From: a virus | Taxonomy: Duplodnaviria > Caudoviricetes | Length of the DNA: 64,000 nt | Reading direction: 5' to 3' (one strand) | Virus record (IMG/VR): IMGVR_UViG_3300003523_000207 | Coordinates: 1 to 64,000 of that record | Shown here: one piece after another, positions 1 to 64,000 of the stretch | Layout: the number at the start of each line of letters is the position of its first letter | How positions within the stretch are numbered: the first letter of the stretch is position 1 | Notes under the pieces: generated by a model | The model's database searches: none | Seen by the model: only the letters and a program-made list of their open reading frames with translations | What the model was told of the DNA's origin: nothing | Made by a program: the position numbers and the translations under genes

Positions 1-1061
1 TCTGCCCAGTCGCTCTGTACTTGCGCATCCGGAATCGTCGGCTTGTTAGCCAAGTCGGTATAAGAGCCAGACGTGGCCACTGCAGCAAAACTCGGCTTGT
101 TCTGGATGTATGCGGGACTAGAACTGTCGGTTTCAGTCCAGCTAGAATTAACCTGTGTAAAGGCCGGAAGCGTTATTTCGGCAACACCGCTAGAGTTCAC
201 CACGGACGAGCCATCAACCTTTACATCATTTACCGGAATAGACGGAATCGTCGGCTTATCTATCAAATCATTATACGATCCACTGGTCGCGACAGTAGCC
301 AACGAAGATGACAGAGCATAAGCATCCAAATTCGGCTTATTAAGAATTTCCGCGTCGGAACCGCTCTCAGCGTCCCAGTTCGGTTTTACGTTGACTTGAG
401 CACCAACGGCAATGCCGTCTAGTTTCGCCTTATCGGCAGACGACATAGCACCAGTAACTGTAGTAGATGCTTCTGGAATGGTGATAGTCGAACTGTCAAG
501 CTGGTCAGTAGTAAACGAACCAATGGAGGTAGACCCGATTTGCACCGTAATGGTAGCATTATTAGCTGGGTCTGGAATAGTCGGCTTATTTTGAATGTAT
601 GCCGCGCTAGAACTATCTGCTTCATTCCAGTTGGCTTGGATTTGTGCCGGGGTTTGGTCAACCCAACCCAAAGTTCCCGCTACGTCATCAGTAACGCCCA
701 ATACCTTACCAGCATCACCCGAAGCTATAGATGGAACACCACTAGGCGCAGCATCCCAAGCAAACGACCCAACAGAACCGTTATAGGTAGCTTTTAAGAC
801 TTTACCATCATCGTTAGCGGTAACGGACGGAACTTGGCCTGTACCGGCGATAGCTTGGGCGATCGCCTTACCGCTCTGGGCATTTTCCGAAATGGCACTA
901 TATGTCTGGTCAACGGTCGGAAGATCCGCAGACTTGACATAAGTCGTTTTAATCTGGTTGCCGTCCTCGTCTCCTATTGCCTTCTGGGCGAGACCAGCCG
1001 ACTGGGCGTAGAAACCTTTTCCGCCCAACCCATCAATTAGAGTTGCAGTTGTAGTAGCCAT
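1..1061 (-). CDS. Tail fibre-like repeat protein (3' end runs off the window)
   Basis: Not in the ORF track because it has no stop in the window. ATG at 1061 gives MATTTATLIDGLGGKGFYAQ...; repeated Q-x-(N/S/D)-W-x7-YIQNKP-like motifs; same operon as the long fibre gene. Confidence 0.7.
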   Translation of the reverse strand, partial: MATTTATLIDGLGGKGFYAQSAGLAQKAIGDEDGNQIKTTYVKSADLPTVDQTYSAISENAQSGKAIAQAIAGTGQVPSVTANDDGKVLKATYNGSVGSFAWDAAPSGVPSIASGDAGKVLGVTDDVAGTLGWVDQTPAQIQANWNEADSSSAAYIQNKPTIPDPANNATITVQIGSTSIGSFTTDQLDSSTITIPEASTTVTGAMSSADKAKLDGIAVGAQVNVKPNWDAESGSDAEILNKPNLDAYALSSSLATVATSGSYNDLIDKPTIPSIPVNDVKVDGSSVVNSSGVAEITLPAFTQVNSSWTETDSSSPAYIQNKPSFAAVATSGSYTDLANKPTIPDAQVQSDWA

Positions 1062-1071
1062 CGTTCAATCC

Positions 1072-1857
1072 TTATCCCGGTGTATAAATGTTGTTATAAT
1101 CTCGCTGGAAACCTCTGTCGAGTGATTTAACCGGATAATACTCGAAGCTTCCACTTGCTCTGCGGATAATAGCCAGTCCGGCCAGATACGTAATCCAGCG
1201 TCGTTCAGTAATCCCATCGTTAACCGCGCCGCTCCAGAAACGAAGCCCTATCAATTGGTCGCACATTGTCACCGTAAACATTTCGAGCTGCTGGTCGTGC
1301 GTGATGAAAAGGTTCAATTTCTTGGTTATCTTGTTCTGCAAATAACTGTATATAGAAGCAGTGACCGCCGGAATATTGGCAAAAACGCCGCCATACATAC
1401 ACGGTTCGCCGTATGCGGCCAAGGAGTAGTCCTCCCAACCAGTTGTCGGTGCGGTAACCTCATAGTGGTTCTTGAGCAGCAATTCGTCAATAGTCACTTC
1501 AGGGGTGGTACCCGTATACAGACCAGTGCCTTGGGCAATGTATGTGGCAGTGTCGATACAACGCTGTGCCGACGATGAATACAGCGCGATATCGTCAGAT
1601 GAAGTGACTATACCATTGGCAAGTTTCGCGCCAGTATCGAGCGCATACTGAATTCCAGCAGCCGTCAAGTTCTTTTCTTCGGTTTCGTCTCGTTCCGAAT
1701 GACGGAGCACAAAGCCTACCTTGTCTCCGTGATTCAAGTCAGCGAAGACTTCACCGATGTCGGAAAACTCGGACAGGGTGAACGGAGTCACCTTTCCTAG
1801 CCACTCGCCTTGTTCCGTTGTAATGACTTTGCCACTATACATTAGAACTCTATCCAT
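1072..1857 (-). CDS. Histidine phosphatase superfamily protein
   Basis: FVLRHSER (RHG-like), SSxxxRCxxTA and FITHD motifs. Confidence 0.8.
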   Translation of the reverse strand: MDRVLMYSGKVITTEQGEWLGKVTPFTLSEFSDIGEVFADLNHGDKVGFVLRHSERDETEEKNLTAAGIQYALDTGAKLANGIVTSSDDIALYSSSAQRCIDTATYIAQGTGLYTGTTPEVTIDELLLKNHYEVTAPTTGWEDYSLAAYGEPCMYGGVFANIPAVTASIYSYLQNKITKKLNLFITHDQQLEMFTVTMCDQLIGLRFWSGAVNDGITERRWITYLAGLAIIRRASGSFEYYPVKSLDRGFQRDYNNIYTPG

Positions 1858-1866
1858 CTATGGCTC

Positions 1867-2226
1867 CTATTGAGACGACGTGGGATCGTCTACCGTATAA
1901 GTTCCAGTGGTTATAGCTAGACCGATTCCCAGTACGCCTTCGCTCTCTTGTAAGCTTATATACTCATCCGGCGTTAACAGCATCATAGCTGGCTTGTTCT
2001 GGATGTAGCTATCATCGTTACTGTCAGCCGTATTCCAGTTCGACTGTACGTTGACTTCCGCACCGGCTTGAATGCCACTAAGCTTCTGCACTTCTTCTGT
2101 AGTGATGTAACGACCGTCAGAGGCTGGCTGTGCGCCAATGTTGGCCAGCAATCTGTCCTTCTGCGTCTGGGTCAGCGTCTGAGTATAGTTTTCGTCGAAT
2201 AAAACGCTGTAATCAATTACTGCCAT
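1867..2226 (-). CDS. Small tail-fibre-associated protein
   Basis: Contains the KLxGIxAGAEVNVQSNW...YIQNKP repeat unit seen in neighbouring fibre proteins. Confidence 0.6.
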   Translation of the reverse strand: MAVIDYSVLFDENYTQTLTQTQKDRLLANIGAQPASDGRYITTEEVQKLSGIQAGAEVNVQSNWNTADSNDDSYIQNKPAMMLLTPDEYISLQESEGVLGIGLAITTGTYTVDDPTSSQ

Positions 2227-2237
2227 AGCTATACCTC

Positions 2238-2555
2238 CTAGTAGCGGTCTTCAGCCTCGGTGATGGTTCTGATAAGCCATTGTTTAACCAATTCCAGTGC
2301 CGGAATATCAATCTTCTCAACAACCTTGACCGCGGACTGGAATAAGCCATACTCGATATACGGGAGAACACCGAAGTATTCTCCGAACTCAATTCCGTCA
2401 TAAGCGTCAAGCTGCTTGATGAAATCGTTGATAATCTTTCGACCGATGTACTGGTTCCACTCAAGGCCAGAGAATTTGACACCAGCCGAATAGATTTCTT
2501 GCTCGTCCGAACGAGTCGATACGGCCAGCGAGTTCTTGTTATAGGTACTAAGCAT
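2238..2555 (-). CDS. Hypothetical protein, possible tail fibre chaperone
   Basis: 105 aa ORF with GGAGG RBS directly downstream of the long fibre gene. Confidence 0.55.
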   Translation of the reverse strand: MLSTYNKNSLAVSTRSDEQEIYSAGVKFSGLEWNQYIGRKIINDFIKQLDAYDGIEFGEYFGVLPYIEYGLFQSAVKVVEKIDIPALELVKQWLIRTITEAEDRY

Positions 2556-2581
2556 AAATCCTCCGGTTAATTACCGTTGTT

Positions 2582-5500
2582 TTAAGTAGAATGGTTACGA
2601 ATCTGCATAAAGAAACGGTACATACTGTTGTGTTCGTTGTAACCAGACGAAGACCAATCGACTTGGTCTTTATCCAACGACGCGTTAGACGGATTATCCC
2701 AGTCGATTCCGGTACAGTTAGTAATACGCCAGTTGAGCGTAGGCATCGAGTTAACTGGTGCATTGTAGTTCGGCGCAGCCGCCAAGAAGATACCGCTACC
2801 GGCGTTCGGCGGCAATGCCAAAACCGCATAATACATACAGTTTGGATATAATGCATTGTGATCCGAGTCAACGTGAACAATCGGGAATTCAAGCACGGAA
2901 TTCGACTGACTCTTATACAACGACACGGCACCAGTATCACAGACAAATCTCGTATCACCGGTTCCATTGTTGCCAGCCGGGTCATATTCGTAAATACCGA
3001 ACATCACATTCGTCTGGCTATAACCAGAATCCTTTGCATACACAGTAATGTATGTATTGTTTACTTCAATCGGGTGTCTAAACGGTACAGAGAATAGCTG
3101 GCAAATACAAGAACCATTGACGTTCAAGCTTCCGAAGTCATAGCTAACTTCCGTAATCATAGGATACGGAAAATTAGTCGTGAGCTTGGAATCCATATCG
3201 TCAGTCAACTGCGTGACAGTTTCAACGACTTCTTCTGTGACATCATCAAGCATAACAGCCATCAGGCCGCCGCTATCCGGTTCAATTTTAAGACCGCCAC
3301 CCGATTTTACATTAACTGCAATCTTGTTGGTATTAGCTTCCAGTGTAAGGCCGTCGCCAATATTTGCGGAGATGGCGTTATTGGTATCAATCGTAATTCC
3401 ATCGCCAGCGGTGTAGGAACCCATAGTACCAGTGTACTCGGCGGTACCGCTCATATTCTCAACAACAGAGAACCTAGCAACAATATCAATGAGGTCAGAA
3501 TCACTAACAGAAGCGTCACCTGTATAGAGGAGGCGATAACCATAGTAATCCTTTTCGCCAATCGTCGTTGTGGTACCGGCGTTGTTCCACACGGTAGCCG
3601 TACCGTTCACACTACATTTTCCAACAGAAGACGGATAGCTTTCCGTAGACGAATGGAGAACCGTAGTAGTCGATGCATCACGAACAAGCTGCACGCCAGC
3701 CATTCCGTAGAACCCGTAAGCCGGAGTACGTTCAATCTGTACGTTAAACGCCAGCGTAAACACGTCCACACCAGCCACGTCGTTAGTTGGGTCACTTGCA
3801 TCGTGAATCGTCTTCAATGCATACAGATATACGTTTCCGTCTCTCGACGCAACTACAAATCGGTCATTCTCCGAATTGACAAACGGCACAGCATCTGCAT
3901 CAAGCAAATCCATCGGAGATACACTGACATTGTCGAATGTTGCCACGCTTCCGTAATAACCAACAGAGCCATCAACCGACACGTTGTAATCGGTACCAGA
4001 TGCAGACGGGGTTTCAATAACGCTTACGCCGCGTCCACCGCTAACCGTCGTTCCACCAGTTGATGCAATAGTGACCTCGTTAGACGTCTGCGATTTAGTC
4101 AAAGTCACGTTGTTTCCAGCCACGAGCGTAAGAGTATCACTTGCGGTGCGCGGAACACAGTCAACCGTAGATGCACCATCACTGATAGTAACCTTAGAGA
4201 AATTCTTCAAATTTTGAATCGTATCTCGTTCTTGTCCGGTTACAAGACCCGGTGTATAAGTATCCGACTCACCCACCGTAGTTTTAGTCGCTAACGGAAT
4301 AATGACAGTGTTATCACTAACCGGAAGCGGTTCATCCATATCGGCGAGAATCACATCCGTAACACTATTTTTAAGGTTATCCAACGCCTTCTTGTCCTCG
4401 GAACTCATCACACCCGGTTGAGCCGGAATCGTATTTCCATTACCGTCGTCAGTCTCCGATACAGCCGCCGGAATAGTAAGTACCACGTCTTGGGCCGCAG
4501 CTTGCTGGTTAGTCGAGAACTGGCCAACCGTAGGATTAGTTTCGCCAGTAACGGCTCCACCAACATCAATCTTAATCGTAGCGTCACCGATAGCCAGATC
4601 AACATTCTTGCTGGTAATAGTCTGGGCGGTTCCGTTTACGGAAATGCTTTCGATAACATTTTCTTCAGCACCTTCTTCAATGCCATCAAGCTTTGTCTTA
4701 TCGGCACCGTTCATAAGGCCGGTCGTCGATGTAGTGACAAGAGGAATCGTCACGCGCTTGTTTTCATCGATGGCCAAATCGCCACTTTCGCCTTCCATCT
4801 TGATGTGGTCAATGGCATTCGGCTCCGCGCCAGATGTCGTCGAATCAAGCTTGGCCTTGTCGGATGCCGACATAAGACCTTCGGTAGCCGGAATCGGTTC
4901 TTGGCTTTCCGGGTCTACGGATGCAGACTGTGCGAGAGGAATCGTCACCAATGCATTCGTCGTTTGGTTGGCACCAAAGGTCAGCGAATCCGCCGAGCCA
5001 ACCGTAATCGTCAAGACGCCTTCACCAAGGGTTCCCTTCGTAAGAACCGGTACACCGTCGGCACCAAGTGTCAAGTCAGTAACCACGTTACCGTCTTGGA
5101 CGCCGTCAACCGTCGGACCATCGTGCCAATATCCAGTTAGCTGAATCGTAGCTTGGTCAACCAGTCTATATGTAGAACCATCCCAGCGATACACGTCATA
5201 GTGGTCAGCACCTTGGCTATTCTGCACAAAATACGTCTTCGACAAATCGCCAGTCGGGTGGTCTATCTTGTACTGTTCCCAATCAGCTTGACTGTTAATG
5301 AACTCGGCCTGAGCATTCAATGCGGCCTTAACAGCCGTAGGGGTAATAGCCGTGCTTGGGTCGGTGTTATCAAGGCTGTCAGTCAGCTTGACCACGCCGA
5401 TCACACCATCGATTTGCTGCGACTGGTCACCAACCGTAGCCAACGGAATATTCACAAAACGGTCAGTCTGGTCGACCGGTAATGCAACATCAGCGACCTT

Positions 5501-7675
5501 TACTGCAACAATAATATTCCTTTCTGCGCCAGTTTCAATATCGTCAAGCTTCAGCTTGTCTTCCTTGGACATAAGTCCATCAGTTTCGCCAAATGCAGTC
5601 GCCGGTGCGGCTAACGGAATTTTCTTCTTGGTAGGATTGATAACGCCGTTTTCGTTCTGGGAAAGCGAGTCAATAAATTCAAACGTAGTCGTGTTTCCGC
5701 CCTGCTGAGGGTCTGGCACAGCAGTCTGTTTTGTCTTCAAGTCGCCAAGGTCAACAATATTATCCACCGGCGTAACCGGGTCACCGTTAAGGATAATGCC
5801 TTGGAGTGCCTTATCCGCCTTATCGCCTTGTGCAGCCGTGGCAAAGTCGTCGGCCTTGGAACCAGAGTCGGTCAAGTTGCCGTTAGCGTCCAAACCAGCA
5901 AAGTTGCCACTCGTAGCTTCCGATACCTTGTCGGCTTTACCGGCAATATCATCCGAGTTAATCGTATTGTCGGTGGTTACATTAACCTCAGTAACGACAC
6001 CGTTGACTTCGGTGACCTTAACTTGGACGTTCGTGCCGTCAACCGACTCAACCTCGGCGTCCAAACCACCTATGGCCTTTGTTACAGTAGATTCAAGCGC
6101 AACCTTATTCGTGGTAGCGTCATACGTTCCATCGAATTCGAGCGCATCTTGCTTGCTGTCCGCGAGATCATACGCAGTCTTTACGCTATTCGGGGTGGCG
6201 GCTTTACTCGTCGACGTGCTATTTACCGCGTCTTCGAGTTGGACGATACCCTTCTGTTCGGTCGTACCATCTTGGATACTCTGCTTTGTGGCGGTCATCA
6301 CGCCGTTAGCGTCTTGGGAAATCGTAGCGATGAATTCCGTAGTAGGATCTGAACCGACGGACGGGTCAACAACGGCTTGCTGGGTCTGCTTATAACCAGA
6401 CAAGTCAATATCAACCGACTTTTCTGTAATAGTCTGGGCGGTTCCATTTACCTTAATGGTCTCGATCTTGTTGACCTGAGCACCAGCTTCGATTCCGGTT
6501 AGCTTGTCCTTGTCGGCGTTCGAGTAATCGTTTGTCGACAAAGATTTTCCTTCGACCTTGTCAACCTTACCATTCAATGCGGTCTGGGTAGCGGTCGAAA
6601 CCGGTTTGTCCATATCCGCAGTGTTGTCTACTTGGTCGAGACCAACGTCACCCTTGGTCAACTGATCACCAAGGACTACGTGTCCTTCGGAATCGTTACC
6701 GACCTTAACTGCAACTGCGGCGGTAGCCGCCGTAGTTGGGTGAGTGTAAACCGTAGTTTCAGTACCATTGATCTTGACATTGCCATTGGTTTCGGATGCC
6801 TCAACCTTGGTTGCTCCTTCGGCAATATTATCAAGCTTGTTTTTATCATCGACCGTGTACGACGCCGTCGTATTGTCGAGAATAGACTTGTTTTCGTGTT
6901 CGTGAAGTTTGCTCAACTCAGAAACCGCAATGCCAGAATCGACCGGATTTCCGTTGCTGTCAAACTTAGCCAAATCGTCTGCTACCGCATCACTGTCCTT
7001 GTCGGCCTTCGTAGTGTCGGAAGGGTGAACGTGGTCGCCGCGAGAGTACAGCGCAGAAGAACCCGCACTACCAGTACCGTTCATCTCCGGAGTTTCCTCA
7101 TACGGAGTCACCGGGCTTTCAATCGTAATATCCACGTTGTGGTTCTCGTCAGGAACCAACGGATTTCCATTCTTGGAAATGGACTGGATGGTTTCCGTAA
7201 TTTCTACGTTCTTATTGTCAATCGGAAGAGTTACGCCATTCTGCGAAATGGTGTTGATAGCATTCTGTTCGCCGCTAAAAGTAACGGCTTCGCCTTCGAT
7301 AGGATGGAGCACCAGCGTCTTGCCTTCGTCAGTCGTTTCGGCACTGGCAATGGCATTTCCGGTGAGCTGGTCAAGCTCGCTCTTGTTGGTGTGAGAGTGA
7401 TGCACTTCGTAACTAGCATCGACTTTGGATTTGTACGTATCGTCGAAATCGTTGGTTGAGAGACCCTTTCCAGCCTCCTTGTCGACCTTTCCAGCCAGCT
7501 TACCATCGACCGTAGTACCAAGCGCGTCAATGGCGGTCTGTTGTGCGGTCGATACCGGTTTGTCCATATCGGATGTATTCTCAACATTCCCCAAGTCAAT
7601 ATTCTTGCGAACTTGGAGTTTCCGTTCCTCACTGAGATTCTGCGGATTGGTCAATACGTGCGTCTTAATTTCCAT
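2582..7675 (-). CDS. Long tail fibre / receptor-binding protein (~1700 aa)
   Basis: Probable start MEIKTH at 7675; the upstream ORF extension overlaps a promoter and the opposite gene. Repeats V(D/E)NT(S/A)DMDKPVSTA, KVDKxxGKxLSTND, GLMSxxDKxKLD and the phage fibre repeat TTEQKGIVQL...AATP; beta-rich C-terminus. Confidence 0.8.
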   Translation of the reverse strand: MEIKTHVLTNPQNLSEERKLQVRKNIDLGNVENTSDMDKPVSTAQQTAIDALGTTVDGKLAGKVDKEAGKGLSTNDFDDTYKSKVDASYEVHHSHTNKSELDQLTGNAIASAETTDEGKTLVLHPIEGEAVTFSGEQNAINTISQNGVTLPIDNKNVEITETIQSISKNGNPLVPDENHNVDITIESPVTPYEETPEMNGTGSAGSSALYSRGDHVHPSDTTKADKDSDAVADDLAKFDSNGNPVDSGIAVSELSKLHEHENKSILDNTTASYTVDDKNKLDNIAEGATKVEASETNGNVKINGTETTVYTHPTTAATAAVAVKVGNDSEGHVVLGDQLTKGDVGLDQVDNTADMDKPVSTATQTALNGKVDKVEGKSLSTNDYSNADKDKLTGIEAGAQVNKIETIKVNGTAQTITEKSVDIDLSGYKQTQQAVVDPSVGSDPTTEFIATISQDANGVMTATKQSIQDGTTEQKGIVQLEDAVNSTSTSKAATPNSVKTAYDLADSKQDALEFDGTYDATTNKVALESTVTKAIGGLDAEVESVDGTNVQVKVTEVNGVVTEVNVTTDNTINSDDIAGKADKVSEATSGNFAGLDANGNLTDSGSKADDFATAAQGDKADKALQGIILNGDPVTPVDNIVDLGDLKTKQTAVPDPQQGGNTTTFEFIDSLSQNENGVINPTKKKIPLAAPATAFGETDGLMSKEDKLKLDDIETGAERNIIVAVKVADVALPVDQTDRFVNIPLATVGDQSQQIDGVIGVVKLTDSLDNTDPSTAITPTAVKAALNAQAEFINSQADWEQYKIDHPTGDLSKTYFVQNSQGADHYDVYRWDGSTYRLVDQATIQLTGYWHDGPTVDGVQDGNVVTDLTLGADGVPVLTKGTLGEGVLTITVGSADSLTFGANQTTNALVTIPLAQSASVDPESQEPIPATEGLMSASDKAKLDSTTSGAEPNAIDHIKMEGESGDLAIDENKRVTIPLVTTSTTGLMNGADKTKLDGIEEGAEENVIESISVNGTAQTITSKNVDLAIGDATIKIDVGGAVTGETNPTVGQFSTNQQAAAQDVVLTIPAAVSETDDGNGNTIPAQPGVMSSEDKKALDNLKNSVTDVILADMDEPLPVSDNTVIIPLATKTTVGESDTYTPGLVTGQERDTIQNLKNFSKVTISDGASTVDCVPRTASDTLTLVAGNNVTLTKSQTSNEVTIASTGGTTVSGGRGVSVIETPSASGTDYNVSVDGSVGYYGSVATFDNVSVSPMDLLDADAVPFVNSENDRFVVASRDGNVYLYALKTIHDASDPTNDVAGVDVFTLAFNVQIERTPAYGFYGMAGVQLVRDASTTTVLHSSTESYPSSVGKCSVNGTATVWNNAGTTTTIGEKDYYGYRLLYTGDASVSDSDLIDIVARFSVVENMSGTAEYTGTMGSYTAGDGITIDTNNAISANIGDGLTLEANTNKIAVNVKSGGGLKIEPDSGGLMAVMLDDVTEEVVETVTQLTDDMDSKLTTNFPYPMITEVSYDFGSLNVNGSCICQLFSVPFRHPIEVNNTYITVYAKDSGYSQTNVMFGIYEYDPAGNNGTGDTRFVCDTGAVSLYKSQSNSVLEFPIVHVDSDHNALYPNCMYYAVLALPPNAGSGIFLAAAPNYNAPVNSMPTLNWRITNCTGIDWDNPSNASLDKDQVDWSSSGYNEHNSMYRFFMQIRNHST

Positions 7676-7702
7676 ACTACATCCATCAAACGGCTTTTCC
7701 AT

Positions 7703-7744
7703 CAGTTTATACGGTTGAACGTAACCAAAACACCGTATAAACTG
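7703..7744. promoter_or_regulatory. Back-to-back TATAAACT putative late promoters forming a 13-bp inverted repeat
   Basis: CAGTTTATACGGT (7703-7715) and ACCGTATAAACTG (7732-7744) between divergent genes. Confidence 0.65.
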
Positions 7745-7769
7745 CAAGAGACAATAAAAAGAGTTCCTT

Positions 7770-8459
7770 ATGGCATACAGCATTAACGACGACTTTATAG
7801 AGGCTTTCCGTAACGGCGGGTGCTTCATTTTCGAGGGTGAAGATGGCCAAGCACCCGGTCCGGAAGAGGCTACCGATGGCCAAGAAGCACCGACCAAAGA
7901 GCCAGCTTCCGACGCACCGGCTGAGGAAAACGCCGATCCGCAGACAGAGGAACAGCCCACCGAACAGCCAGCCGAAGATCAGCCGAAGCAAGACCCAGCT
8001 ACCGATGCCGACCCGGAATCGTCAGCCGAAGCCGTAAACACCGACCAAAAGGCGGACAACGGCGTGGCTCCTACCGCCCAGAAGCTCGCCAACGATTTTA
8101 AGGCCGCCGGAAACCTCCGACTTGTCGCACGCACCGCTCTGCACGACCTCGGCATTACCAATCCGCAGCAGAAGATGAAAGTCGAGAAACTGGTCCCGTA
8201 CATCACGAAGGCGGTCGAGAATTTCGCATCCAAGAGTTCCGACAACTACACGGCGGCTGACATTACAAGAGCAATTCTGATACTTACCAACTCGTGTAGC
8301 CAGAAGGCGGTCGACCAAGCCAAGAAGGCGTCAGCAGAACAGGCCAAGGCCGCCGAAAAACAAGAGGCTCCCAAGCCTACCGGAGGCGACGGCGGTGCCG
8401 AACAGCAACCGCAAGACCAGCCAGAACAGCCAGCAGCCGATGACGTAAACGCAACCTAA
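7770..8459 (+). CDS. Acidic low-complexity hypothetical protein (possible virion internal protein)
   Basis: 229 aa, E/D/P/Q/A-rich, preceded by TATAAACT and followed by a terminator. Confidence 0.65.
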   Translation: MAYSINDDFIEAFRNGGCFIFEGEDGQAPGPEEATDGQEAPTKEPASDAPAEENADPQTEEQPTEQPAEDQPKQDPATDADPESSAEAVNTDQKADNGVAPTAQKLANDFKAAGNLRLVARTALHDLGITNPQQKMKVEKLVPYITKAVENFASKSSDNYTAADITRAILILTNSCSQKAVDQAKKASAEQAKAAEKQEAPKPTGGDGGAEQQPQDQPEQPAADDVNAT

Positions 8460-8465
8460 TTCAAC

Positions 8466-8492
8466 AAGCCGCAAGAAAATTGCGGCTTTTCT
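8466..8492 (+). terminator. Intrinsic terminator
   Basis: AAGCCGCAA-gaaaa-TTGCGGCTT followed by TTCT. Confidence 0.65.
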
Positions 8493-8673
8493 ATTGAAAT
8501 ACAAACTATATGCAACTATGCAAAAGTGTAGATAGAATAGCACTTTTGAATATAGTTCTTGCTGAAGACAGCGTTCTGAACGTAGTCCAGTAGCTGGAAC
8601 CGATATTTCAGTTTCGAATATTTGATTTTTCGTAACAGTATACTTTCAAGCTTTACTCGAAAATCTGCATATT

Positions 8674-10127
8674 GTGAACTACCCACCGCCTAAAGGCGGT
8701 GAGCTTCTGGTTTTCGCTTCGACGGAGCCACTTGTGCTGACCCAGCAGAACTGGATGGCATAGAGGCGGCTACCTCAGCGGAGGCGTGTTCCACACACTC
8801 AGCACGTTTAGTCGTGCCAAACAAAAGTACATTACAGGCGGAGTGCCAGTCCCTAGGTTTGGTATAGCCACATTCGCAATGATAGGTGCGCTCGCCCAAA
8901 CCGATGGCATTGATTGCTCCACAAACCGGGCACATCTTGGTAGTCGGTAACCACTTGGACAGCACGAATGCACGGTCGTTCTTGACAAGCATCTTGATTT
9001 TCTGCTTGAGTGAACCCATACACGAATGCTGAACTTGCTTACCGAACCAAGTCTGGCTCCAGTTCTTAATCTGTTCGTCCTGTATGTAGATGACATCGTA
9101 GCTGGACACAAGGTCGTGGTAGATTTTGTTGCAGATATCCTTGCGGATATTGGCAACGTGTTCATGCTCACGGGCAAGTTGCTTCCTACAGTTCCATCGC
9201 CGCTTCGAGTCCTTCTCTTTCTTGTGCCTATTGAGCATCTTGCTCAGGTACTTCAGGTACTCCGTTTCTTGCACTTTGCAATCGTAGGTCTTGTTGTCCG
9301 ATGTCGTTATAGTATTCTTGATACCGAAGTCCAACCCGCCACTTCGATGAGTAGGTGTCCTCGGTGTCTTCGGTAACATTATGGTGAGTTTTACGTAGTA
9401 GCCAGATGCCTTGCGTACCAGCTTGGCATCCGCTATCTCGTATTCCTCAAACTCTATCTGATGCAATCCGTTCACTTTCAATTTCCTGAAACCAGGAATT
9501 GTGATATGGCTTGCATCCAAAATCTTCGTGAACCCAGTAATGATGGGTATGCAGTTCACCTCACTCTTGAACTTCAATGCCCCGACCTTCATCCCTTTGG
9601 CTTTCGCCTTGGCAAGATTTACGATGTCGGTCTTCTTCTGGGCTACGGTTGCCCTATGAAGAACTGAGGGCAAGGTGATGGGAGAAGTTACAGCATTCTT
9701 GTCCTTGTCGTAGTGGACTACATCCTTGTGTTCGGTGTACTTGTACTCGAAAATACTGTTGTCTGGATTATCCTTGGACAACGACAGCATGTCGTTGATT
9801 ACCCACTTAGCTTCCTTGAAGCACTGGGACAGCTTTTCGAACACCGCTTTCGGGTTATGCCTTATGGAAATCTTCAGGTCGAACACTCGGCATATCTGCG
9901 ACTTACGACGGGCATGGGTCTCTGCCATGCTCGCCTTAATCTTTGCCTTTGTATCTTCGCTTCTTACTGCTTCCATAAAATGGGTTTTGACTATACTTAT
10001 AGTTTAGAACGTTTACTCAACAAATATATCAATTTTACCGTCTATAAAATGTTATTTATTTCTTACATTTGCAATCGGCGGGTCTTACCCACGCCCTGAA
10101 GGGTGTGGGCTTGCGACCGCCTTTTTT
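8674..10127 (-). mobile_element. Non-autonomous IS200/IS605-family (IS1341-like) element, tnpB only
   Basis: Subterminal hairpins GCCCACACCC-TTCA-GGGCGTGGGT (left) and GCTCACCGCC-TTTA-GGCGGTGGGT (right). Inserted 3' of TTGAC and ends in TTCAC. Guide tetramers CAAG/GAAG 5' of the hairpins fit the IS608-type pairing rule with TGAC/TCAC. Confidence 0.85.
8690..9976 (-). CDS. tnpB: RNA-guided endonuclease TnpB
   Basis: RuvC-I GLDFGIK, RuvC-II variant IYIQDE, Zn finger CPVC...CEC, RuvC-III RDWHSACN. Confidence 0.9.
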   Translation of the reverse strand: MEAVRSEDTKAKIKASMAETHARRKSQICRVFDLKISIRHNPKAVFEKLSQCFKEAKWVINDMLSLSKDNPDNSIFEYKYTEHKDVVHYDKDKNAVTSPITLPSVLHRATVAQKKTDIVNLAKAKAKGMKVGALKFKSEVNCIPIITGFTKILDASHITIPGFRKLKVNGLHQIEFEEYEIADAKLVRKASGYYVKLTIMLPKTPRTPTHRSGGLDFGIKNTITTSDNKTYDCKVQETEYLKYLSKMLNRHKKEKDSKRRWNCRKQLAREHEHVANIRKDICNKIYHDLVSSYDVIYIQDEQIKNWSQTWFGKQVQHSCMGSLKQKIKMLVKNDRAFVLSKWLPTTKMCPVCGAINAIGLGERTYHCECGYTKPRDWHSACNVLLFGTTKRAECVEHASAEVAASMPSSSAGSAQVAPSKRKPEAHRL

Positions 10128-10439
10128 GTCAAGCAATCTAATGATTTCCGTAATCTGCAATTTGTCATTGGTATAGCCACCGTCCTCAAATTCTCGAATC
10201 GGTCGTATCGGACGTTGTTCAAAACCATCAACCGCGCTAGGTTCTCCCCACTGGAGGTCATATCCATCCAAGGTGCGAGTCCCTTTGACGCCAAGTACAC
10301 TGCACATCGTGGCCCAGTTCAGTTTCAGCTTAACGAGTTCCTTGTCGAATGCAATAAATTTCGGATCAGACTCGTCTTCAAACTCGAACATCCACCAGAA
10401 ACACTTGTTGACGCCGTCTGAAATCATACACTGTTTCAT
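10056..10439 (-). CDS. Hypothetical protein whose C-terminus is replaced by IS left-end sequence
   Basis: After ...IIRLLD (TTGAC) the ORF reads into the IS; the rejoined empty site would end ...LLDNMQIFE*. Confidence 0.6.
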   Translation of the reverse strand: MKQCMISDGVNKCFWWMFEFEDESDPKFIAFDKELVKLKLNWATMCSVLGVKGTRTLDGYDLQWGEPSAVDGFEQRPIRPIREFEDGGYTNDKLQITEIIRLLDKKGGRKPTPFRAWVRPADCKCKK

Positions 10440-10445
10440 AAATAC

Positions 10446-11000
10446 CTACATGTATAAATCGGCATAGGTTTCGGACTCCATCTCTTCAGGAGTCAAGTTC
10501 TCGCCGAACTTCTTCAAGACAGCTTCCAGCTTTCGGAACTCGTCTATATAGCGAGACTGTCGTAAGGAATCCTTCTCGGTGACATATGTGAGCCTAGACA
10601 AGTTCATATTGTCGCGCAAGTCCATAAGCTTGACCTTCGTCGCGAGCAAGTTCTTGGCGATGTTGTCGATGTAGACTTCGCGAGCTTCAGACTTACCCCT
10701 AGTAAGCAGTTCGACGGTCTTCCACACGGCCTCCGGGAAAAATACGGACAAGTCGGTCACCGCGAATCCGCCATCCTCAACAACGTCGTGCATATAGGCA
10801 GCCGCCGTGAGACAGTCATCGCCATACTTCTCGGCGGTCATCTCACCAACCCTAGTGGGGTGGTAGATGTATGCCTGTCCACCCTTGTCAAGCTGTCCTT
10901 CGTGGGCAAATTCAGCAAAAAGTTTAGCTCGTTCGACCATACCAACGTTCTTGCGCTGGATATCCTTCAGAAAACCTTTAATTTCTTCTCGTGATCTCAT
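10446..11000 (-). CDS. HD-domain (p)ppGpp hydrolase-like protein (small alarmone hydrolase / Mesh1-like)
   Basis: AHEGQ.DK.G..YI.HP, HDVVED and KVKLMDLRDN motifs of RelA/SpoT-type HD domains. Confidence 0.8.
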   Translation of the reverse strand: MRSREEIKGFLKDIQRKNVGMVERAKLFAEFAHEGQLDKGGQAYIYHPTRVGEMTAEKYGDDCLTAAAYMHDVVEDGGFAVTDLSVFFPEAVWKTVELLTRGKSEAREVYIDNIAKNLLATKVKLMDLRDNMNLSRLTYVTEKDSLRQSRYIDEFRKLEAVLKKFGENLTPEEMESETYADLYM

Positions 11001-11082
11001 TTAAAATCCTCGAAAAATGGTTATACGGTTCACCAGGCTAGAAGACGCCTGTTGAACAGTAAACTAGTTCTTAATAACCAAG

Positions 11083-11095
11083 AATGTAATAATTT
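11083..11095 (+). promoter_or_regulatory. Putative early/middle promoter motif AATGTAATAATTT
   Basis: Same 13-mer on the minus strand within 33506-33519 and 47327-47340; variants at 17707-17720, 62215-62227 and 22565-22575, all upstream of non-structural genes. Confidence 0.5.
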
Positions 11096-11126
11096 AATAT
11101 TTAGAATCCAAATTAAGCCAAAAACG

Positions 11127-11648
11127 ATGATTTTCAGTACCAATAACTTCAAGGACGAGTTCGCAAGACAACTTACCGACGCGATGTGCTTCGTGTTCGA
11201 AACCGATGCGGAAGTGGCTGTACAGGCCGTAGAAGAAACCAAAAAGGTTCTCAGTACGACAATAGCATCCTTTGTCGGCGAGTTCGCCGCTGGCGAGATT
11301 TACGGTACCTTCCGTGGCACGTATTCCGCAAAGGAAGACAACGCTACCGTAGAACGTATATACATAACCATCTGCGATAGCCCAGCCGAATCTATGATTC
11401 AGCTCGGAAGCTCGCAAGACCTTATGCGCTCGCTTATGAACGCTCACAAGCTGTATTTTACGCGTTCCAGCATAGCTCCCAAGCAGTACGAGATTATTTC
11501 CGCCGAATGCGAGAAACTTGCCGAAATTGCCAAGTATCTACCGGAGAACCGGATGGAAGCTTTCCGCAAGTCCATCGAGCTGATTCGCGGTCAGATAATG
11601 ATTGATTTTGACATTAACAAGGCAACCGACAAAGAGAGGTTAGGCTAA
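11127..11648 (+). CDS. Hypothetical protein
   Basis: Probable ATG start MIFSTNNF; TAATG overlap with the next gene. Confidence 0.6.
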   Translation: MIFSTNNFKDEFARQLTDAMCFVFETDAEVAVQAVEETKKVLSTTIASFVGEFAAGEIYGTFRGTYSAKEDNATVERIYITICDSPAESMIQLGSSQDLMRSLMNAHKLYFTRSSIAPKQYEIISAECEKLAEIAKYLPENRMEAFRKSIELIRGQIMIDFDINKATDKERLG

Positions 11649-12235
11649 TGTACCCCCTAGACCCATACAAGCAGCAGATTTTCGACGAACTTTCCAAGAA
11701 CTGGAGCGTCCTTATCCACGAGAATCAGAACTTCACGCTTCGTTTCAAGGATGCGAAGGTGAAACTTGAGGGAACAGTCGGCGTGTCCATAACCGAGTCC
11801 AATGGCCACCATACAGTCCGCGTCGCGTTCTACAACTACGCCGGTAACCGCAAGGACTCCATCGTAATCAAGGATATGAAGCCGGAAATCGTCTGCGGTC
11901 AGATCGACAACTTCATCACGGCCAAGGAAACCGAGGTAGAGAACGAAAACGACCGCTCGCTGCAGTACCGCAAGGAACTCAACCAGATGCTCACCAAGCT
12001 CGGTTTCGTCCGCGACTGCGATTCCAAGTATATGTCCATCTTCAAGACGGACAACCTTATGCTCACGTTCAACTACGGCGAGAATATGGGATTCAAGCTG
12101 GGTATATCCAAGAGCCGCAAGAAGATCGCGGACAAGCCGATCGAGGTAGGTGGCTCCTTTACATCGAACCACTGGAAGGTCGCAATCGAAGGATGCATCT
12201 CCAGAGCGCAGCGTGACCTCGGCATAGCCAAGTAG
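11648..12235 (+). CDS. Hypothetical protein
   Basis: 195 aa ORF with phage-typical codon usage, translationally coupled to the upstream gene. Confidence 0.65.
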   Translation: MYPLDPYKQQIFDELSKNWSVLIHENQNFTLRFKDAKVKLEGTVGVSITESNGHHTVRVAFYNYAGNRKDSIVIKDMKPEIVCGQIDNFITAKETEVENENDRSLQYRKELNQMLTKLGFVRDCDSKYMSIFKTDNLMLTFNYGENMGFKLGISKSRKKIADKPIEVGGSFTSNHWKVAIEGCISRAQRDLGIAK

Positions 12236-12244
12236 GAAGATCCT

Positions 12245-12421
12245 ATGAGCAGACGCGAATCTATGGTGGAACGCGGCGAACGCGAATGTATTTCCAGCGG
12301 AATCGCCACATACGGCTACAAACGCTTCTGGATGGCTATAGACGAGCTTAACAGCAATAATCCGCCCAACCCAGTGACTTTGGAACTAATCCGACGGAAA
12401 TTTCCACAATTACAAAAATGA
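12245..12421 (+). CDS. Small hypothetical protein (58 aa)
   Basis: Below the ORF-track cut-off; MSRRESMVERGERECISSG...PQLQK*, fills the gap before a terminator. Confidence 0.5.
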   Translation: MSRRESMVERGERECISSGIATYGYKRFWMAIDELNSNNPPNPVTLELIRRKFPQLQK

Positions 12422-12448
12422 AAAAGGCGGCTTAAAGCCGCCTTTCTT
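12421..12448. terminator. Bidirectional intrinsic terminator
   Basis: AAAAAGGCGGCT-taa-AGCCGCCTTTCTT between convergent genes; near-identical copy at 28176-28206. Confidence 0.75.
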
Positions 12449-12449
12449 G

Positions 12450-12950
12450 TTATAACCCGACTCGATCCGCCTTACTCAGTAGTCTCTGGTTACGGCTACC
12501 CCTAAATTGCAAATCTAGGTCTCTCTGGGCTTGAATAAACGGACCATCCACTAACACGTCCACGGCGTCAAGAATTTGGCTTGTAACCCCCTCTACGTGT
12601 TTTCGCTGCCCCGGTTTCAAGTCTTGTTCATAAATATAACCGGTATACATCCATAATGTCTTATCCGGGCATTCGTTTTTGAAACGACTGATTAAGCCAA
12701 CCAACCCAACCTGGTTCTCCGGCTCGAACGGGTCACCGCCTAGAATCGACAACCCGGAAATATAGGACTTCTTACACGCTTCGATAATCTCGTTTACCTC
12801 AATTTCAGTAAACGGCTTTCCATAATTGAAGTTCCAAGTTTCCTCGTTAAAACAGCCTTGACAATGGTTTCTACAACCGCTTACATACAGCGATACGCGG
12901 TTTCCGGGGCCGTCTACTATGGACATATAGTAAATGTTGCCATAATTCAT
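12450..12950 (-). CDS. nrdG: Anaerobic ribonucleotide reductase activating protein (radical SAM)
   Basis: DGPGNRVSLYVSGCRNHCQGCFN (CxxxCxxC), GGDP, DVLVDGPF, FRGSRNQR. Confidence 0.95.
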   Translation of the reverse strand: MNYGNIYYMSIVDGPGNRVSLYVSGCRNHCQGCFNEETWNFNYGKPFTEIEVNEIIEACKKSYISGLSILGGDPFEPENQVGLVGLISRFKNECPDKTLWMYTGYIYEQDLKPGQRKHVEGVTSQILDAVDVLVDGPFIQAQRDLDLQFRGSRNQRLLSKADRVGL

Positions 12951-12981
12951 ACTATTTCCTCTTATTCTTGCAAAAACTTAG

Positions 12982-13125
12982 AAAAAAGATACCCTCGGTA
13001 TAGCAATATTGTGGAACTCTGCGTATACCAAGGGCATCCGAAACTTATATTTGAATACGAGTTCCGCCAAGTATTATAAAGGCAGTTATATATTGACCCT
13101 TAAACGTACTTGGCGGTGTTCGCCG
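12982..13125 (-). ncRNA. Structured leader/attenuator RNA between nrdD and nrdG
   Basis: Hairpin with loop GCGGAACTC, then a terminator-like hairpin (12988-13038) with loop GAGTTCCAC and a U6 tail; competing stem CCGCCAAGTA/TACTTGGCGG. Confidence 0.55.
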
Positions 13126-13127
13126 GC

Positions 13128-15704
13128 TTAGATATTGTGACGGTCTGCCAGCTCGGCCAGCTTTCCATCACCCCAAGACCGTTTGATAGTCTTTCTCGGC
13201 GACCCAGTCAAATATCCAGTAATACGTCTCACCCGAACAAACTCATCTTCATCCTTGCAATGGCATTTCGGGCATTCATTATTGATAATGCCGTGGAATC
13301 CGCATTCCAAGCAGTCGTCCGAATCCATTGTCACGGTGAAATAGCCCAAGTCGCCGTCATACATTGCATCAATGGCAGCCTTTACCGCCTCGACATTCTT
13401 AGTCAAGTCTCCATTCATCTTGAAGTAGAAGATGTGGCCAGCATTCGTCAAAGCGTGGAAAGGAGCCTCGGTCTTAATCTTGTTTTCAAGAGACGTTTCG
13501 AGCGAGAAATCCATCATATGGCTGTTGGTATAGTAACCCTTACCAAACAGTCTATACAAATCCACATCGGCAAGTTTCTTGTTCTTTGCAACCAACATCG
13601 TATGACCATTCTCGTCGGTTACTTCCTTGGAGAACTTATTCTTATCGATTGTTGCAAAACGACCGGCAACCGCTTCAGCTGGTGTTGCAAAACAGCTCCA
13701 GTTCAAGTGTGTTTCATCCTGAGTCTGGTCACAGAAGTCACGAATGCGCTTGACAATGGATAGTGCAAACTCATCCTCTTCGTGGTCAACTCCATACGTC
13801 TTGCCAGTAATAACGCGAATCGTTTCGGCAATACCAACATAACCAATGCTCAGCGTAGACTGCTTCATAACATCAGCAATCTTGTCGGAGAGCTTATGCG
13901 GCTTATCGTCGGAAGTCAAATATACGCCTTGCTGCATCGTAAAGGGGAAATTCTCATACGTTTTCTCGCAAATCAGTTTAAAGCGTTCGAGAAGGCTTCC
14001 CTTGGCATCTTCAAGCATAGCGTCAAGCTTGCTAAAGAACAAATTTTTGCGGGTTTCGACGTTGGTGGACTCGATATGAGCTTCAATGGCCAGACGCGGA
14101 AGGTTAATCGTGTGGAAAGCGAAATTTCCACGACCAGTCGTCTGCTGAACACCGTTCACATTACCCATAACGCGAGTACGACATCCCATCGTTGCCACGG
14201 TAGTGTTAGGAACAATTCGACGGAGCTTTGCGTGGAACCCCTTACAAGACACGATATCCCAGTTACTACCAACGCCAAGATTTACAGAATAAATCGGATA
14301 TTCACCTTTAGCAGTTTCGATGTCCGTGTCGGCTGTCACTGTAATAGAATCATCACACCCACGGTGAGAAATCCGCTGGCCATCCTTAAAATCAAGTTCA
14401 ACGGTGTCATACTTCACATACGGAAGGTTAAACTTAGAGTCGACCTTTACAAAATTCGGGTAGAAACGACGGGACAAACATTCAACCGCTTGCAAATACA
14501 AGTCGTAATTAGGATCCGTCGTAAGCTTGGAGAACCCCTTCATAAGCTTAAAAATCAAAATGGGGAAGATGGCCGTAAGGCCGTCGCCCATACCTTCGTA
14601 CTGAGCACGCATAAGGTTCTTACTGAGCATTCGACCGCAATTGGAAGTATCAATACCGAAATTCAAAGAAGAGAACGGTACTTGGTTACCAGACCTTGAT
14701 TGCAACGAATTCAAGTTGTGAACCAGTGCTTCCATCGCTTGGTGGGTATTACTATCCGTAAATTCGATGGAACGGTCAACTTGTTCGATAGGGAACTGGG
14801 AGTACAACAACTCTCTAGGACTATCCATCGTTACGCCACGCGATTGGAGCATTTGTGCAATACGGGCAATCGTATCGTCAATCTTCTTCTCGGTCGGCAG
14901 TGCAAGGTATTCTGCATATTCTGGGTTCTTAGAGCAAACCGCAATCCCATTCATTTCACGAGCCAAATTCTTTCGGAACGAAATATCAACAAACGGAGCC
15001 AAGTCAAAGTCGATATTGTCGCACGCGATACCGCCATACTGCTGGTTAGACTGCAACTGCAAAATAACAGCGGTCAATGCGGCGGCAGATTGAATCGAAT
15101 TAGCCTTTCTCAAGAACCCTGTACCAGAATCAAATCCTTCTCGTAGTAACTTACCCACCGGGGCAAACAAGCAGTTAAAGGAGAGGTCATAAAAGTTCTG
15201 GTCGTGAATATGAATCTGACCATCGGCGTGCTCGTCAACGTACTTCTTGGAAATCGTGTTCAAGCAGTTGTACATCTTGTTCATTTCACTGGCAATCTTA
15301 CCGTACATACCAGCCGGGGTAACGCCAGATTCATTTGCGTTATCGCGCAAGATGTTGCAGCTAGACAATTTATCGTGTTTGAGTCGACGGATAATCGCAT
15401 AAATTCCGCTCTGGTTTTCACGAATCCGAGCGCGGTTCTGGCGGTATTCGATAAATGCCTTGGCGACGGCGTTCATACCGTTGTTCATCAAGACGTTTTC
15501 GATGGTATCTTGGATGGTTTCCACGTTAGCGGATTTCTTGCCGCCCACACTCAATTCATCTACGACCGACCCTACAAGTCCATCAAGCTGTTCATTGGTA
15601 TATGACTCCTTGCAGTCCTTAAAAGCGGCTTCAATGGCGTCATAAATGTGCTTGGTGTCAAATGGTCTTTTGCGATAGTCTCGCTTAATTACAGAAATTA
15701 GCAT
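13128..15704 (-). CDS. nrdD: Anaerobic (class III) ribonucleoside-triphosphate reductase
   Basis: N-terminal ATP cone (VIKRD...IQDTIE), IHIHD, MGCRT, TPAE, CxxC...CxxC and the RRITGYL glycyl radical motif. Confidence 0.95.
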   Translation of the reverse strand: MLISVIKRDYRKRPFDTKHIYDAIEAAFKDCKESYTNEQLDGLVGSVVDELSVGGKKSANVETIQDTIENVLMNNGMNAVAKAFIEYRQNRARIRENQSGIYAIIRRLKHDKLSSCNILRDNANESGVTPAGMYGKIASEMNKMYNCLNTISKKYVDEHADGQIHIHDQNFYDLSFNCLFAPVGKLLREGFDSGTGFLRKANSIQSAAALTAVILQLQSNQQYGGIACDNIDFDLAPFVDISFRKNLAREMNGIAVCSKNPEYAEYLALPTEKKIDDTIARIAQMLQSRGVTMDSPRELLYSQFPIEQVDRSIEFTDSNTHQAMEALVHNLNSLQSRSGNQVPFSSLNFGIDTSNCGRMLSKNLMRAQYEGMGDGLTAIFPILIFKLMKGFSKLTTDPNYDLYLQAVECLSRRFYPNFVKVDSKFNLPYVKYDTVELDFKDGQRISHRGCDDSITVTADTDIETAKGEYPIYSVNLGVGSNWDIVSCKGFHAKLRRIVPNTTVATMGCRTRVMGNVNGVQQTTGRGNFAFHTINLPRLAIEAHIESTNVETRKNLFFSKLDAMLEDAKGSLLERFKLICEKTYENFPFTMQQGVYLTSDDKPHKLSDKIADVMKQSTLSIGYVGIAETIRVITGKTYGVDHEEDEFALSIVKRIRDFCDQTQDETHLNWSCFATPAEAVAGRFATIDKNKFSKEVTDENGHTMLVAKNKKLADVDLYRLFGKGYYTNSHMMDFSLETSLENKIKTEAPFHALTNAGHIFYFKMNGDLTKNVEAVKAAIDAMYDGDLGYFTVTMDSDDCLECGFHGIINNECPKCHCKDEDEFVRVRRITGYLTGSPRKTIKRSWGDGKLAELADRHNI

Positions 15705-15756
15705 AACATCTCTTTTGCTTATTCAGCGGTTAAATTATCTCTTTTGGATAATCGGT

Positions 15757-15785
15757 AGTTTAGCAATGTTAAGGTTGAATTGCAA
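15757..15785 (-). promoter_or_regulatory. Putative nrdD promoter
   Basis: TTGCAA-17 nt-TAAACT with a TG extension. Confidence 0.5.
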
Positions 15786-15813
15786 ACAGAAAAGGCCGGT
15801 TTACCCGGCCTCT
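15786..15813 (-). terminator. Intrinsic terminator after the AAA ATPase gene
   Basis: AGGCCGG-gtaaa-CCGGCCT followed by TTTCTGTTT. Confidence 0.65.
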
Positions 15814-15814
15814 T

Positions 15815-15862
15815 CTACAACATCTTGTGGATAAGTTGTTGATATATATCTATATCTAGCGG
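15815..15862. promoter_or_regulatory. Tandem NrdR-box-like sites
   Basis: CTACAACATCTTGTGG (15815-15830) and TATCTATATCTAGCGG (15847-15862), 32 bp apart, upstream of nrdD. Confidence 0.4.
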
Positions 15863-17499
15863 GTGGTGTTGGTCGACGAAACGTGGACACTCATAACCGG
15901 ACCAGCTGTTTCGATATGTCCGGAGGCGTCCGCCACCATAGATGCGTTCTTGATACTTTCGATACGACGGTCAATCAAAGAACCGAATGCAGCACAGTTA
16001 CAGTCGGCCTCGTCGAACAGGTCTACCAAGTCGCTGATAATACCGGCGACGTGCGCGTGCGTAAAGTTCGATTTCACGATTCTTTCCATACCATCGACGA
16101 ATTCCTTGTTTTCCATCGTCATCCAATCCGGTTTTTCAACACCAAGATGGATATAACGCTGGGTAATAACATCGAACACCTGTTCAACCGTGCTGGGGTT
16201 ATGAACGTGAATAACCTCGTCGATACGACCGTTACGAGTCTTGATTGTCGCGTGGACTCTCTGCGGCTCGTTGATGGTCATAATGATGATACCGCTGAAC
16301 TTCTTCGAGTTGGTTTCGTCGATACAAGTAATGAAGGTCGTGGTCAAGTTGGTCTTACCGCTGAAATCGTTACCGTCGATATCGTCGAACACAAAGATGG
16401 AACCAGGGAACATATTCAGAATGCGGAACACGGAGCGCATCTTCTTCGTATCGCTAATCGCGTCAGACGAAATCCAGAATACCGGCGTGTCGGTGAACTG
16501 CATAATGAGCTTGTGAATAGACACGGTCTTGCCAGTACCGGGGTCGCCCTGCAAGATATAGCCACGGCGACGGTGAGCGTTCAGAACGGAACGACAAGTC
16601 TTCGCCATAGTGTTCAAGTCGATATTCTTGATGTCGAAATTGATGTTCTCGCGACGAGCCGTATGGATAGTCGTGCCGTCAATCTTGATGATGTGCTTCG
16701 AGATATCGATAGTCTTGATATAGTTCGAGTAGATTATGTTCTCCACTTCGCTCAAGATATCAAAATCATCCGGTTCGTCGTCAACTTCGGAATTGTTAAA
16801 GAGGTCGCCATTGAACACGCCGATGTTGATGTAGCTGAACTGCGAATTGGCGGTAGCGTCAATATTCGCGCTCTTGTGCTGCATATAGTTGACTTCAAAG
16901 CCAATGGACGTGTTCTTGTACTTCGCCAAGATATAGGTACAAACAAGTCGAGAATTACTGGTGCTCGGCGCATCTGTCTTGGGAGTAAACATCTTGTTGA
17001 TTTTCAAGCCGCACTTTTCTTGCTGGTCCTTGGTCATCTCGACAAGAGCCTTGCAGATATCGGCGGTAGCGTCAATCTGGCTTACGTGAATCGAGCGGCC
17101 ATTCTTGTAGCCCATAAACTTGGCCAGTTCGTCGTAATCAGTATGCACTTCGTACTTCTGGGCGACAAACAAGTTATTGATAACCATACTTGCCTTTCCC
17201 AAATTCAAAGCAGTCTCCGCCAAGTCAGCATACTTTCTGATGATTGGATTGTTGGTAGACGCCTTTGCAGTCACGATAATACTTTCGAGAAGCTGCGAGC
17301 CGACATTTAAGATTTTCGAACCGTTAACGCCGTTGAGCTGGTTCTTCAGATAGCGGAACTTTTCCTTCGCCGAACGGCCGACCCACATATCCGTATCGAT
17401 GCTGATATGCAAGAGCATATCGCCAAGGTTCCTGATAATCTTGGAACCGACATTGCCGCCTTCTTGCGGCTCTTCCACATACCCATTAATATTTGCCAT
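15856..17499 (-). CDS. AAA+ ATPase with a long N-terminal domain
   Basis: RRGYILQGDPGTGKT Walker A, IFVFDDID Walker B, R.GRIDEVI arginine finger. Confidence 0.85.
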   Translation of the reverse strand: MANINGYVEEPQEGGNVGSKIIRNLGDMLLHISIDTDMWVGRSAKEKFRYLKNQLNGVNGSKILNVGSQLLESIIVTAKASTNNPIIRKYADLAETALNLGKASMVINNLFVAQKYEVHTDYDELAKFMGYKNGRSIHVSQIDATADICKALVEMTKDQQEKCGLKINKMFTPKTDAPSTSNSRLVCTYILAKYKNTSIGFEVNYMQHKSANIDATANSQFSYINIGVFNGDLFNNSEVDDEPDDFDILSEVENIIYSNYIKTIDISKHIIKIDGTTIHTARRENINFDIKNIDLNTMAKTCRSVLNAHRRRGYILQGDPGTGKTVSIHKLIMQFTDTPVFWISSDAISDTKKMRSVFRILNMFPGSIFVFDDIDGNDFSGKTNLTTTFITCIDETNSKKFSGIIIMTINEPQRVHATIKTRNGRIDEVIHVHNPSTVEQVFDVITQRYIHLGVEKPDWMTMENKEFVDGMERIVKSNFTHAHVAGIISDLVDLFDEADCNCAAFGSLIDRRIESIKNASMVADASGHIETAGPVMSVHVSSTNTTR

Positions 17500-17684
17500 T
17501 ATACACCACCTAAGCCGTCATCCATCGGGTTCAAATCTTCGTCGCCGTCATAGCTGACATCCACCTTAGTCTTTGATCCGCCATATTTCCAAGTGCGGAT
17601 GCAAACGCGGAGCACGTTGCAGATGAATACCGAAAATAGTACCACCTTACTCCAATAAATAATCATAGAATGTATGTTTTTCAT
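17499..17684 (-). CDS. Small membrane protein
   Basis: 61 aa with a hydrophobic stretch, TAATG-coupled to the AAA ATPase gene. Confidence 0.55.
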   Translation of the reverse strand: MKNIHSMIIYWSKVVLFSVFICNVLRVCIRTWKYGGSKTKVDVSYDGDEDLNPMDDGLGGV

Positions 17685-17728
17685 CTAAATTCCTCAAAAA
17701 ACAAGAAAATTATAGCATTTTGCGATGC

Positions 17729-18424
17729 CTAGCGCAACACCCTGAGCAAGTCGTTTAATGATGAAACAGTGTAATCGTCGTCACGTTTTTGTGTATGTCC
17801 ATTATATGACACTGTCACACAGTGCAAAAAACCCCTATTTCCGGCCCCGCAATGGAGAGTCAGGGGTGCCGAACGGATATAGGTGGTCAGAACCAGCTCA
17901 TAGACCCTCCGTTTGACCTCTAGGTACTTGGAAACCTCCCCAAGACGCTTTTCAAGCTCGGTCTGGGCATCGTCGCAATCTGGGTCATCGTTGGAGAAAC
18001 ACGCCATACGGACACGCTTTCCTTCGCACCGTTCGAGCACCCAGTCCATAGAGGAGCCGTCAAAAACGCCTTCCACAAGCACGTCTATGCCGTCGCTAGG
18101 AAGCCGTTTCTCGGCATCGTACGGAAAGCTCGACAAAGTAAACGACCGCGGGTACCTTGGGTGGTCGAAATTGCCCAAGAAGACAATCTTGCCAGCCAAA
18201 TCTAGGTACTGCTCGTAATGGGCGTACCAGTCGTGTACGAGGACGATGGGCTTCTTGAAGAAACGGTCGGCGATCGCCATTCCGTCCCCAAGCTGCCACA
18301 CGGCGACATCGGGGTTCTCGTGACAAGAGAACCGTGTGTCTCGACACACGGCTGCAACGTCCCTAGCAAGTCGGTTGTACTTCGAAAAACCGTCCTCGGT
18401 TCCGATATCCTTTACGAATTGCAT
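17729..18424 (-). CDS. Hypothetical protein, possibly a degenerate GT-B glycosyltransferase
   Basis: GFSKY..LA, IVLVHD and ...YIRSA..LH patterns reminiscent of GT4; coupled to the upstream glycosyltransferase. Confidence 0.45.
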   Translation of the reverse strand: MQFVKDIGTEDGFSKYNRLARDVAAVCRDTRFSCHENPDVAVWQLGDGMAIADRFFKKPIVLVHDWYAHYEQYLDLAGKIVFLGNFDHPRYPRSFTLSSFPYDAEKRLPSDGIDVLVEGVFDGSSMDWVLERCEGKRVRMACFSNDDPDCDDAQTELEKRLGEVSKYLEVKRRVYELVLTTYIRSAPLTLHCGAGNRGFLHCVTVSYNGHTQKRDDDYTVSSLNDLLRVLR

Positions 18425-19479
18425 TTTTTCAGATAGTCCTTCAGTTCTTGTTTCTGTTCGTCGCTAAGACCCGGAATACCTTCAAGACCACCTAGCGCAG
18501 TCTTGACGAAAGTCGGGATGTACCACGCGCCATCCTCGGCGGCAACCGCGTCAAGCAACTTGGTGAACGACATATCGCCTTCGTTATCGATATCGTAGAT
18601 AGTCGTGTCCACGGTAAGAAGGCACAAAGGCGTACACTGCCAACGCAGACGGATTGAAAGCCGTCCCAAAGCGTCGTACTTCTCCACCAGATCTGCCAGA
18701 TTCTTATTTCCAGCGCAATACTGCTTCAAGTCGTCGCTCGACATACGGCGCAAGCAAGCGCAACGCTTTCTGTTGTCCACGTAGTCCTTGGATTCTCGGT
18801 ACGATTCTGTATCGACCTTCGGGTGGAACAGATGGTAGATGGTTCCTGAAAGTCTAAGGCTATGCCCTACCAGACGCTTGCACTTGGTCAAGAAGGCGTC
18901 GTCCTCGGCTCCCCAGTTAGTGAAAGCCTCGTCGAAGCCGCCGACCGTGTCCCAAGTAGACTTCTTGAAGATGTTGCAAAGACCGGTTTGTCGGAAAATC
19001 TCGGCTCCGTGATCCTTCGTTCCGGGCAGAAGCTCGTCGCCAGCGACGATGCGTTTCGTGTCAGGCTCGTTCAAGTACAGAACGTCGTCAAACGGAAATA
19101 CAATCGAAGCTTCGCCAGAGTCTAGGCGAGAAGCGGCCTCTCGCAACGAGCTGAAACACTCGTCCGAGAGGTACGCATCAGCATCACCCATCACGTAATA
19201 CTCATAATCCGGATATGCTTTCAATGCAGCATTGAGCAGTTCGGTTTTGCAGAACCGTCCCTTCTTCTCCGGGTCACCTTTCATTTCGTTGCACGGAACG
19301 AACTTTACCCTATCCGGATTCATCTTGGAAACCGTCTCGGCAAATCCTTGCGGATATTGTTCAGCGATTATAACATCGAAGTCGTCAGTTGTCAAGTATT
19401 TGCCGACCACTTCGCTTAAATTACGTTCGCGAAACTTGTTGCCTTTGTCATAAAATGCCATTATAACGCAAAATTTCAT
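18412..19479 (-). CDS. GT-A glycosyltransferase (GT2/GT7 galactosyltransferase-like)
   Basis: VIIAEQ, F.K..LLN, DAD (DxD), GGFDEAFTNWGAEDD, IYHLFH. Confidence 0.85.
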   Translation of the reverse strand: MKFCVIMAFYDKGNKFRERNLSEVVGKYLTTDDFDVIIAEQYPQGFAETVSKMNPDRVKFVPCNEMKGDPEKKGRFCKTELLNAALKAYPDYEYYVMGDADAYLSDECFSSLREAASRLDSGEASIVFPFDDVLYLNEPDTKRIVAGDELLPGTKDHGAEIFRQTGLCNIFKKSTWDTVGGFDEAFTNWGAEDDAFLTKCKRLVGHSLRLSGTIYHLFHPKVDTESYRESKDYVDNRKRCACLRRMSSDDLKQYCAGNKNLADLVEKYDALGRLSIRLRWQCTPLCLLTVDTTIYDIDNEGDMSFTKLLDAVAAEDGAWYIPTFVKTALGGLEGIPGLSDEQKQELKDYLKKCNS

Positions 19480-19535
19480 TAGATCCGCCGTTTTATAAAC
19501 TACTTAGTTGGCAATTATACAAAAAAGAGATTTGA

Positions 19536-21218
19536 ATGTCATTTAACGGTATTACAAACTTGAGAGACGCTAAAGAGCGTGTCAAGTTGAAACCCGAACA
19601 CCTCGCTGAAATAAAGAAGTGTGCTCAGGACCCGTTGTACTTTATCAACACGTATATGTACATCAATACCAAAGACAACGGTATGCAGCTCTTTAAGACT
19701 TGGCCTTTCCAAGACGAAGCAATCAAGCGATTCTTGAAATATCGATTCAACATTAACCGTTGGTCACGACAGGTCGGTAAATCAACAATCGTTCGAGGGT
19801 TCATTCTTTGGCACGCGATGTTCCACGGCGACCAGCTAGTCGCTATGCTTGCTAACAAACTTTCGCTCGCGAAGGAACAGCTGCAGCTTCTGCGCGATTC
19901 CTATGTGGCGTTGCCTTACTGGTTACAGCCCGGTGTGAAGCTCTGGAACAAGATGAGTATTCAGTTTTCGAACAACACTCGTATCCTCGTGGCGGCCAGT
20001 TCTCCGGACGGTATTCGTGGTTTCTCGCCAAACTTGCTGTATTTGGACGAATTTGCGTTCTTGCGCAACGGTATGGCCGACGAATTTATGGCCTCCGTAT
20101 TCCCGGCAATCTCTTCCGGTAAGAAAACCCGTGTGATTATCACTTCCACACCCGCGGGGTTAAATCATTTCTACCGTATGTGGGAAGATGCAGTCGACGA
20201 AAATACTGCATCCTACCATGATTTGATGTCAAAATACGTCAAATCTACTGTGAAATGGAACGAGGTTCCGGGACGTGACGCCCAGTGGGGTATCGATGAA
20301 AAGGCTCGTATCGGCGAACAGAAGTTCAGACAAGAATACGAGTGCGACTTCATCGGTTCTGCCGTGACGCTCATCGACTTCACCATTCTGCAGAAGCTTC
20401 ACCCATCGAAGCCGAAACCCATTCGAGGATTGCCGTCAGAGTATAGCCTACGAATCTTCCAAGTGCCTTTACCAAAGCAGAAACTTGAAGTTAACGGCTG
20501 GGTCTATATCGCCGCGATCGACTCTGGTTATGGTATTCGTCAAGACTACCACGTACTTCAGATTTTCTTGGCACGAAGCAGCACTGACCTAGAACAAGTA
20601 TGTGTTTTGTCGTCCAATGAGGTGACAATCGAAGACTTTTGTACAATGGCCAGAAAGTTGCTCAAGGGTTACTACGACCCAGACTTGACAATCGAATTCA
20701 ACGGTCCGGGTGCCCGTACCTACTACATTTTCCAGCAAAACTTGGAATATGAAAACCTAGTGAATTACGACAACAAGTTCCGTGGTATGTGGGCTACCGA
20801 TGGCATCAAGCAGAGTGCCGTGATGCTACTGAAGCTCTATGTACAGAGGTTTTACGCAAAGATTCACGACGAGACCACAATTAACGAGCTGATGTCGTTC
20901 ACCGAAATTACCAAGAAGCACTGGGGAGGTGGCGGCGGAAACCACGACGACCACGTTACCTCATTGTACTGGGTAATCTATCACGCCGCATCCAACTGGT
21001 TCCAAGGCAATCAGGTCGAGATTCCGTTCCTCAGCGGACTTGAGCTTATGTTCGCTTCTATGCCGGGTCACGAGTCCGACGAGGACAAGGCCATCGAGTT
21101 CGTGCAAGACCAAGACGCTGTTGATGAACAGACGGCGGTCGGACAGCTCCAGTACGAACAAGCAAAGGCGTACAATATGCCCAAAATTGGGATGACGAAC
21201 CAAATGGCGACCGTATAA
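19536..21218 (+). CDS. terL: Terminase large subunit (T4 gp17-like)
   Basis: DPLYF..Y, SRQVGKS, LLYLDEFAF, IITSTP, F.QEYEC.F.GS, nuclease AIDSG...HDD. Confidence 0.95.
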   Translation: MSFNGITNLRDAKERVKLKPEHLAEIKKCAQDPLYFINTYMYINTKDNGMQLFKTWPFQDEAIKRFLKYRFNINRWSRQVGKSTIVRGFILWHAMFHGDQLVAMLANKLSLAKEQLQLLRDSYVALPYWLQPGVKLWNKMSIQFSNNTRILVAASSPDGIRGFSPNLLYLDEFAFLRNGMADEFMASVFPAISSGKKTRVIITSTPAGLNHFYRMWEDAVDENTASYHDLMSKYVKSTVKWNEVPGRDAQWGIDEKARIGEQKFRQEYECDFIGSAVTLIDFTILQKLHPSKPKPIRGLPSEYSLRIFQVPLPKQKLEVNGWVYIAAIDSGYGIRQDYHVLQIFLARSSTDLEQVCVLSSNEVTIEDFCTMARKLLKGYYDPDLTIEFNGPGARTYYIFQQNLEYENLVNYDNKFRGMWATDGIKQSAVMLLKLYVQRFYAKIHDETTINELMSFTEITKKHWGGGGGNHDDHVTSLYWVIYHAASNWFQGNQVEIPFLSGLELMFASMPGHESDEDKAIEFVQDQDAVDEQTAVGQLQYEQAKAYNMPKIGMTNQMATV

Positions 21219-21248
21219 ACTGCGAATAAGCAACCATAGGATTGACCG

Positions 21249-22166
21249 ATGTTCAGCGAACTTGACGATTTGAAGCAACTTACACAGGCCGTGGCCTTGG
21301 AAGCAATCGACCTCACCAAGGAAAAGGAAGAGGCTGACGATACCGACCACGGTGCGATGATTATTGACGGTGAGATGGATAATCGACCGTTCGAAAATGA
21401 TGACGGTAAAGTAAAAGTCATCAAAGTGGACGGCACGGCTGACACCAAGTCAGTTGGCGGAAGTTCTGGAAACTTGACTTCCGACAAGGTCAAGTCCAAG
21501 CGACCCATCTTCGAGCAGAAACCCGACCAAGAACTGACCGACAGCGACCTCGAAGGCATCTTCGGCAAGGGTCTCGGTGCAAAGATTGGTGGCATCGGTT
21601 CCCTCAAGAAGGCTCTCGAATGCTGTGTGGACGGCGACCCCGACTGCGAACACCAGTTCCATCCGGGCGACTACGTGACCACCAAATGCTGCAAGAAGCC
21701 GGTAATCCTTATCATCAAGAGTTCCGACGGTCCGGTTATCACAACCGCAAAGCCGACGAACGATATGGACGAATATTGTGAAGGCAACGACGGTTGCTGG
21801 CCGGAATTTTCCTTCGACCAAGACGAAATTGAACCGATTCCGGGCATTTCGCTGAACGACATTATGAATGTTATGGCATTCAATGACGCAAAGTACGAAA
21901 GCCTTACCGACGGTTCCGTCGACGAAGACAAGCAGAAGGAAATCGTTGACAAGACCAACGATATGCTCCAAGACAAGAAAATCGAAGGCGCAGACGACTG
22001 CAAGCCAGGTGAGTTCTGCGACCAAGAGGCCGTAATCGAGCGTATGAAGGATATTTTCGGCGACCAGTCGTACACCTTCGCTTCGCCGAAAGTAACTACG
22101 CTTGACCGTAACGGAAATGTTGAGACTAGCCAGTGTGCTGGCAAGGTTAGCTTCGGGGCGTGGTAA
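21249..22166 (+). CDS. Acidic hypothetical protein
   Basis: 305 aa ORF preceded by TATAAACT (21214-21221). Confidence 0.65.
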   Translation: MFSELDDLKQLTQAVALEAIDLTKEKEEADDTDHGAMIIDGEMDNRPFENDDGKVKVIKVDGTADTKSVGGSSGNLTSDKVKSKRPIFEQKPDQELTDSDLEGIFGKGLGAKIGGIGSLKKALECCVDGDPDCEHQFHPGDYVTTKCCKKPVILIIKSSDGPVITTAKPTNDMDEYCEGNDGCWPEFSFDQDEIEPIPGISLNDIMNVMAFNDAKYESLTDGSVDEDKQKEIVDKTNDMLQDKKIEGADDCKPGEFCDQEAVIERMKDIFGDQSYTFASPKVTTLDRNGNVETSQCAGKVSFGAW

Positions 22167-22513
22167 TGAGCGAACAGATCAAGGCAAAACCAAAGTTTTT
22201 CTATGACAACGGATGCCCCATCTGTTCTCAGTACCGCCGTCTAGTCGAACGCAAAATCGGCGACCAAGTCGAATACGTCCCTGCCCAGCAGAACGCCTCC
22301 GACTTCGAATATCTCGCCACTGACGGAGTTAAGTATTCCGGAGCCAAAGCGATTGAAGCTCTAGTCAAGGATTTCCCGGCAGTCAAAGACTATATGTGGG
22401 TTCTTCCAGAAAAGTACAAGATGACCGCGATGAAGGCTGTCTACAAGGTCAGCAGCGTAGTCAGGAAGGCTTACGGAACGGTCAAGAAAGGCTGTAACTG
22501 CGGCAAACACTAA
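22166..22513 (+). CDS. DCC1/DUF393-like thiol-disulfide oxidoreductase
   Basis: FFYDNGCPIC (DxxCxxC) and G..YSG..A; C-terminal GCNCG. Confidence 0.7.
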   Translation: MSEQIKAKPKFFYDNGCPICSQYRRLVERKIGDQVEYVPAQQNASDFEYLATDGVKYSGAKAIEALVKDFPAVKDYMWVLPEKYKMTAMKAVYKVSSVVRKAYGTVKKGCNCGKH

Positions 22514-22597
22514 AATTCTCGTCATCATAAAGGAAAGCCGGGTCATTGCGCTCGGCTTTTCTTTATGCTATATTTGTGGCAAACCAAGAGGATATTT

Positions 22598-23623
22598 ATG
22601 GCAAACGAAGTACAGTGGGTCGACATATCGACCGTCTGGGGAAAAACAAAACCGTCGTCGATGACTTTCGTTGACTTGTTCTGCGGTGCCGGTGGCTTGA
22701 GCAAGGGTCTGGAAATGGCTGGTCTGAAAGGCATCTGCGGCCTTGACTGGTCTAAGGAAGCCGGTATGACCTATGCGAGGAACTTCAAGCATCCGTTCGT
22801 CAACGGTGACATCACGACTCCGGAGCAGAAGGACGAGTTCTACGAGATCGTCAAGAAACAGCTCAAGAATCGTAAGCTCAACTTGGTGGTCGGTGGATTC
22901 CCGTGTCAAGGGTTCAGTATGGCCGGAAAGCGTATCGCCGACGACCCAAGGAATTCTCTGTACAAGGAAATGCTCGAAGTCGTCAAGAACCTCCAGCCTG
23001 AGTTCGTCGTTTGCGAAAACGTGAAAGGCATCTTGAGTATGCTTGACGGCGAAGTGGTCAAGAAGATCGTATCTGACTACAAGAAAATCGGTTACGAAAT
23101 GACCTTCGCCACATTGAACGCAGCCGCATACTACACACCGCAGAAGCGCGAACGCGTAATCTTCATCGGGAACCGTATCGGAGTGCCGAACCTCCACCCC
23201 AAGCCCATTCTGGAACCGGCCGTGTACGTTACGACCGGCCAAGCGATTGCCGACCTTATGAGACACAAGACCGATCCAGACTTCAACCACGTCCCGACCA
23301 AGCACAGTCCGGAAATGGCGGCTCGCATCGCTATGACACCGGAAGGAAAGAGCCTCTACGACGGCTACAGCGACGCTTGGAAGAAGTGTCCTTGGAATGA
23401 AGCCTCTTGCACCGTCAAGGAAAATCACGGCGGCGTAAACCTCCACCCGAAGCTTCCGCGTGTACTTACTGCAAGGGAAATGGCTCGTCTGCAATCATTC
23501 CCCGACAATTTCATTTTCGAAGGACCGAAAAGCAAGCAACTGGTACAGATCGGCAACGCCGTTCCGCCGCGCCTTGCAAAAGCGATTGGCCTCGCTATCC
23601 GCAAGGCCAAAGGTGAAATCTAG
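22598..23623 (+). CDS. C5 DNA cytosine methyltransferase (orphan)
   Basis: DLFCGAGG, GGFPCQGFS, ENV, QKRERV, REMARLQSFP, QIGNAVPP. Confidence 0.95.
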   Translation: MANEVQWVDISTVWGKTKPSSMTFVDLFCGAGGLSKGLEMAGLKGICGLDWSKEAGMTYARNFKHPFVNGDITTPEQKDEFYEIVKKQLKNRKLNLVVGGFPCQGFSMAGKRIADDPRNSLYKEMLEVVKNLQPEFVVCENVKGILSMLDGEVVKKIVSDYKKIGYEMTFATLNAAAYYTPQKRERVIFIGNRIGVPNLHPKPILEPAVYVTTGQAIADLMRHKTDPDFNHVPTKHSPEMAARIAMTPEGKSLYDGYSDAWKKCPWNEASCTVKENHGGVNLHPKLPRVLTAREMARLQSFPDNFIFEGPKSKQLVQIGNAVPPRLAKAIGLAIRKAKGEI

Positions 23624-24096
23624 TAGACGTTACGTCTGACTGAATACTTGGGCAGCTTTTTATGAAGCTGCTCTTTTATTTTTGGTTTCGCCAGCTCGTA
23701 GGCATCGAGAGCTATTCGATTGCGATAATGCGGATTTCCACGGTTCAGCGAGAAGCTGTTCTCTTCCTCGCTGCAAATCTGGGCGACTTCGTCCATAATG
23801 GAAATGTTCACGGAGTCATTGCGGACTCCGCCGAAGCCAGCGTTATAGATTACCGCGTGCTCTTGCTTTCTTACCGACAGCCTGACGAACGCGCCGAGGA
23901 CGTTGAACTGGATTCCATCGTTCGCGAAAATCTGGTCGAGCACGCCAGCTGTATAAGCATTTTTGATCTTGGCGTCAAGCTCGTTGCAGAACGTAAATAC
24001 GAAATGTTCCGGGTCGTTCTTGTACAAGCTGAGGATAGCCTCGTAAAGGTTCTCGTTAGAACCGCATATTTTCTTGACCGTTTCTAAAAACAACAT
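23620..24096 (-). CDS. Hypothetical late protein
   Basis: 158 aa; TATAAACT at 24124-24131 and a leader hairpin. Confidence 0.6.
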   Translation of the reverse strand: MLFLETVKKICGSNENLYEAILSLYKNDPEHFVFTFCNELDAKIKNAYTAGVLDQIFANDGIQFNVLGAFVRLSVRKQEHAVIYNAGFGGVRNDSVNISIMDEVAQICSEEENSFSLNRGNPHYRNRIALDAYELAKPKIKEQLHKKLPKYSVRRNVY

Positions 24097-24143
24097 AGGG
24101 AGTAACCTTGATAGCTACTCCCTAGTTTATAATTTCGTTAGGT

Positions 24144-25046
24144 CTAACCAAGCTTGATAGAGGTTCCTTCGAGAGGAGTCAAGAAGCCGAGAACGATATG
24201 GAACTGGCCATTTTCAAAGCTAGGCTTGATATTGTTGCTGTCAACTGGTCGAGGAATCGGATAGACGACCGTGTGGGTTCCAAGTAAGTAGTCCGGAATG
24301 TTCACTTGGGAAGTGATTTTCGGCTTCGTCTTGGCTGCTCCCTTCGCACCCTTGACCTTCTTTGCGGCCTTCAGTTTAGCGGTAAGCTTGTCTACGAAAG
24401 TGGTTCGTGTGAACGTAATGGAGACCTCGTTCTGCGGAGTCAGCGTCGCGCTCACGTTTTCTTTCGAAATTCCCGGCAAGTCGACGATGACGTGACATTC
24501 GTCATTCGTCATAATCAGCTCGGAGAACGGTTCTTGCAAGTAGTAGGCGGACTGCGGTTGCTGTTGCTGAGGCTGCTGGGTAATGGGAACGCCTTGCTGC
24601 TGTTGCGGCTGCATCTGCGGTACTTGTTGCTGGACAGTCTGTTGTGGATAGTAGTTTGGTGGTACTTGCTGCGGCTGTTGCGGTTGCTGGTATACTGACG
24701 GTTGGACGTAGTTACCGGCGAACTGCTGATTCTGCATAGGCTGCGGAGCCGGTTGCTGAGCCATCGTATTCAGACCGATGCCCATACCCCTACCACCAAC
24801 GCGATGACGCTGGTTAATCATATCTGTTTCTCTCATAGTTTGCTGTATGGCGGACATACTGACACGTTCGCCTTCACCGGTGTTCCCCAAAGTGACGTTG
24901 TAGTCTGGGACACCATTATTGAAAATGATGGTAGAACCAAAATCTTCTTCAGCCATAGATGACCTTCTTTTTAAATGTTCAACTTCGACTATATCGTCGT
25001 CCTTGGCACCGAATAATTTAGCTGCAATGTTCTTAAAGAATCCCAT
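24144..25046 (-). CDS. Hsp20/alpha-crystallin domain protein with a Q/P-rich linker
   Basis: VIVDLPGISKENV and PRPVDSNNIKPSFENGQFHI match the alpha-crystallin domain. Confidence 0.75.
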   Translation of the reverse strand: MGFFKNIAAKLFGAKDDDIVEVEHLKRRSSMAEEDFGSTIIFNNGVPDYNVTLGNTGEGERVSMSAIQQTMRETDMINQRHRVGGRGMGIGLNTMAQQPAPQPMQNQQFAGNYVQPSVYQQPQQPQQVPPNYYPQQTVQQQVPQMQPQQQQGVPITQQPQQQQPQSAYYLQEPFSELIMTNDECHVIVDLPGISKENVSATLTPQNEVSITFTRTTFVDKLTAKLKAAKKVKGAKGAAKTKPKITSQVNIPDYLLGTHTVVYPIPRPVDSNNIKPSFENGQFHIVLGFLTPLEGTSIKLG

Positions 25047-25858
25047 TAACTACCCAGCGCATCTCGAAGCTCGGACACGACTGGTACACTTCTTAGCTTT
25101 GCCAACGCACGATTCCTAATGCGGCGTATGATTTCCTTGCTGACACGGCGTTCAGCGGAAATTTCACTAACGGTATCTTCGTATCCATCCAAGCCATACA
25201 GTCTACGCAGTAAATTAGTTTCTTCTGGCGTCAAGTTGTCTTCTAGGATCGATTTTAGCTTGTCTCGTCGCATTTCGTCTTCCAGATTGGCGTCGGTACG
25301 CTCATCGGAAGCCAGCGTATCTGCCAAGACGATTGGGGTTCGGTTCTTTGCAGTATCGCCTACAATGCTTCGTTCGACCGAGGCAGGTTCTGATACGGCG
25401 TTATCGGCAAGCTGGCCATATTGGATATGTTCAACCGATTCGCCTTTTTTCCTAGCCTTCAGAACGCGTTTACGCATTCTAACCGGTACTCGAACCATAT
25501 CGCTGTTGTGGACAATCAGGTCCATATGGCGTCGAACCTCGAAAACTGCGAACGAGCCGAACTTCGTGCCGCAAGTGTAGTCGTACTTGTTGAATGCTTC
25601 GAGCATACCGAGCTTCCCCTCGGCAAAGAAATCGTTGATCGGCAGACCAGTAGACTTCTTGTACGCTCTGGCTACAGCCAGTACGAATCTCAAGTTAGAC
25701 TGTATTATGGCGAGCTTTATTTCGGTACGCCTTTTTTCGTCCTTTGTTGAATGGAATTCACGAAATAGCTCAGTTTCTGCCTTTCGGCCGAGGATTTTGT
25801 ACTTTACAGTTTCTTCAATCAGTATCTTCGTAGACCAGTCTTCCTCATAGGTCTTCAT
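25046..25858 (-). CDS. RNA polymerase sigma70-family factor
   Basis: Region 2 IIQSNLRFVLAVARAY...EGKLGMLEAFNKYD...KFGSFAV; region 4 HTH T..EIS..VSKE.IR.I...AL.KL; probable start MKTYEE. Confidence 0.9.
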   Translation of the reverse strand: MKTYEEDWSTKILIEETVKYKILGRKAETELFREFHSTKDEKRRTEIKLAIIQSNLRFVLAVARAYKKSTGLPINDFFAEGKLGMLEAFNKYDYTCGTKFGSFAVFEVRRHMDLIVHNSDMVRVPVRMRKRVLKARKKGESVEHIQYGQLADNAVSEPASVERSIVGDTAKNRTPIVLADTLASDERTDANLEDEMRRDKLKSILEDNLTPEETNLLRRLYGLDGYEDTVSEISAERRVSKEIIRRIRNRALAKLRSVPVVSELRDALGS

Positions 25859-25933
25859 CCGCACTCGCTTTGTGGAATTGGGAATAAATATAATACATCC
25901 GAGTTTGTAATGCAAATTTTACATGGACAAGGA

Positions 25934-25949
25934 ATAAACTGCAGTTTAT
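25934..25949. promoter_or_regulatory. Perfect 16-bp palindrome ATAAACTGCAGTTTAT made of two overlapping late-motif copies
   Basis: Lies between the divergent sigma gene and the 25950/infA operon. Confidence 0.55.
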
Positions 25950-26303
25950 ATGACGATGAAACGAGATATATACGATTCTGTGGCACTGACCAGTGACCAA
26001 GCGGCCTTCAAGAAGCTGGTGGACGATGCTTCGGTTAAGCTAACCAAGTATTCCCGCTCCGTCAGCGTGGTCGGCTGCAAGTCCGGCCCCGGTTATGAAT
26101 ATTCCGACTATGTCGTAACGATTCGAGTAACCCACGACCGACAGTCTTGCTGCGTATTCCGAAACCGAACCGGTGTAATGGTGTATGCAATGATTGGTGG
26201 TAAGGTAGCCAGTGTCCATCACGAGTTCATATTTGTAGAAGACCATCTACAATCGTTATTGGCAGCCAACAATCAATCACCAGAAAAGGAAGGAAATGGC
26301 TAA
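25950..26303 (+). CDS. Hypothetical protein
   Basis: 117 aa ORF overlapping the infA start. Confidence 0.55.
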   Translation: MTMKRDIYDSVALTSDQAAFKKLVDDASVKLTKYSRSVSVVGCKSGPGYEYSDYVVTIRVTHDRQSCCVFRNRTGVMVYAMIGGKVASVHHEFIFVEDHLQSLLAANNQSPEKEGNG

Positions 26304-26517
26304 GGAAGAAAGCATATCAGTCAATGGAGTAGTGACGGAAGAAAGAGGAAGCGGATTCTTCACCGTCCAGCTGGAAAACGGTCACCAGCTAATTGCCCGT
26401 CTAGCCGGGAAAATGGAAAAACGTAACAAAATCAGAGTATGTACGGAAGACCGAGTAATTGTCGAAATCAGCCCGTATGACCTTGACCGAGGCCGAATTA
26501 CCTACAGATACAAATGA
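26296..26517 (+). CDS. infA: Translation initiation factor IF-1
   Basis: MAKEESI...LENGH...GKM...IRV..DRVIVEISPYDLDRGRITYRYK; strong AGGAGG-like RBS. Confidence 0.95.
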   Translation: MAKEESISVNGVVTEERGSGFFTVQLENGHQLIARLAGKMEKRNKIRVCTEDRVIVEISPYDLDRGRITYRYK

Positions 26518-26518
26518 G

Positions 26519-26547
26519 AAAACCGCTACCGATATGGCAGCGGTTCC
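26519..26547. terminator. Terminator-like hairpin between convergent genes
   Basis: AACCGCT-accgatatggc-AGCGGTT. Confidence 0.5.
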
Positions 26548-26569
26548 CTAAAACCTAAAGCGCAAGCTC

Positions 26570-27262
26570 TTAGGCTTTTTTCTTTTTCACCGTCTTGGAC
26601 TTGCCAAGCGGCGCAGTTACGATGATTTTTACGTCATCGGACTTTTTCTTGCGGCCACGCGGCTTCTTTTCGGCTGGCTTGGAAAGCGTATCGATGAAGT
26701 TGGCGACATCCTTGGTCTTGGTGGCCTTGGTAGTCTTCTTCGTGGTCTTCTTGGTCGTGGCCTTGGTAGACTTCGTAGCGGCCTTCTTAGGTTTGGCCAT
26801 ATCAGCAAGTGTTTTAGCTGTTTTGGCGACTTCCTTGGCTTCATTAAGCATATCGACCAACGATTCGGTCTTTTCGCTTAGACTAGCAACTGAAGACTTT
26901 GCCTCGTCAATAGCATCGTCAAGCTTGTTGCAAGCATCTTCGAGAGTTTCCGTATTCGTGGTTTCATTAACCGGTTCAGCGGTCGGAGTTTCGGGAACTT
27001 CGACAGTTGCCGGTTCTGCGGCCGGAACCACGAGTTCGGCAGATTCGCTAACAACAGTAACGATCGGAGCCGATACGATTCCGGGTTCAGCGGTCTGAGC
27101 CGTGGCTTCGTCAACAGTTAGGGTATGCTCGGAGGCAGCTTCCGGAGCGATTGCAAAGTCGTCCACGATGTCAACCTTCTTGGAGGCGCGAACCTTCAAG
27201 ACGACAACAACGAGGACCAATGCGGCGAATACAGCCAATGCGGCTATGATTTCGGTGGTCAT
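26570..27262 (-). CDS. Membrane-anchored protein with a K/T/A-rich histone-H1-like tail
   Basis: N-terminal hydrophobic helix, acidic linker, KKTTKKTTKAT repeats and KKPRGRKK. Confidence 0.7.
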   Translation of the reverse strand: MTTEIIAALAVFAALVLVVVVLKVRASKKVDIVDDFAIAPEAASEHTLTVDEATAQTAEPGIVSAPIVTVVSESAELVVPAAEPATVEVPETPTAEPVNETTNTETLEDACNKLDDAIDEAKSSVASLSEKTESLVDMLNEAKEVAKTAKTLADMAKPKKAATKSTKATTKKTTKKTTKATKTKDVANFIDTLSKPAEKKPRGRKKKSDDVKIIVTAPLGKSKTVKKKKA

Positions 27263-27342
27263 TTGGGGTTTCTCCTATAGGATTTTACGTAAGAATTAAA
27301 CTAGTACATTCATATTAAAGTCGGAACTGATAAACTACGGAT

Positions 27343-27660
27343 ATGGCTAAGAAAAAATCAAATACAGACGCGCTCGATGCCGTCGATATCATTCCAGTGG
27401 AAACTGTTCAAGACGAGCAGCCGTCCGAGGATATCCTCGTAGAAACTGCCGAAGCTGAAGAAGTTCCCCCAGTTATCAACCCGGTTCACAGAGCAGTGCC
27501 TCCGGTTCCGCGCCCGCTTCCCAAAGAGACCGTCGCCCCAGCCCCGGCTGCTCCGACAGTCCCTGTGAAGAAAAAGCGAATCCGCATCCGCAAGAAGGGT
27601 GCCAAGAAGCTCTCGGCGGCAATCATCTGCCAGAACCCGAACATCGTTCGATTCATCTAA
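27343..27660 (+). CDS. Hypothetical P/K-rich protein
   Basis: 105 aa; ATAAACT 6 nt before the ATG. Confidence 0.6.
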   Translation: MAKKKSNTDALDAVDIIPVETVQDEQPSEDILVETAEAEEVPPVINPVHRAVPPVPRPLPKETVAPAPAAPTVPVKKKRIRIRKKGAKKLSAAIICQNPNIVRFI

Positions 27661-27672
27661 GAGGTTTCAAAA

Positions 27673-28173
27673 ATGCACGAATCGCTAAAAAATGTTCTTG
27701 AATCGGTTTCGCCGTCGATGAAAAAGGCCGTAACCGAGATGTACGAGTTGCTAATCGAGGGTGCGATGAACACCCCGACCAGCTCCGACGCGGTCGAACA
27801 TCTTCAGGCGACCGTGGGAGTGAACCCCAACGAGGTGAAGGACGGCACGAAAATCGTCGGACTTGCCGGTAAGGTCGGTATGGACGGCAAGAGCAGCCTC
27901 GCGAAGGATGAAGACCAGTTACTGAATCGGGTCAGCAACGATATGGCCGCGATACAGCCTATCGACGTACAGCTCCCAAAAGAAGACCAATTTGAAAACC
28001 TCCCGACTGGTGGCGGCCAGACCGTCGAACCCCCAGCAGAAGAGCCGGTTGACTTAGCCCAGCCGGAGGAAGACGGCGACGATGAAATGACGTGGGACGA
28101 AATACAAAACGCTCCGCCGTCGATTCCGGAAGGAACATCAGACGAAGACCTAGCTGGTCTGTTAGACGGATAA
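27673..28173 (+). CDS. Acidic hypothetical protein (possible internal head protein)
   Basis: 166 aa with a GAGG RBS; N-terminal amphipathic motif ending LIEG. Confidence 0.6.
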   Translation: MHESLKNVLESVSPSMKKAVTEMYELLIEGAMNTPTSSDAVEHLQATVGVNPNEVKDGTKIVGLAGKVGMDGKSSLAKDEDQLLNRVSNDMAAIQPIDVQLPKEDQFENLPTGGGQTVEPPAEEPVDLAQPEEDGDDEMTWDEIQNAPPSIPEGTSDEDLAGLLDG

Positions 28174-28175
28174 TT

Positions 28176-28206
28176 AAAAAGGCGGCTTAAATAGCCGCCT
28201 ATTTTT
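28176..28206. terminator. Bidirectional intrinsic terminator
   Basis: AAAAAGGCGGCT-taaat-AGCCGCCTATTTTT. Confidence 0.75.
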
Positions 28207-29401
28207 ATAATGTCGCTTGGGACGAGACGTGGAACTTTGCGTGTTTGGCCTCTTCCTTTCGTTTCTCGGCCTTGACAATGTCGCGCAACTGTTTCTTTTC
28301 TTCCTTCTCGCGAGTACGGATCTTCTTTAACAGAGCCTTACGTACTTCCTTGTTGTACTCAAGACGCTGCGGAGACACGTTACCTTCCTTGATGAATCGG
28401 TCGACGTTTCCGATAACCTTCGCGACCTTAACTTCTTCGTCGTTGAACGTATTCAATGCGTTAATACGAGCGGTCGTGTTCTCACGAGCGGTCTTGACGA
28501 CCGCATCAATTCGGTCCCACACGCCATACATCTTGTCGAAGTTCGCCTCGATATATGAACAAAGGGACTGCGGAGACATTGGGTTCTGGTTAACCACGCC
28601 TTCTGGAACCCATCTGTCAGCCTTCCAAGCCTTACCTTCTACTTGAACCGGGATAATCTTCAGACGACCATCCGCATTTACTTGGACCAATGTCATATGT
28701 TCAGCGTTGGCCGCCCAGTTAATGCACTTGCGCTTCGACTCTCCGTGGTCGTTGTAACCAAGGCTAACGGTTTCCTTGCACTGGAAAACCACGCCCCAGT
28801 AGAAATTCTTCGTATCGACCGGGCTGAGGTCTTTCAGCTTGACGGTGTACATATAACCGTTACGACGGCCACCGACTTCTTCGGTCTTTGAGTTGGTATC
28901 GACTTTCCAGAACGTATTGATGTTCGGCAAGCCGTGGTACACTTGGGTTTCACAAATAGAACGCGCATCCATTTCGGACTGCATCAGTTCGATATACCAC
29001 TCGCCGTCATCTTCTTCCTTCGGGTCGCTGGTGTGGTAGAAAAGGTTCAAAGTACCATTGACAAACGTAATCCACTGGGGGTCTTCGTTCTGGAAATCGT
29101 AGGAGCCGAACCACTCTGCATACTTTTTCTGAGCGAGCGTCGGCAAGTCGACGACACGAGACATACCGTCGAAGTCGTGAGGCGCGAAACCAGCATCGCG
29201 GCACTTGTTCATAATCCAAAAATCAAGGATGATGTCCTTGTGGGAGTCCCAAGTAATTCCGGCGTTGATGTAGTTGATCAGACGAATTCCGGCCACCTTC
29301 TTGGCCTTCATCTCAAGAAGAATCTGCTGCGAGCTGTCCCACAGCATATCAGCGTTGATGCTATTGAAGAGGCTGATTCGCTTGTTATTCGTGTCATTCA
29401 T
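28205..29401 (-). CDS. Hypothetical protein
   Basis: 398 aa with a GAGG RBS, ATAAACT at 29421-29427 and a basic coiled-coil C-terminus. Confidence 0.7.
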   Translation of the reverse strand: MNDTNNKRISLFNSINADMLWDSSQQILLEMKAKKVAGIRLINYINAGITWDSHKDIILDFWIMNKCRDAGFAPHDFDGMSRVVDLPTLAQKKYAEWFGSYDFQNEDPQWITFVNGTLNLFYHTSDPKEEDDGEWYIELMQSEMDARSICETQVYHGLPNINTFWKVDTNSKTEEVGGRRNGYMYTVKLKDLSPVDTKNFYWGVVFQCKETVSLGYNDHGESKRKCINWAANAEHMTLVQVNADGRLKIIPVQVEGKAWKADRWVPEGVVNQNPMSPQSLCSYIEANFDKMYGVWDRIDAVVKTARENTTARINALNTFNDEEVKVAKVIGNVDRFIKEGNVSPQRLEYNKEVRKALLKKIRTREKEEKKQLRDIVKAEKRKEEAKHAKFHVSSQATL

Positions 29402-29488
29402 CGGTTATTCCTCAATACGCAGTTTATTCATTTTGAAACTATCCGAATCGTATAAACTAGGATGTAAAGCACATTTGAAGGGTATACT

Positions 29489-30250
29489 ATGTACGATATG
29501 TTCGACCTCCCTAATGAAATCGAGCTTGCCCAGAGCATTCTGGAGGCCAAGAAACAGCCGCGCAAGACCGATACCACCATCGATGTCAAAGACATCTTCC
29601 CGTTCAGCACGCCCAACCCGGCGAAGTCCAAGGTCGTTTCCGACAAGACTGGCGTCGTGAAGCCCAAGGTTGACTTCCGCGATTCCGACGTTGCTACCGC
29701 TTGGGAAAAGTTCCTTGGCAATATGAAGGCCAAGAAGGCTGAAACCAAGGGTGACGATTTCGGTCGTCTCGAAGTGAAGAACGGCGAAAAGATTCCGTCC
29801 GTCGAAAAGATTTCCAATACCATCAAGGCTCTCAAGACCACCAAGGTCACCGGACTAAACGGCAAGAGCACTTCCGAAACCGAAGTCCTCGGCGTGTTCA
29901 AGGAAATGGCCAAGACCTCCGCTACCAAGCTTCCGGACAAGACCGGCGTTGTGAAACCGAAGGACGGTCTCGGTAAGATCGACAAGAAGCCGAAGTTCGA
30001 CGTTGACGCAAGTGCCGAAGTCGTTGTCAAGACCGCCATCCCGTCCAAGGATAACAAGATGGTCGATAAGACTGGTGTTGTAAAACCGAAAGACGGCCTC
30101 GGAAAGATTGACAAGAAGCCGAAGATCATTGATATGACCGGTACGACCGTCGTTGTCAAGGATGCGATTCCGTCCAAGGACAACAAGATGGTTGACAAGA
30201 GCGGTGCTGTGAAGCCCAAGAAGCTCGAACCGGCCAACGTCAAGAAGTAA
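29489..30250 (+). CDS. Lysine-rich repeat protein (possible DNA-binding internal virion protein)
   Basis: Four DK(T/S)G(V/A)VKPK repeats; TATAAACT at 29451-29458. Confidence 0.7.
   Translation: MYDMFDLPNEIELAQSILEAKKQPRKTDTTIDVKDIFPFSTPNPAKSKVVSDKTGVVKPKVDFRDSDVATAWEKFLGNMKAKKAETKGDDFGRLEVKNGEKIPSVEKISNTIKALKTTKVTGLNGKSTSETEVLGVFKEMAKTSATKLPDKTGVVKPKDGLGKIDKKPKFDVDASAEVVVKTAIPSKDNKMVDKTGVVKPKDGLGKIDKKPKIIDMTGTTVVVKDAIPSKDNKMVDKSGAVKPKKLEPANVKK
29936..30220 (+). repeat. Degenerate intragenic tandem repeat (~126 bp unit)
   Basis: DKTGVVKPKDGLGKIDKKPK...AIPSKDNKMV repeated with synonymous divergence. Confidence 0.7.
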
Positions 30251-30259
30251 GGTTCGTCG

Positions 30260-30952
30260 ATGACAGATTTGACCGAACAATTACAGCATCAAGCGAGACG
30301 ATTGACGCGAAACCCGGTGCCCGTGCATCAGGGCTTTGCGCGTCTCCGCTTTTCTGAATTCCCGGTCAACTACGTCGAACGCCGCACAAGCGTTACCGAA
30401 CCATACACGACAGACGCTCAGGAAGTTGTCAATGCCAACATTATGGACTGGGTTTGCCCCGGACTAAGCTGTTCTCTGCAGAAGGAAGGCCACTACAAGT
30501 TTGTGACCAACATCCCCACGCAAGAAGACAACCAGTACGACGATACCATTTCAGTCGCTATGCTGGCCGACAACCGATACGAGAACTGGTGGGCGATCCG
30601 TCGCTATATGGACGTAGTCCAGAGCGGCCAGACCGATGCCGACCCAGTTCTTGACCGTATGCACCGTGTATACGGCACTGACCGCCGCTACCGCAACCGT
30701 CTAACCTATCTCCAGTGGATCGATATGCACTTGGCCGACGACGTAGCCCAAGAGTATATGATAGTCCGTCTGGAACGCTGCCGTTTTACGGCAATCTCCC
30801 CTCTCAACTTCAAGCCGGGTACTCTGCAGACCGTGAGTTTCAACTTGAGCATCAAGTACGAAATCCAGCGGATTATCCGTCTGCCCGACCCAAACGAACT
30901 GATGAACGCTATCTGCGTGTCCTACGGTTCAGACAGTTACTATAACCAGTAG
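30260..30952 (+). CDS. Tail tube-fold protein, T4 gp3-like tail terminator
   Basis: CPGLS...DTISV.ML.DNRYENW..I..YM and a C-terminal F.LS.KY typical of the gp3/gp19 fold. Confidence 0.55.
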   Translation: MTDLTEQLQHQARRLTRNPVPVHQGFARLRFSEFPVNYVERRTSVTEPYTTDAQEVVNANIMDWVCPGLSCSLQKEGHYKFVTNIPTQEDNQYDDTISVAMLADNRYENWWAIRRYMDVVQSGQTDADPVLDRMHRVYGTDRRYRNRLTYLQWIDMHLADDVAQEYMIVRLERCRFTAISPLNFKPGTLQTVSFNLSIKYEIQRIIRLPDPNELMNAICVSYGSDSYYNQ

Positions 30953-30961
30953 AGGTAAGCT

Positions 30962-31975
30962 ATGGCTACAAACTATAAACGCGGCACATCCGCTGGTATA
31001 GGTGATCCGCTAAACCGAAAGGCATCCGGCGACGCTTACCTCGCTTTCTATATGGAAAAGTTCTACGCGGCAGCTCGCGGACACTTGCTCAACAAGTATC
31101 ACGTCGGATTCTGGGGCGAGTACGTCTCGGAAGCTCTCCGCGTGATGGACAGGAACGCATACGCAGACAAGTACACGCTATCGAACACAAAGACGTTCAA
31201 GGACACCGGTGACCTTCACTGGAAAGCTGCGTTCAACGACTGGCTCGATATGTTCTATGACCGTTCTAGCAAGGTTCTCAATATGTATTGGGCTTGCGAG
31301 TCCGCGACGGTTAAGGGTAACACGGCCAACCCGATGCGATTCGGTTCTCTCGATACTACGAAACAGCTGCAGTACCCTCTGCTTACCGGTGACGCCGGTC
31401 CAAAGGATTTACAGCTTCAAATCGTTGACGACCCGTATATGATGTGGTACCAGTTCTTCAACGCCTTGTTCAACGTGCAGTTCAGTCCGCTCGTCCTGAA
31501 GGCTAGGAGCACCTGGCACAAGATCAACGTGGCCATCGATGTGTATTCAGAAGCCACGACTATGCAGCGTAGTGGTACTGGCCAGCTGGCGACCCAAACG
31601 GCTCCGTACATCACCGATATCGCATTGAACCAAATGTTCGAGTTCAACTCCGCCGTACTGAAAAATTCGCCGGATATGAAACTAGGGTTCAACGAGAACA
31701 ATCCGTACAAGTTCAGCGTAAGCTTTGCATACCCGAACTGCTTCCACGGAACATTCAAGACTCAGCTCCGATATCTCCGCGACAATACACGTGACGGTTC
31801 GGACGCCAATGCGCTAGACAAGAAAACCGACTACAATACCTTCCGCCATTCATTCTATGAGGAAACTTATGAGTCTCTCCAAGCCACCAAGAAGGCATTT
31901 ACATACGAGACATTCAATCCGACGGAATACTATTCAGATTATGGAATGCGAACATTTAAGAAGAAAGACGACTAA
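30962..31975 (+). CDS. Tail tube-fold baseplate-tube junction protein (gp54-like)
   Basis: NKYHV.F, ACES.T, L.LQI.DD and F.VSFAY patterns; adjacent to the gp3-like gene. Confidence 0.45.
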   Translation: MATNYKRGTSAGIGDPLNRKASGDAYLAFYMEKFYAAARGHLLNKYHVGFWGEYVSEALRVMDRNAYADKYTLSNTKTFKDTGDLHWKAAFNDWLDMFYDRSSKVLNMYWACESATVKGNTANPMRFGSLDTTKQLQYPLLTGDAGPKDLQLQIVDDPYMMWYQFFNALFNVQFSPLVLKARSTWHKINVAIDVYSEATTMQRSGTGQLATQTAPYITDIALNQMFEFNSAVLKNSPDMKLGFNENNPYKFSVSFAYPNCFHGTFKTQLRYLRDNTRDGSDANALDKKTDYNTFRHSFYEETYESLQATKKAFTYETFNPTEYYSDYGMRTFKKKDD

Positions 31976-31977
31976 TG

Positions 31978-32008
31978 AAAAAAAAACCACACTGAGTGTG
32001 GTTTTTTT
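31978..32008. terminator. Bidirectional intrinsic terminator
   Basis: A-tract-CCACAC-tga-GTGTGG-T-tract between convergent genes. Confidence 0.8.
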
Positions 32009-33053
32009 ATTTGACCATAGTTTCGACTCTTTGGCGGACATCGAGCATCTTCTTCGGCCCGTAGAATTTCACCATAGACTCGTACTGGTTATACAGCTTG
32101 GCGTTCGTCCTACTCAGCGGGATTTCGGAAATGAACTCGTCGTAGAGCGTATTGACCAGCTCGGAACTGAGCTTATAAGCCTTGTCCCCCAGTATCTCGA
32201 CACCCCAGAAGTCAGTGCTGTACGGCGTGTAGTAGAGTCCGTTACGGCCAGTTGACAGCTGCGGCGGCATCTTGACCTGTTCGCTATACATACGGATTCT
32301 ATCGAAACGACCGCACACATAACGGAGGTAGCCGTCGATACGGTTGTCCATAATGATTAGAGGGTCGGTAAATTCTCGGTCACGGATAATTTTCGAGCAA
32401 ACCTTTGCGTTGATATGCGTAACCGGAATTCCGGCGACTGCGAGCATCTGCGTACAGATTTCCTCGTAAGTCATATCGGGCTTATAGAACGTCTCTTGGT
32501 AGTCTCTGTCTAGGTAGGCGAACGGATATTCGTAGTTGAAGCCGATCATTGTCAAGTGGGACAACTGGATTCCACGCCAGCGCGTGATGCCCATAGCCTT
32601 GCAGAACGTGTCCACGAACGTACTAGGCATATGCGCCTTCATTGCACTGACCAGCTTAGACGGAGAGTTACCCTTGTCCATCAAAACTGAATAGACCGGG
32701 TCTTTCTTGAAGGACTCGCATATGGAAGTCCACTCGTCGGTGTCCTCGAACGAGTTCTTGTTAAGCGGAAACTGTATGATTCCGTTCTTGGTATTCTTGA
32801 TGCGCACTCGGTCATACGGTATGTAAAGGAACCGTGGATTATGATATTCCGTATAATTGATGTCGATAGGGGACACGACCTTCAAGATTGCGACAGTGCG
32901 ATTCGACAGCATATCGTTGAAAAGGTCAAGGGGTTCGCCGAGCTTGGCCGTTGCCAAAAAATGAACAGACTCGCCATTCATATTGCGTCTCAAAGCCTCG
33001 ATTACCGCGTCGAGGCTGTATCCCATAATGTAGACCGTTTCCTTTGATTCCAT
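32007..33053 (-). CDS. Divergent UDP-galactopyranose mutase (Glf)-like protein
   Basis: Colinear similarity to Glf: QFPLNKNSF, FCKAM.ITRW, Y....P..TYEE...ML, IDGYLRY..G, N.KLYNQY; GxGxxG is degenerate (GYSLDA). Confidence 0.55.
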   Translation of the reverse strand: MESKETVYIMGYSLDAVIEALRRNMNGESVHFLATAKLGEPLDLFNDMLSNRTVAILKVVSPIDINYTEYHNPRFLYIPYDRVRIKNTKNGIIQFPLNKNSFEDTDEWTSICESFKKDPVYSVLMDKGNSPSKLVSAMKAHMPSTFVDTFCKAMGITRWRGIQLSHLTMIGFNYEYPFAYLDRDYQETFYKPDMTYEEICTQMLAVAGIPVTHINAKVCSKIIRDREFTDPLIIMDNRIDGYLRYVCGRFDRIRMYSEQVKMPPQLSTGRNGLYYTPYSTDFWGVEILGDKAYKLSSELVNTLYDEFISEIPLSRTNAKLYNQYESMVKFYGPKKMLDVRQRVETMVK

Positions 33054-33478
33054 TATCCCATTTTTCCGTCGTTCTGGATGTACGGCAAGATGTACTCTTC
33101 AAGCCATTTCTGACCAGGAAACTCGAACACGATATCGTAGATCAGACCCTTATCAGTACAGAACACGACCGCCGGGAGCTTGTGCATACCGAGGTCGGTG
33201 TAGATAAGGTTTTTCTCTGGTTCCGGCTCGATGACCGTCCGAACGCAGCGAACTGGGTCGTCGAACAGATGGTACTTGTTGAACCACGCGAACATATCGC
33301 TGAAAGCTTGTTTGCAAGTCGGACACTGGTCATTCTCGTCGTAAAACACGAAAACCCACATAACCACACGCTGGCGAGAAACGACATCGCTATAGGCGTC
33401 CTTCCCATAGTTGAGGAGACGCTGGCTCAGAGGCTCATATCCACCGTGAATGACAACAGTATCACTGCAGCACGACAT
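33053..33478 (-). CDS. Thioredoxin-fold protein
   Basis: VFVFY....CPTC and LG..KLPAVVF cis-Pro motif. Confidence 0.75.
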   Translation of the reverse strand: MSCCSDTVVIHGGYEPLSQRLLNYGKDAYSDVVSRQRVVMWVFVFYDENDQCPTCKQAFSDMFAWFNKYHLFDDPVRCVRTVIEPEPEKNLIYTDLGMHKLPAVVFCTDKGLIYDIVFEFPGQKWLEEYILPYIQNDGKMG

Positions 33479-33518
33479 AATCCGTACAATCCTTGATTTA
33501 ACCCTAAATTATTACATT

Positions 33519-34052
33519 TTAGAGGCGAACGTCATAATGGAACAGTCTTCCCATATTCTTTTCGTTCGCGATGAACCAGTTTACCCCCCTCAAGCGGCAC
33601 CATTCTTCTGCGGCCGCCCACTTGGCGTGGTTAACCATAACATCCATCAGCTTGGCCTCGAACGACACCTTTCGCTTCCTATACCTAGCCCAAGCCGCTT
33701 CGTCGGCCTGATTTGAAGGCGGTTTCGGCATCTTTGGAATCACGGAATAGGTGGTCGGTTTAATCTCGATAAGGTATTTGGTAACCTGTTGGGTGTCCTT
33801 ATCGGTGATTTCGACATAAATATCAGGCTTGTATATCGAAATCTTCTGGTACTTCGGCGACATATAAGCAATGGAAATCGGAGGCGGTTCATACCCCCAC
33901 ATCGTTATAAGAGGATGCACGTCGCAGAGTACGAAGAACTTCTGCTCCCATTCCGACTTGTACTGTGGGAGCGGAGCGTTCGGCATATACTTCTCCGGAT
34001 GCAACAGGTTGTACGTACCCTTATGGCAATCTTTGTAGTAATTGTGAGCCAT
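33519..34052 (-). CDS. Head completion nuclease (T4 gp4/TnsA-like)
   Basis: YKSEWEQKFF..CD, WGYE, YKPDIYV, LIEIKP, N.AKW.AA..WC. Confidence 0.85.
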   Translation of the reverse strand: MAHNYYKDCHKGTYNLLHPEKYMPNAPLPQYKSEWEQKFFVLCDVHPLITMWGYEPPPISIAYMSPKYQKISIYKPDIYVEITDKDTQQVTKYLIEIKPTTYSVIPKMPKPPSNQADEAAWARYRKRKVSFEAKLMDVMVNHAKWAAAEEWCRLRGVNWFIANEKNMGRLFHYDVRL

Positions 34053-36019
34053 TACGACCCCACAGCTGACTGGTACATTCTCGCGTAGTAGTTTGCCAGA
34101 GTTTCACCTGACGCTTGCTGCGTGAACTGGAAGTAGGATATCTTTTCCGATCGAGTCTGGTCGAAGTCGCTCGGCACCGTGTAGGTAACGACGATGGCCG
34201 GACTCGACACGGAACCATCAGCCGTCGGATAGCCGGTCGGATTGTCTACATAGTACGGCTGGCGAACGCTAGAATTGTTCATACCGTTGTCGCTAGACGA
34301 ATAATTACCGGACAGCGACTCGATTGAATCCAGCTTGTCAGAGACATACTGGATATATGCTTCCGAAGTCGCATAATTGTTCGAGAACCGAACGAGCTGG
34401 TACATATGCTCGACGTAGTAGTTGTCATCGGTCTGGGACGACATACTGCCGACAATGCTCTTCAAGGTATTTTCCTCGAACTTCGAAATCTTCTTGGGTC
34501 CGGCCATCACCTCGTTTTCGGTTTCGACGGAGTACGTGAAATTGATAGCGTCCTTGATACTTCCATCAAGAGACGAACCCTCGGACGGATGCAAGTCGGA
34601 GAAGGTGAACGGACGGCTAACGTCGTATTCTTCGGCCTCCTCGTCGGCCTCGCTGGTATTGTCGTCCTTGTTCTTAGCCTTCTTGAATAGAGACAACAGC
34701 CAGTCCCAAGGATTCTCTAAGTACAGCTGGCGGAGAACACTCTCACGGGCGGTAGGCGCATCAAGCTCGGTGGCCAAACAGCAAGTATAGATATCGGCTT
34801 CCATAGCACGACGCCAATACTTGTCCTCTAGGCGCAAGTCCTTGTACATCTGCTTGGTACGGTTCTTAATCTTTTCTGAAAGGTTCGGGCAAGCAATTTC
34901 GAGACAACCAATCCATCCCTTGTAAGTATTGATCATATCGATGGCTGACATACCGTAATACTTCTTTCCTTTTTCGTATTCCTCCGTGTAGACGAAGAAA
35001 CACTCAAACGGGCCGACCGTATCTATGAACTTGTCCACGTTCATTTTCTTGGTAAGCAATTCAACATACTTCTTCATCAAGAATCGGAACGGCTTGATAA
35101 CAAGGTTATAGACATAGACAATCCACGCCTCGATAAGATTAAACAGGCCATTGATGAAATTCTTGACATACTTCGTAATCATCGTGTCAAGGCCAAACTT
35201 CAAGTCATCTACGTTAAGGAACGAGAACTTTTCATTGATGCACGCGATTATAGCCCAAGGACGGCCTTTCGTCGAATTACCATCGGCATCCTCGGTACAA
35301 CCAGTCAAGTAAGCTATTACGTTCGCCAAGCAAGGACACTTGGCCATATACGTTCCAAGGTCGTCCCAGTTAATCGCCATCGTGAAATTCAACAAACCGT
35401 TCAACTTATCTTGTATCGCGTTAATGACATCTAGGACACAGTTACGTACGGCCTCGGTAAAGTCGAGAGTCGCATTCTCCAGACGCTCGCGAGCGGCATC
35501 GATCTTGTTGAACAATGCAAACGCCGCCTTGACAATCACGTCGAGCCAGCCGTCTATGGTTCCACCCCACATCTCGATAAATGTACACACATTCTTTACG
35601 AAATCTGGCTTACGGATCAAGTTTCCGATAGACGCGCCCGATGTGATTCCGTGAGCAAAGTTCGCGGCCTTGTCCAGACCCTTAGAAGCTCCGTTAATGA
35701 GTGTCGCCGTAAATGGTGGCAGCTTGCTCATTATGTACTCGTACAGCATATCGCTGCAGTCGACATTGTTGATACGCTTCGTAGTAGCGTCCATAGCGGA
35801 GGCTGCCTTCTCGATGCCTCCAGTAATCGTATTGGCGATACCGTCAACGCCAGTCAAAAACGACGGTTTCAGCGGATAGCTAGAGTCTCCGGCGAGCTGG
35901 GACGAGGTATTCGCAGTAGGAGTGGAAACGACCGCAGAATTGACGGACGCTTGCATACCGGCACTGGCGGCGTTCCTAGGCTTCTCGCAATCCATTTTCT
36001 TGTTTGACGCAGCACTCAT
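34052..36019 (-). CDS. Cys-rich helical hypothetical protein in the baseplate operon
   Basis: 655 aa, co-oriented and tightly spaced between the gp5-like and gp4-like genes. Confidence 0.65.
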   Translation of the reverse strand: MSAASNKKMDCEKPRNAASAGMQASVNSAVVSTPTANTSSQLAGDSSYPLKPSFLTGVDGIANTITGGIEKAASAMDATTKRINNVDCSDMLYEYIMSKLPPFTATLINGASKGLDKAANFAHGITSGASIGNLIRKPDFVKNVCTFIEMWGGTIDGWLDVIVKAAFALFNKIDAARERLENATLDFTEAVRNCVLDVINAIQDKLNGLLNFTMAINWDDLGTYMAKCPCLANVIAYLTGCTEDADGNSTKGRPWAIIACINEKFSFLNVDDLKFGLDTMITKYVKNFINGLFNLIEAWIVYVYNLVIKPFRFLMKKYVELLTKKMNVDKFIDTVGPFECFFVYTEEYEKGKKYYGMSAIDMINTYKGWIGCLEIACPNLSEKIKNRTKQMYKDLRLEDKYWRRAMEADIYTCCLATELDAPTARESVLRQLYLENPWDWLLSLFKKAKNKDDNTSEADEEAEEYDVSRPFTFSDLHPSEGSSLDGSIKDAINFTYSVETENEVMAGPKKISKFEENTLKSIVGSMSSQTDDNYYVEHMYQLVRFSNNYATSEAYIQYVSDKLDSIESLSGNYSSSDNGMNNSSVRQPYYVDNPTGYPTADGSVSSPAIVVTYTVPSDFDQTRSEKISYFQFTQQASGETLANYYARMYQSAVGS

Positions 36020-36027
36020 ACAATTAC

Positions 36028-37266
36028 CTACTCGTTATAGTCGTCCGCATTAAAGTTCGGCATCAGCGCGCGCGGATTCTGCGGGGCGTCGAAGCTGTTC
36101 GGCGAAACGACTGGAATATCAAAGTTATCCGCCTTTGTACGGATATGCACAATCAGTTTATCCAGAACACCCATCTGATAGGAGGTGGGAGCACTGGTAG
36201 CGTCACCTACAAGCATAATGACGACGGCATCCACGTTGGCCTTGTCGCCATCAATCGACGCGTTGCTGTATGCACCAGCATCGTTGTCAAGGTCGATGAA
36301 CTGGTAAAGGCCGCTATTCTTGAGCGAATCCTTATTGCCGGTTTCGCCAAGGACTTCGGGGTCACCAGCAACCTTACCGACCAAGAAGTGGGCATTGGTA
36401 TCAGTCGTGATGAACGTGTTAGCCATAACCGGGAAGCATTCTCCTTCAGTATGGCACACCAAGATACGCTTAATCTGCTTTCCATTTCTCTGAATCATCT
36501 TGTCGGTTCGTTCAAGCGGAACCTTCATCACGGTTTCGCCGCTCTTGTTGACGATATCGGTGTGAGGAACATTGTCGTCGAACGGTTCGGAAAGAGCCGG
36601 AGACTTCGAAGTATCGTCTTGCGGCGGCTGACCGTTGAACGCATCGACGGTCGTCTGGGAAATATGAGAAATCTGTAAGTATTCACTGCCTTGACCGATA
36701 CCGGTGTTGTCTCGGTTACCGCCTACCGGCATACAAGTGAAAATGTCTATCGTGGCTTCGGTAAGGACGTGGTGGGTGTTAGCTCCACCGCCTTCCTTGG
36801 CACCTTGCCCAGCTTGCGCGTGAGCGACGGTGGACTCATAGGTAATAAAACCAGCGGCATCCCAGACAAATCCAGAATTGTTTCCGGGATTTACGATTGT
36901 CGTGGTATGCGTCTGACGATTATGCGTGTAGAAGAAGCCATCCTCTCCCAGATTTCCAACGGCCACATCCGGGTAATTGTCAGCGAACTCCGGAGGAAGT
37001 ACGTCAGGCGTGGCCGACATTCCGTAGTAAGTACCACGGTTGATATCGCCATCTTCGAAACGGACTCTCAAGTAATATCCAACCGGCGGGACTTGCTGGA
37101 TTGAACTATTCAACGCCGGATAGAAATACGGCTGCTCTTCATCGTCCAATTCGTCAGTAACGCCCAAAACGCGAGCCATCACGGCACCACGGTGCATCGT
37201 ATCGACGCTTCCTTGAACTACCACAGCTAGGTAATCGACATCTGGTAACTTGTTGTATATTCCCAT
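36028..37266 (-). CDS. Baseplate central spike gp5-like protein: OB fold plus degenerate amidase_2 domain
   Basis: N-terminal VV...D..HRGAVMARVLGV...VPPVG...VRFEDGD; C-terminal ILVCHT...AHFLV...YQ...PTSYQ..LDKL. Confidence 0.7.
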   Translation of the reverse strand: MGIYNKLPDVDYLAVVVQGSVDTMHRGAVMARVLGVTDELDDEEQPYFYPALNSSIQQVPPVGYYLRVRFEDGDINRGTYYGMSATPDVLPPEFADNYPDVAVGNLGEDGFFYTHNRQTHTTTIVNPGNNSGFVWDAAGFITYESTVAHAQAGQGAKEGGGANTHHVLTEATIDIFTCMPVGGNRDNTGIGQGSEYLQISHISQTTVDAFNGQPPQDDTSKSPALSEPFDDNVPHTDIVNKSGETVMKVPLERTDKMIQRNGKQIKRILVCHTEGECFPVMANTFITTDTNAHFLVGKVAGDPEVLGETGNKDSLKNSGLYQFIDLDNDAGAYSNASIDGDKANVDAVVIMLVGDATSAPTSYQMGVLDKLIVHIRTKADNFDIPVVSPNSFDAPQNPRALMPNFNADDYNE

Positions 37267-37273
37267 ATCGCAC

Positions 37274-38611
37274 CTACTTCTTCAACTTATCGGCTTCAAT
37301 CTTACAAGCCTTTGCAATTTCATCAAGCTTCTGCATCGTCGGGTCGTAACCTTGGATTCCTTCGTGATTGGAAATCAAGGTCAGAATAGTCAAGTGGTCA
37401 GGCTGCTGGTTGAAATGAGACGAACCCAATGCACCAGCAGAAACGGTCGTATCCTTCTTAATGCGCTTGGCAATAACGATGTATTCGTCCGTGTAATACA
37501 TATCCGGACCGGTCGTGCCGCCGTTATTGGATGGTTTCAGCGAGTAGACATACACGCGACTGCCAACGGCGGGACCGATACAGTTCGTCAAGCCGATTGA
37601 CATCAGCTTGGAGTATTCCGTGAGGTGACGGAGGCGAATCTGTTCGGCGATACAATAAGAATTATGCACATTGCCGGGGAAGTTGTTGATGACCTTGATG
37701 TCGCCGTAAACGGACTTTGTGTCCGGTAGATTAAACTTGACTGCGGTCTGTTGTGCGTTCATCGCTCCGTAATGCTGCATCAACGCATCGTAGCAGTCGC
37801 CGTAGCAGTTCGACACGTCTGCCTTACCCTTCGAGTCCACACTCGAATGGACGATGTTCGGGAACGATTCAGCAAGGTTCTCACCCTTGTTGGACATACG
37901 TTCCTCTTGGTAATACAGCCAAGCCTCGCTCTTGGTGTTAGAATCCACAAACCTAGAGCTTGCGGTCGATGTCCTTGCATCTTGAGAATAGATACAAGCC
38001 ATCGGCGTACTGACTTTCTTCGACGTATTCAACGAGGATATAAGAATGCACTGGGACACGATATCGTAAGTCCAGAACATATAGTCCCCAACCATTGCGG
38101 AATGGTCGACGGTTGTGCGGAGCTTGTCGACTAGGTTACAGTTGATATAACGCCAAGTCATCGTATCGGTAAGGTTGGCCGCATCACCGACAATGAGATT
38201 CTGGTATGGTGCTACGCCTTCGTACGACTTCAAGATGTCAATCATCGCATCGAGACTAGAACCCTTGATGGCCTCCGTCGTCTTTTTCATAAGGTCCGGA
38301 GAGTTCATCTTCCAATTAAACTGGACCGCAGTAGTTCCTTCATTGACTAGCGTTTGGCTCGCCGAGGTGATCAAAAATGTAAATCCGCTGCCGTCAACGC
38401 CTTGATAACCAGTGTTTAGGAATACAAACCTACCGAAACATCCGCTATCAATCTGAAAATCCGGCAAATTGGTAACAAGAACCGTAGCAGTGCCAAACGG
38501 CAATTCGTTAATGGGAATTGTCATCGACAGTTCATCTATGTCGTTAGCGTCAAAAATACGGTCATTCAATACCACTGTAACGCTAAAACTGGTACCAAGT
38601 CCACTTGCCAT
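37274..38611 (-). CDS. Baseplate hub protein (gp27-like)
   Basis: Position between the gp53-like and gp5-like genes; YMFW, VG..V and YT.EYIV patterns. Confidence 0.55.
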   Translation of the reverse strand: MASGLGTSFSVTVVLNDRIFDANDIDELSMTIPINELPFGTATVLVTNLPDFQIDSGCFGRFVFLNTGYQGVDGSGFTFLITSASQTLVNEGTTAVQFNWKMNSPDLMKKTTEAIKGSSLDAMIDILKSYEGVAPYQNLIVGDAANLTDTMTWRYINCNLVDKLRTTVDHSAMVGDYMFWTYDIVSQCILISSLNTSKKVSTPMACIYSQDARTSTASSRFVDSNTKSEAWLYYQEERMSNKGENLAESFPNIVHSSVDSKGKADVSNCYGDCYDALMQHYGAMNAQQTAVKFNLPDTKSVYGDIKVINNFPGNVHNSYCIAEQIRLRHLTEYSKLMSIGLTNCIGPAVGSRVYVYSLKPSNNGGTTGPDMYYTDEYIVIAKRIKKDTTVSAGALGSSHFNQQPDHLTILTLISNHEGIQGYDPTMQKLDEIAKACKIEADKLKK

Positions 38612-39051
38612 TATTCATCCTCTTCAACTTCGTTGTACTTCATATGCCAAGCCACAACGCTATTAGGGTCAGGGAGAACATAGTTGTCGTCGCCAACCGC
38701 TTCAGTAATCACACCGTTGAACGGGTCGCTGTAGCCAATCCAGTCTCGGTTTCCAAGAACCACATCCTCGTTAGCTTGCTTTTCGGCCTGTACAAGGTCA
38801 TTTCCCTTATACCCCTTTAAAACTAGTTCGTTGTGGATTGCCTCGGACGAGATTCGGATGGTACCACGGAGCTGCATAGGATTCCGGATATCGTTCGCCG
38901 CAGCAAATGCCTTGTACATCGTAGGAGTACCGTAAAGGTCACCAATAACACGGTCAAGACGACCGTTCTGTACCAAAGGAATATGGAACATTCCAGCGAC
39001 ATTAAACTTGTCGTCGCGGATTCTAGGGAATTTTTCATCAGCTGTCGCCAT
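38611..39051 (-). CDS. Baseplate wedge gp53-like (LysM-like) protein
   Basis: RLDRVIGDLYGTP.MYKAFAAANDIRNP. Confidence 0.7.
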   Translation of the reverse strand: MATADEKFPRIRDDKFNVAGMFHIPLVQNGRLDRVIGDLYGTPTMYKAFAAANDIRNPMQLRGTIRISSEAIHNELVLKGYKGNDLVQAEKQANEDVVLGNRDWIGYSDPFNGVITEAVGDDNYVLPDPNSVVAWHMKYNEVEEDE

Positions 39052-39060
39052 AATTCCTCC

Positions 39061-40380
39061 TTACTTCTTGGTGATGCCGCCAGCGGATTGGTTCTTTTCG
39101 CTCTTGGAATCACCACGCTTGACCCATTCGTCAAACACTTCGCTGCCAAGGAACGAGAGGAAGTCCTTGGTCGGACCCGGCTGCATCCAGTAATCAAAGT
39201 TCACGTCGGCGGAAACCCAAAGCGGCAAGTGGGTACCGTCATTCGAAATAAATTGTTCCTTCGAGGCGGTAATCTTAACCGAGGTCAGCACTACCGGTTC
39301 CAAGTCCAAATAGTGACCGACACTGATTCGCACCGGAAGGGGGTTTGCCGTAATTTCGCCACCGAAATAAGTATTGATGCTGTTGTACGCACTGACCGCG
39401 CCACCAGCGATTTTCTTCATCAAATCCTTCGCTCGCTGGCCTCTAGTTCCAGTAGAACTTCCCTCGGACTTGTCGCTTTCACTTGTCGTTTCAGTATTAC
39501 CGCCGCCTTCGTTGAGACCGAGTGCCATCGCGGTATTGTCTGAATAATAGTTCGCAGTGTCGCGAGCCTCATTTGAAAGGAACTCACGGTTAGATGCTGT
39601 AGTTCCGCTGTCAGTAACGATTCCCCAGCTATCAGCCACCGTATCAGCAGCAAAGTTTCCGACATCCTTGATTGCATCCTTGGCGGCGTCAAGAGCCTTT
39701 CCACCAGCGTTCATAATGCCGTTAATCGCGGCGTTAATAATCGTGGCCGAGTCCATATCCATCGGACGGACATAAGTCATCATAATCAAACGCTTGATGG
39801 AAATTCGACACATCTGTTCTTGTTCGGGCAGATACCACTTGAACTTGAGCGGCATATTCGCGCCGATGGTAGTCCTGGTAAACTGCTTAATGGTCGTACT
39901 ACCGGTCGAGTTGTTGTTCATACCGGCAAACGACATCGAGGTGGTCGCCAGCTTTTCGATAGACTGCAAAGCCGTATCGGTCTTCTTTGACAAAGTTGCA
40001 CCAGCAAACGGAACAAGACCGACTAGGCCGCCAGCACCGTCACCAGTAAGCAGCGTGTTCATCATCGAGAAACCAGACTTCTGGCTGGGCTGGTTCCAAG
40101 ATGCGGTCACGTTGATACTCGGACCAACAGCCGCGCTCTGATCCAGAATACCATAAAACGGTTCATACAAGTTATAATTGCTTGCCTCGGCACACGCATC
40201 TTGCATCGTAGTTCTAAATTCATCAAGGACACTCTGGAAACCGCCCATATACGAACGACGAGCGGGACCATCCAATACTTGGATTCGCACCACGTTAGGC
40301 TTCGGTAGATTCTCGATCATCCTACCAGAGGTATGGCCTACACGCTTCTGATACTTTTTGACTTCGTTCTTCTTAGCCAT
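39061..40380 (-). CDS. Tail tube initiator / baseplate junction protein (gp48-like)
   Basis: PLPVRISVG....EPVVLTSV.I.......GTHLPL...DVNF; follows the tape measure gene. Confidence 0.6.
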   Translation of the reverse strand: MAKKNEVKKYQKRVGHTSGRMIENLPKPNVVRIQVLDGPARRSYMGGFQSVLDEFRTTMQDACAEASNYNLYEPFYGILDQSAAVGPSINVTASWNQPSQKSGFSMMNTLLTGDGAGGLVGLVPFAGATLSKKTDTALQSIEKLATTSMSFAGMNNNSTGSTTIKQFTRTTIGANMPLKFKWYLPEQEQMCRISIKRLIMMTYVRPMDMDSATIINAAINGIMNAGGKALDAAKDAIKDVGNFAADTVADSWGIVTDSGTTASNREFLSNEARDTANYYSDNTAMALGLNEGGGNTETTSESDKSEGSSTGTRGQRAKDLMKKIAGGAVSAYNSINTYFGGEITANPLPVRISVGHYLDLEPVVLTSVKITASKEQFISNDGTHLPLWVSADVNFDYWMQPGPTKDFLSFLGSEVFDEWVKRGDSKSEKNQSAGGITKK

Positions 40381-40437
40381 ACATTACCCGATAACTCATT
40401 CCTGTAAATTTCTATGAATAATCGCAAAAGCTGCATA

Positions 40438-41802
40438 TTATATCAATGAGTTTATAGTGCTGAGTTCCTGCTTCAACAACCGGCACGGTTCTTCCGCAAG
40501 GAAGAACTGCAACCTCCGGTCTCTGGGGCTGACAAAAGTCATACCTTCCTTCCGGTAGACGGAAGGGCAGGCTTCGGCGGAACATCCGCCTACGGCTAAT
40601 CGCGCCGCATCATTGTCGGAAGTCTGGACGAGTCCAGACAGCCAAAGACCATAGAAATGGAGATTCTTGGCCGCATTAACATCACGGTCATGGTGCTCGC
40701 CACATACTGGGCAAGTCCATTCTCGGTCTTTTAAAGTCAAGTTTGTGTTCTTGTAGCATCCGCAATGCGAGCAGAACTGGCTGGACGCATAGAACTGCGG
40801 CGCAAGTATCAGCTTGATACCAAGCCACTTGCACTTGTATTTCATGTACTCCTTAATGCGTCCGAAATTGGCATCAAGGACGGACATAGAAAGATTGTGA
40901 TTCTTCGCCATATTCACCGGACGAAGCATCTCCATTACGACCATCTTTGGCTTGGACTTGTAGGTCAAGTCCGCCGTAAGCTGGTGTGCGTGGTTGATTC
41001 TGATAGAGGTTACCTTATGCCAAGCCTTGGCAAGAAGGATTCTAGCCTTCTTACGGTTCTTTGATTTTTTCTTCCGGCGAGACACCGTCTTCTGGATGCG
41101 CTTGATGCGCTTCATATACCGCTTGTATGCCTTCGGATTTGCATAAACTACGCCATCTGAAGTGATTGCAGAATCCTTGATACCAAGGTCTACTCCGATG
41201 ATGTCGTCTTCTGTAACTGAGGTAACCTCGTCATATAACGGTACAACATCTGTATGATAGGCAAACGATACGAACCAATGTCCAACCGCATCGACGGATA
41301 CGGTAGCCATTGCAATCGGAACCTTATCGGAACCGTCTGGTATCTTGATGTAGTCCTTCTCGGCTAATCTTATTCTGCCGAGTGTAGGCAACTGGACGAA
41401 GTCCCTGCCAATGAATACTCCACCTGAGCAGCGGAACGACTCGTCTACGCCGTAATGATGGAACTTCGGGTGTCTTGCCAGTCCCTTGAAGAACCGCTTC
41501 CAAGCAGAACCGAGGTCGATCAGAGCTTCTTGGCCACAAAACTTGGATACCGAGGTAATCCATTCATTACCCGGTTCCTTCTTGTAGATACACCATTCCT
41601 TGTGCCAGTCCCTCGGCGTTCCAAATCGGCACTTGGGCTTCTCGCCTTCTGGGGCAGCTTTCTTGGCTGCCTTGTATTCGGCATTCTGTATAGCAAGTTT
41701 CCAGTTGTAGGCACGACGAGAGACGGCGCACATACGGTGCATCGTCCGTATTTGAGCCTTAGTCGGCAATAAGCCTATCTTTCGTCCGCACTGCTGTTCC
41801 AT
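40438..41802 (-). CDS. tnpB: RNA-guided endonuclease TnpB (IS607-type)
   Basis: N-terminal L.PT..Q....R.AYNW, RuvC GVDLGIK / VVMEML / DRDVNAAKNL intact, CSHC...CPVC Zn finger. Confidence 0.95.
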   Translation of the reverse strand: MEQQCGRKIGLLPTKAQIRTMHRMCAVSRRAYNWKLAIQNAEYKAAKKAAPEGEKPKCRFGTPRDWHKEWCIYKKEPGNEWITSVSKFCGQEALIDLGSAWKRFFKGLARHPKFHHYGVDESFRCSGGVFIGRDFVQLPTLGRIRLAEKDYIKIPDGSDKVPIAMATVSVDAVGHWFVSFAYHTDVVPLYDEVTSVTEDDIIGVDLGIKDSAITSDGVVYANPKAYKRYMKRIKRIQKTVSRRKKKSKNRKKARILLAKAWHKVTSIRINHAHQLTADLTYKSKPKMVVMEMLRPVNMAKNHNLSMSVLDANFGRIKEYMKYKCKWLGIKLILAPQFYASSQFCSHCGCYKNTNLTLKDREWTCPVCGEHHDRDVNAAKNLHFYGLWLSGLVQTSDNDAARLAVGGCSAEACPSVYRKEGMTFVSPRDRRLQFFLAEEPCRLLKQELSTINSLI

Positions 41803-41807
41803 ACAAA

Positions 41808-41908
41808 CCAAAATGCCCAGCGAACGCTTATTGTGGAAGTCTGCATTCGCCGGGCATAGAAAATCCGCTTCTCTTTATATACGAGGACTTCCACATGCTC
41901 GCATATAC
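41808..41908 (-). ncRNA. Structured leader RNA (kissing-loop hairpins, terminator-like) upstream of tnpB
   Basis: Hairpin 1 TATATGCGAG/CTCGTATATA with loop TGTGGAAGTC; hairpin 2 (41813-41857) with loop GACTTCCACA followed by TTTT. Confidence 0.6.
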
Positions 41909-42001
41909 CAAAAGTTTATATATGTGGCACAAATTTTATTGCGATTATACGCAAAATCCGTAGAAATCCATAGAAAATCATAGAAATTTAGTCGTCAGAT
42001 G

Positions 42002-43915
42002 TTACCCCAACAACGACCCGTTAATCGCTTCGCCAGTAGCCTTAGCCTGTTCAGCGTTAGCAGTTTTAACTTCTTCACTTGTCATAGCCTCGATAAAGGC
42101 TTCCTTCATCGCCTCGACAGTTTCCTTGTTCTTTTCATTCTCGTTTGCACGCTTACCGTTAGCGTTATCGCCAGTAGTCGCGGTAGGCGTATTCGAGTTA
42201 GCGGTAGAACCGGAGGCAAGTTTCTTGTCTCCCTGATATAGAGCGGCAGCTGTTCCAAAACCACCAGCGTTTCCGTTGATGTTCACAAGGCCAACTTGAT
42301 CCTTGGTCAAACCGTACATATTTGCGCGACGGATTGCCTTGGTTGTTTCAGTTTCGTTACCAGCCAAGTGAGCGATTTCGGCAGAGAACGCTTGACCGAT
42401 AGAAACTTCGTTCGCGTCGTGAGCGTTCATAAATCCGGAACCGGCACCCTTCAGCGCACCCTTGAGGCCGTTCTTCATCGCACCATTAACGGCACCCTTG
42501 ACAGTTCCGATAATTTCAGGCACGGCGAGCGTATTCATCAAGGCATCGGTAGCACCAGCAAGAGCCGTCGAGGTGATGTCCGAAATGCTACCACCCTTCT
42601 TCCAAACGTCATAAGAGTTCTTTGCGCCGTCAACAAGGCTAATCGCGCCAGAAATAACGGGCAGCTTACGTCCAATCTTCGCTGCGGCAGAGCCAGCGGA
42701 CTTGGCCGCCGAAAGGGCGGCGTTAGTGAACTTTCCGACCGGAGACTTGGTATAAGCAGTTGCCGCCGCCTTTCCAACCTTCGAGAGTTTCGCACCGATC
42801 TTCGACATCAGCTTACCTTCTTGGGCAGCGTTCTTGACCGACCCGATTAGACTCTTGGCTTTGTTGAAAAGACCGCCAATCTTATCCTTAACCGCGCTGG
42901 CGGCCTTTCCAACGGCACTGTTCTTGACGGCGTCCTTCCAACCGGATAGCGTCTTCATGAACGAGGACTTTAGGCCGCCGAGAGTTTCCCTCACCGCAGA
43001 AGTCATACTCTTGAACTTGCCGACAACGGTCTGCGTCATTCCGCTGATAGTGGATTTAAACTTTGTCCCAAGATTCGCAATGGCTTTACCAAGCTTCGTG
43101 TCCTTCATCCACTTGGTCGCACCCTTCCAGACATTTGCAAACGCCTTACCGACCTTGCTCCACTGAGCTTTGAGACCTTGCATCCATCCGATAGCAAGAC
43201 CACCCAGAGCACCGATAGCACCACCAATAAGAGTTCCAAGAAAGCTCGACAGCCCAAACCCGGACTCGTCCGAAACAGTCAATATCTGGTTTTCTTGGTT
43301 CAGATACTTGTCCAGAGCTTGGGAAAGCTTGGTCATAGTCGGCTTCACAGTGTATTCTTGATAAGCCTTGCTCTCTTCGTGATCAATCTTCGATTGAACG
43401 CGGTCGGTCTCGTCTCCAGCGAGACCAGCCTTGTACGAGATATTTTCATTGTTCTCGGCTGCAGACCCGGCCACTGGCGAAGCAGTCTGTGCGGCTCCGA
43501 TATTGGAGATTCCGCCTTGAACCGCTCCAGACGAGTCGGTGAACACTATACCGTGGTTGATAATGATGTTCTTGATAGAACCATTACCGGCGACCATATC
43601 ACCAGTAAAGTTGCTACCGAGGCTCATACTGTTCTGGCTGGATGCCATAGCTTGCTGGGCAAACCCAGACTGGCCGTAATTTTCCTGAGCCGTAGCGGCA
43701 TTTCCGATTCCGCTAGTCCGTTCGTTGAACTGTTTAAGCAGTTCTATGATCGATGCTTGGTTTTCAAGGACCGCGTCCATCGGGTCGGCTTTAGGCGCAC
43801 TGTTATTCTCCTCGTGGAAATCCACAAGATTTTGGTGAGCCTTTGCGGCCTCTTGTTCGGCCAAAGCCTCCAGCATACCAGCCTTTACCGCATTTTTGAT
43901 GTCTACAGTAGCCAT
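42002..43915 (-). CDS. Tape measure protein (gp29-like)
   Basis: A/G/K-rich helical repeats, hydrophobic GxxxG segment; between chaperone and tube-initiator genes; TATAAACT at 43942-43949. Confidence 0.7.
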   Translation of the reverse strand: MATVDIKNAVKAGMLEALAEQEAAKAHQNLVDFHEENNSAPKADPMDAVLENQASIIELLKQFNERTSGIGNAATAQENYGQSGFAQQAMASSQNSMSLGSNFTGDMVAGNGSIKNIIINHGIVFTDSSGAVQGGISNIGAAQTASPVAGSAAENNENISYKAGLAGDETDRVQSKIDHEESKAYQEYTVKPTMTKLSQALDKYLNQENQILTVSDESGFGLSSFLGTLIGGAIGALGGLAIGWMQGLKAQWSKVGKAFANVWKGATKWMKDTKLGKAIANLGTKFKSTISGMTQTVVGKFKSMTSAVRETLGGLKSSFMKTLSGWKDAVKNSAVGKAASAVKDKIGGLFNKAKSLIGSVKNAAQEGKLMSKIGAKLSKVGKAAATAYTKSPVGKFTNAALSAAKSAGSAAAKIGRKLPVISGAISLVDGAKNSYDVWKKGGSISDITSTALAGATDALMNTLAVPEIIGTVKGAVNGAMKNGLKGALKGAGSGFMNAHDANEVSIGQAFSAEIAHLAGNETETTKAIRRANMYGLTKDQVGLVNINGNAGGFGTAAALYQGDKKLASGSTANSNTPTATTGDNANGKRANENEKNKETVEAMKEAFIEAMTSEEVKTANAEQAKATGEAINGSLLG

Positions 43916-43990
43916 TTTTGCATTCCAAGTCGGTTACTTGCAGTTTATATGATTTTGGGCATCAAAAAAGGCAAAGCCTCGCGGCTTCGC

Positions 43991-44245
43991 CTATCTTGCG
44001 CCCAGCATACTTGCAATTTCTTGGCCGGATTCCTCTTCTTCTACCCCGTAGAGCTGGTTGAATTTCTCCACGCTGTATTTCTTGACCTCCAAGAACTCCG
44101 GTATGAAAAGCTGGTCGCAATCCAGTATCGAAGTGTGGAGCATATCAGAGATGAGGCACTTGTCACGAACCAACGCTATCTTGTCATAGACTGGAAATAT
44201 ACTGGTCGAGACGAAAGGGATAGAAGACCTTGACCTCCTTTCCAC
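43991..44245 (-). CDS. gp51-like small baseplate/tail assembly protein (start uncertain, possibly frameshift-accessed)
   Basis: Overlaps the end of the gp26-like gene in the +1 frame; weak GTG start. Confidence 0.5.
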   Translation of the reverse strand: MERRSRSSIPFVSTSIFPVYDKIALVRDKCLISDMLHTSILDCDQLFIPEFLEVKKYSVEKFNQLYGVEEEESGQEIASMLGAR

Positions 44246-45701
44246 ATTTCGGACACTTCAGTCTAGCAGTTATGACAGTTGTGAGGCTTGCAGCATTTAT
44301 CTCGTCGAACATCTTCGTTGCGTCGCCCACGTTCATATTCGAGAGATAATTGATCTTGTCGTTCAGGTTTTCACATTCCTCGATTTCGAGTACCACGGCA
44401 GCCTTGATGATTTCGCGGAGATACTGCGGCATCGGCTTGCCGATGTCCTTCGCGTACTGGTTAACAGCTTCATCAACCATTCTGTCGTGGGAGCGTCGTC
44501 TCAGGTAAACATCGCACTCGCGGCCATCCAGAAGATGGAACGCGTAATAGCCGTGGGCGTGCTTAGCCAAGATGCTCTTCACATCGCCGACAATGTTGAA
44601 ATCGAGATTATAGAAACCGACATCGAAGCCGTTGCTATTCGCTGGTGCTTCGTTTCGCTGGCCACATTCCGGACATTCGAACCAGAGAATTCCCGGAAGC
44701 GGCTGGTCGGGGAACGAGGATGCACGCAACCAATGAAGGATGTACGGGTCGTCACACGACAAGATATCTTCCGGGTCTACGCCACGGAGACGGCGAGCGT
44801 ATAGCTCGTTGAACACCGTAGTAATGTTCTCGGAATCGATGTCGTTAAGCATCAGCAAGTCCATAAGCTTGAAAGCCTGACCGGAGATGGGGCTTCCGTA
44901 CAGCGCACCAGTGGACGGCAATCCACGGATTTCGCTGAAGGCTTCGTAGTCGTGTACTTGCTGGGGGACGACCTTTCTTGGTTGCGAGTCGGCAAACCGA
45001 TACTGACCCGGACCCACTCCGAACGGGTCTGCCATCGGCTGCTGGGGCTGCGGCGGTTGAACAGGGGACGGCATCTGCACGGGTGCCTGGGGAGGCACGA
45101 CCGGCTGCACTTGGGGAGGCGCGACCGGCTGCATCTGCTGTACTGGCTGAACGCGACGCTGCGGCTGAATGGGTGCTTGCACGTACGGTCTCGGCGTGAA
45201 GGCAGAAAGCTCCATCCGAGGCTGTTCTTGTACTTGCACTTGCGGCTGTTGTACCGCTTCCGCTACAGGGTCTGGCGGAGCCTGTACCGGTTGCGGACTC
45301 TGTACGTAAGGCTGCGTGTCTTCAATAGTCTCGACGTACTGAGCAGAAGATTGCTGGGGTTGCGGTGCTGTACGAGCCATCATCGATTCCATATAGCGGT
45401 CATAGCCTTGACTTGCCATATTCTGGTCGGTAATCGGAGCGTTCTGAACCTCTGGCTCCACGGTCGGGGGGACGACCGTCTGAACCACCGGCTTAGCAAC
45501 GGTCTGTTGCCGAACCATACCCTTCTTCTTTTTGATGATCTTCGCGACTTCGTGAAGACCCTTGTTGTTCTCGCGCATAACTTCGGCTGGATCGCGGTCA
45601 AGAACGAGGCCGTGGTTTGCGGCCATCATAGTCCTTGCAGTCTGCATATATGTGCGAGTCTGCTCGTCGGTGTTATCCAACAAATCATTGATCTTTGACA
45701 T
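44184..45701 (-). CDS. gp26-like baseplate hub assembly chaperone with a Q/P-rich N-terminal half
   Basis: LPS.G.LY, D..YIL..LR..S, CPECG and CPKCG Zn motifs. Confidence 0.7.
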   Translation of the reverse strand: MSKINDLLDNTDEQTRTYMQTARTMMAANHGLVLDRDPAEVMRENNKGLHEVAKIIKKKKGMVRQQTVAKPVVQTVVPPTVEPEVQNAPITDQNMASQGYDRYMESMMARTAPQPQQSSAQYVETIEDTQPYVQSPQPVQAPPDPVAEAVQQPQVQVQEQPRMELSAFTPRPYVQAPIQPQRRVQPVQQMQPVAPPQVQPVVPPQAPVQMPSPVQPPQPQQPMADPFGVGPGQYRFADSQPRKVVPQQVHDYEAFSEIRGLPSTGALYGSPISGQAFKLMDLLMLNDIDSENITTVFNELYARRLRGVDPEDILSCDDPYILHWLRASSFPDQPLPGILWFECPECGQRNEAPANSNGFDVGFYNLDFNIVGDVKSILAKHAHGYYAFHLLDGRECDVYLRRRSHDRMVDEAVNQYAKDIGKPMPQYLREIIKAAVVLEIEECENLNDKINYLSNMNVGDATKMFDEINAASLTTVITARLKCPKCGKEVKVFYPFRLDQYISSL

Positions 45702-45709
45702 AGACTAAC

Positions 45710-45955
45710 CTACTTATCGGATTCACCGATTCGATAGATGTACCTCGGTCCCTTGTAGTGCTTGCCGTTCTTCATATCGAACTCGACCTCGTCGCCGCAT
45801 TCGGTAGCTGAAAGCTCGTCGCACTTCTGCTGTGCCAGCGCGACATCGTCAAACGGATCGCCCACAATGGACGGGGCCGCTACGGACATATCCTTGTAGC
45901 CTTCGGTGTCCGCCGCGAAACTAGTAACGTCGTATTTGGTTACCCAAAACTTCAT
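45710..45955 (-). CDS. Hypothetical protein
   Basis: 81 aa, TAATG-coupled to the upstream gene. Confidence 0.6.
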   Translation of the reverse strand: MKFWVTKYDVTSFAADTEGYKDMSVAAPSIVGDPFDDVALAQQKCDELSATECGDEVEFDMKNGKHYKGPRYIYRIGESDK

Positions 45956-47298
45956 TACTTGCCCTTCTTGCTCTTATTCTGCTCGGCGAGCTTCGCCTTT
46001 TCTGCCGCGACAGTCTGTTCGACGGTCTTGGCATAGCGTTCAGACAACGTACGACCCAGCATAGCGTGGAAGAAACCACCCATCACGCTACGGCTTCCGA
46101 TAAGACGTTCGTTGAGAAGAGCACGCTGCTTCTTGTAGGCGGCGTCCCAGTTAAGGATAATACGCCAAGATTCAATAAGCGACGCGATCTTGGAGAACGA
46201 GTCATCCTTACCGAAGACGAGGTTACTGGCAACGCAAATGTGATTTTCCGCGCTGAATCCAGCATCGCGGACACCGGCGATAGCCACGGCACCTTCGGCA
46301 ACCGCCAGCACGCAGTCGGTATCAAGGTTCGTGATTTCGTACGGATTGTCGTTGATATCGTTCGGAATCGTGTTGATGACAAAGTCAAAGCCTGTATCGC
46401 GTTCGTAGGCCAGCGTCTCGGTCACGTTGCTCTTGTCCAAATACGGACTAGCCCAGTGCTGGAGAATAGTCACCTTGTTCTCCTTAATGAGCTGGTAGAT
46501 TTCCGGACGTAGGTCAATAACGCTCGAAATAGTGATACTGTAGTCAGTACCAAACACCTTGGCACGCTGGCCGCGAGGCTTCATAGCTTCGACAATGAAA
46601 TTCTGAACATTCGGAGGAATCACCGTACCCTTGATAAGAATCTTCGGGTTACGAATCGAGGTCGCATAATTGGACGAGCGTTCGTTCATACGGTGAATCG
46701 GGTAGAACTGGTCATTCACGAAAGTCGGAATGCTGATAACGTCCTTGTCGGGTGCCACCAAGTGCATATCGACCAAGGCGCACTGCAGCTCGGCATTCGG
46801 AGTCAGTACGGAATCCGCGATGTACATCGCATCTTCCACCACTCGGCAAGCACCGATGCTCTTAGAGCGTCCAGCCGGGGCATCCCAAACGAACTCGTCG
46901 ATAGCGTACACGACGCGGAGGTGGAGACTTCTCAGCTTACGAGCGAGAATCTGATCGGCTTCGGAGAGTTCCAAGACGTTCTTACCAACCAACGAGGAGG
47001 CGAGATCGTCGAGCTTGTCCACGAGCAAAAGATTCATACGTTCGTTAATGACATTATCAATCCAGAGGACATTGTACTTGGTCAAATCCGGGTTGATGCG
47101 GCAGAAGTCGCTGCTGGTCATAGAAACCAAATTCACATCGGCGAGCTTGGCGAAATGCTTCCTGAAGTAGCTCAATGCGTTATGGCCGCGAAGCACGGAC
47201 AGACGAGAAGTCTCGTCAGAGACCAGCAAAATGTTGAAAGCGACCTTACCCTTGAAGGCATCGTTTACGAATTCATCGATTTTCTTCTGGATATCCAT
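45955..47298 (-). CDS. Divergent GT-B glycosyltransferase-like protein
   Basis: RVVYAIDEFVW, ADSVLTPN..L and IPTFV resemble phage GT4 N-domains; the donor-binding Ex7E motif is not evident. Confidence 0.5.
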   Translation of the reverse strand: MDIQKKIDEFVNDAFKGKVAFNILLVSDETSRLSVLRGHNALSYFRKHFAKLADVNLVSMTSSDFCRINPDLTKYNVLWIDNVINERMNLLLVDKLDDLASSLVGKNVLELSEADQILARKLRSLHLRVVYAIDEFVWDAPAGRSKSIGACRVVEDAMYIADSVLTPNAELQCALVDMHLVAPDKDVISIPTFVNDQFYPIHRMNERSSNYATSIRNPKILIKGTVIPPNVQNFIVEAMKPRGQRAKVFGTDYSITISSVIDLRPEIYQLIKENKVTILQHWASPYLDKSNVTETLAYERDTGFDFVINTIPNDINDNPYEITNLDTDCVLAVAEGAVAIAGVRDAGFSAENHICVASNLVFGKDDSFSKIASLIESWRIILNWDAAYKKQRALLNERLIGSRSVMGGFFHAMLGRTLSERYAKTVEQTVAAEKAKLAEQNKSKKGK

Positions 47299-47344
47299 AG
47301 ATTTCCTTTATCGTTATTCACGATATAAATTATTACATTTATAT

Positions 47345-48472
47345 CTACTTTGCGTCGTATTCACGAAGCATTTCGATAATTTTGGACTTTGCGTCCACAT
47401 TTTGGTCATTCAATTCAGGCAAAATGTCAGGATGCTTGTCCATATACATAGAAGCCATCCCCAAGGAGTCGGAAGACAAGATGCGCTTGGCTTCTTCCTC
47501 GTCGATAACCTCACCATCCTCGGAGACAATAGTACCGTCGTCGCCGTAGTAATACTGGTCGATATAAATCGGGTTACGTTCGACCAACTTGGTCTTGACT
47601 TCGGCATACTGATCCATAGAGCAAGCCTTGTCTGAGAAAAGCCGAACTACGCAGTTGGACAAGTCGGCTGGCTGGGCGTCGATATCGACATCCTTGACAT
47701 CGATAAAGCGCGGAGACAGCTTGTTTTCGTGGAATTCCAAATTGAGCGGACCGTCCTCGGCGCAGCCTTCATCGTCCACGATATAGTAGCCGGGAGTAGA
47801 GCCTACGTGCGAGAAGGTCATATGGTAAGGCGTACCAGTGTAGATAATCGTCGATTCGTCGCTGTTCATCTCCGAACCAACGTGGTAGTGGCCGCTGAAA
47901 GTGAGGGAAGCCGCATTGAGCAGACGCTTCGAGTCGAAACCATTCTGCGATATGTTACCGGCACCCATAGCAGCACCGATGATGTCGAAATGGCCTATGA
48001 TGACCCGCTTTTCGACACCAGACCGCGACAGCTTCACCAGCCACTTGTTAACCTTGTCCATATTGTCTGGGATAATCCACGGAACAAAGATCCATTCTCG
48101 CCCAAAGAACTGTTCCACCCCAATCTTGGCGTCGTATACGGTAACGTGCGGAATGAGGCCGAGGAAGCTCACTGAACACACCTCGCTGGTGTTCGTGTAG
48201 CGCATATCGTGGTTTCCGGCAATGACGAACACCTTGAAATCGGCCAGCTTGTCACGGAAAAGTCGTAGCGCATAATCCATCACGTCGGTTGCGATAAACC
48301 GTTCGTTGTCGAAAATATCGCCAAGGAACACTACGTGGGTCACGTCGGCTTCCTTCCATTCAGAAATCATCTGGTCAATGTAAGCGTGCTGTCCCTTGAC
48401 AAACGCGTTGCCAATCGGACTCTTCTTGTTAGTCGCTCCGAGATGGAGGTCTCCAACTATTGCGAATTTCAT
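47345..48472 (-). CDS. gp47: Recombination endonuclease subunit (T4 gp47 / Mre11-SbcD-like)
   Basis: GDLHLG, LGDIFD, AGNHD, GHF, FSGHYH, YTGTPY. Confidence 0.9.
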   Translation of the reverse strand: MKFAIVGDLHLGATNKKSPIGNAFVKGQHAYIDQMISEWKEADVTHVVFLGDIFDNERFIATDVMDYALRLFRDKLADFKVFVIAGNHDMRYTNTSEVCSVSFLGLIPHVTVYDAKIGVEQFFGREWIFVPWIIPDNMDKVNKWLVKLSRSGVEKRVIIGHFDIIGAAMGAGNISQNGFDSKRLLNAASLTFSGHYHVGSEMNSDESTIIYTGTPYHMTFSHVGSTPGYYIVDDEGCAEDGPLNLEFHENKLSPRFIDVKDVDIDAQPADLSNCVVRLFSDKACSMDQYAEVKTKLVERNPIYIDQYYYGDDGTIVSEDGEVIDEEEAKRILSSDSLGMASMYMDKHPDILPELNDQNVDAKSKIIEMLREYDAK

Positions 48473-49176
48473 ACTTTTTTCTCACTCTCTAAAAGTTTTT
48501 GCTCAGTTTCCTTGGAATGCTGCTCAATGAGACGACGCTCGTTTGCTTCGGCGGTAGCCTTGAGTTCCTCTTGAACCTTCGCCTCGGCGTCAGCCGTCCA
48601 AGCGGCAATGAGCTTGTTGGCTTGCTGCGGAGACAGCTCGTAGTCCTGAGAATCGTTGTCGGCCAGTTCGCCGGACAAGATACGTTTCTCGGTATCGTGT
48701 TCGTTTTCCTCGCGCAAGTCCTTGGTCATCTTGTTCAAGTTGTTCAAGGAGTTTGTAACGGAAGAAATCATATTGGCGACCGCAGCCCACATCTTGTCAC
48801 CGGGGTCAATCTGCGTACGAACTTGGTCATACATATACTTGAGCATATTCTTGCCCATATCGTATAACTCGTGAGCCTCTTTGCGGATTCTGGCACGGTC
48901 GTTACGCAACACCTCGTCATTGATGTCCTCTGCTTGGATATCGTCAAACTTGGTTTCTTCGAACTGTACAGCCAACGCTTGGGTGGACAAGGACTTTGTC
49001 TGTGCGATAAGCTGCTTTGCACTATCCAGAGCCTCTTGGGTGGAACCCATCGGGAGGTTCAGATGGTGTTCAAATTCGTTAAATACATTATCGTCCTTCG
49101 GTTCATCAGTCGCCGCTGGTTTGGAACCGATATTCTTGATGTTAAAAAATGTGTTCGGGTCTACATTCTCTGCCAT
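48469..49176 (-). CDS. Probable terminase small subunit (gp16-like)
   Basis: LYDMG...L and KMWAAVANMISSV..S...L helices resemble gp16; GGAG RBS, start MAENV. Confidence 0.5.
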   Translation of the reverse strand: MAENVDPNTFFNIKNIGSKPAATDEPKDDNVFNEFEHHLNLPMGSTQEALDSAKQLIAQTKSLSTQALAVQFEETKFDDIQAEDINDEVLRNDRARIRKEAHELYDMGKNMLKYMYDQVRTQIDPGDKMWAAVANMISSVTNSLNNLNKMTKDLREENEHDTEKRILSGELADNDSQDYELSPQQANKLIAAWTADAEAKVQEELKATAEANERRLIEQHSKETEQKLLESEKKV

Positions 49177-49247
49177 AGTTACTCCAATACAGTTGCCCAC
49201 TTTTTCGCTTTACTACTTAGTTTAGGATGGCTGTCCCCAGACTTCTT

Positions 49248-50117
49248 TCACGCAAGAATTTCTCGGTCGATTTCACTGCCACCACCGTAACTTTCGGTAA
49301 GCATAAAAGGTTGTTCATCGCGTTCAACACGTATAGGCTGATTGTGCTCTTTTCCAACGCGTGTAATATTGTTGTGCATTTCCAGCAACGACTTATATTT
49401 CTTACCGCGAAAATGTGCGGACACCATTTTATGGTATTCGTCTTCAGCATCCAGTAAATCATCCACCGACTCGGCATTGACCATCTTCGTGCGGATAAGC
49501 GAAGGAACCGGCATCTCTCCCCATTCTTCCATACACTTAATCACGTCTTTAACATAGTCCAAATGGGCTTGAAATGCCTCGGCGACTTTTTTCGGCTTGT
49601 CATCCATAGCCGTTTTATAGCCATCGATTATGGATTCACAAAGTTTCTTATCGTCTGGGGTCACGTGGTTACTGTCAGCAATACTGCGTATGAATGTCTC
49701 GAATTCCCTTGGTGCTTTGGACGAGTTAGGCGTAGATGCCGATATGTTTTGAAACGTCAGACCCGGTTCGCACGATATACCGCAAACCCCTTCTCGACGA
49801 CGTTCGGCCTCCCAACGAGGAGTGGTAGATGTTTCGTTCCAAACACGGTCAAATAATTTCTCTCTCGCGTAATCATTACCTACTTGCTTCGTGATGCGTT
49901 CAGCCAGAGTCGGAACCAAGTTTTCGACGGCCTTCTGAACCTCGTCGTCGATTTCCTTCTTGTCAACAGTCGGAGTATCCTTTTCGGTGGTGTTCTTCAA
50001 GAAAATTCCGTTGGAACGGCGATAATAATCTCGAATCGACAAGAAGATCTTCTTGCCGATCAGGAATAGTAAACCCAGCCCAATGTCGACCGCAATTCCG
50101 ATTATTATAGCTTCCAT
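49248..50117 (-). CDS. Membrane-anchored hypothetical protein
   Basis: N-terminal transmembrane helix; 289 aa. Confidence 0.65.
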   Translation of the reverse strand: MEAIIIGIAVDIGLGLLFLIGKKIFLSIRDYYRRSNGIFLKNTTEKDTPTVDKKEIDDEVQKAVENLVPTLAERITKQVGNDYAREKLFDRVWNETSTTPRWEAERRREGVCGISCEPGLTFQNISASTPNSSKAPREFETFIRSIADSNHVTPDDKKLCESIIDGYKTAMDDKPKKVAEAFQAHLDYVKDVIKCMEEWGEMPVPSLIRTKMVNAESVDDLLDAEDEYHKMVSAHFRGKKYKSLLEMHNNITRVGKEHNQPIRVERDEQPFMLTESYGGGSEIDREILA

Positions 50118-50126
50118 ACGAATATC

Positions 50127-50600
50127 CTACAAAATCTTGCCGATATCCTTACCGAAAGTCGCAACATTGATCAAGTGCTGCGCGTTTCTTGGATAGTACC
50201 GTATGGTTTCTTGCATACTCACCAACAATTCCACATACAGACGCTGGTTTTCCAAATCCTTCTTCTGGCTCGATAACACTGGATCGCCGTCAACCATAAT
50301 CCGTACACCTTCAGATGTAGGATTGAAAGCCATACGCTCGTTCATAATGCTCTCGTACTTCTCCTTGCGAGCGACTCGGTATTCGTCTTCCATAGTTTCG
50401 AGCTTGTTCTTCTCTTGGAATACAAGGGTGCCTATTTCAGCCGCTCCCTCGCCCATATTGAACGTCGCATTGTACTTAATCTTTTCAAGGCTAGGCAATC
50501 CGTCTTCACCAGTGCTATCCAATGTCTCGACCAGAAAATCTCGTAACTTCTTGATTTCGTCGTCCTCGATTAGATTATTGAGCTTATTTTCCTTAATCAT
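50127..50600 (-). CDS. uvsY: UvsY-like recombination mediator
   Basis: Coiled coil with KYE....F.P....V...VDGDP.L......LYVELL....ETIRY. Confidence 0.55.
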   Translation of the reverse strand: MIKENKLNNLIEDDEIKKLRDFLVETLDSTGEDGLPSLEKIKYNATFNMGEGAAEIGTLVFQEKNKLETMEDEYRVARKEKYESIMNERMAFNPTSEGVRIMVDGDPVLSSQKKDLENQRLYVELLVSMQETIRYYPRNAQHLINVATFGKDIGKIL

Positions 50601-50610
50601 ACATTCCTCG

Positions 50611-51072
50611 TTAGAACACCAGACCCATTTCGAATCCGCTCCTAGACTTCTTCATTTCCTTCGATACCGTTGACGGAAACTTCGCGACATCGTTGTGGGC
50701 TTGTGTAATGAACTCAACATAGCTCGTGATGCGCTTGATATCGCGATTCAGACCAGCCATAGTCTGTTTCGGCAGTTTAATTTCGCACTTCTTGGGGTCG
50801 ATAATCTTTTTCGATACGGCAAACTTGTACCACTCGACCAACTGCTTTCGATACAGCAACTCATTGAGCTTCACCTGTTCTTGGAATCGAAGGCACAGCA
50901 AGTCAACTACGGTTATACCCATATTGTTGGCAAAGTTTTCCAAAACCACCCGGAAACTGAGCTTACCCTTCGAATCGGTAACATCAATGGTCTTCGCCAC
51001 GCAAGAGCGAATCGTCTTGATAGTCTCGTTCGACGGAGTCTTGATTTCTGGGTATGCTTCCTGAGTTTCCAT
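50611..51072 (-). CDS. Hypothetical protein
   Basis: Probable start METQ; the upstream MHYKL extension is the promoter motif TATAAACT (51095-51102). Confidence 0.6.
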   Translation of the reverse strand: METQEAYPEIKTPSNETIKTIRSCVAKTIDVTDSKGKLSFRVVLENFANNMGITVVDLLCLRFQEQVKLNELLYRKQLVEWYKFAVSKKIIDPKKCEIKLPKQTMAGLNRDIKRITSYVEFITQAHNDVAKFPSTVSKEMKKSRSGFEMGLVF

Positions 51073-51126
51073 AACCGCCAAAGTAGTAAAACGGAGTTTA
51101 TAATGCAAATTAGGCCAAAATACAAG

Positions 51127-51152
51127 AAAACGGCTCCTTTCGGGGCCGTTCT
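51127..51152 (-). terminator. Intrinsic terminator after the tail tube gene
   Basis: AACGGCCCC-gaaa-GGAGCCGTT followed by TTCTT. Confidence 0.75.
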
Positions 51153-51178
51153 CTATGGCTAATACCTAGCCACTCCGA

Positions 51179-51895
51179 CTAGACAACCTTATATCCGGGC
51201 GGAATGTAAAGGTTAAAGCGGTCGTAACGGAACTCTGCTTCAAACGTGCCGAGCGTTGCGTTGTCATAGCTCAACTGGAAGCTAGATGCGTCAACGGTCT
51301 TCGGCCAGCAGTTCACGAGCAGAACACTGAGGATAACATTACCGTACATCCAGTCGTACAGTTCGAGACGGACAGAAGCGTTGCGCAACAGACCAGCGTA
51401 GGTGTTGTTGTGGTTCTCTTGCTGACCGAGACCCAGATAAATCTGGTTGTTACCTTCATTTGCGGTACGGTCGGATTCGTGGATAGCGTCGTTAGTACCG
51501 GTGTTCGACAAGATACCTTGGTTGAAGCAAGTCTGGTTCCAAGCGAGCATCATTTCGAATGCACGCATATCTTCCAGAAGCAACATCTTAATTCTCATCG
51601 TGCTTGCCAAGCCTTCCTGTTGGACAGGGAAGAACTTTTCAAAGCCCATATACTTAATCGCCGCATCCTTGATCTTGACGGCGGGAATCTTAGCACCGCT
51701 CTGAACGTGCAGAGCGTACTCGTCCTCACCGCCTTCGGTACCAAAATGGACGCCATTGGTGCAGTTCACACCCACGAGACGGAAAATGTCGGTGGGAATG
51801 ATCATACGCCAGCGAGTGCTACGAACCGGGTCGACGAGATGGTCAATCGCGCCAGCCCAGAATACTTTCTTCTTTTGGTCTTCACTAAGTGCCAT
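51179..51895 (-). CDS. gp19: Tail tube protein (T4 gp19-like)
   Basis: DPVRSTRWR, A.IP, NCWPKTV...LSYD.....F.AEFRYD; directly after the sheath gene with a GGAGG RBS. Confidence 0.85.
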   Translation of the reverse strand: MALSEDQKKKVFWAGAIDHLVDPVRSTRWRMIIPTDIFRLVGVNCTNGVHFGTEGGEDEYALHVQSGAKIPAVKIKDAAIKYMGFEKFFPVQQEGLASTMRIKMLLLEDMRAFEMMLAWNQTCFNQGILSNTGTNDAIHESDRTANEGNNQIYLGLGQQENHNNTYAGLLRNASVRLELYDWMYGNVILSVLLVNCWPKTVDASSFQLSYDNATLGTFEAEFRYDRFNLYIPPGYKVV

Positions 51896-51910
51896 AGGTC
51901 ACCTCCTTCC

Positions 51911-54900
51911 TTAACCCGAAACAATCTCGGTGGAAACAGTGTTTCCGTTCTTGGTGGACTCGACAGACGTACGGAGGATAATCCAGCGTGCGCTCTTCGT
52001 CGGAAGCAACTTCAAGTCAACAATGAGGAAGTTCTGGTCGATAAGCTCCGGAGTATTGTTGGTGTCATCGCAAGTCACGACGCCGTCCACCAATCCAGCA
52101 GGGTTAGACCGCTTAATCATATTGAGCTTGTCCTGAAGGTCAGACGTGATCTGAGCACGAAGGTTGGTCGTGTTCAAACGGAAGACCTTGTGGTCGAGGT
52201 ACTTATAGAACGTCTTGTGGATGCCAGCCACGAGCATAGCAACGTGAGCTTGGTTGAAGGCAGTGTCTTCCATCTGGAGAGTGAAGTCACCCCAAATGAA
52301 CATACCTTCGCGGTTCACACGAGTTGCGTTGACGTGGATGTCGCTGAGCTTACCAACGTCGCAGGTCTTGTCTTCGGAGTTGTAGGTACGCTGGAACTTT
52401 TCCTTGGTACCCCAAGCAGAAGGAACCGGAGCTTGGTCGTAACCGCTAGGCGGAATCCAGTAGATGCCAGACTGACGGTTGCCGGTGATGATGGAGGCCA
52501 ACTGGACGGACTTCATAATTTCGGCTTCGCCGTTGGTGTACACGGAGTCTTGGACGAGACCGCGACCGTCGTAGAGCATACCCCAGCGTCCCAGAGTCGA
52601 AACGAAACCGGTAGCCGCGATATCCTTCTTGAGAGCCTTGTTGATATCCGGTTCAGACACACCGTCGAAGAGAGCGAAGCAGTCCTTACGGGCTTCACAG
52701 ACATTCAACATAGCCTGAATGACCTGAGTATTCAAGGTTTCAATCTTGTTCATAAACGGATTGTTGATTGCCATACCAGCTGCGACGAGCATATCAACGT
52801 CAGAACCGTCCTTGTTGAGGAAGAGGTTCCATACCGTCGAGAGAGTGCTGCCAGAACGGTTGTTCAACGGATTGTAAGTCCAGACTGCGTCGTTCTTAAT
52901 AGCAGGGTCATTAGAGTTGTATGCAATCGCAGTTACAGAACCGTTGAGGGTACCGCCGACGAGCGACTGAGACAAGTCATAAGACGTGTTTTCAAGGAAG
53001 TAGTCAAGCACACCAGAGTCGTTCAGAACGAATTCCAAACCACTGTCGGTCAGTTCGTAATCGGCAGCTTGCTTGATGCCGAGCTGAATCTTCGTGGAGG
53101 TGCTGTACGGAACGATAGTACCTTCAAACTCGTAAATCGTGCCGTTGAAGCGGTAGCGGATAGAGAGGTACATACGAGCGATGTTCACGCCTTCGTCGGT
53201 CAGCACGTAGGCCTGACGCGGGTTGTTGTCGAAGTCAACGTCGAGGTAGTTCGTCGATGCAAGGCCAAGTCCGAGGAACGTAGCACCGATATCGCTATCG
53301 GCCAGAACCTTTGCGGACTTCTCGATGTCGAGATTCCACTTAACGTCAGTCTTGACAAAAGCTTGAGTATCTACGTCGTCGTTTACAACCACGTTTTCCT
53401 TCTGTTCGACAGAGCTGACGTACATCGTGTAGCTAGACACAATGTAGGTGTCAACCGTGTCGCGAACACGGACAACGGACGGGGTGAGCGTAACAGAAAC
53501 CGTCGTTACATTTTCGGTAGACACCAACGAGTCCGGAATCGTAACAACCACGTCGTTTCCGTTACGAGTAACGGTCACGTCGTCTGCCGTAATTGCCGGT
53601 TCGCCAGTACGCGTTGCCGAATCAACCACAGCATCAACAGTGGTATAACCAACGAAATTAGCCAAGTCAGCTGCGGTAAGCGTAACCGTGCCAGTAATTT
53701 CATTGGCCGGAATCGTGATTGACTTCGTCACAGCGGTACCTTCCTCGGTATAAGTTTCCGAAGAAACCGCGTTGTAGGCAGTCGCCGAAGTGGTACTCAA
53801 GTTGATCAACTGATAGACGGTAGAATCAGTGATTTCACTCGTGAGAGCGTCGTTAACAGTAATCACACCAGTGAAGGTGTTGATATCAGTAACAGTAAGA
53901 ACCGTCGAAACAATGGAATCACCATAGAAGAAGTCATCCGTAGCGCGAGTATCACTAGCGGTATTGTCTACTGACTTGCTTGCACGAACCACAGCCACCT
54001 TATCGCCGATCGAGTAGTCGAACGCTGCGCTTGGGTCAACGACAATCGTAGTTCCCTTAGCCGAGTTGATGTTGTTGACAATTCCAGACGTGGCATATCC
54101 AAGATCGGAGCTGTTCAGCACCTTCACCACAGCGGAAGCAACCTTTTCCCAAGTATCCGCATCATTCACGTCAGCGTAGAGAACGGCTTCAGAGCATTCA
54201 GTGATAGCGACCTTTTTATTGGTCATTTCAACACTAGCATCAAAACCATCCGGCTTTGCAACAATAGCGTTGCCACCAGCCGAAACATCCTTCACGTACA
54301 AGTCAGTGAAGTAAGTAACGGTTCCGTTAATCGTAACCTTCAAAGCAATAGTATCGCCAACCACAACTTCCAGGCCAGAGCACGGAATTTCCAAGTTGTC
54401 GTCAGTCAGCACGAACGAACCAGTTTGGTCAATTTCAGTAGACTTCCAAAGACGGATGTCAATGTTGTTGCCATTCTTGTTCTTAAACGTGAAACGGTCA
54501 CCCGGCTTAATGTCGGATGGAGTTTTGCTAGAGTCATAACCCCACTTGGCAGCGGCAAACTTCTTAACACCCTGACCAGCCACAGCGGTCTTGATGTTCA
54601 TATAGTCGAAACCGTCTTCGACAGCGGAATCCGGATTCGAGAAGATGATGGCATTGAAATATTGCGCACCACTGGTCGTGTATTCTTCCGGAATTTCGAG
54701 TGTCACCTTCTTGTCTTCAATGTCAGTAACAGTAGCAAGGGTGTCCTTGTTATTGTTATTGGATCCAGAAGCGGGGAGCAACACGGTGTCGCCAATCGTG
54801 AAACTCGGCACCGTAGACAAGGTCACAACGACCGACGTTCTTTCAGTGCCGTACTCCGGCTGGCCAACAACTTCGAAACGATCGAATGCGCGGTAGGCAT

Positions 54901-55513
54901 AGCTGGGGTCGCGGTTCATAATGGCAAAGAGCACCATATCAGTGCAGTGTTCACCATCCCACTTACGAGCCTTGTTGCTATCGGCATAGTCTTCGGAAGC
55001 CGTAAGACCGAAGTCCACGTTCTTACCGGTAGTCACCGCTTCAGCGATGTTGTTAATCTTACGAGTCACACCATAAGCGGCTGCACCGTCAGTCTTGTAA
55101 CGGGTAGCGGCAAAGTGTTCAATCTGGAAAGAAGTCTGGTCGGCCTCGCATTTGTACTGGCCAGCATTCTTGTCGAACGCAACCACAAAGGCATCAGTCT
55201 TCAAATCACGCTTACGCGGGTCGGTACGGTCGATTTCTTCGCCATACGGACGGACAAATTCGACACCGCCACCGGCGTCAAGCACGGCACGAGCAGCATA
55301 CATTCCTTGGTTGTACTTATAGCTCTGGTAGCCATAACCCAGCTTTGCGTCTTGTTCGGCGGTCGAGTTCACTTGGATGATTTTGTTCAATTCACCCTTA
55401 GAAGCAAAACCGACGATACCAGCGGTAGTTGCTGGATTCTCGACTACGGTGTAGGCGGAATTATCGCGCAGCTGGATTCGTACACCCGGCGGAAAACCCA
55501 TTTTAGTTCCCAT
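51911..55513 (-). CDS. gp18: Tail sheath protein (T4 gp18-like), 1200 aa
   Basis: PGVRI..D, G...KGELN, CEARKDCFA, W.PP.G, IWGD.TL, F..NT..LR, CD.TNNTPE.ID.N....D..L.PTKS..WI. Confidence 0.9.
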   Translation of the reverse strand: MGTKMGFPPGVRIQLRDNSAYTVVENPATTAGIVGFASKGELNKIIQVNSTAEQDAKLGYGYQSYKYNQGMYAARAVLDAGGGVEFVRPYGEEIDRTDPRKRDLKTDAFVVAFDKNAGQYKCEADQTSFQIEHFAATRYKTDGAAAYGVTRKINNIAEAVTTGKNVDFGLTASEDYADSNKARKWDGEHCTDMVLFAIMNRDPSYAYRAFDRFEVVGQPEYGTERTSVVVTLSTVPSFTIGDTVLLPASGSNNNNKDTLATVTDIEDKKVTLEIPEEYTTSGAQYFNAIIFSNPDSAVEDGFDYMNIKTAVAGQGVKKFAAAKWGYDSSKTPSDIKPGDRFTFKNKNGNNIDIRLWKSTEIDQTGSFVLTDDNLEIPCSGLEVVVGDTIALKVTINGTVTYFTDLYVKDVSAGGNAIVAKPDGFDASVEMTNKKVAITECSEAVLYADVNDADTWEKVASAVVKVLNSSDLGYATSGIVNNINSAKGTTIVVDPSAAFDYSIGDKVAVVRASKSVDNTASDTRATDDFFYGDSIVSTVLTVTDINTFTGVITVNDALTSEITDSTVYQLINLSTTSATAYNAVSSETYTEEGTAVTKSITIPANEITGTVTLTAADLANFVGYTTVDAVVDSATRTGEPAITADDVTVTRNGNDVVVTIPDSLVSTENVTTVSVTLTPSVVRVRDTVDTYIVSSYTMYVSSVEQKENVVVNDDVDTQAFVKTDVKWNLDIEKSAKVLADSDIGATFLGLGLASTNYLDVDFDNNPRQAYVLTDEGVNIARMYLSIRYRFNGTIYEFEGTIVPYSTSTKIQLGIKQAADYELTDSGLEFVLNDSGVLDYFLENTSYDLSQSLVGGTLNGSVTAIAYNSNDPAIKNDAVWTYNPLNNRSGSTLSTVWNLFLNKDGSDVDMLVAAGMAINNPFMNKIETLNTQVIQAMLNVCEARKDCFALFDGVSEPDINKALKKDIAATGFVSTLGRWGMLYDGRGLVQDSVYTNGEAEIMKSVQLASIITGNRQSGIYWIPPSGYDQAPVPSAWGTKEKFQRTYNSEDKTCDVGKLSDIHVNATRVNREGMFIWGDFTLQMEDTAFNQAHVAMLVAGIHKTFYKYLDHKVFRLNTTNLRAQITSDLQDKLNMIKRSNPAGLVDGVVTCDDTNNTPELIDQNFLIVDLKLLPTKSARWIILRTSVESTKNGNTVSTEIVSG

Positions 55514-55620
55514 AGTTTACCTCATGGTACGTTTGTTTCCACAAAGTTTATGGTGTGGTCACGATTTTTTGCCGCTCGAAACTGATAAACTCTGTTTAGA
55601 ACATCATAGACGGCTCCAAA

Positions 55621-56487
55621 ATGGCAGAAACAGCACAAATTTGCACGATTATGAACTACAAGCTGAACGAGCTGAAGGCAGCACGTCCAAACGACAAGGC
55701 TATCATCGAGGCGTTCCAGACGGCAATGGTTAACAAAGCCGACATCATTTCCCCCAATTCTCGCCGCGCCTTGCTGAAATTTCCGATGCAGTTCGTACAG
55801 CCTATCCGCACCTCCGATGGCGAATGGACTACCCAGCTCCACATTTGGGCGGGTCTGCAGCTGAGAGACTTGCTCCGTATCGACCCAATAGTCCTTACGG
55901 CGAAGGATTCCAACTACGACTCTGTATTGAAGACACTAGTCCAAGCCGCGCTCGGTAAGTCGACACAGGTTGTGAATTACCAGCTAATTGAAGAGTTGCT
56001 GCAGAAGAATATGTGTTACAACGCAGTTACGGTTCCGGGCGATACCGAAAACACCGAACCGGGTAACGCTTGGTATGAACAAGACATCGACGGCAAGACC
56101 GTAGCCGAATATCTGTATGACTATGCATCCGGCGAAGGCGACTTCAAGGGAAATCCCCCAGATGAACATCTGCTCGCCTTGTTCTCTCGATATGCGGACA
56201 CCGCTCTCCACCTCGAAGGCGAAGACATCTCGTTCGGCAAGGTAAAGGAAGACAAACCCAACGAACCCAAAGAAGACGCTCAGACTCCGGAGATGGTTCC
56301 TAACGAAGAAGGTGCCGTCCAGCAAACTGAAAAGCTAGACGACACCGATAGCGCAGTTGAACTCGATGAGAATGGTAACTACAGACCGAAAGAACCGGAG
56401 GAAGGCGAAACCGACGGCAAGGCCAACGGTGACCAGGCCCAGAACCTACTTAAAGTCCTTCTGAAACTCGGCAGCCTTCTGCAGTGA
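55621..56487 (+). CDS. Hypothetical late protein with an acidic C-terminus
   Basis: 288 aa; ATAAACT at 55585-55591. Confidence 0.65.
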   Translation: MAETAQICTIMNYKLNELKAARPNDKAIIEAFQTAMVNKADIISPNSRRALLKFPMQFVQPIRTSDGEWTTQLHIWAGLQLRDLLRIDPIVLTAKDSNYDSVLKTLVQAALGKSTQVVNYQLIEELLQKNMCYNAVTVPGDTENTEPGNAWYEQDIDGKTVAEYLYDYASGEGDFKGNPPDEHLLALFSRYADTALHLEGEDISFGKVKEDKPNEPKEDAQTPEMVPNEEGAVQQTEKLDDTDSAVELDENGNYRPKEPEEGETDGKANGDQAQNLLKVLLKLGSLLQ

Positions 56488-56676
56488 CGCATCGACGGCC
56501 TTCTTCAGGTCTTTGACCTTACTTTCCAAATTAACCTCGGCATCTATGGTATCAAAGATGCCTTTTTTCATAAATTCGACATTCCAGCCACCCTCAATCA
56601 TACGGATCGCCTTGTCCTTGTCGACGTGGAACGTGTCCATAAGTAGCTGGACATCTTCGCTATTTGGATTTACCAT
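56446..56676 (-). CDS. Hypothetical protein
   Basis: 76 aa, last gene of the clamp-loader operon. Confidence 0.55.
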   Translation of the reverse strand: MVNPNSEDVQLLMDTFHVDKDKAIRMIEGGWNVEFMKKGIFDTIDAEVNLESKVKDLKKAVDASLQKAAEFQKDFK

Positions 56677-56896
56677 TTGACCATTCCTCTTTCAATGCTT
56701 GCGGAACGTCCGGAATCTCAAACCAGCAAAACACGGATTCCTTATCGCACATATAGTCGTCACCGTCCGGCGTATCCCAGCACTGGTGGTAATCATTCCA
56801 GCAAGCGAACTCGTTGCCATTGTGATGCGGGAAAATGGCGACCGCTCTGCTGTGGGACGGCAGTTCGTCACTTACTTTCTTCCAAGTCACTTCCAT
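56660..56896 (-). CDS. DUF551-like small phage protein
   Basis: W..VSDELP ... V.CW.EIP.P. Confidence 0.65.
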   Translation of the reverse strand: MEVTWKKVSDELPSHSRAVAIFPHHNGNEFACWNDYHQCWDTPDGDDYMCDKESVFCWFEIPDVPQALKEEWSNGKSK

Positions 56897-57338
56897 TAGG
56901 TTTCACCTCCTTTTTACCCCTCTTGGCCTTCTTCGCCTTCGGAAGAATACCGTTCGTCTTGTACTCATAGAACTCGTTTATCAGATCCATATCGACAAGT
57001 CCGTAACGCTGTAGCATATCGGCCTCAAGCATAGAAACGTCGTAAACGTCCATTATACGTTCTCGTCTTTGATTAACCGCGTTAATCTCCGACGGATATG
57101 CTCGTATATAGCCATCGCTAATTGGCTTCTTGTTGAACCACTCCATTACCTTGGCTTGGGTATGCTTTGACAGCTTGGTGAACTGAATAGTATTGATGGC
57201 GGTTATGGCGTTGATAAGCCCCGGCGTCATCGACAAGGTGTACAGTGCGGCATACGAGTCGAAATCCGCAACGTCGGCTCCGGTTACCGGGTTGCCAAGC
57301 TGTCGGTCGGCTATGAACTTCTTGTGGTCAAACGACAT
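56868..57338 (-). CDS. Clamp loader small subunit (gp62-like)
   Basis: TAATG-coupled to gp44; FDSY.....LSM...LI......N...LSK..Q and I...Y.VS..EA. Confidence 0.6.
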   Translation of the reverse strand: MSFDHKKFIADRQLGNPVTGADVADFDSYAALYTLSMTPGLINAITAINTIQFTKLSKHTQAKVMEWFNKKPISDGYIRAYPSEINAVNQRRERIMDVYDVSMLEADMLQRYGLVDMDLINEFYEYKTNGILPKAKKAKRGKKEVKPNGSDLEESK

Positions 57339-58354
57339 TACTTGGCCTCTTTCTTGGCGGACTGGAGAACCTTCATCACGTTCAGCAAGAATCCCCAAAG
57401 GTTAATCTCTTGATCAACCGCGTGAGCAGACTTGAAGATGTAATCCGCAGTGAGAATTCCGAACGGAAGCAAAACATCTTGCGGCAAGTGTTCAACGGCA
57501 TAGTCGCAGAACGGAGTATAGATGCTGCGAGGGAACTTGACCTGTGCCGAAATATACTGACGGAGCTGGACGACTTGGTAAGTCGTGGTCAAGCGGAAAA
57601 TCTCGGAAATCATCTCACCGCCAACACGAGGGGGTTCACCGGTTATGCTACCACGGTTCTTGTTGAAGATCGACTGCATACAGACAATCATCTGACGGAT
57701 GTCCGGGAAATAGTCGTTAATCAAGCGAACAATCGTGTTCTTGTCAACATTACCGCCAAACGGCTCGGTTTCCTTCTTGGCGATTTCCATCAAATGCTTG
57801 TAAAGGCGATTCTTGTAATCACGGTCTTCAAGAGACGGAACCGTGAACTCGATAGGATGGCATCGTGACACAATGGCATCCGGAATACGCCAGAAATCGT
57901 TCATCGTCAAGATAAAACGTACAGTTCGGGTCTCTTCGGAAATCGTAGACTGGAGGAAACGGAACAGACGGTCGGCATCCTTCGGTTTGTCGGCTTCGTC
58001 GATGATGATAAAGCGCGGCTTTCCGTTGGGCGAGCTGTACATAATGTACTCCTCGATGGAGTCCATAATTTCGCTATCCTTCGTACACTTGAAGAACTTG
58101 CTGTCAACACCGAGCATTTCCGGAATGGCCTTCGCAAGGGATGTCTTACCAGTTCCCGGAGCACCAGAATGGAAAATGTAGTCGGTCAGAGAATTGTTCT
58201 CCAGAGCAAACTCGATTTCATTATGGATGTCGGTCGGTAATATAATACCAGTAAGGTCGTGACCTTCGTACCTTTTAGTCCAAGGTTCAGTCTTGCGGAT
58301 TTCAGCTCCGATTCCGCTTTCGTCGTTAAATTCAGTGTTTCCAAGAGAGATCAT
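57338..58354 (-). CDS. gp44: Clamp loader ATPase subunit (gp44/RFC-like)
   Basis: PW..RY, GAPGTGKTS, IIIDEAD, RFILT.N, SRC, FPDIR, DQEIN. Confidence 0.9.
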   Translation of the reverse strand: MISLGNTEFNDESGIGAEIRKTEPWTKRYEGHDLTGIILPTDIHNEIEFALENNSLTDYIFHSGAPGTGKTSLAKAIPEMLGVDSKFFKCTKDSEIMDSIEEYIMYSSPNGKPRFIIIDEADKPKDADRLFRFLQSTISEETRTVRFILTMNDFWRIPDAIVSRCHPIEFTVPSLEDRDYKNRLYKHLMEIAKKETEPFGGNVDKNTIVRLINDYFPDIRQMIVCMQSIFNKNRGSITGEPPRVGGEMISEIFRLTTTYQVVQLRQYISAQVKFPRSIYTPFCDYAVEHLPQDVLLPFGILTADYIFKSAHAVDQEINLWGFLLNVMKVLQSAKKEAK

Positions 58355-58368
58355 TATAAACTCCTAGT

Positions 58369-58692
58369 ATGTCGAAGGTTAATTTCTATTCCTATGTTTC
58401 ATCGCTTTCGAGCGATTGCGGCAAGGCGGCAAAGTCCTTGTACGAACAAGTGTGTTCAGATGTCAACCCAAAGCAACCCATTCCGCAGCCTCGTACTTGT
58501 ACCGACGAGCTTGACGAGAACGAATACTTCGACAAGCAGACGGTCTCCGACAAGGCACTGGCACGTTGCCACGCAGCCAAGCAAGGCGCAAAGGTCGCTG
58601 TATATCCGTCAGCTGGGCGCACTTCCCTCGGCATTATGGGAAACGGTTTCCCGGAGAATGTTTCTGCGGATACCAGCACGGCCAACTCCTAA
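58369..58692 (+). CDS. Small hypothetical late protein
   Basis: 107 aa; TATAAACT 6 nt before the ATG; fills the gap in the minus-strand operon. Confidence 0.55.
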   Translation: MSKVNFYSYVSSLSSDCGKAAKSLYEQVCSDVNPKQPIPQPRTCTDELDENEYFDKQTVSDKALARCHAAKQGAKVAVYPSAGRTSLGIMGNGFPENVSADTSTANS

Positions 58693-59204
58693 TTCTCGAT
58701 CTTGCGGTTACGACCAGACGTACACTTGATGCACTTTCCGCAGAACGGCAGAATCCAGCCAAGCGTCTGGTATTCGGCCTTCCTACCGCAGACGCAGCAC
58801 GTTTTACCGCTCTCCGCGCTCATACGGTTAAAGATTTCGTCGATTTCATCGTAGCAGTCGGAATTGTCCATACCGGAGTAGTAGATGCGAGCCTCGCCCC
58901 ACTTCTCCTTCGATTCGACAATTATCAACTTGTTCAACTGGCCATACTTAACCAAGACGGTCTTGACTTCTCTCAGATACTTCACAATCAGCTTGTGCCA
59001 GCCGCATGGAAAGTTGTCCAAGTGAGTCCAGGTATAGTCATAGCTCGTGTCAAACGAACCGTCCCAATTCAAAGGTCGCAAGAACGGAAGTTCCTCAAGC
59101 AGCTTCTTGTTACGACGGCGACGAAACCAGTTGTTCACGACTTTGCCCAGCTTGGAATACAAAATCCGAATGAGAGCCTTTTCTACTATAGTCTTCATAA
59201 TCAT
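58689..59204 (-). CDS. Conserved phage hypothetical protein with a Zn ribbon
   Basis: P.GW..L, KEKWG..RIY, TC.VCG...GWI...C..C. Confidence 0.7.
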   Translation of the reverse strand: MIMKTIVEKALIRILYSKLGKVVNNWFRRRRNKKLLEELPFLRPLNWDGSFDTSYDYTWTHLDNFPCGWHKLIVKYLREVKTVLVKYGQLNKLIIVESKEKWGEARIYYSGMDNSDCYDEIDEIFNRMSAESGKTCCVCGRKAEYQTLGWILPFCGKCIKCTSGRNRKIEN

Positions 59205-62167
59205 TAGAAATACTCCAGCATAAAGTCACTTTCGTCATATTCCAGCTGTTCATCCCAGCCGACTGCTTCAAAAAGTCTTCCAAGAATCTGGGCGACGCTT
59301 GTCTTCCAGTGTTCTTCCCAGTCCGGATGGAAGATTTCGAGCAGTCTCTGCGGACATTCTTCACCTGTATAGCAGATGATAGAGACACCGAACAGCTTGT
59401 CGGCTTTCTTGATGAAACGGATCTTGGAGCCAGCCGCAACCGGTTCGTAGGTGTGCTTGGACAGTTCAGGGTCGTGCAGAATCAAGTAGTTCCAAACGGA
59501 CGCGCCTTGGCAACGCCATTCGTACTTGTTCGCGAGCTTTTCCTCGGTCGTCATCTTTTCAAGGACTTCGAACGGAGGCGGAGCCGTCTTGACGCCGCTC
59601 GGACAAGCGATGTAGTTGATGTTATCCTCGGCGACCGCCTTGAAGAATTCCTTCTTCATTTCCAGCAAGCGGTTACGAACCTTTGTACGGTCAAGGCCGT
59701 CCATCATCAAGTCCACCATTTCCATCATACGGTCACGACCGAACATAGCGGTAGAGCTACGGACGAGTTCAAGACCGGTGATAGCGTATTCTGGCTTGAC
59801 CGACAAGTCGCCCTGAATCCACTTGCCGTTTTCCTTGTGTCCCTTGTCAAGGTAGACGATATCTTCCATCGACTCGACCAAGCAGATGTACTTTTTCTTC
59901 GCCGTAACGATGGCCTTGTATATGCACTTCTCGCGCTTGAGGAACAACTCGTTGGTGAGGTAGTTCCACTTGTTGGCGTAAGCAAGCATATACTTGTCAA
60001 GTTCCTCTTCAAGAATGCAAGCGTCAAGAATACGGCAGAAGTCTGTCAGGCGGTAGCGGTTATAAATAACTCTATGATCGCCACAGAAATAGATACCGTC
60101 GGCAAACGTAATCTGGCATTTGGTGAATCCAGTATGTTCATCCGGAGTACGCATTTCCTTAGATGTCCATCCGTCCTTATCGTACTTGAGGCACATCTTG
60201 TTGAAGAACTTCTTGGAATCCATTTCGTGGTCGTTATCGAACTTCTCGTGCTCGACAAGCTCGTGACCCTTGAAGACCAGAACCGAAGTACCAGTCCCCT
60301 GCTTCTGTCTGAACGGTTCGTAGATGTCGCCGAACTTGACGAAGAAGGAGTCCGTATCACCGTGGCTCATTCGCTTGTAGTTAATTTCACCAGTCTTCAG
60401 GTCTTCGAACGTGCCGACCAGTTCGTGGTCGATTTCCGGACGATAGCCGAACACGTTGTAGAAGCGGTCATCCGTACTGATATCATTGTTGATGTATTCA
60501 GCCAGACACTCAATGGTGAACTTAATAAGACGCTGGCCATAAGCCGTAATCGAAGCGGCGTTGTCCACGTCATACAGAGCGAAGTAGATGGAACCGAGAA
60601 GACCGTACAGAGAGTTGCCCAAAACCTTGTACACCTTCTGCATCATATCGAAGACCGACGCGCTTTCCATATCGCCAGCCTTCTTGGCCTTCTTCATCTG
60701 CTTTTTCAAGTTGGAACGACCGTCGAACAACAGACGAGTAACTTCCGGTACGACACCAATCTTGTCCTTGCGGAAGTAGACTTGGTAGCGTCCATTGTGG
60801 TCCCAAGGAGACTTGATAAGATTCTTGCGTTCTTCCTCAGTCAGCACATAATCAATCGGGAACGTGACCTTCATTTCCGGAGAGGTATTGAAAGTCATCA
60901 TAATCGACGGATATAGTGAACGGTAGTCATACGAAACCAAGTATTCCTTGTAGCCCGGAACGGAGTAAACGAAAGCACCGGGGAACTCTTCCTTGGTCTG
61001 GGTCTTGTACGGAGGGAACACGCGTCCAGTATGATGCAAGTGATCCAGCACGAAGCCAGTCAGCATCTTCTTGGACTCAAACACGAACGAAACCGGAACA
61101 CGAGCGGCTGCAGCCGAGGTAACGGCCAGCTTGAACATCTGGGTCTTATCGTTAATGAGTTCCAGAAGTTCCACGTCGATAAAGTTATACACTACATAGT
61201 CAGACCAGTGTTTAATCCAAGACTGGTAGCCGTCAGGAAGCGGAGCCTTGTGCTGACCGACGACCTTTCCACCAATATAGTCCAACTTATAAGAAGATTC
61301 TTCGGAGAACGTATATTTCTTGTACAAGGCAAGGAAGTCGATAACTTCCGTACCGTTGATGACAAGTTCATTCTCCTTGTTCAAATAGGCGTGCTTGTTA
61401 TGTCCACGCATTCTGGACATCAAGTCTAGGGACAACTGCTGTGCGCGAGGAAGACCTTCGTTAAGCTTCTTGATACGAGTGGCCATATACACGGTATCGT
61501 ACCCGAAGTTCCAACCGGAAAGGATGTCCACATCGTTCGAACCGATGCAATACATCACCTTCGAAATAAGGTCAGCTTCGCTACTGCACAAAACATATTC
61601 GCAATTCTTGGATCGTAAAAACTCTTTCGACTTTTCGTCGATATCGCGCTGCAAGCCGAACGTATAACGCTTCTTACCTTTCGAGAACGATAGGGTAACT
61701 ACGTTGATTGGGTACAACGCCTCGACCGGCGCGGAGAATCGTCCGGTGGTGGCGTTTTCAATATCCATAAAGCACAGATTGATGTCCTCCATCTTCGGGG
61801 ACATCATACCAGCGTCTTTATAATGGTCTTGTAGGAAACGGCATCGCGGGTCGATATCGATTTCCGCGAGGTTGTTGTTCGGTCCGCTATGATCATGGCG
61901 GATGCGCTTTTCAAATTCGTAGGCAGACAATCCTTCGCGCTTCTTGATTTCAATCTTGTAGACATCTTGGTCCCAGATGTTCTTCATTCCGCATTCGATG
62001 GCATTGTACTGACCCTTAATGGTTGTGTAAAACTCGTGTTTTACCGGCACAGCGTCAAAAGTACCGTCAACGTACCATACGTACATACGGTCGTTATCGG
62101 TGTCGTGGTAGACCGAGCGGTACATCGGTCTCACTGGGGTTTTCTGTTCTTCGTTTACTACGGGCAT
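59204..62167 (-). CDS. gp43: Family B DNA polymerase (T4 gp43-like)
   Basis: Exonuclease DIE, SGWN..YD, YN..DV; polymerase DYRSLYPSI, K..GNSLYG, HGDTDS, KKKY, GLE.VRS; probable start MPVVNEE. Confidence 0.95.
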   Translation of the reverse strand: MPVVNEEQKTPVRPMYRSVYHDTDNDRMYVWYVDGTFDAVPVKHEFYTTIKGQYNAIECGMKNIWDQDVYKIEIKKREGLSAYEFEKRIRHDHSGPNNNLAEIDIDPRCRFLQDHYKDAGMMSPKMEDINLCFMDIENATTGRFSAPVEALYPINVVTLSFSKGKKRYTFGLQRDIDEKSKEFLRSKNCEYVLCSSEADLISKVMYCIGSNDVDILSGWNFGYDTVYMATRIKKLNEGLPRAQQLSLDLMSRMRGHNKHAYLNKENELVINGTEVIDFLALYKKYTFSEESSYKLDYIGGKVVGQHKAPLPDGYQSWIKHWSDYVVYNFIDVELLELINDKTQMFKLAVTSAAAARVPVSFVFESKKMLTGFVLDHLHHTGRVFPPYKTQTKEEFPGAFVYSVPGYKEYLVSYDYRSLYPSIMMTFNTSPEMKVTFPIDYVLTEEERKNLIKSPWDHNGRYQVYFRKDKIGVVPEVTRLLFDGRSNLKKQMKKAKKAGDMESASVFDMMQKVYKVLGNSLYGLLGSIYFALYDVDNAASITAYGQRLIKFTIECLAEYINNDISTDDRFYNVFGYRPEIDHELVGTFEDLKTGEINYKRMSHGDTDSFFVKFGDIYEPFRQKQGTGTSVLVFKGHELVEHEKFDNDHEMDSKKFFNKMCLKYDKDGWTSKEMRTPDEHTGFTKCQITFADGIYFCGDHRVIYNRYRLTDFCRILDACILEEELDKYMLAYANKWNYLTNELFLKREKCIYKAIVTAKKKYICLVESMEDIVYLDKGHKENGKWIQGDLSVKPEYAITGLELVRSSTAMFGRDRMMEMVDLMMDGLDRTKVRNRLLEMKKEFFKAVAEDNINYIACPSGVKTAPPPFEVLEKMTTEEKLANKYEWRCQGASVWNYLILHDPELSKHTYEPVAAGSKIRFIKKADKLFGVSIICYTGEECPQRLLEIFHPDWEEHWKTSVAQILGRLFEAVGWDEQLEYDESDFMLEYF

Positions 62168-62234
62168 AAGGGTTTCTGAATGGGTTGAAGTTAGCAATAA
62201 GGAGTTTGAATTGCAAATTATACGATTAAACGAC

Positions 62235-62259
62235 AAAAACCGCCATTTCTGACGGTTTT
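62235..62259 (-). terminator. Intrinsic terminator
   Basis: AAAACCGTCA-gaaa-TGGCGGTTTT. Confidence 0.65.
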
Positions 62260-62277
62260 CGCAAAATTTTCTGGATA

Positions 62278-62880
62278 TTACTTACCGGTTAAGTAAGACG
62301 AAATCTGGTCGAATTCTTTCAAGATCTTGGTCGTATCGGCCTTGGACTTGGCATCCACTCCGAGCTTTTCGACACCCTTCTTGAAGAGGTCAATTCGCTT
62401 CTGGATATCGCAACCCTTGGCGAACTTCTTGTTGGACTTGGCTTCGCCTTCTTGAGCGGTAGCGGCAGACTTGGCAGCCTTGTCGAACTCACCACCCTTA
62501 CCAGCTTCAGGAGCCTTTTCGGCCTTCACTTCGGCTTCGGCGTTGACTTCAACAACCTGTTCCTTCTTTTTCTTGTCGTCTACCTCGACCTTCTCCACAA
62601 GCTTTCCGTCATCCTTCTTCTCGGTAGAAGTCTTCGGTGCTGCCTTGGTAAGCTTCGGGTCGGGAGCGGTTTTTGCCTTTCCAACCTTGTTAGAGTCTGT
62701 TGCAACGCCATCGCTCTTAGACCAGCTTTCGAGGTCAATCTGAACGCCATCAAACGTGCAGACAGACTCTACGACCGGCTTCGGGTTCTTGACGATGCTA
62801 TACGGTTCATCATCGATAGGTTCAGCCGCGACCGCATCGATTAGACCCTGGAATTTATCTTCGTCAGTTACGTGGAACAT
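62278..62880 (-). CDS. K/E/A-rich hypothetical late protein
   Basis: 200 aa; TATAAACT at 62914-62921. Confidence 0.65.
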   Translation of the reverse strand: MFHVTDEDKFQGLIDAVAAEPIDDEPYSIVKNPKPVVESVCTFDGVQIDLESWSKSDGVATDSNKVGKAKTAPDPKLTKAAPKTSTEKKDDGKLVEKVEVDDKKKKEQVVEVNAEAEVKAEKAPEAGKGGEFDKAAKSAATAQEGEAKSNKKFAKGCDIQKRIDLFKKGVEKLGVDAKSKADTTKILKEFDQISSYLTGK

Positions 62881-62976
62881 ATTGGTACCTACTATAATGT
62901 TCGTTTAACTAAGAGTTTATACCTTGGTCATTTTTTCGTTCTCCTGATAAACTACAAGCATACTGCGAGGTCAAAA

Positions 62977-63564
62977 ATGCTATTTAACGGAATTTACGAC
63001 AATACTATCAATGTCCCCAAGAAGTCGGTTATGGATGACAGCCAGCCGCAGTATCTGAAGACGCTTGAGAAAGAATCTGGGAAAAGTGGAAACGAAGTGA
63101 AAGTCGAGCTTGACGAGCAAGAACGCATCGCCAACGACAAAGTTATGCAAGAACCTCCCAGTATGAACGATAGCGAGGATATTAACTCGAAAATCAAGGA
63201 TATGGGCTTCGAACAGCTGCTTGATATCTACAAGAACGGCGAACACGAAGGCGATACCGACGAAATCACCTATGAAGACCTAGTCGCACAAAATCCAGAA
63301 ACGCCGGGGTTCGGTGACCCCAATATCAACCTTTTTACGCCACAAGAACAACCCTTGTATCAGCAAGTGCAAGACGACATTGACAAGATTAACGCCGAAA
63401 ACCCCACCGAACCCGAAGAAGATATAGCACCCCTTGGTATGGAGGAACTGGGCGAAATCGCGGAAGGCGACGGCAGCGATGTCGAGATGCCCAACGATTC
63501 AGAACCGACCGGTGCGCCTCCTACTGAATCAGAACCTGAACCCATTGAAGGATTTGACTTTTGA
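62977..63564 (+). CDS. Highly acidic hypothetical late protein
   Basis: Probable start MLFNG with a GAGG RBS; ATAAACT at 62947-62953. Confidence 0.65.
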   Translation: MLFNGIYDNTINVPKKSVMDDSQPQYLKTLEKESGKSGNEVKVELDEQERIANDKVMQEPPSMNDSEDINSKIKDMGFEQLLDIYKNGEHEGDTDEITYEDLVAQNPETPGFGDPNINLFTPQEQPLYQQVQDDIDKINAENPTEPEEDIAPLGMEELGEIAEGDGSDVEMPNDSEPTGAPPTESEPEPIEGFDF

Positions 63565-63566
63565 AC

Positions 63567-63600
63567 AAAAAGCCGAGCGTTTCGCTCGGCCTTCTTTTTT
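63567..63600. terminator. Bidirectional intrinsic terminator
   Basis: AAAAAGCCGAGCG-ttt-CGCTCGGC-CTTCTTTTTT. Confidence 0.75.
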
Positions 63601-64000
63601 AAGCTTGGTAGCAGCACTTTCGGAGGAACAATCCGTTTCCGTATACCATCATCAAGCGGTTGGCTTCCTTGTTGTAGAGGAGGTCGAGCTTGGGACAGCC
63701 AGACTTGCGGATCATCATAGTGAGCACGTCCATCGGAACTTCAATGTCCATTTCGTCGACATCGAGGGTCACGTTACCGACAGTCAAGTTCACGTCCATA
63801 CGGTCAGTATTAACCGTCTCGATACCGAGCAATCCGTCGTTAACCTTGTACAACTTCACGAGACCAGTCGGGTCGGTGCTGTGGATGTTGAAGTAAGTAC
63901 CGATAGCGGCTGCGATTGCGTCAGACATAATCGTGAACTGGCGAACCATACCGTCGTTATTGAAAGTCTTCAAAGCCCCGTCGGTAAAATCGCAGAACAA
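63599..64000 (-). CDS. C-terminal part of a protein, possibly the sliding clamp (gp45-like)
   Basis: Open to the window edge; alpha/beta pattern and proximity to gp43/gp44 only. Confidence 0.35.
   Translation of the reverse strand: MFCDFTDGALKTFNNDGMVRQFTIMSDAIAAAIGTYFNIHSTDPTGLVKLYKVNDGLLGIETVNTDRMDVNLTVGNVTLDVDEMDIEVPMDVLTMMIRKSGCPKLDLLYNKEANRLMMVYGNGLFLRKCCYQA

What the first reader, a model, noticed from the sequence alone, without database searches (positions are those of the whole stretch)
12982..13125. Kissing-loop/terminator RNA switch between nrdD and nrdG, shared with the tnpB leader
Seen (minus strand): a small hairpin AATAC-[TTGGCGGAACTC]-GTATT, then a long hairpin with a U6 tail whose loop GAGTTCCAC is complementary to the first loop. 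An upstream CCGCCAAGTA can alternatively sequester TACTTGGCGG. The same architecture and the sequence GCAGA(G/C)TTCCACAATA recur at 41808-41908. The pairing changes in compensatory fashion (GGAACTC:GAGTTCC here, GGAAGTC:GACTTCC there), the hallmark of a conserved RNA structure. Inference: a possibly undescribed attenuator, analogous in logic to the P1 c4 / P4 CI antisense systems, gating the RNR activase and a mobile nuclease by a common signal. Alternatively it is the relic leader of a lost homing-endonuclease gene.
Basis: partly seen in the sequence, partly recalled or inferred. Interest (0 to 1): 0.8.

Follow-up and report, generated by a model that had tools for sequence, protein, structure and literature searches.

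The report
Kissing-loop leader RNA of phage cassettes
A conserved two-hairpin RNA whose loops pair with each other heads many accessory and selfish genes in gut Bacteroidales phages, and the copy between nrdD and nrdG is the leftover leader of a lost homing-endonuclease gene.

Summary
Both window copies (13075-12982 and 41907-41803, minus strand) have one architecture. A hairpin with a 12-nt loop is followed by a purine-rich spacer. Then comes a long hairpin with a 15-16-nt loop, a U-rich tail and a start codon. Nine to ten loop bases pair loop-to-loop.

I found about 50 distinct relatives in phage, metagenome and Bacteroidales MAG contigs. They carry 20 different loop-loop sequences, and all are complementary. 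Rfam 15 has no match.

A promoter-like box ends 8-13 nt before hairpin 1 in 42 of 48 copies. So the element is a 5' leader that travels as a promoter-leader-gene cassette. The genes it heads are homing endonucleases, TnpB, Bro/Ant proteins and small early ORFs.

The nrdD-nrdG copy is a relic. Relatives show an empty site, an occupied site with leader plus endonuclease gene, and further-decayed sites.

The mechanism is inferred, not shown. My best guess is a cis-acting attenuator or insulator just ahead of the translation start.

The parts
13128..15704 (-). nrdD (anaerobic ribonucleotide reductase, 858 aa), upstream neighbour of copy 1
   Evidence: Pfam NRDD 2e-150, ATP-cone, Gly_radical
13107..13116 (-). 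Upstream 10-mer that can pair with 13073-13064. It is local to copy 1 and its 98% relatives and is not a family feature.
   Evidence: The RNAfold MFE uses it. It lies upstream of the promoter-like box and is removed in the 57-nt deletion variant L264.
13084..13093 (-). Degenerate promoter-like box. It is one base short of the TATAAAC box carried by 25 of 48 family members.
13054..13075 (-). Copy 1 hairpin 1: 5-bp stem and 12-nt loop. Loop bases 13067-13059 pair with loop 2.
   Evidence: aligned in A5/A6
13039..13053 (-). Copy 1 purine-rich spacer
   Evidence: family spacer is 38% A and 8% C, 14-24 nt
12988..13038 (-). Copy 1 hairpin 2: 15-bp stem plus 2 inner G-C pairs and a 16-nt loop. Loop bases 13019-13011 pair with loop 1.
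12982..12987 (-). U6 tail after hairpin 2
   Evidence: family tail is 61% T
12952..12984 (-). Remnant that matches the last ~35 nt of the homing-endonuclease ORF of relative G001. It also holds the nrdG ribosome-binding region.
12450..12950 (-). nrdG (RNR activase), now directly behind the relic leader
   Evidence: Pfam Fer4_12 1.2e-48
40388..42010 (-). tnpB-only insertion sequence. This is the block of homology shared with unrelated contigs, and it contains copy 2.
   Evidence: blastn block 42009/42012..40388 in L198, L156/L244 and L181
41913..41921 (-). Promoter-like box ATATAAACT, ending 10 nt before the first base of the family model's 6-bp hairpin-1 stem (6 nt before this copy's extended 10-bp stem at 41907)
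   Evidence: The box occurs 33 times against 7 for the reversed control in G001. It also precedes ORF 42002-43915.
41876..41907 (-). Copy 2 hairpin 1: 10-bp stem and 12-nt loop. Bases 41894-41886 pair with loop 2.
41813..41857 (-). Copy 2 hairpin 2: 12+3-bp stem and 15-nt loop. Bases 41841-41833 pair with loop 1.
41803..41812 (-). U/G-rich tail between hairpin 2 and the tnpB start codon
40438..41802 (-). tnpB (454 aa)
   Evidence: Pfam Cas12f1-like_TNB 2e-21, OrfB_IS605, HTH_OrfB_IS605

Best explanation
The element is a structured 5' leader RNA of about 105 nt that belongs to portable promoter-leader-gene cassettes of ruminant and gut Bacteroidales phages and mobile elements.

Transcription most likely starts a few bases before hairpin 1. 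A promoter-like box sits at a fixed distance upstream. The RNA then folds into two hairpins. The 12-nt loop of the first and the 15-16-nt loop of the second form a 9-10-bp loop-loop (kissing) helix.

The second hairpin is long, is followed by a U-rich tail, and ends 9-28 nt before the start codon of the gene it heads. Those genes are homing endonucleases, TnpB, Bro/Ant proteins and small early ORFs.

Shown:
- the fold;
- its conservation by covariation alone, with almost no fixed sequence;
- its place at the head of cassettes.

Also shown: the nrdD-nrdG copy entered with a homing-endonuclease gene that this phage has since lost. It is therefore a decaying relic through which nrdG transcripts now have to pass.

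Inferred: the leader works in cis as an attenuator or insulator. A kissing-locked, terminator-like hairpin next to the translation start would limit read-through and ribosome access. That would keep a potentially harmful nuclease or early gene at a low or timed level and uncouple it from its neighbours.
For: Structure:
- 48 distinct copies are 97.0% paired against 64.3% after shuffling. The covariation score is 0.80 against 0.185, and sliding partners by 1-3 columns gives 36-47% paired.
- The loop-loop helix is 99.8% paired.
- There are 20 different loop-loop sequences. Sixteen are in A6. The others are L248, L269, and L291 and L292.
- Ten copies were found without the sequence pattern: L164B, L246, L247, L248, L249, L250, L252, L269, L291 and L292. 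All ten keep 9-10 complementary loop bases. Nine of the ten have changed the otherwise constant flanks, with compensation.
- Many G-U pairs mark the ORF-sense strand as the folded one.
- Loop 1 is 12 nt in 47 of 47 intact copies.

Leader status:
- A TAnn(n)TTTG or TATAAAC box lies within 40 nt upstream of hairpin 1 in 44 of 48 copies and ends 8-13 nt before it in 42.
- ATATAAACT occurs 33 times against 7 for the control in G001.
- An ORF starts -16 to +25 nt from the model end in 40 of 41 copies.

Cassette and relic:
- Empty nrdD/nrdG overlap in L266, L267 and L268.
- Leader plus endonuclease gene in L262, L263, L265 and L269.
- Leader only in the window.
- Leader with a 57-nt deletion in L264.
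- The ORF at that site matches PHROG homing-endonuclease families at 9e-12 and Pfam DUF7487.
- Copy 2 lies inside a 1.62-kb tnpB insertion sequence.

Attenuator reading:
- The tail is 61% T against 31% overall, with a run of 3 or more T in 40 of 48 copies. The spacer is purine-rich.
- T-even homing-endonuclease genes are known to be held down by terminators and hairpins beside the ribosome-binding site (passages of PMC2988022).
Against: No transcript ends were seen, so neither termination nor the start site is shown.

The loop of hairpin 2 (15-16 nt) is far larger than in canonical intrinsic terminators. The simple terminator scan does not flag either copy, although it does flag the ordinary terminator behind nrdG.

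A run of 4 or more T follows the stem in only 23 of 48 copies.

nrdG in this window and in G001, and the 7-kb operon in G002, need transcripts that pass hairpin 2. It therefore cannot be a tight terminator.

A weak promoter alone would give low expression. The need for a kissing fold is left unexplained.

Sequestering of the start region is only moderate and varies between copies. The mean unpaired probability is 0.12-0.72.
Confidence: 0.6

Rival explanations
1. The element is a switch with P1 c4 / P4 CI-like antisense logic or a shared ligand or signal, and it co-ordinately gates the RNR activase nrdG and the tnpB nuclease.
For: The architecture is shared between the two loci. The layout of promoter, hairpins, U-rich tail and gene is typical of regulated leaders. 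In copy 1 an upstream segment can compete for hairpin 1.
Against: The nrd copy is a relic of an endonuclease cassette, and empty sites exist in relatives. The competing upstream segment is confined to copy 1 and its 98% relatives, and it is deleted in L264. A third complementary site near the start codon occurs in 1 of 41 copies. No Rfam C4 or riboswitch hit appears even at E up to 10. Almost no unpaired base is fixed across the pattern-independent copies, which argues against a ligand pocket. The genes served are not metabolic.
Confidence: 0.07
2. The fold is a 5' mRNA stabiliser and/or translation-initiation module, not a terminator. A compact kissing structure at the extreme 5' end would protect the message from 5'-end-dependent decay. 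The A/U-rich tail would then simply be the unstructured ribosome landing site of SD-poor Bacteroidales messages.
For: The promoter-like boxes put hairpin 1 within a few bases of the 5' end. Conservation is of shape only. The large loop and weak T runs in about half of the copies fit a terminator poorly. Downstream genes need read-through.
Against: A single 5' hairpin would be enough for protection. The purine-rich spacer, strong stem and U-rich tail look like a terminator with an A-tract. No decay data exist.
Confidence: 0.22
3. The terminated leader is itself a small RNA that acts in trans. Loop 1 of one molecule would kiss loop 2 of a nascent leader of the same cassette. The variable loop-loop sequence would then be a specificity code for cassette-specific feedback or hetero-immunity.
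For: There are 20 loop-loop classes. All copies that share a genome differ from each other. The six genomes or records with 2-3 copies are G000, G001, G005, G157, G158 and G159. Most loops 1 begin with a pyrimidine-U-N-purine turn, which by recall is typical of fast antisense recognition loops. Some copies sit beside an integrase or before Bro/Ant genes.
Against: With this many classes, different sequences within one genome are expected by chance. Some co-resident pairs differ by only 1 of 9 bases. Intramolecular pairing explains the covariation equally well. No RNA data exist.
Confidence: 0.08
4. The structure works as single-stranded DNA in cassette mobility. It would be a recombination or transposition site, as for IS200/IS605 ends, integron attC sites or T4-type PeSL exchange points. 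It would not work as RNA.
For: It sits exactly at the left edge of the endonuclease-gene indel and inside an insertion sequence. G-T pairs are tolerated in folded DNA. PeSL cassettes of T4-type phages mediate gene shuffling (abstracts and passages).
Against: The element always has the orientation of the downstream ORF. It has a promoter-like box at a fixed distance and a U-rich tail. Only one copy flanks the indel, so no pair of exchange sites exists. In the insertion sequence it lies about 100 nt inside the left end.
Confidence: 0.03

Closest known systems
Regulatory terminators and hairpins of T-even phage homing-endonuclease genes (I-TevI-III, segB, mobE, seg43(25)); review PMC2988022, passages read
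   Same: Free-standing endonuclease genes are inserted next to nrd genes. They carry their own late promoter. Stable RNA hairpins or terminators directly ahead of the ribosome-binding site limit expression. seg43(25) has a very stable hairpin just upstream of a ribosome-binding site that it does not sequester.
   Different: Those are single hairpins with no reported loop-loop pairing, and each is gene-specific. In I-TevI-type control the late promoter lies inside the hairpin, so late transcripts escape it. Here the promoter-like box precedes both hairpins. One covarying architecture serves several nuclease families, TnpB and non-nuclease genes.
PeSL (promoter-early stem-loop) cassettes of T4-type phages (PMC2839356 passages; PMC4122927 abstract)
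   Same: Composite units of about 100 bp, with promoter, stem-loop and start region, sit ahead of accessory ORFs. They coincide with indel boundaries, so genes move with their own expression signals.
   Different: PeSLs are defined by sigma-70-like promoter sequence with the stem-loop at or between the promoter boxes. They flank cassettes on both sides and recombine. Here two hairpins lie downstream of the box and are conserved by covariation. Only one copy flanks the indel.
P1 c4 / P4 CI antisense immunity RNAs (Rfam C4 family; features recalled)
   Same: Both involve a phage leader region, short complementary loop segments whose compensatory change sets specificity, and premature termination as the proposed output.
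   Different: There is no match to the Rfam family. No extra target sites lie at the downstream start region (1 of 41). There is no sign of processing. The pairing partners are two loops of one leader.
Leader pseudoknot of IncI-alpha / IncB plasmid rep mRNAs, and antisense loops with a U-turn (recalled, no call)
   Same: The loop of a 5' hairpin pairs with a distant segment next to the start region of the controlled gene. The loop begins with a U-turn-like motif.
   Different: In the plasmids the pseudoknot activates translation, and an antisense RNA from the opposite strand blocks it. No antisense promoter is conserved here. One opposite-strand box exists in the spacer of copy 1 only (seen by eye).

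Membership tests
Rfam C4 antisense RNA (P1 c4 / P4 CI) | Match to the family covariance model | tested here: not met
   0 matches at gathering score in the 64-kb window. At E up to 10, only chance-level miRNA and snoRNA hits appear around both copies.
Rfam C4 antisense RNA (P1 c4 / P4 CI) | Further complementary target sites in the same transcript, at the downstream gene's start region | tested here: not met
   With 1 mismatch or fewer within -300/+400 nt, only L121 of 41 copies has a site at the start codon. Four other hits lie far off. The control mean is about 0.1 per copy.
Canonical intrinsic (Rho-independent) terminator | G+C-rich stem | tested here: met
   Hairpin 2 contains -29.1 and -26.6 kcal/mol local folds. 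The stems covary.
Canonical intrinsic (Rho-independent) terminator | Short loop (3-8 nt) | tested here: not met
   The loop is 14-16 nt in 48 of 48 copies. Neither copy is flagged by the scan.
Canonical intrinsic (Rho-independent) terminator | U tract directly after the stem | tested here: inconclusive
   The tail is 61% T. A run of 3 or more T occurs in 40 of 48 copies and a run of 4 or more in 23 of 48.
PeSL-type promoter/stem-loop cassette | Promoter, stem-loop and start region in one intergenic unit ahead of accessory ORFs | tested here: met
   Promoter-like box in 44 of 48 copies. ORF start within 25 nt in 40 of 41.
PeSL-type promoter/stem-loop cassette | Copies on both sides of the mobile ORF that act as exchange points | tested here: not met
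   At nrdD-nrdG only the upstream side carries the element. The right edge of the indel lies inside the endonuclease ORF tail.
T-even type translational hairpin of homing-endonuclease genes | Ribosome-binding site sequestered in the hairpin | tested here: inconclusive
   The mean unpaired probability of -14..+3 is 0.12-0.72. In zinc-finger endonuclease leaders the spacer pairs with the tail and part of the GAGG.
T-even type translational hairpin of homing-endonuclease genes | Late promoter placed inside the hairpin, so that late transcripts lack the inhibitory arm | tested here: not met
   The boxes end 8-13 nt upstream of hairpin 1 in 42 of 48 copies.
Riboswitch | Invariant unpaired nucleotides that form a ligand pocket, and association with metabolic or transport genes | tested here: not met
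   Pattern-independent copies change the loop flanks and tails. Downstream genes are nucleases, Bro/Ant proteins and small ORFs.
TnpB guide (omega/re) RNA or IS200/IS605 end hairpins | Location at the 3' end of tnpB or at the transposon ends | tested here: not met
   The leader lies 5' of tnpB, about 100 nt inside the left end of the 42010-40388 unit. The same fold also heads non-TnpB genes.

The most novel reading that the evidence does not exclude
The leader would be a structure-only RNA class in which the 9-10-bp loop-loop helix is a freely re-programmable address. Each selfish cassette (homing endonuclease, TnpB, antirepressor, early operon) would carry its own address. Terminated leader RNAs would kiss nascent leaders of the same address and so set termination. 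This would be an RNA-only, cassette-specific dosage or immunity control in Bacteroidales phages, with new specificities arising by paired loop mutations.
Probability: 0.1. Interest if true: 0.85.

Novelty: new variant of a known kind. Interest (0 to 1): 0.6.

Why it matters
It adds a well-supported, apparently unnamed structured RNA family to phages of the dominant gut and rumen bacteria. These hosts use different promoter and translation signals from E. coli, and few cis-regulatory RNAs are known in them.

The family links three kinds of selfish or accessory genes (homing endonucleases, TnpB and antirepressor-like genes) through one portable expression module. That could explain how such genes are kept tolerable to their host genome.

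It also gives a compact kissing-loop fold of about 105 nt, defined almost purely by covariation. That makes it a good object for structure probing and for building expression parts for Bacteroides.

For this window it corrects the annotation. The nrdD-nrdG spacer is a scar of a lost mobile gene, not an nrd regulator.

Tried and rejected
Searches that mostly returned chance hits:
Only L029, and L008 recognised later, had the architecture.
- In the two-part pattern scans the rest were also chance: 3 of 10 viral stretches, 26 of 29 genome stretches and 33 of 71 metagenome stretches.

Alignment and model limits:
- MAFFT mis-registered loop 1 and the 3' arm of hairpin 2 between subfamilies (A1-A3). 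I therefore built model R1 from three rows only and re-aligned to it.
- R2 with default filters missed L248 and L269. I read these by eye. They are not in the counts.

Ascertainment caveat:
- The near-invariance of the helix flanks in A5 and A6 is imposed by my search pattern. It should not be read as conservation.

Ideas dropped:
- NrdR box. I considered it by eye. The spacing does not fit and the element is not nrd-specific.
- Ribozymes and riboswitches. There are no Rfam hits.
- An antisense promoter in the spacer. It is present in copy 1 only.
- A third pairing site.
- A general promoter reading of ATATAWAAC. There is 1 match in the window. The shorter box ATATAAACT is enriched only in G001.

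Public records:
- GenBank phage records had no match to the nrdG region, the tnpB unit or the G002 leader.
- In 151 Bacteroidales genomes, 2 had a match, with only 24 candidates scored per genome.

RNA runs:
- All four laid runs are contigs of metatranscriptome libraries at depth 3-6. They cannot show starts, ends or levels.
- One contig (X15) bridges nrdD to just past the U tail but skips 13061-13117. That joint equals the DNA variant L264. I therefore read it as a strain variant, not RNA processing.
- The 13040/13102 joints of X17 and X18 are unexplained. They may be another deletion variant.
- I make no claim from uncovered parts.

Literature:
- Searches found no description of this motif.
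The motif may be among them.
- TAnnTTTG as the Bacteroides promoter consensus is recalled. One search gave a listing only.

Tools unavailable or incomplete:
- The record of L211 was not held.

Full report
WHAT IS THERE. The window is part of an 81.5-kb virus record judged 19% complete, so it is a fragment of a very large phage. On the minus strand, nrdD (13128-15704) and nrdG (12450-12950) are separated by 177 nt. A tnpB gene (40438-41802) lies behind a 200-nt spacer. Both spacers hold the same architecture:
- a hairpin with a 12-nt loop;
- a purine-rich spacer of 15-18 nt;
- a long hairpin with a 15-16-nt loop;
- a U-rich tail.

Nine bases of loop 1 are complementary to nine bases of loop 2. 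Copy 1 has one C/A mismatch. Both stretches fold much better than shuffles, with z of -5.8 and -4.4. Rfam 15 gives nothing at gathering score in the whole window. Around the copies it gives only chance-level hits at E up to 10.

A FAMILY, SHOWN BY COVARIATION. I searched public collections with a pattern that fixed the loop flanks but left both central triplets free.
- Viral contigs: 7 of 10 stretches had the full architecture.
- Species genomes: 3 of 29 stretches, all Bacteroidales MAGs.
- Metagenome contigs: 38 of 71 stretches.

I built a covariance model from three copies (R1) and a second from 48 matches (R2). The final alignment has 48 distinct rows (A6). On it, 97.0% of pair cells are standard pairs against 64.3% after shuffling (0 of 500 shuffles reach it). 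The covariation score is 0.80 against 0.185. Sliding the partners by 1-3 columns drops pairing to 36-47%.

The loop-loop helix was not part of either model. It is 99.8% paired, and its three central pairs have 3, 4 and 3 pair types.

One caveat applies. The constancy of the outer six pairs in that alignment is imposed by my pattern. Ten copies were found without the pattern, through the models or through TnpB and NrdG relatives: L164B, L246, L247, L248, L249, L250, L252, L269, L291 and L292. All ten keep 9-10 complementary loop bases. Nine of the ten have changed the flanks with compensation. Two of them, L248 and L269, have entirely different helices.

In total I count 20 loop-loop sequences. 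Frequent G-U pairs mean that the ORF-sense strand is the folded one. Loop 1 is 12 nt in 47 of 47 intact copies. The family is thus defined by shape, with almost no fixed sequence.

IT IS A 5' LEADER OF PORTABLE CASSETTES. Within 40 nt upstream of hairpin 1, 44 of 48 copies have one of two boxes:
- TAnn(n)TTTG in 19 copies. By recall this is the Bacteroides -7 consensus; one search gave a listing only.
- TATAAAC in 23 copies.
- Both boxes in 2 copies.

In 42 of the 48 copies a box ends 8-13 nt before the first base of the model's 6-bp hairpin-1 stem; in L150 and L164B it ends only 2-3 nt before it. The longer form ATATAAACT occurs 33 times in the 355-kb relative G001, against 7 for the reversed control. 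In the window it also precedes ORF 42002-43915, just behind an ordinary terminator. It is probably a promoter of these phages.

An ORF starts -16 to +25 nt from the model end in 40 of 41 copies. The ORFs are:
- TnpB;
- zinc-finger plus DUF559 nucleases;
- a DUF7487 protein that matches PHROG homing-endonuclease families at 9e-12;
- Bro-N/ANT antirepressor-like proteins;
- small ORFs of 41-157 aa.

In the complete 105-kb record G002 the single copy heads a 7-kb leftward operon of small ORFs. It sits beside a divergent 700-bp region, 2.7 kb from an integrase.

Copy 2 of the window lies inside a 1.62-kb block (42010-40388) that recurs in unrelated contigs, so it is a tnpB-only insertion sequence. 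Only 2 of 151 sampled Bacteroidales genomes matched. The element therefore rides on phages and mobile DNA. Runs holding 39-42% of the sampled words of the window region are bovine and other gut metagenomes from 10 studies.

THE nrdD-nrdG COPY IS A RELIC. NrdG relatives give a series:
- In L266, L267 and L268 (72-75% identity), the nrdD stop overlaps the nrdG start and no element is found, even with filters off.
- In L262 (G001), L263 and L265 (98%), the spacer holds box, leader and a 349-aa endonuclease gene that ends 1 nt before nrdG (383 aa as an open frame, 349 aa from its ATG).
- In L269 (75%), the spacer holds a diverged leader and a 392-aa endonuclease gene.
- The window has the leader, with a box one base short of the consensus, followed directly by the last ~35 nt of that endonuclease ORF and then nrdG.
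- L264 (98%) lacks the gene and has lost a further 57 nt, covering the box and most of hairpin 1. The same joint appears in an RNA-library contig.

So the leader came in with the endonuclease gene, the gene was lost, and the leader is decaying. The upstream segment that can compete for hairpin 1 exists only in this lineage and lies upstream of the box.

HOW IT PROBABLY WORKS. Nothing here shows function. The layout suggests a cis-acting attenuator or insulator. The relevant features are a promoter, a 5'-terminal hairpin, a purine-rich spacer, a strong hairpin, a tail that is 61% T, and a start codon 9-28 nt on. The kissing helix would pre-organise and lock a terminator-like hairpin. Read-through and ribosome access to a nuclease or early gene would then be limited. 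T-even endonuclease genes are known to be controlled in this way by single hairpins and terminators.

Several points count against a plain terminator:
- The loop is too large for the canonical type.
- T runs of 4 or more follow in only 23 of 48 copies.
- nrdG and whole operons depend on read-through.

A 5' stabiliser or translation module is the main rival. The many loop-loop sequences, all different within the six genomes or records that hold 2-3 copies, leave room for an address-like, trans-acting role. With 20 classes, however, that pattern is expected by chance.

COMPARISON AND NOVELTY. The nearest known kinds are:
- the regulatory hairpins and terminators of T-even homing-endonuclease genes;
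- the PeSL promoter/stem-loop cassettes;
- in logic only, the P1 c4 / P4 CI RNAs and the plasmid rep-leader pseudoknots (recalled).

The element fails the defining tests for membership in each (see the membership table). I found no description of it in Rfam 15 or in six literature searches. It may still be one of the 8,495 unnamed candidates of PMC10690425, whose supplements I could not open. I rate it a new variant of a known kind: a portable, structured leader.

Noticed in passing
window 40388-42010 (-): The tnpB-only mobile unit has an 11-nt terminal inverted repeat, one arm near 41990 and the other near 40400. It also has three direct repeats of a 10-nt motif and a small palindrome at its left end, upstream of the leader. 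No tnpA lies beside it.
   Followed up: partly
window 43940-43995 (-) and 25943-25951 (-): The box ATATAAACT follows an ordinary terminator and precedes ORF 42002-43915 by 27 nt. A third copy precedes ORF 25046-25915. The box is about 5-fold enriched over its reversed control in the 355-kb relative, so it is a likely phage promoter class.
   Followed up: partly
window 13128-15704 (-): NrdD is 858 aa and the Pfam NRDD model matches in two stretches. The protein probably carries an insertion between the ATP-cone and the core.
   Followed up: no
L127, L221, L232, L197, L256, L257, L259 (upstream of the endonuclease genes): The zinc-finger/DUF559 endonuclease genes of related phages sit directly behind tRNA genes. 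This recalls segB in the T4 tRNA cluster. The more distant ones (30-39% identity) have no leader.
   Followed up: partly
L215:12303-12600: A leader is followed by a tnpB open frame cut to 53 codons. This is a second case of a leader outliving its gene.
   Followed up: no
L251 (G158:29916-32647): A tnpB at 60% identity starts right at the stop of another ORF and has no leader. The leader may belong only to tnpB-alone units.
   Followed up: no
L125:9120-9200 (-): This is the one copy whose ORF (Bro-N/ANT) starts 80 nt downstream. It has a second, canonical terminator-like hairpin between the leader and the gene.
   Followed up: no
window 13040-13118: RNA-library contigs of three studies skip 57 or 61 nt here. 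The 57-nt form exists as DNA in L264. The 61-nt form (13040/13102) was not found as DNA.
   Followed up: partly
window 26955-27035 (+) and 12421-12447: There is a tRNA-Pro(CGG) gene, and a canonical bidirectional terminator directly behind nrdG.
   Followed up: no

What the first reader, a model, noticed from the sequence alone, without database searches (positions are those of the whole stretch)
41808..41908. Attenuator-like kissing-loop leader in place of tnpA
Seen: two hairpins with perfectly complementary 10-nt loops (TGTGGAAGTC / GACTTCCACA), the second followed by a U-tract about 10 nt before the tnpB ATG. It is homologous to the nrdG leader. Because the element sits mid-operon, termination here would also affect downstream baseplate genes. 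Inference: the transposon has acquired a phage regulatory RNA (or donated it), coupling nuclease expression to the infection programme.
Basis: partly seen in the sequence, partly recalled or inferred. Interest (0 to 1): 0.7.

Follow-up and report, generated by a model that had tools for sequence, protein, structure and literature searches.

The report
Kissing-hairpin leader RNA before phage tnpB
The stretch in front of this rumen jumbo-phage tnpB nuclease gene is a real, conserved folded RNA leader whose two hairpin tips always pair with each other; it travels with selfish nuclease genes and most likely keeps their expression low.

Summary
On the minus strand, 41907-41813, two hairpins (H1, H2) carry perfectly complementary 10-nt loop segments. 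A U-rich 10-nt spacer and the tnpB ATG (41802) follow.

The fold is not chance. 37 of 70 related tnpB loci carry it. All 34 base pairs show compensatory changes, including the 10 loop-loop pairs, which the search model did not contain. At least 18 loop-pair versions exist.

It lies inside a 1.6-kb tnpA-less IS607-family element. Empty sites in two sister phages show the element was inserted in the 3-nt gap between two co-transcribed genes.

It is not a generic IS607 end. Four of four tnpA-bearing relatives lack it, and three copies keep the left end but lack exactly this module.

The same module heads other TnpB lineages and a PD-(D/E)XK nuclease. The "nrdG leader" is a decaying relic of such a nuclease cassette, which is intact in sister phages.

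Best reading (about 0.5): a cis-acting attenuator or roadblock that throttles an SD-less nuclease gene, analogous to the regulation of T-even homing endonuclease genes.

I found no Rfam family and no paper describing it. The function is inferred, not shown.

The parts
40388..42008 (-). tnpA-less IS607-family element (about 1.62 kb): left end, leader, tnpB, right end. The left limit is uncertain over 42008-41999 because the target and the left end share those letters.
   Evidence: Contigs of other metagenomes stop matching at 40388 and 42009. Alignment of copies from other contexts. Empty sites in sister phages L237 and L238.
41957..41990 (-). Left-end subterminal repeats (three roughly 10-nt units), inverted relative to repeats in the right end at 40405-40427. 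These are probably TnpA (serine recombinase) binding sites.
   Evidence: Inverted repeats I5 and I9 and direct family D1. Conserved in A-type copies from other contexts.
41914..41920 (-). TATAAAC heptamer, the phage's promoter-like motif, 6 nt upstream of H1.
   Evidence: 13 of 16 TATAAAC sites in the 81.5-kb record have an ATG-ORF starting 3-80 nt downstream (mostly 23-35 nt). Random positions give a mean of 4.9, and 0 of 2000 trials reach 13. The heptamer is conserved before H1 in most leader copies.
41876..41907 (-). Hairpin H1: 10-bp stem and 12-nt loop. The loop's last 10 nt (41895-41886) pair with the H2 loop.
   Evidence: 9 of 9 modelled stem pairs have changes on both sides.
41813..41857 (-). 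Hairpin H2: 15-bp stem, 15-nt loop, -26.1 kcal/mol. Loop segment 41841-41832 pairs with the H1 loop.
   Evidence: (15 of 15 stem pairs covary, 96.8% of cells paired).
41803..41812 (-). U-rich spacer between H2 and the tnpB start codon. It holds no Shine-Dalgarno motif.
   Evidence: The spacer is 9-14 nt and 4-7 of its first 8 letters are U in 33 of 33 leaders. An SD-like motif is present in 2 of 25 leader-bearing junctions against 19 of 27 leaderless junctions.
41828..41857 (-). Possible 9-codon mini-ORF. Its AUG is the first three letters of the H2 5' arm, and a GGA lies 6 nt upstream (41866-41864). Speculative.
   Evidence: AUG at the 5' base of H2 in 29 of 33 leaders. A GGA/AGG/GAG within 14 nt upstream in 24 of 33. 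A 5- or 9-codon ORF in 18 of 33. The AUG/CAU pairs are the least variable pairs in H2.
40438..41802 (-). tnpB, 454 codons plus stop.
   Evidence: Pfam and PHROG matches. 58-97% identical relatives.
40450..40456 (-). Second TATAAAC heptamer, inside the last codons of tnpB, 69 nt upstream of the next gene's ATG (40380).
   Evidence: Only this copy has it: 1 of 13 homologous right ends, and the other 12 have G at the fourth letter.
40388..40437 (-). Right end after the tnpB stop. It holds the inverted copies of the left-end repeats, and the conserved terminal letters end in GG.
   Evidence: Loose ends at 40388.
12977..13091 (-). Decayed relic of the same leader class between nrdD (13128-15704) and nrdG (12450-12950). 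The heptamer is altered, the loop complement is reduced to 7 nt (13065-13059 with 13019-13013), and H2 at 13038-12988 is followed by six U.
   Evidence: 28.3 bits, E 0.003; an intact version plus a nuclease gene in sister phages.
42002..43915 (-). Upstream gene (637 aa, unknown function). It has its own TATAAAC at 43949 and a canonical terminator before that, at 43992-43969.
39061..40380 (-). Downstream gene (439 aa). In sister phages without the element its ATG lies 3 nt after the stop of the 637-aa gene.

Best explanation
The stretch is the 5' leader RNA of a portable expression module for selfish nuclease genes in rumen jumbo phages. The module consists of a phage-type promoter heptamer (TATAAAC), hairpin H1, a spacer, the long hairpin H2, a U-rich tract and an SD-less start codon.

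The loops of H1 and H2 pair over 9-10 bp. This locks the two hairpins into one compact, probably coaxially stacked fold. I propose the folded leader throttles the nuclease gene in cis. H2 plus the U-tract would act as a leaky intrinsic terminator and/or as a roadblock 9-14 nt before a start codon that has no Shine-Dalgarno motif. Only a small fraction of transcripts or ribosomes would then yield TnpB.

In this window the module sits inside a tnpA-less IS607-family element, in the place of tnpA. That element was inserted between two tightly linked phage genes. A second promoter heptamer, created by one base change at the element's right end, would then restore transcription of the downstream genes.

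Shown: the fold, its covariation, the strand, its distribution, the insertion site and the relic.
Inferred: transcription from TATAAAC, termination or translational blockade, and the direction of the effect.
For: Structure:
- MFE z -5.2.
- 34 of 34 pairs have changes on both sides. 89.3% of cells are paired against 70.7% in shuffles (0 of 500 reach the observed value) and 35-41% when partners are slid.
- The loop-loop helix was not part of the covariance model, yet 10 of 10 of its pairs covary.
- 29 of 29 distinct tnpB-linked leaders keep 9-10 complementary loop letters: 28 by script, and L151 by eye after the script misparsed it. Shuffled loops reach 9 or more in 12 of 5500 trials.

Strand:
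- About 119 G-U cells in the H1 and H2 stems would be A-C mismatches on the other strand.

Link to nucleases. The downstream genes fall into these kinds:
- this TnpB family (37 of 70 loci, plus the L181 variant);
- two more TnpB lineages with Pfam support (L200, L210);
- a long TnpB-like lineage (L198, L211);
- a 431-aa ORF with no family match (L212);
- a PD-(D/E)XK/DUF7487 nuclease (L201, and by likeness L214);
- one unknown 285-aa ORF and one 50-aa ORF.

Loss of the gene leads to decay of the leader:
- In the window and in L215.

Terminator or roadblock features:
- H2 is -26 kcal/mol.
- The spacer is 9-14 nt and 4-7 of its first 8 letters are U in 33 of 33 leaders.
- An SD-like motif is present in 2 of 25 leader-bearing junctions against 19 of 27 leaderless junctions.

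Polarity:
- The next minus-strand TATAAAC downstream of this element lies at 25950.
- Only this copy has gained the heptamer in its right end (1 of 13).

Precedent:
- T-even homing endonuclease genes are held down by RNA hairpins and weak internal terminators, with promoters for downstream genes embedded in the cassette (PMC2988022, passages read).
Against: - No transcript ends or starts were seen.
- The one RNA-library contig (41753-41889, depth 3.6) spans H2 into the ORF. If it is RNA at all, it shows read-through rather than termination.
- The H2 loop (13-16 nt) is far larger than in canonical terminators, including this phage's own. The consensus scan did not call H2.
- The start codon itself is not inside H2.
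- The promoter lies upstream of both hairpins, unlike the T4 design.
- A stable 5' fold could equally stabilise the mRNA, which would raise rather than lower expression.
- The right-end promoter argument rests on a single copy.
Confidence: 0.5

Rival explanations
1. mRNA stabiliser or expression enhancer. The kissing fold sits at the 5' end of the transcript made from TATAAAC. It would protect the tnpB mRNA, which also carries the guide RNA at its 3' end, from 5'-end-dependent decay, or serve as a ribosome standby platform next to the U-rich start region. It would raise expression rather than lower it.
For: H1 begins 6 nt after the promoter-like heptamer, so it would be at or near the 5' end. 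The U-rich single-stranded spacer next to the AUG is conserved. The module replaces translational coupling to tnpA, which these copies have lost. The RNA-library contig runs through H2 into the ORF.
Against: The transcription start has not been mapped. Loss of the SD motif (2 of 25 against 19 of 27) and a -26 kcal/mol hairpin 10 nt from the AUG are more usual for repression. The known precedents for selfish nucleases in phages are repressive.
Confidence: 0.2
2. Translation-coupled attenuator. A mini-ORF starts at the AUG that forms the 5' base of H2, with a GGA 6-9 nt before it. A ribosome that loads there before H2 folds would melt H2. This would suppress termination and open the tnpB start. 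The kissing of H1 onto the mini-ORF region would bias the choice toward the closed state.
For: AUG at the 5' base of H2 in 29 of 33 leaders. A purine motif 6-9 nt upstream in 24 of 33. Mini-ORFs of 5 or 9 codons ending in the H2 loop in 18 of 33. The three AUG/CAU pairs are nearly invariant while the rest of the stem covaries freely.
Against: The H-type leaders (8 distinct sequences) have no stop in that frame. L200 and L182 lack the AUG. The sequence conservation can be explained by the stem base plus U-tract alone. A short ORF of this kind arises by chance fairly often.
Confidence: 0.15
3. RNA processing element: a self-cleaving RNA or an RNase III-type site formed by the roughly 35-bp stacked H1-kiss-H2 rod. 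It would cut the cassette's message out of the operon transcript.
For: The element sits inside a polycistronic unit. Stacked helices of this length resemble double-strand RNase substrates (inference). Conserved unpaired letters exist: UUU before H2 and UA in the H2 loop.
Against: No Rfam ribozyme or other family matches, even at E up to 10 in the window stretch and up to 1 in 10 other loci. No conserved catalytic-core-like junction was seen. No read ends were available.
Confidence: 0.07
4. DNA-level role: a transposase or recombination site of the IS607 left end, or a generic end structure.
For: It lies between the left-end repeats and tnpB.
Against: 4 of 4 tnpA-bearing relatives lack it. L154, L156 and L167 keep the left end and lack exactly this module. 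The H-type copies have the module but no left-end repeats. It also heads a nuclease gene that is not in a transposon. IS607 transposases act on double-stranded DNA (passage in 10.1101/2023.11.20.567912). The many G-U pairs are strand-specific.
Confidence: 0.03

Closest known systems
Regulatory RNA structures of T-even homing endonuclease genes (I-TevI, I-TevII, I-TevIII, segB, Aeh1 mobE; the seg43(25) hairpin just upstream of the RBS)
   Same: In both cases a stable leader hairpin stands immediately before a selfish nuclease gene embedded in a phage operon, next to a late-type promoter. The presumed purpose, limiting nuclease synthesis, is the same. The nrdD/nrdG gap is also a nuclease-gene site in T4, where mobC sits (PMC2988022, passages read).
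   Different: In the T-even cases one hairpin sequesters the SD, and the late promoter lies inside it so that late transcripts escape. Here there are two hairpins joined by a covarying 9-10-bp loop-loop helix. The promoter motif lies upstream of both, the gene has no SD, and its AUG lies 9-14 nt outside H2. There is no sequence similarity.
Weak intrinsic terminators at the 5' end of mobE and segF, with promoters for downstream genes embedded in or after the cassette (T4)
   Same: Both have a GC-rich stem plus U-tract at the head of a nuclease cassette that would lower read-through. The downstream essential genes are served by a promoter carried by the cassette; here that is the heptamer at 40456-40450.
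   Different: The H2 loop is 13-16 nt rather than about 4 nt. H2 lies before the ORF, not inside it, and it is tied to a second hairpin. Termination has not been measured here.
IS200 left end (terminator hairpin plus a stem-loop occluding the transposase RBS).
   Same: Both are transposon-borne leader structures that insulate the element's gene from outside transcription and limit translation.
   Different: The transposon family is different (IS200/IS605, with a tyrosine-HUH transposase). There is no loop-loop pairing. The IS200 hairpin is also a transposase site, whereas the present module is separable from the IS607 ends.
Loop-loop (kissing) complexes of antisense control RNAs (ColE1 RNA I/RNA II, R1 CopA/CopT). 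Recalled from memory.
   Same: Both involve Watson-Crick pairing between two hairpin loops. One variant here (L181) has fully complementary 7-nt loops of the classic size.
   Different: Those act in trans between two RNAs. Here both loops lie on one leader 44 nt apart, and the pairing covaries within the molecule.

Membership tests
Intrinsic (Rho-independent) terminator / attenuator | GC-rich stem directly followed by a U-rich tract | tested here: met
   H2 is a 15-19-bp stem with a GC-rich base. 4-7 of the first 8 letters after it are U in 33 of 33 leaders.
Intrinsic (Rho-independent) terminator / attenuator | Short loop (about 3-8 nt) | tested here: not met
   The H2 loop is 13-16 nt, and the consensus scan does not call it. 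The phage's own terminators have 4-nt loops.
Intrinsic (Rho-independent) terminator / attenuator | Transcript 3' ends at the U-tract | not testable with these tools
   Only assembled contigs of one RNA library were available. One contig runs through the site.
T-even type RBS-sequestering hairpin with embedded late promoter | The hairpin contains the SD or start codon of the nuclease gene | tested here: not met
   The gene's AUG is 9-14 nt outside H2, and there is no SD in 23 of 25 leader-bearing junctions. Only an upstream AUG is sequestered (29 of 33).
T-even type RBS-sequestering hairpin with embedded late promoter | The promoter lies inside the structure, so its own transcripts lack the inhibitory arm | tested here: inconclusive
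   The heptamer lies upstream of H1 and H2. In this window's type only, the heptamer region can pair with the AUG region (-7.0 kcal/mol, z -3.4), but this is not general (mean z -0.87 over 33 leaders).
IS607-family insertion sequence (the carrier element) | TnpB gene with RuvC-like and zinc-ribbon parts | tested here: met
   PF01385, PF07282 and PF12323 match. Aspartates, a glutamate and cysteines are invariant across six relatives. Which of them are catalytic was not mapped.
IS607-family insertion sequence (the carrier element) | Serine-recombinase TnpA (MerR-type HTH plus resolvase domain) | tested here: not met
   Absent from the window's element. Present and abutting tnpB in relative L122 (PF00239 5.1e-21, PF13411) and in 3 more loci. 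The window's copy is therefore a non-autonomous derivative.
IS607-family insertion sequence (the carrier element) | Defined ends shared by copies in different contexts, and an empty site in relatives | tested here: met
   Ends at about 42008 and at 40388. Empty sites in L237 and L238.
IStron (group I intron fused to IS605/IS607) | Group I ribozyme core in the left end | tested here: not met
   No Rfam intron or other family at E up to 10 in 40000-42300. The leader is only about 110 nt. The element is intergenic, so no splicing is needed.
Any Rfam 15 family | Match to a curated covariance model | tested here: not met
   In the window stretch, only two chance snoRNA matches at E 3.4-6.4. In 10 other leader-bearing loci, only tRNAs and sub-threshold noise away from the motif.

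The most novel reading that the evidence does not exclude
The leader is a self-contained, horizontally exchanged control cassette: promoter, kissing-loop attenuator, and a sequestered mini-ORF start. Unrelated selfish nucleases in rumen jumbo phages swap it among themselves; these are several TnpB lineages and a PD-(D/E)XK homing-type enzyme. The freely changing but always matched loop sequences would serve as a copy-specific identity code. Several cassettes in one genome would then fold, or be regulated, independently. All 7 phage records with two or more copies carry different loop pairs (16 copies). TnpB genes 95-96% identical to this one carry a completely different loop pair.
Probability: 0.15. 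Interest if true: 0.8.

Novelty: new variant of a known kind. Interest (0 to 1): 0.6.

Why it matters
TnpB is the ancestor of Cas12 and is now used as a compact genome editor, but how natural elements set its dose is little known. This work gives a testable, strongly covarying RNA module. It replaces tnpA and the Shine-Dalgarno site in phage-borne copies and is shared with homing-type nucleases. That suggests a common solution to the problem of carrying a DNA-cutting gene inside an essential phage operon.

The window also offers a complete natural history:
- the empty site;
- the insertion in a 3-nt intergenic gap;
- a one-base change that creates a promoter motif for the displaced downstream genes;
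- a relic of a lost cassette at nrdD/nrdG.

If the loop pairing tunes termination or translation, it could serve as a small orthogonal regulatory part.

Tried and rejected
1. BLASTN of the element against the phage collection found no match.

2. Rfam found nothing at the motif.

3. A degenerate DNA pattern scan of IMG/VR returned 116 or more stretches. They were not examined further and nothing from them is used.

4. A third helix pairing the promoter region with the AUG region is strong in this window's type (z -3.4). It is not conserved: mean z is -0.87, and cognate pairs score -3.9 against -3.4 kcal/mol for non-cognate pairs. I rejected it as a general feature.

5. My first hairpin-finding script mis-assigned H1 in many sequences and was replaced. 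L151 was still misparsed there and was read by eye.

6. In MAFFT and model alignments the H-type rows are one column out of register in the H1 loop. therefore undercounts their loop pairing; 80.9% is a lower bound.

7. I considered and dropped the IStron (group I intron) reading and the TATAAAC-as-TAM reading. The heptamer lies about 90 nt inside the left end. The empty site puts other letters next to the target.

8. RNA evidence: one metatranscriptome run held 5% of the words. Its three short contigs prove neither transcription nor termination.

9. A contig joint that skips 40529-41792 (a possible tnpB-less mini-element) has only 28 letters on one side and was not relied on.

10. Among mini-ORFs that are in frame with the gene, none has a stop. 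This looked significant at first but is confounded by the H-type leaders, which lack stops in any frame.

11. Literature searches found no description of such a leader (listings only): 'TnpB'+'kissing' gave 4 papers, none relevant. 'TnpB'+'jumbo phage', 'homing endonuclease'+'kissing'+'bacteriophage'+'leader' and 'TnpB'+'untranslated region'+'terminator'+'phage' also found none. Supplements were not consulted.

Full report
**What is there.**
All genes around the finding run on the minus strand. Read in that sense, the region contains the following, in order:
- the stop of a 637-aa gene at 42004-42002;
- three roughly 10-nt repeats (41990-41957);
- a TATAAT (41949-41944);
- the heptamer TATAAAC (41920-41914);
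- hairpin H1 (stem 41907-41898 / 41885-41876, 12-nt loop);
- an 18-nt spacer;
- hairpin H2 (stem 41857-41843 / 41827-41813, 15-nt loop);
- a U-rich 10-nt spacer;
- the ATG of a 454-codon tnpB at 41802 (PF07282, PF01385, PF12323, phrog_506).

The last ten letters of the H1 loop and letters 2-11 of the H2 loop are exact complements. They are the only exact copies of that 10-mer in the window. The 131-nt stretch folds into just these hairpins, with z -5.2 and 0 of 200 shuffles as stable. Energies are H1 -10.4, H2 -26.1 and the loop duplex -15.1 kcal/mol.

**Is it more than chance?**
The window is part of an 81.5-kb IMG/VR record rated 19% complete, so the source is a jumbo phage. Searches with the TnpB protein found 70 related loci in viral, genome and metagenome collections. 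Neighbouring genes were compared for only six of these loci, and none shared the window's neighbours.

A covariance model built from nine leaders found the motif directly upstream of tnpB in 38 of 71 sources, the window included. These give 29 distinct sequences.

All 29 keep 9-10 Watson-Crick-complementary loop letters, although the letters differ: nine versions occur in this TnpB family alone. Examples are the window's pair, ATCGCCATTC with its complement, and TTGGCCGTC with its complement. Loops shuffled 5500 times reached 9 or more in 12 trials (L151 was read by eye).

On a 33-sequence alignment:
- every one of 34 pairs has changes on both sides;
- 89.3% of cells pair, against 70.7% in shuffles (0 of 500) and 35-41% with slid partners;
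- the ten loop-loop pairs were not in the model, so they are an independent test, and all ten covary;
- their 80.9% pairing is a lower bound, because the nine H-type rows are one column out of register;
- about 119 G-U cells in the two stems show that the fold belongs to the tnpB-sense strand, which points to RNA.

Counting further genes (below), at least 18 loop-pair versions exist. One of them has 7-nt loops that are fully complementary (L181).

**What carries it.**
Copies from other contexts lose similarity to the window at about 42008 on the left and at 40388 on the right. Contigs of two gut metagenomes break off at 42009 and 40388. The right end carries the left-end repeats in inverted orientation. 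A 60%-identical relative (L122) has a MerR-HTH plus resolvase TnpA whose stop overlaps the tnpB start. The window therefore holds a 1.62-kb tnpA-less IS607-family element, and the leader lies where tnpA lies in the autonomous form.

Two sister phages, 97-98% identical in the flank, have the empty site. There the stop of the 637-aa gene is followed by three letters and then the ATG of the 439-aa gene. The element is thus wedged into a 3-nt gap inside an operon. The operon's promoter motif is at 43949, just after a canonical terminator.

**Is it a generic IS607 end? No.**
Of the 70 related loci:
- 37 have the leader, plus the L181 variant;
- 4 have tnpA instead;
- 8 have a GIY-YIG/NUMOD endonuclease gene abutting tnpB;
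- 3 have too little upstream DNA;
- 17 have other junctions.

L154, L156 and L167 keep the left end up to the letters just before the heptamer and then go straight to the ATG. They lack exactly the module. Conversely, the H-type leaders have the module but none of the left-end repeats. TnpB genes 95-96% identical to the window's (L138, L140-L142) carry the H-type leader, which has a wholly different loop pair. The module is therefore exchanged as a unit.

**Who else has it?**
The models were run over ten phage records. Besides this tnpB family, hits precede:
- two further TnpB lineages with Pfam support (L200, 404 aa; L210, 376 aa);
- a long TnpB-like lineage (L198 and L211);
- a 431-aa ORF without a family match (L212);
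- a 363-aa PD-(D/E)XK/DUF7487 protein (L201);
- an unknown 285-aa ORF (L203);
- a 50-aa ORF (L206);
- nrdG in this window.

In all 7 records with two or more copies, the loop pairs differ between copies.

**The nrdG leader.**
The likeness is real: shared sequence, a compensatory G/C swap in the loop complement, and 28.3 bits at E 0.003 with model R2. However, three sister phages with 98%-identical NrdG carry a better copy, with an intact heptamer and a 9-nt loop complement. It lies about 1.05 kb upstream of nrdG, at the head of a 360-aa ORF like the L201 nuclease.

In the window and in L215 that ORF is missing, and the sequence after H2 joins the last letters of the lost ORF. The window's copy has lost the heptamer consensus and two loop pairs, and L215 has lost H1. 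The nrdG leader is thus a relic of a free-standing nuclease cassette. The nrdD/nrdG gap is also a known endonuclease site in T4, where mobC sits (PMC2988022). The leader decays once its nuclease gene is gone, which argues that its function serves the nuclease gene and not nrdG.

**How it probably works.**
TATAAAC behaves as this phage's promoter motif. 13 of 16 sites have an ATG-ORF 3-80 nt downstream, mostly at 23-35 nt. Random positions average 4.9, and 0 of 2000 trials reach 13. For tnpB the distance is 112 nt, and the two hairpins fill it.

Several features fit a repressive role:
- In 33 of 33 leaders H2 is followed by a 9-14-nt spacer with 4-7 U among its first eight letters.
- Leader-bearing tnpB genes have almost no SD-like motif: 2 of 25 distinct junctions, against 19 of 27 leaderless ones.

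A long GC-based hairpin plus a U-tract just before an SD-less start fits a leaky terminator, a translational roadblock, or both. The loop-loop helix would lock the fold; its linkers of 2-3 and 3-5 nt are compatible with coaxial stacking (inference).

There is no TATAAAC on this strand between 40380 and 25950. The downstream genes therefore depend on transcription through or out of the element. Only this copy has a TATAAAC in its right end, made by one base change (1 of 13 homologous ends) and lying 69 nt before the next ATG. This mirrors the embedded promoters of T4 endonuclease cassettes. It is indirect support for polarity, but it rests on one case.

**A possible refinement.**
The 5' base of H2 is an AUG in 29 of 33 leaders, with a GGA-type motif 6-9 nt before it in 24 of 33. 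It opens a 5- or 9-codon ORF ending in the H2 loop in 18 of 33. The AUG/CAU pairs are the least variable in the stem. A ribosome loading there would melt H2, which would give a translation-coupled attenuator. The H-type leaders do not fit, so I rank this as a rival.

**Against the repressive reading.**
- No RNA ends were available.
- The one RNA-library contig spans H2 into the ORF.
- The H2 loop is much larger than a terminator's.
- A 5' fold could instead stabilise the message.

A pairing of the promoter region with the AUG region, which would give T4-like protection from read-through, is strong in this window's type but not general.

**Comparison and novelty.**
No Rfam family matches. Four full-text searches found no description (listings only). 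The IStron preprint, read by passages only, describes no such left-end structure. The closest known systems are the regulatory hairpins, weak terminators and embedded promoters of T-even homing endonuclease genes. The logic is the same, but the architecture differs and there is no sequence relation.

Earlier notes of this scan describe the same leader class in other rumen jumbo phages and reach the same reading. They are not independent evidence, but my tests agree with them.

This window adds:
- the empty site;
- the separability of the module from the IS607 ends;
- the swap of leaders between near-identical tnpB genes;
- the loss of the SD;
- the right-end promoter change;
- the demonstration that the nrdG copy is a relic.

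**Verdict.**
This is a new variant of a known kind of control. The function is inferred at about 0.5 confidence.

Noticed in passing
L132, L137, L158, L159, L161, L165, L169, L185 (upstream of the tnpB ATG); similar junctions in L150, L162, L175, L177, L188, L193: A second 5' arrangement of this TnpB family. A GIY-YIG/NUMOD homing-endonuclease gene, or another ORF, ends a few letters before tnpB at a conserved junction that carries an AAGGA-type SD. In these loci tnpB rides behind another selfish nuclease gene instead of the kissing leader.
   Followed up: partly
window 40450-40456 (minus strand): A single base change in the last codons of tnpB creates the phage promoter heptamer 69 nt before the displaced 439-aa gene. 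The 12 other homologous right ends lack it.
   Followed up: partly
L121:4593-7189: An array of 22 tRNA genes starts about 200 nt after the tnpB element of a related 224-kb phage record.
   Followed up: no
window 39300-43300, runs X5 and X6: Contigs at three to four times the depth of the tnpB body cover only the leader (41807-41956). A joint skips 40529-41792. Together these hint at abundant tnpB-less mini-elements or further leader copies. The joint has only 28 letters on one side.
   Followed up: no
L146 and L147: motif at 965-1087, tnpB ATG at 1501: Here the leader lies 415 nt upstream of tnpB, with a 132-aa ORF of no known family between them.
   Followed up: no
window 29642-30220: Three to four tandem 129-nt repeats (61-85% identical) lie inside the ORF 29489-30250, indicating a repeated protein domain.
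   Followed up: no
window 12417-12455 and 28172-28210: Two near-identical canonical terminators (A-tract, 8-bp GC stem, 4-5-nt loop, U-tract), one of them just after nrdG. They show what this phage's ordinary terminators look like.
   Followed up: no
window 7711 (minus strand) and 7736 (plus strand): Two TATAAAC heptamers lie back to back, 25 nt apart, facing divergent genes. This is probably a divergent promoter pair.
   Followed up: no
window 41999-42008 and 40381-40389: The first letters of the left end and the letters after the right end are nearly the same 9-mer, and the same letters stand in the empty site. The element seems to have chosen a target that mimics its own end, or the crossover site cannot be placed more exactly.
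   Followed up: partly
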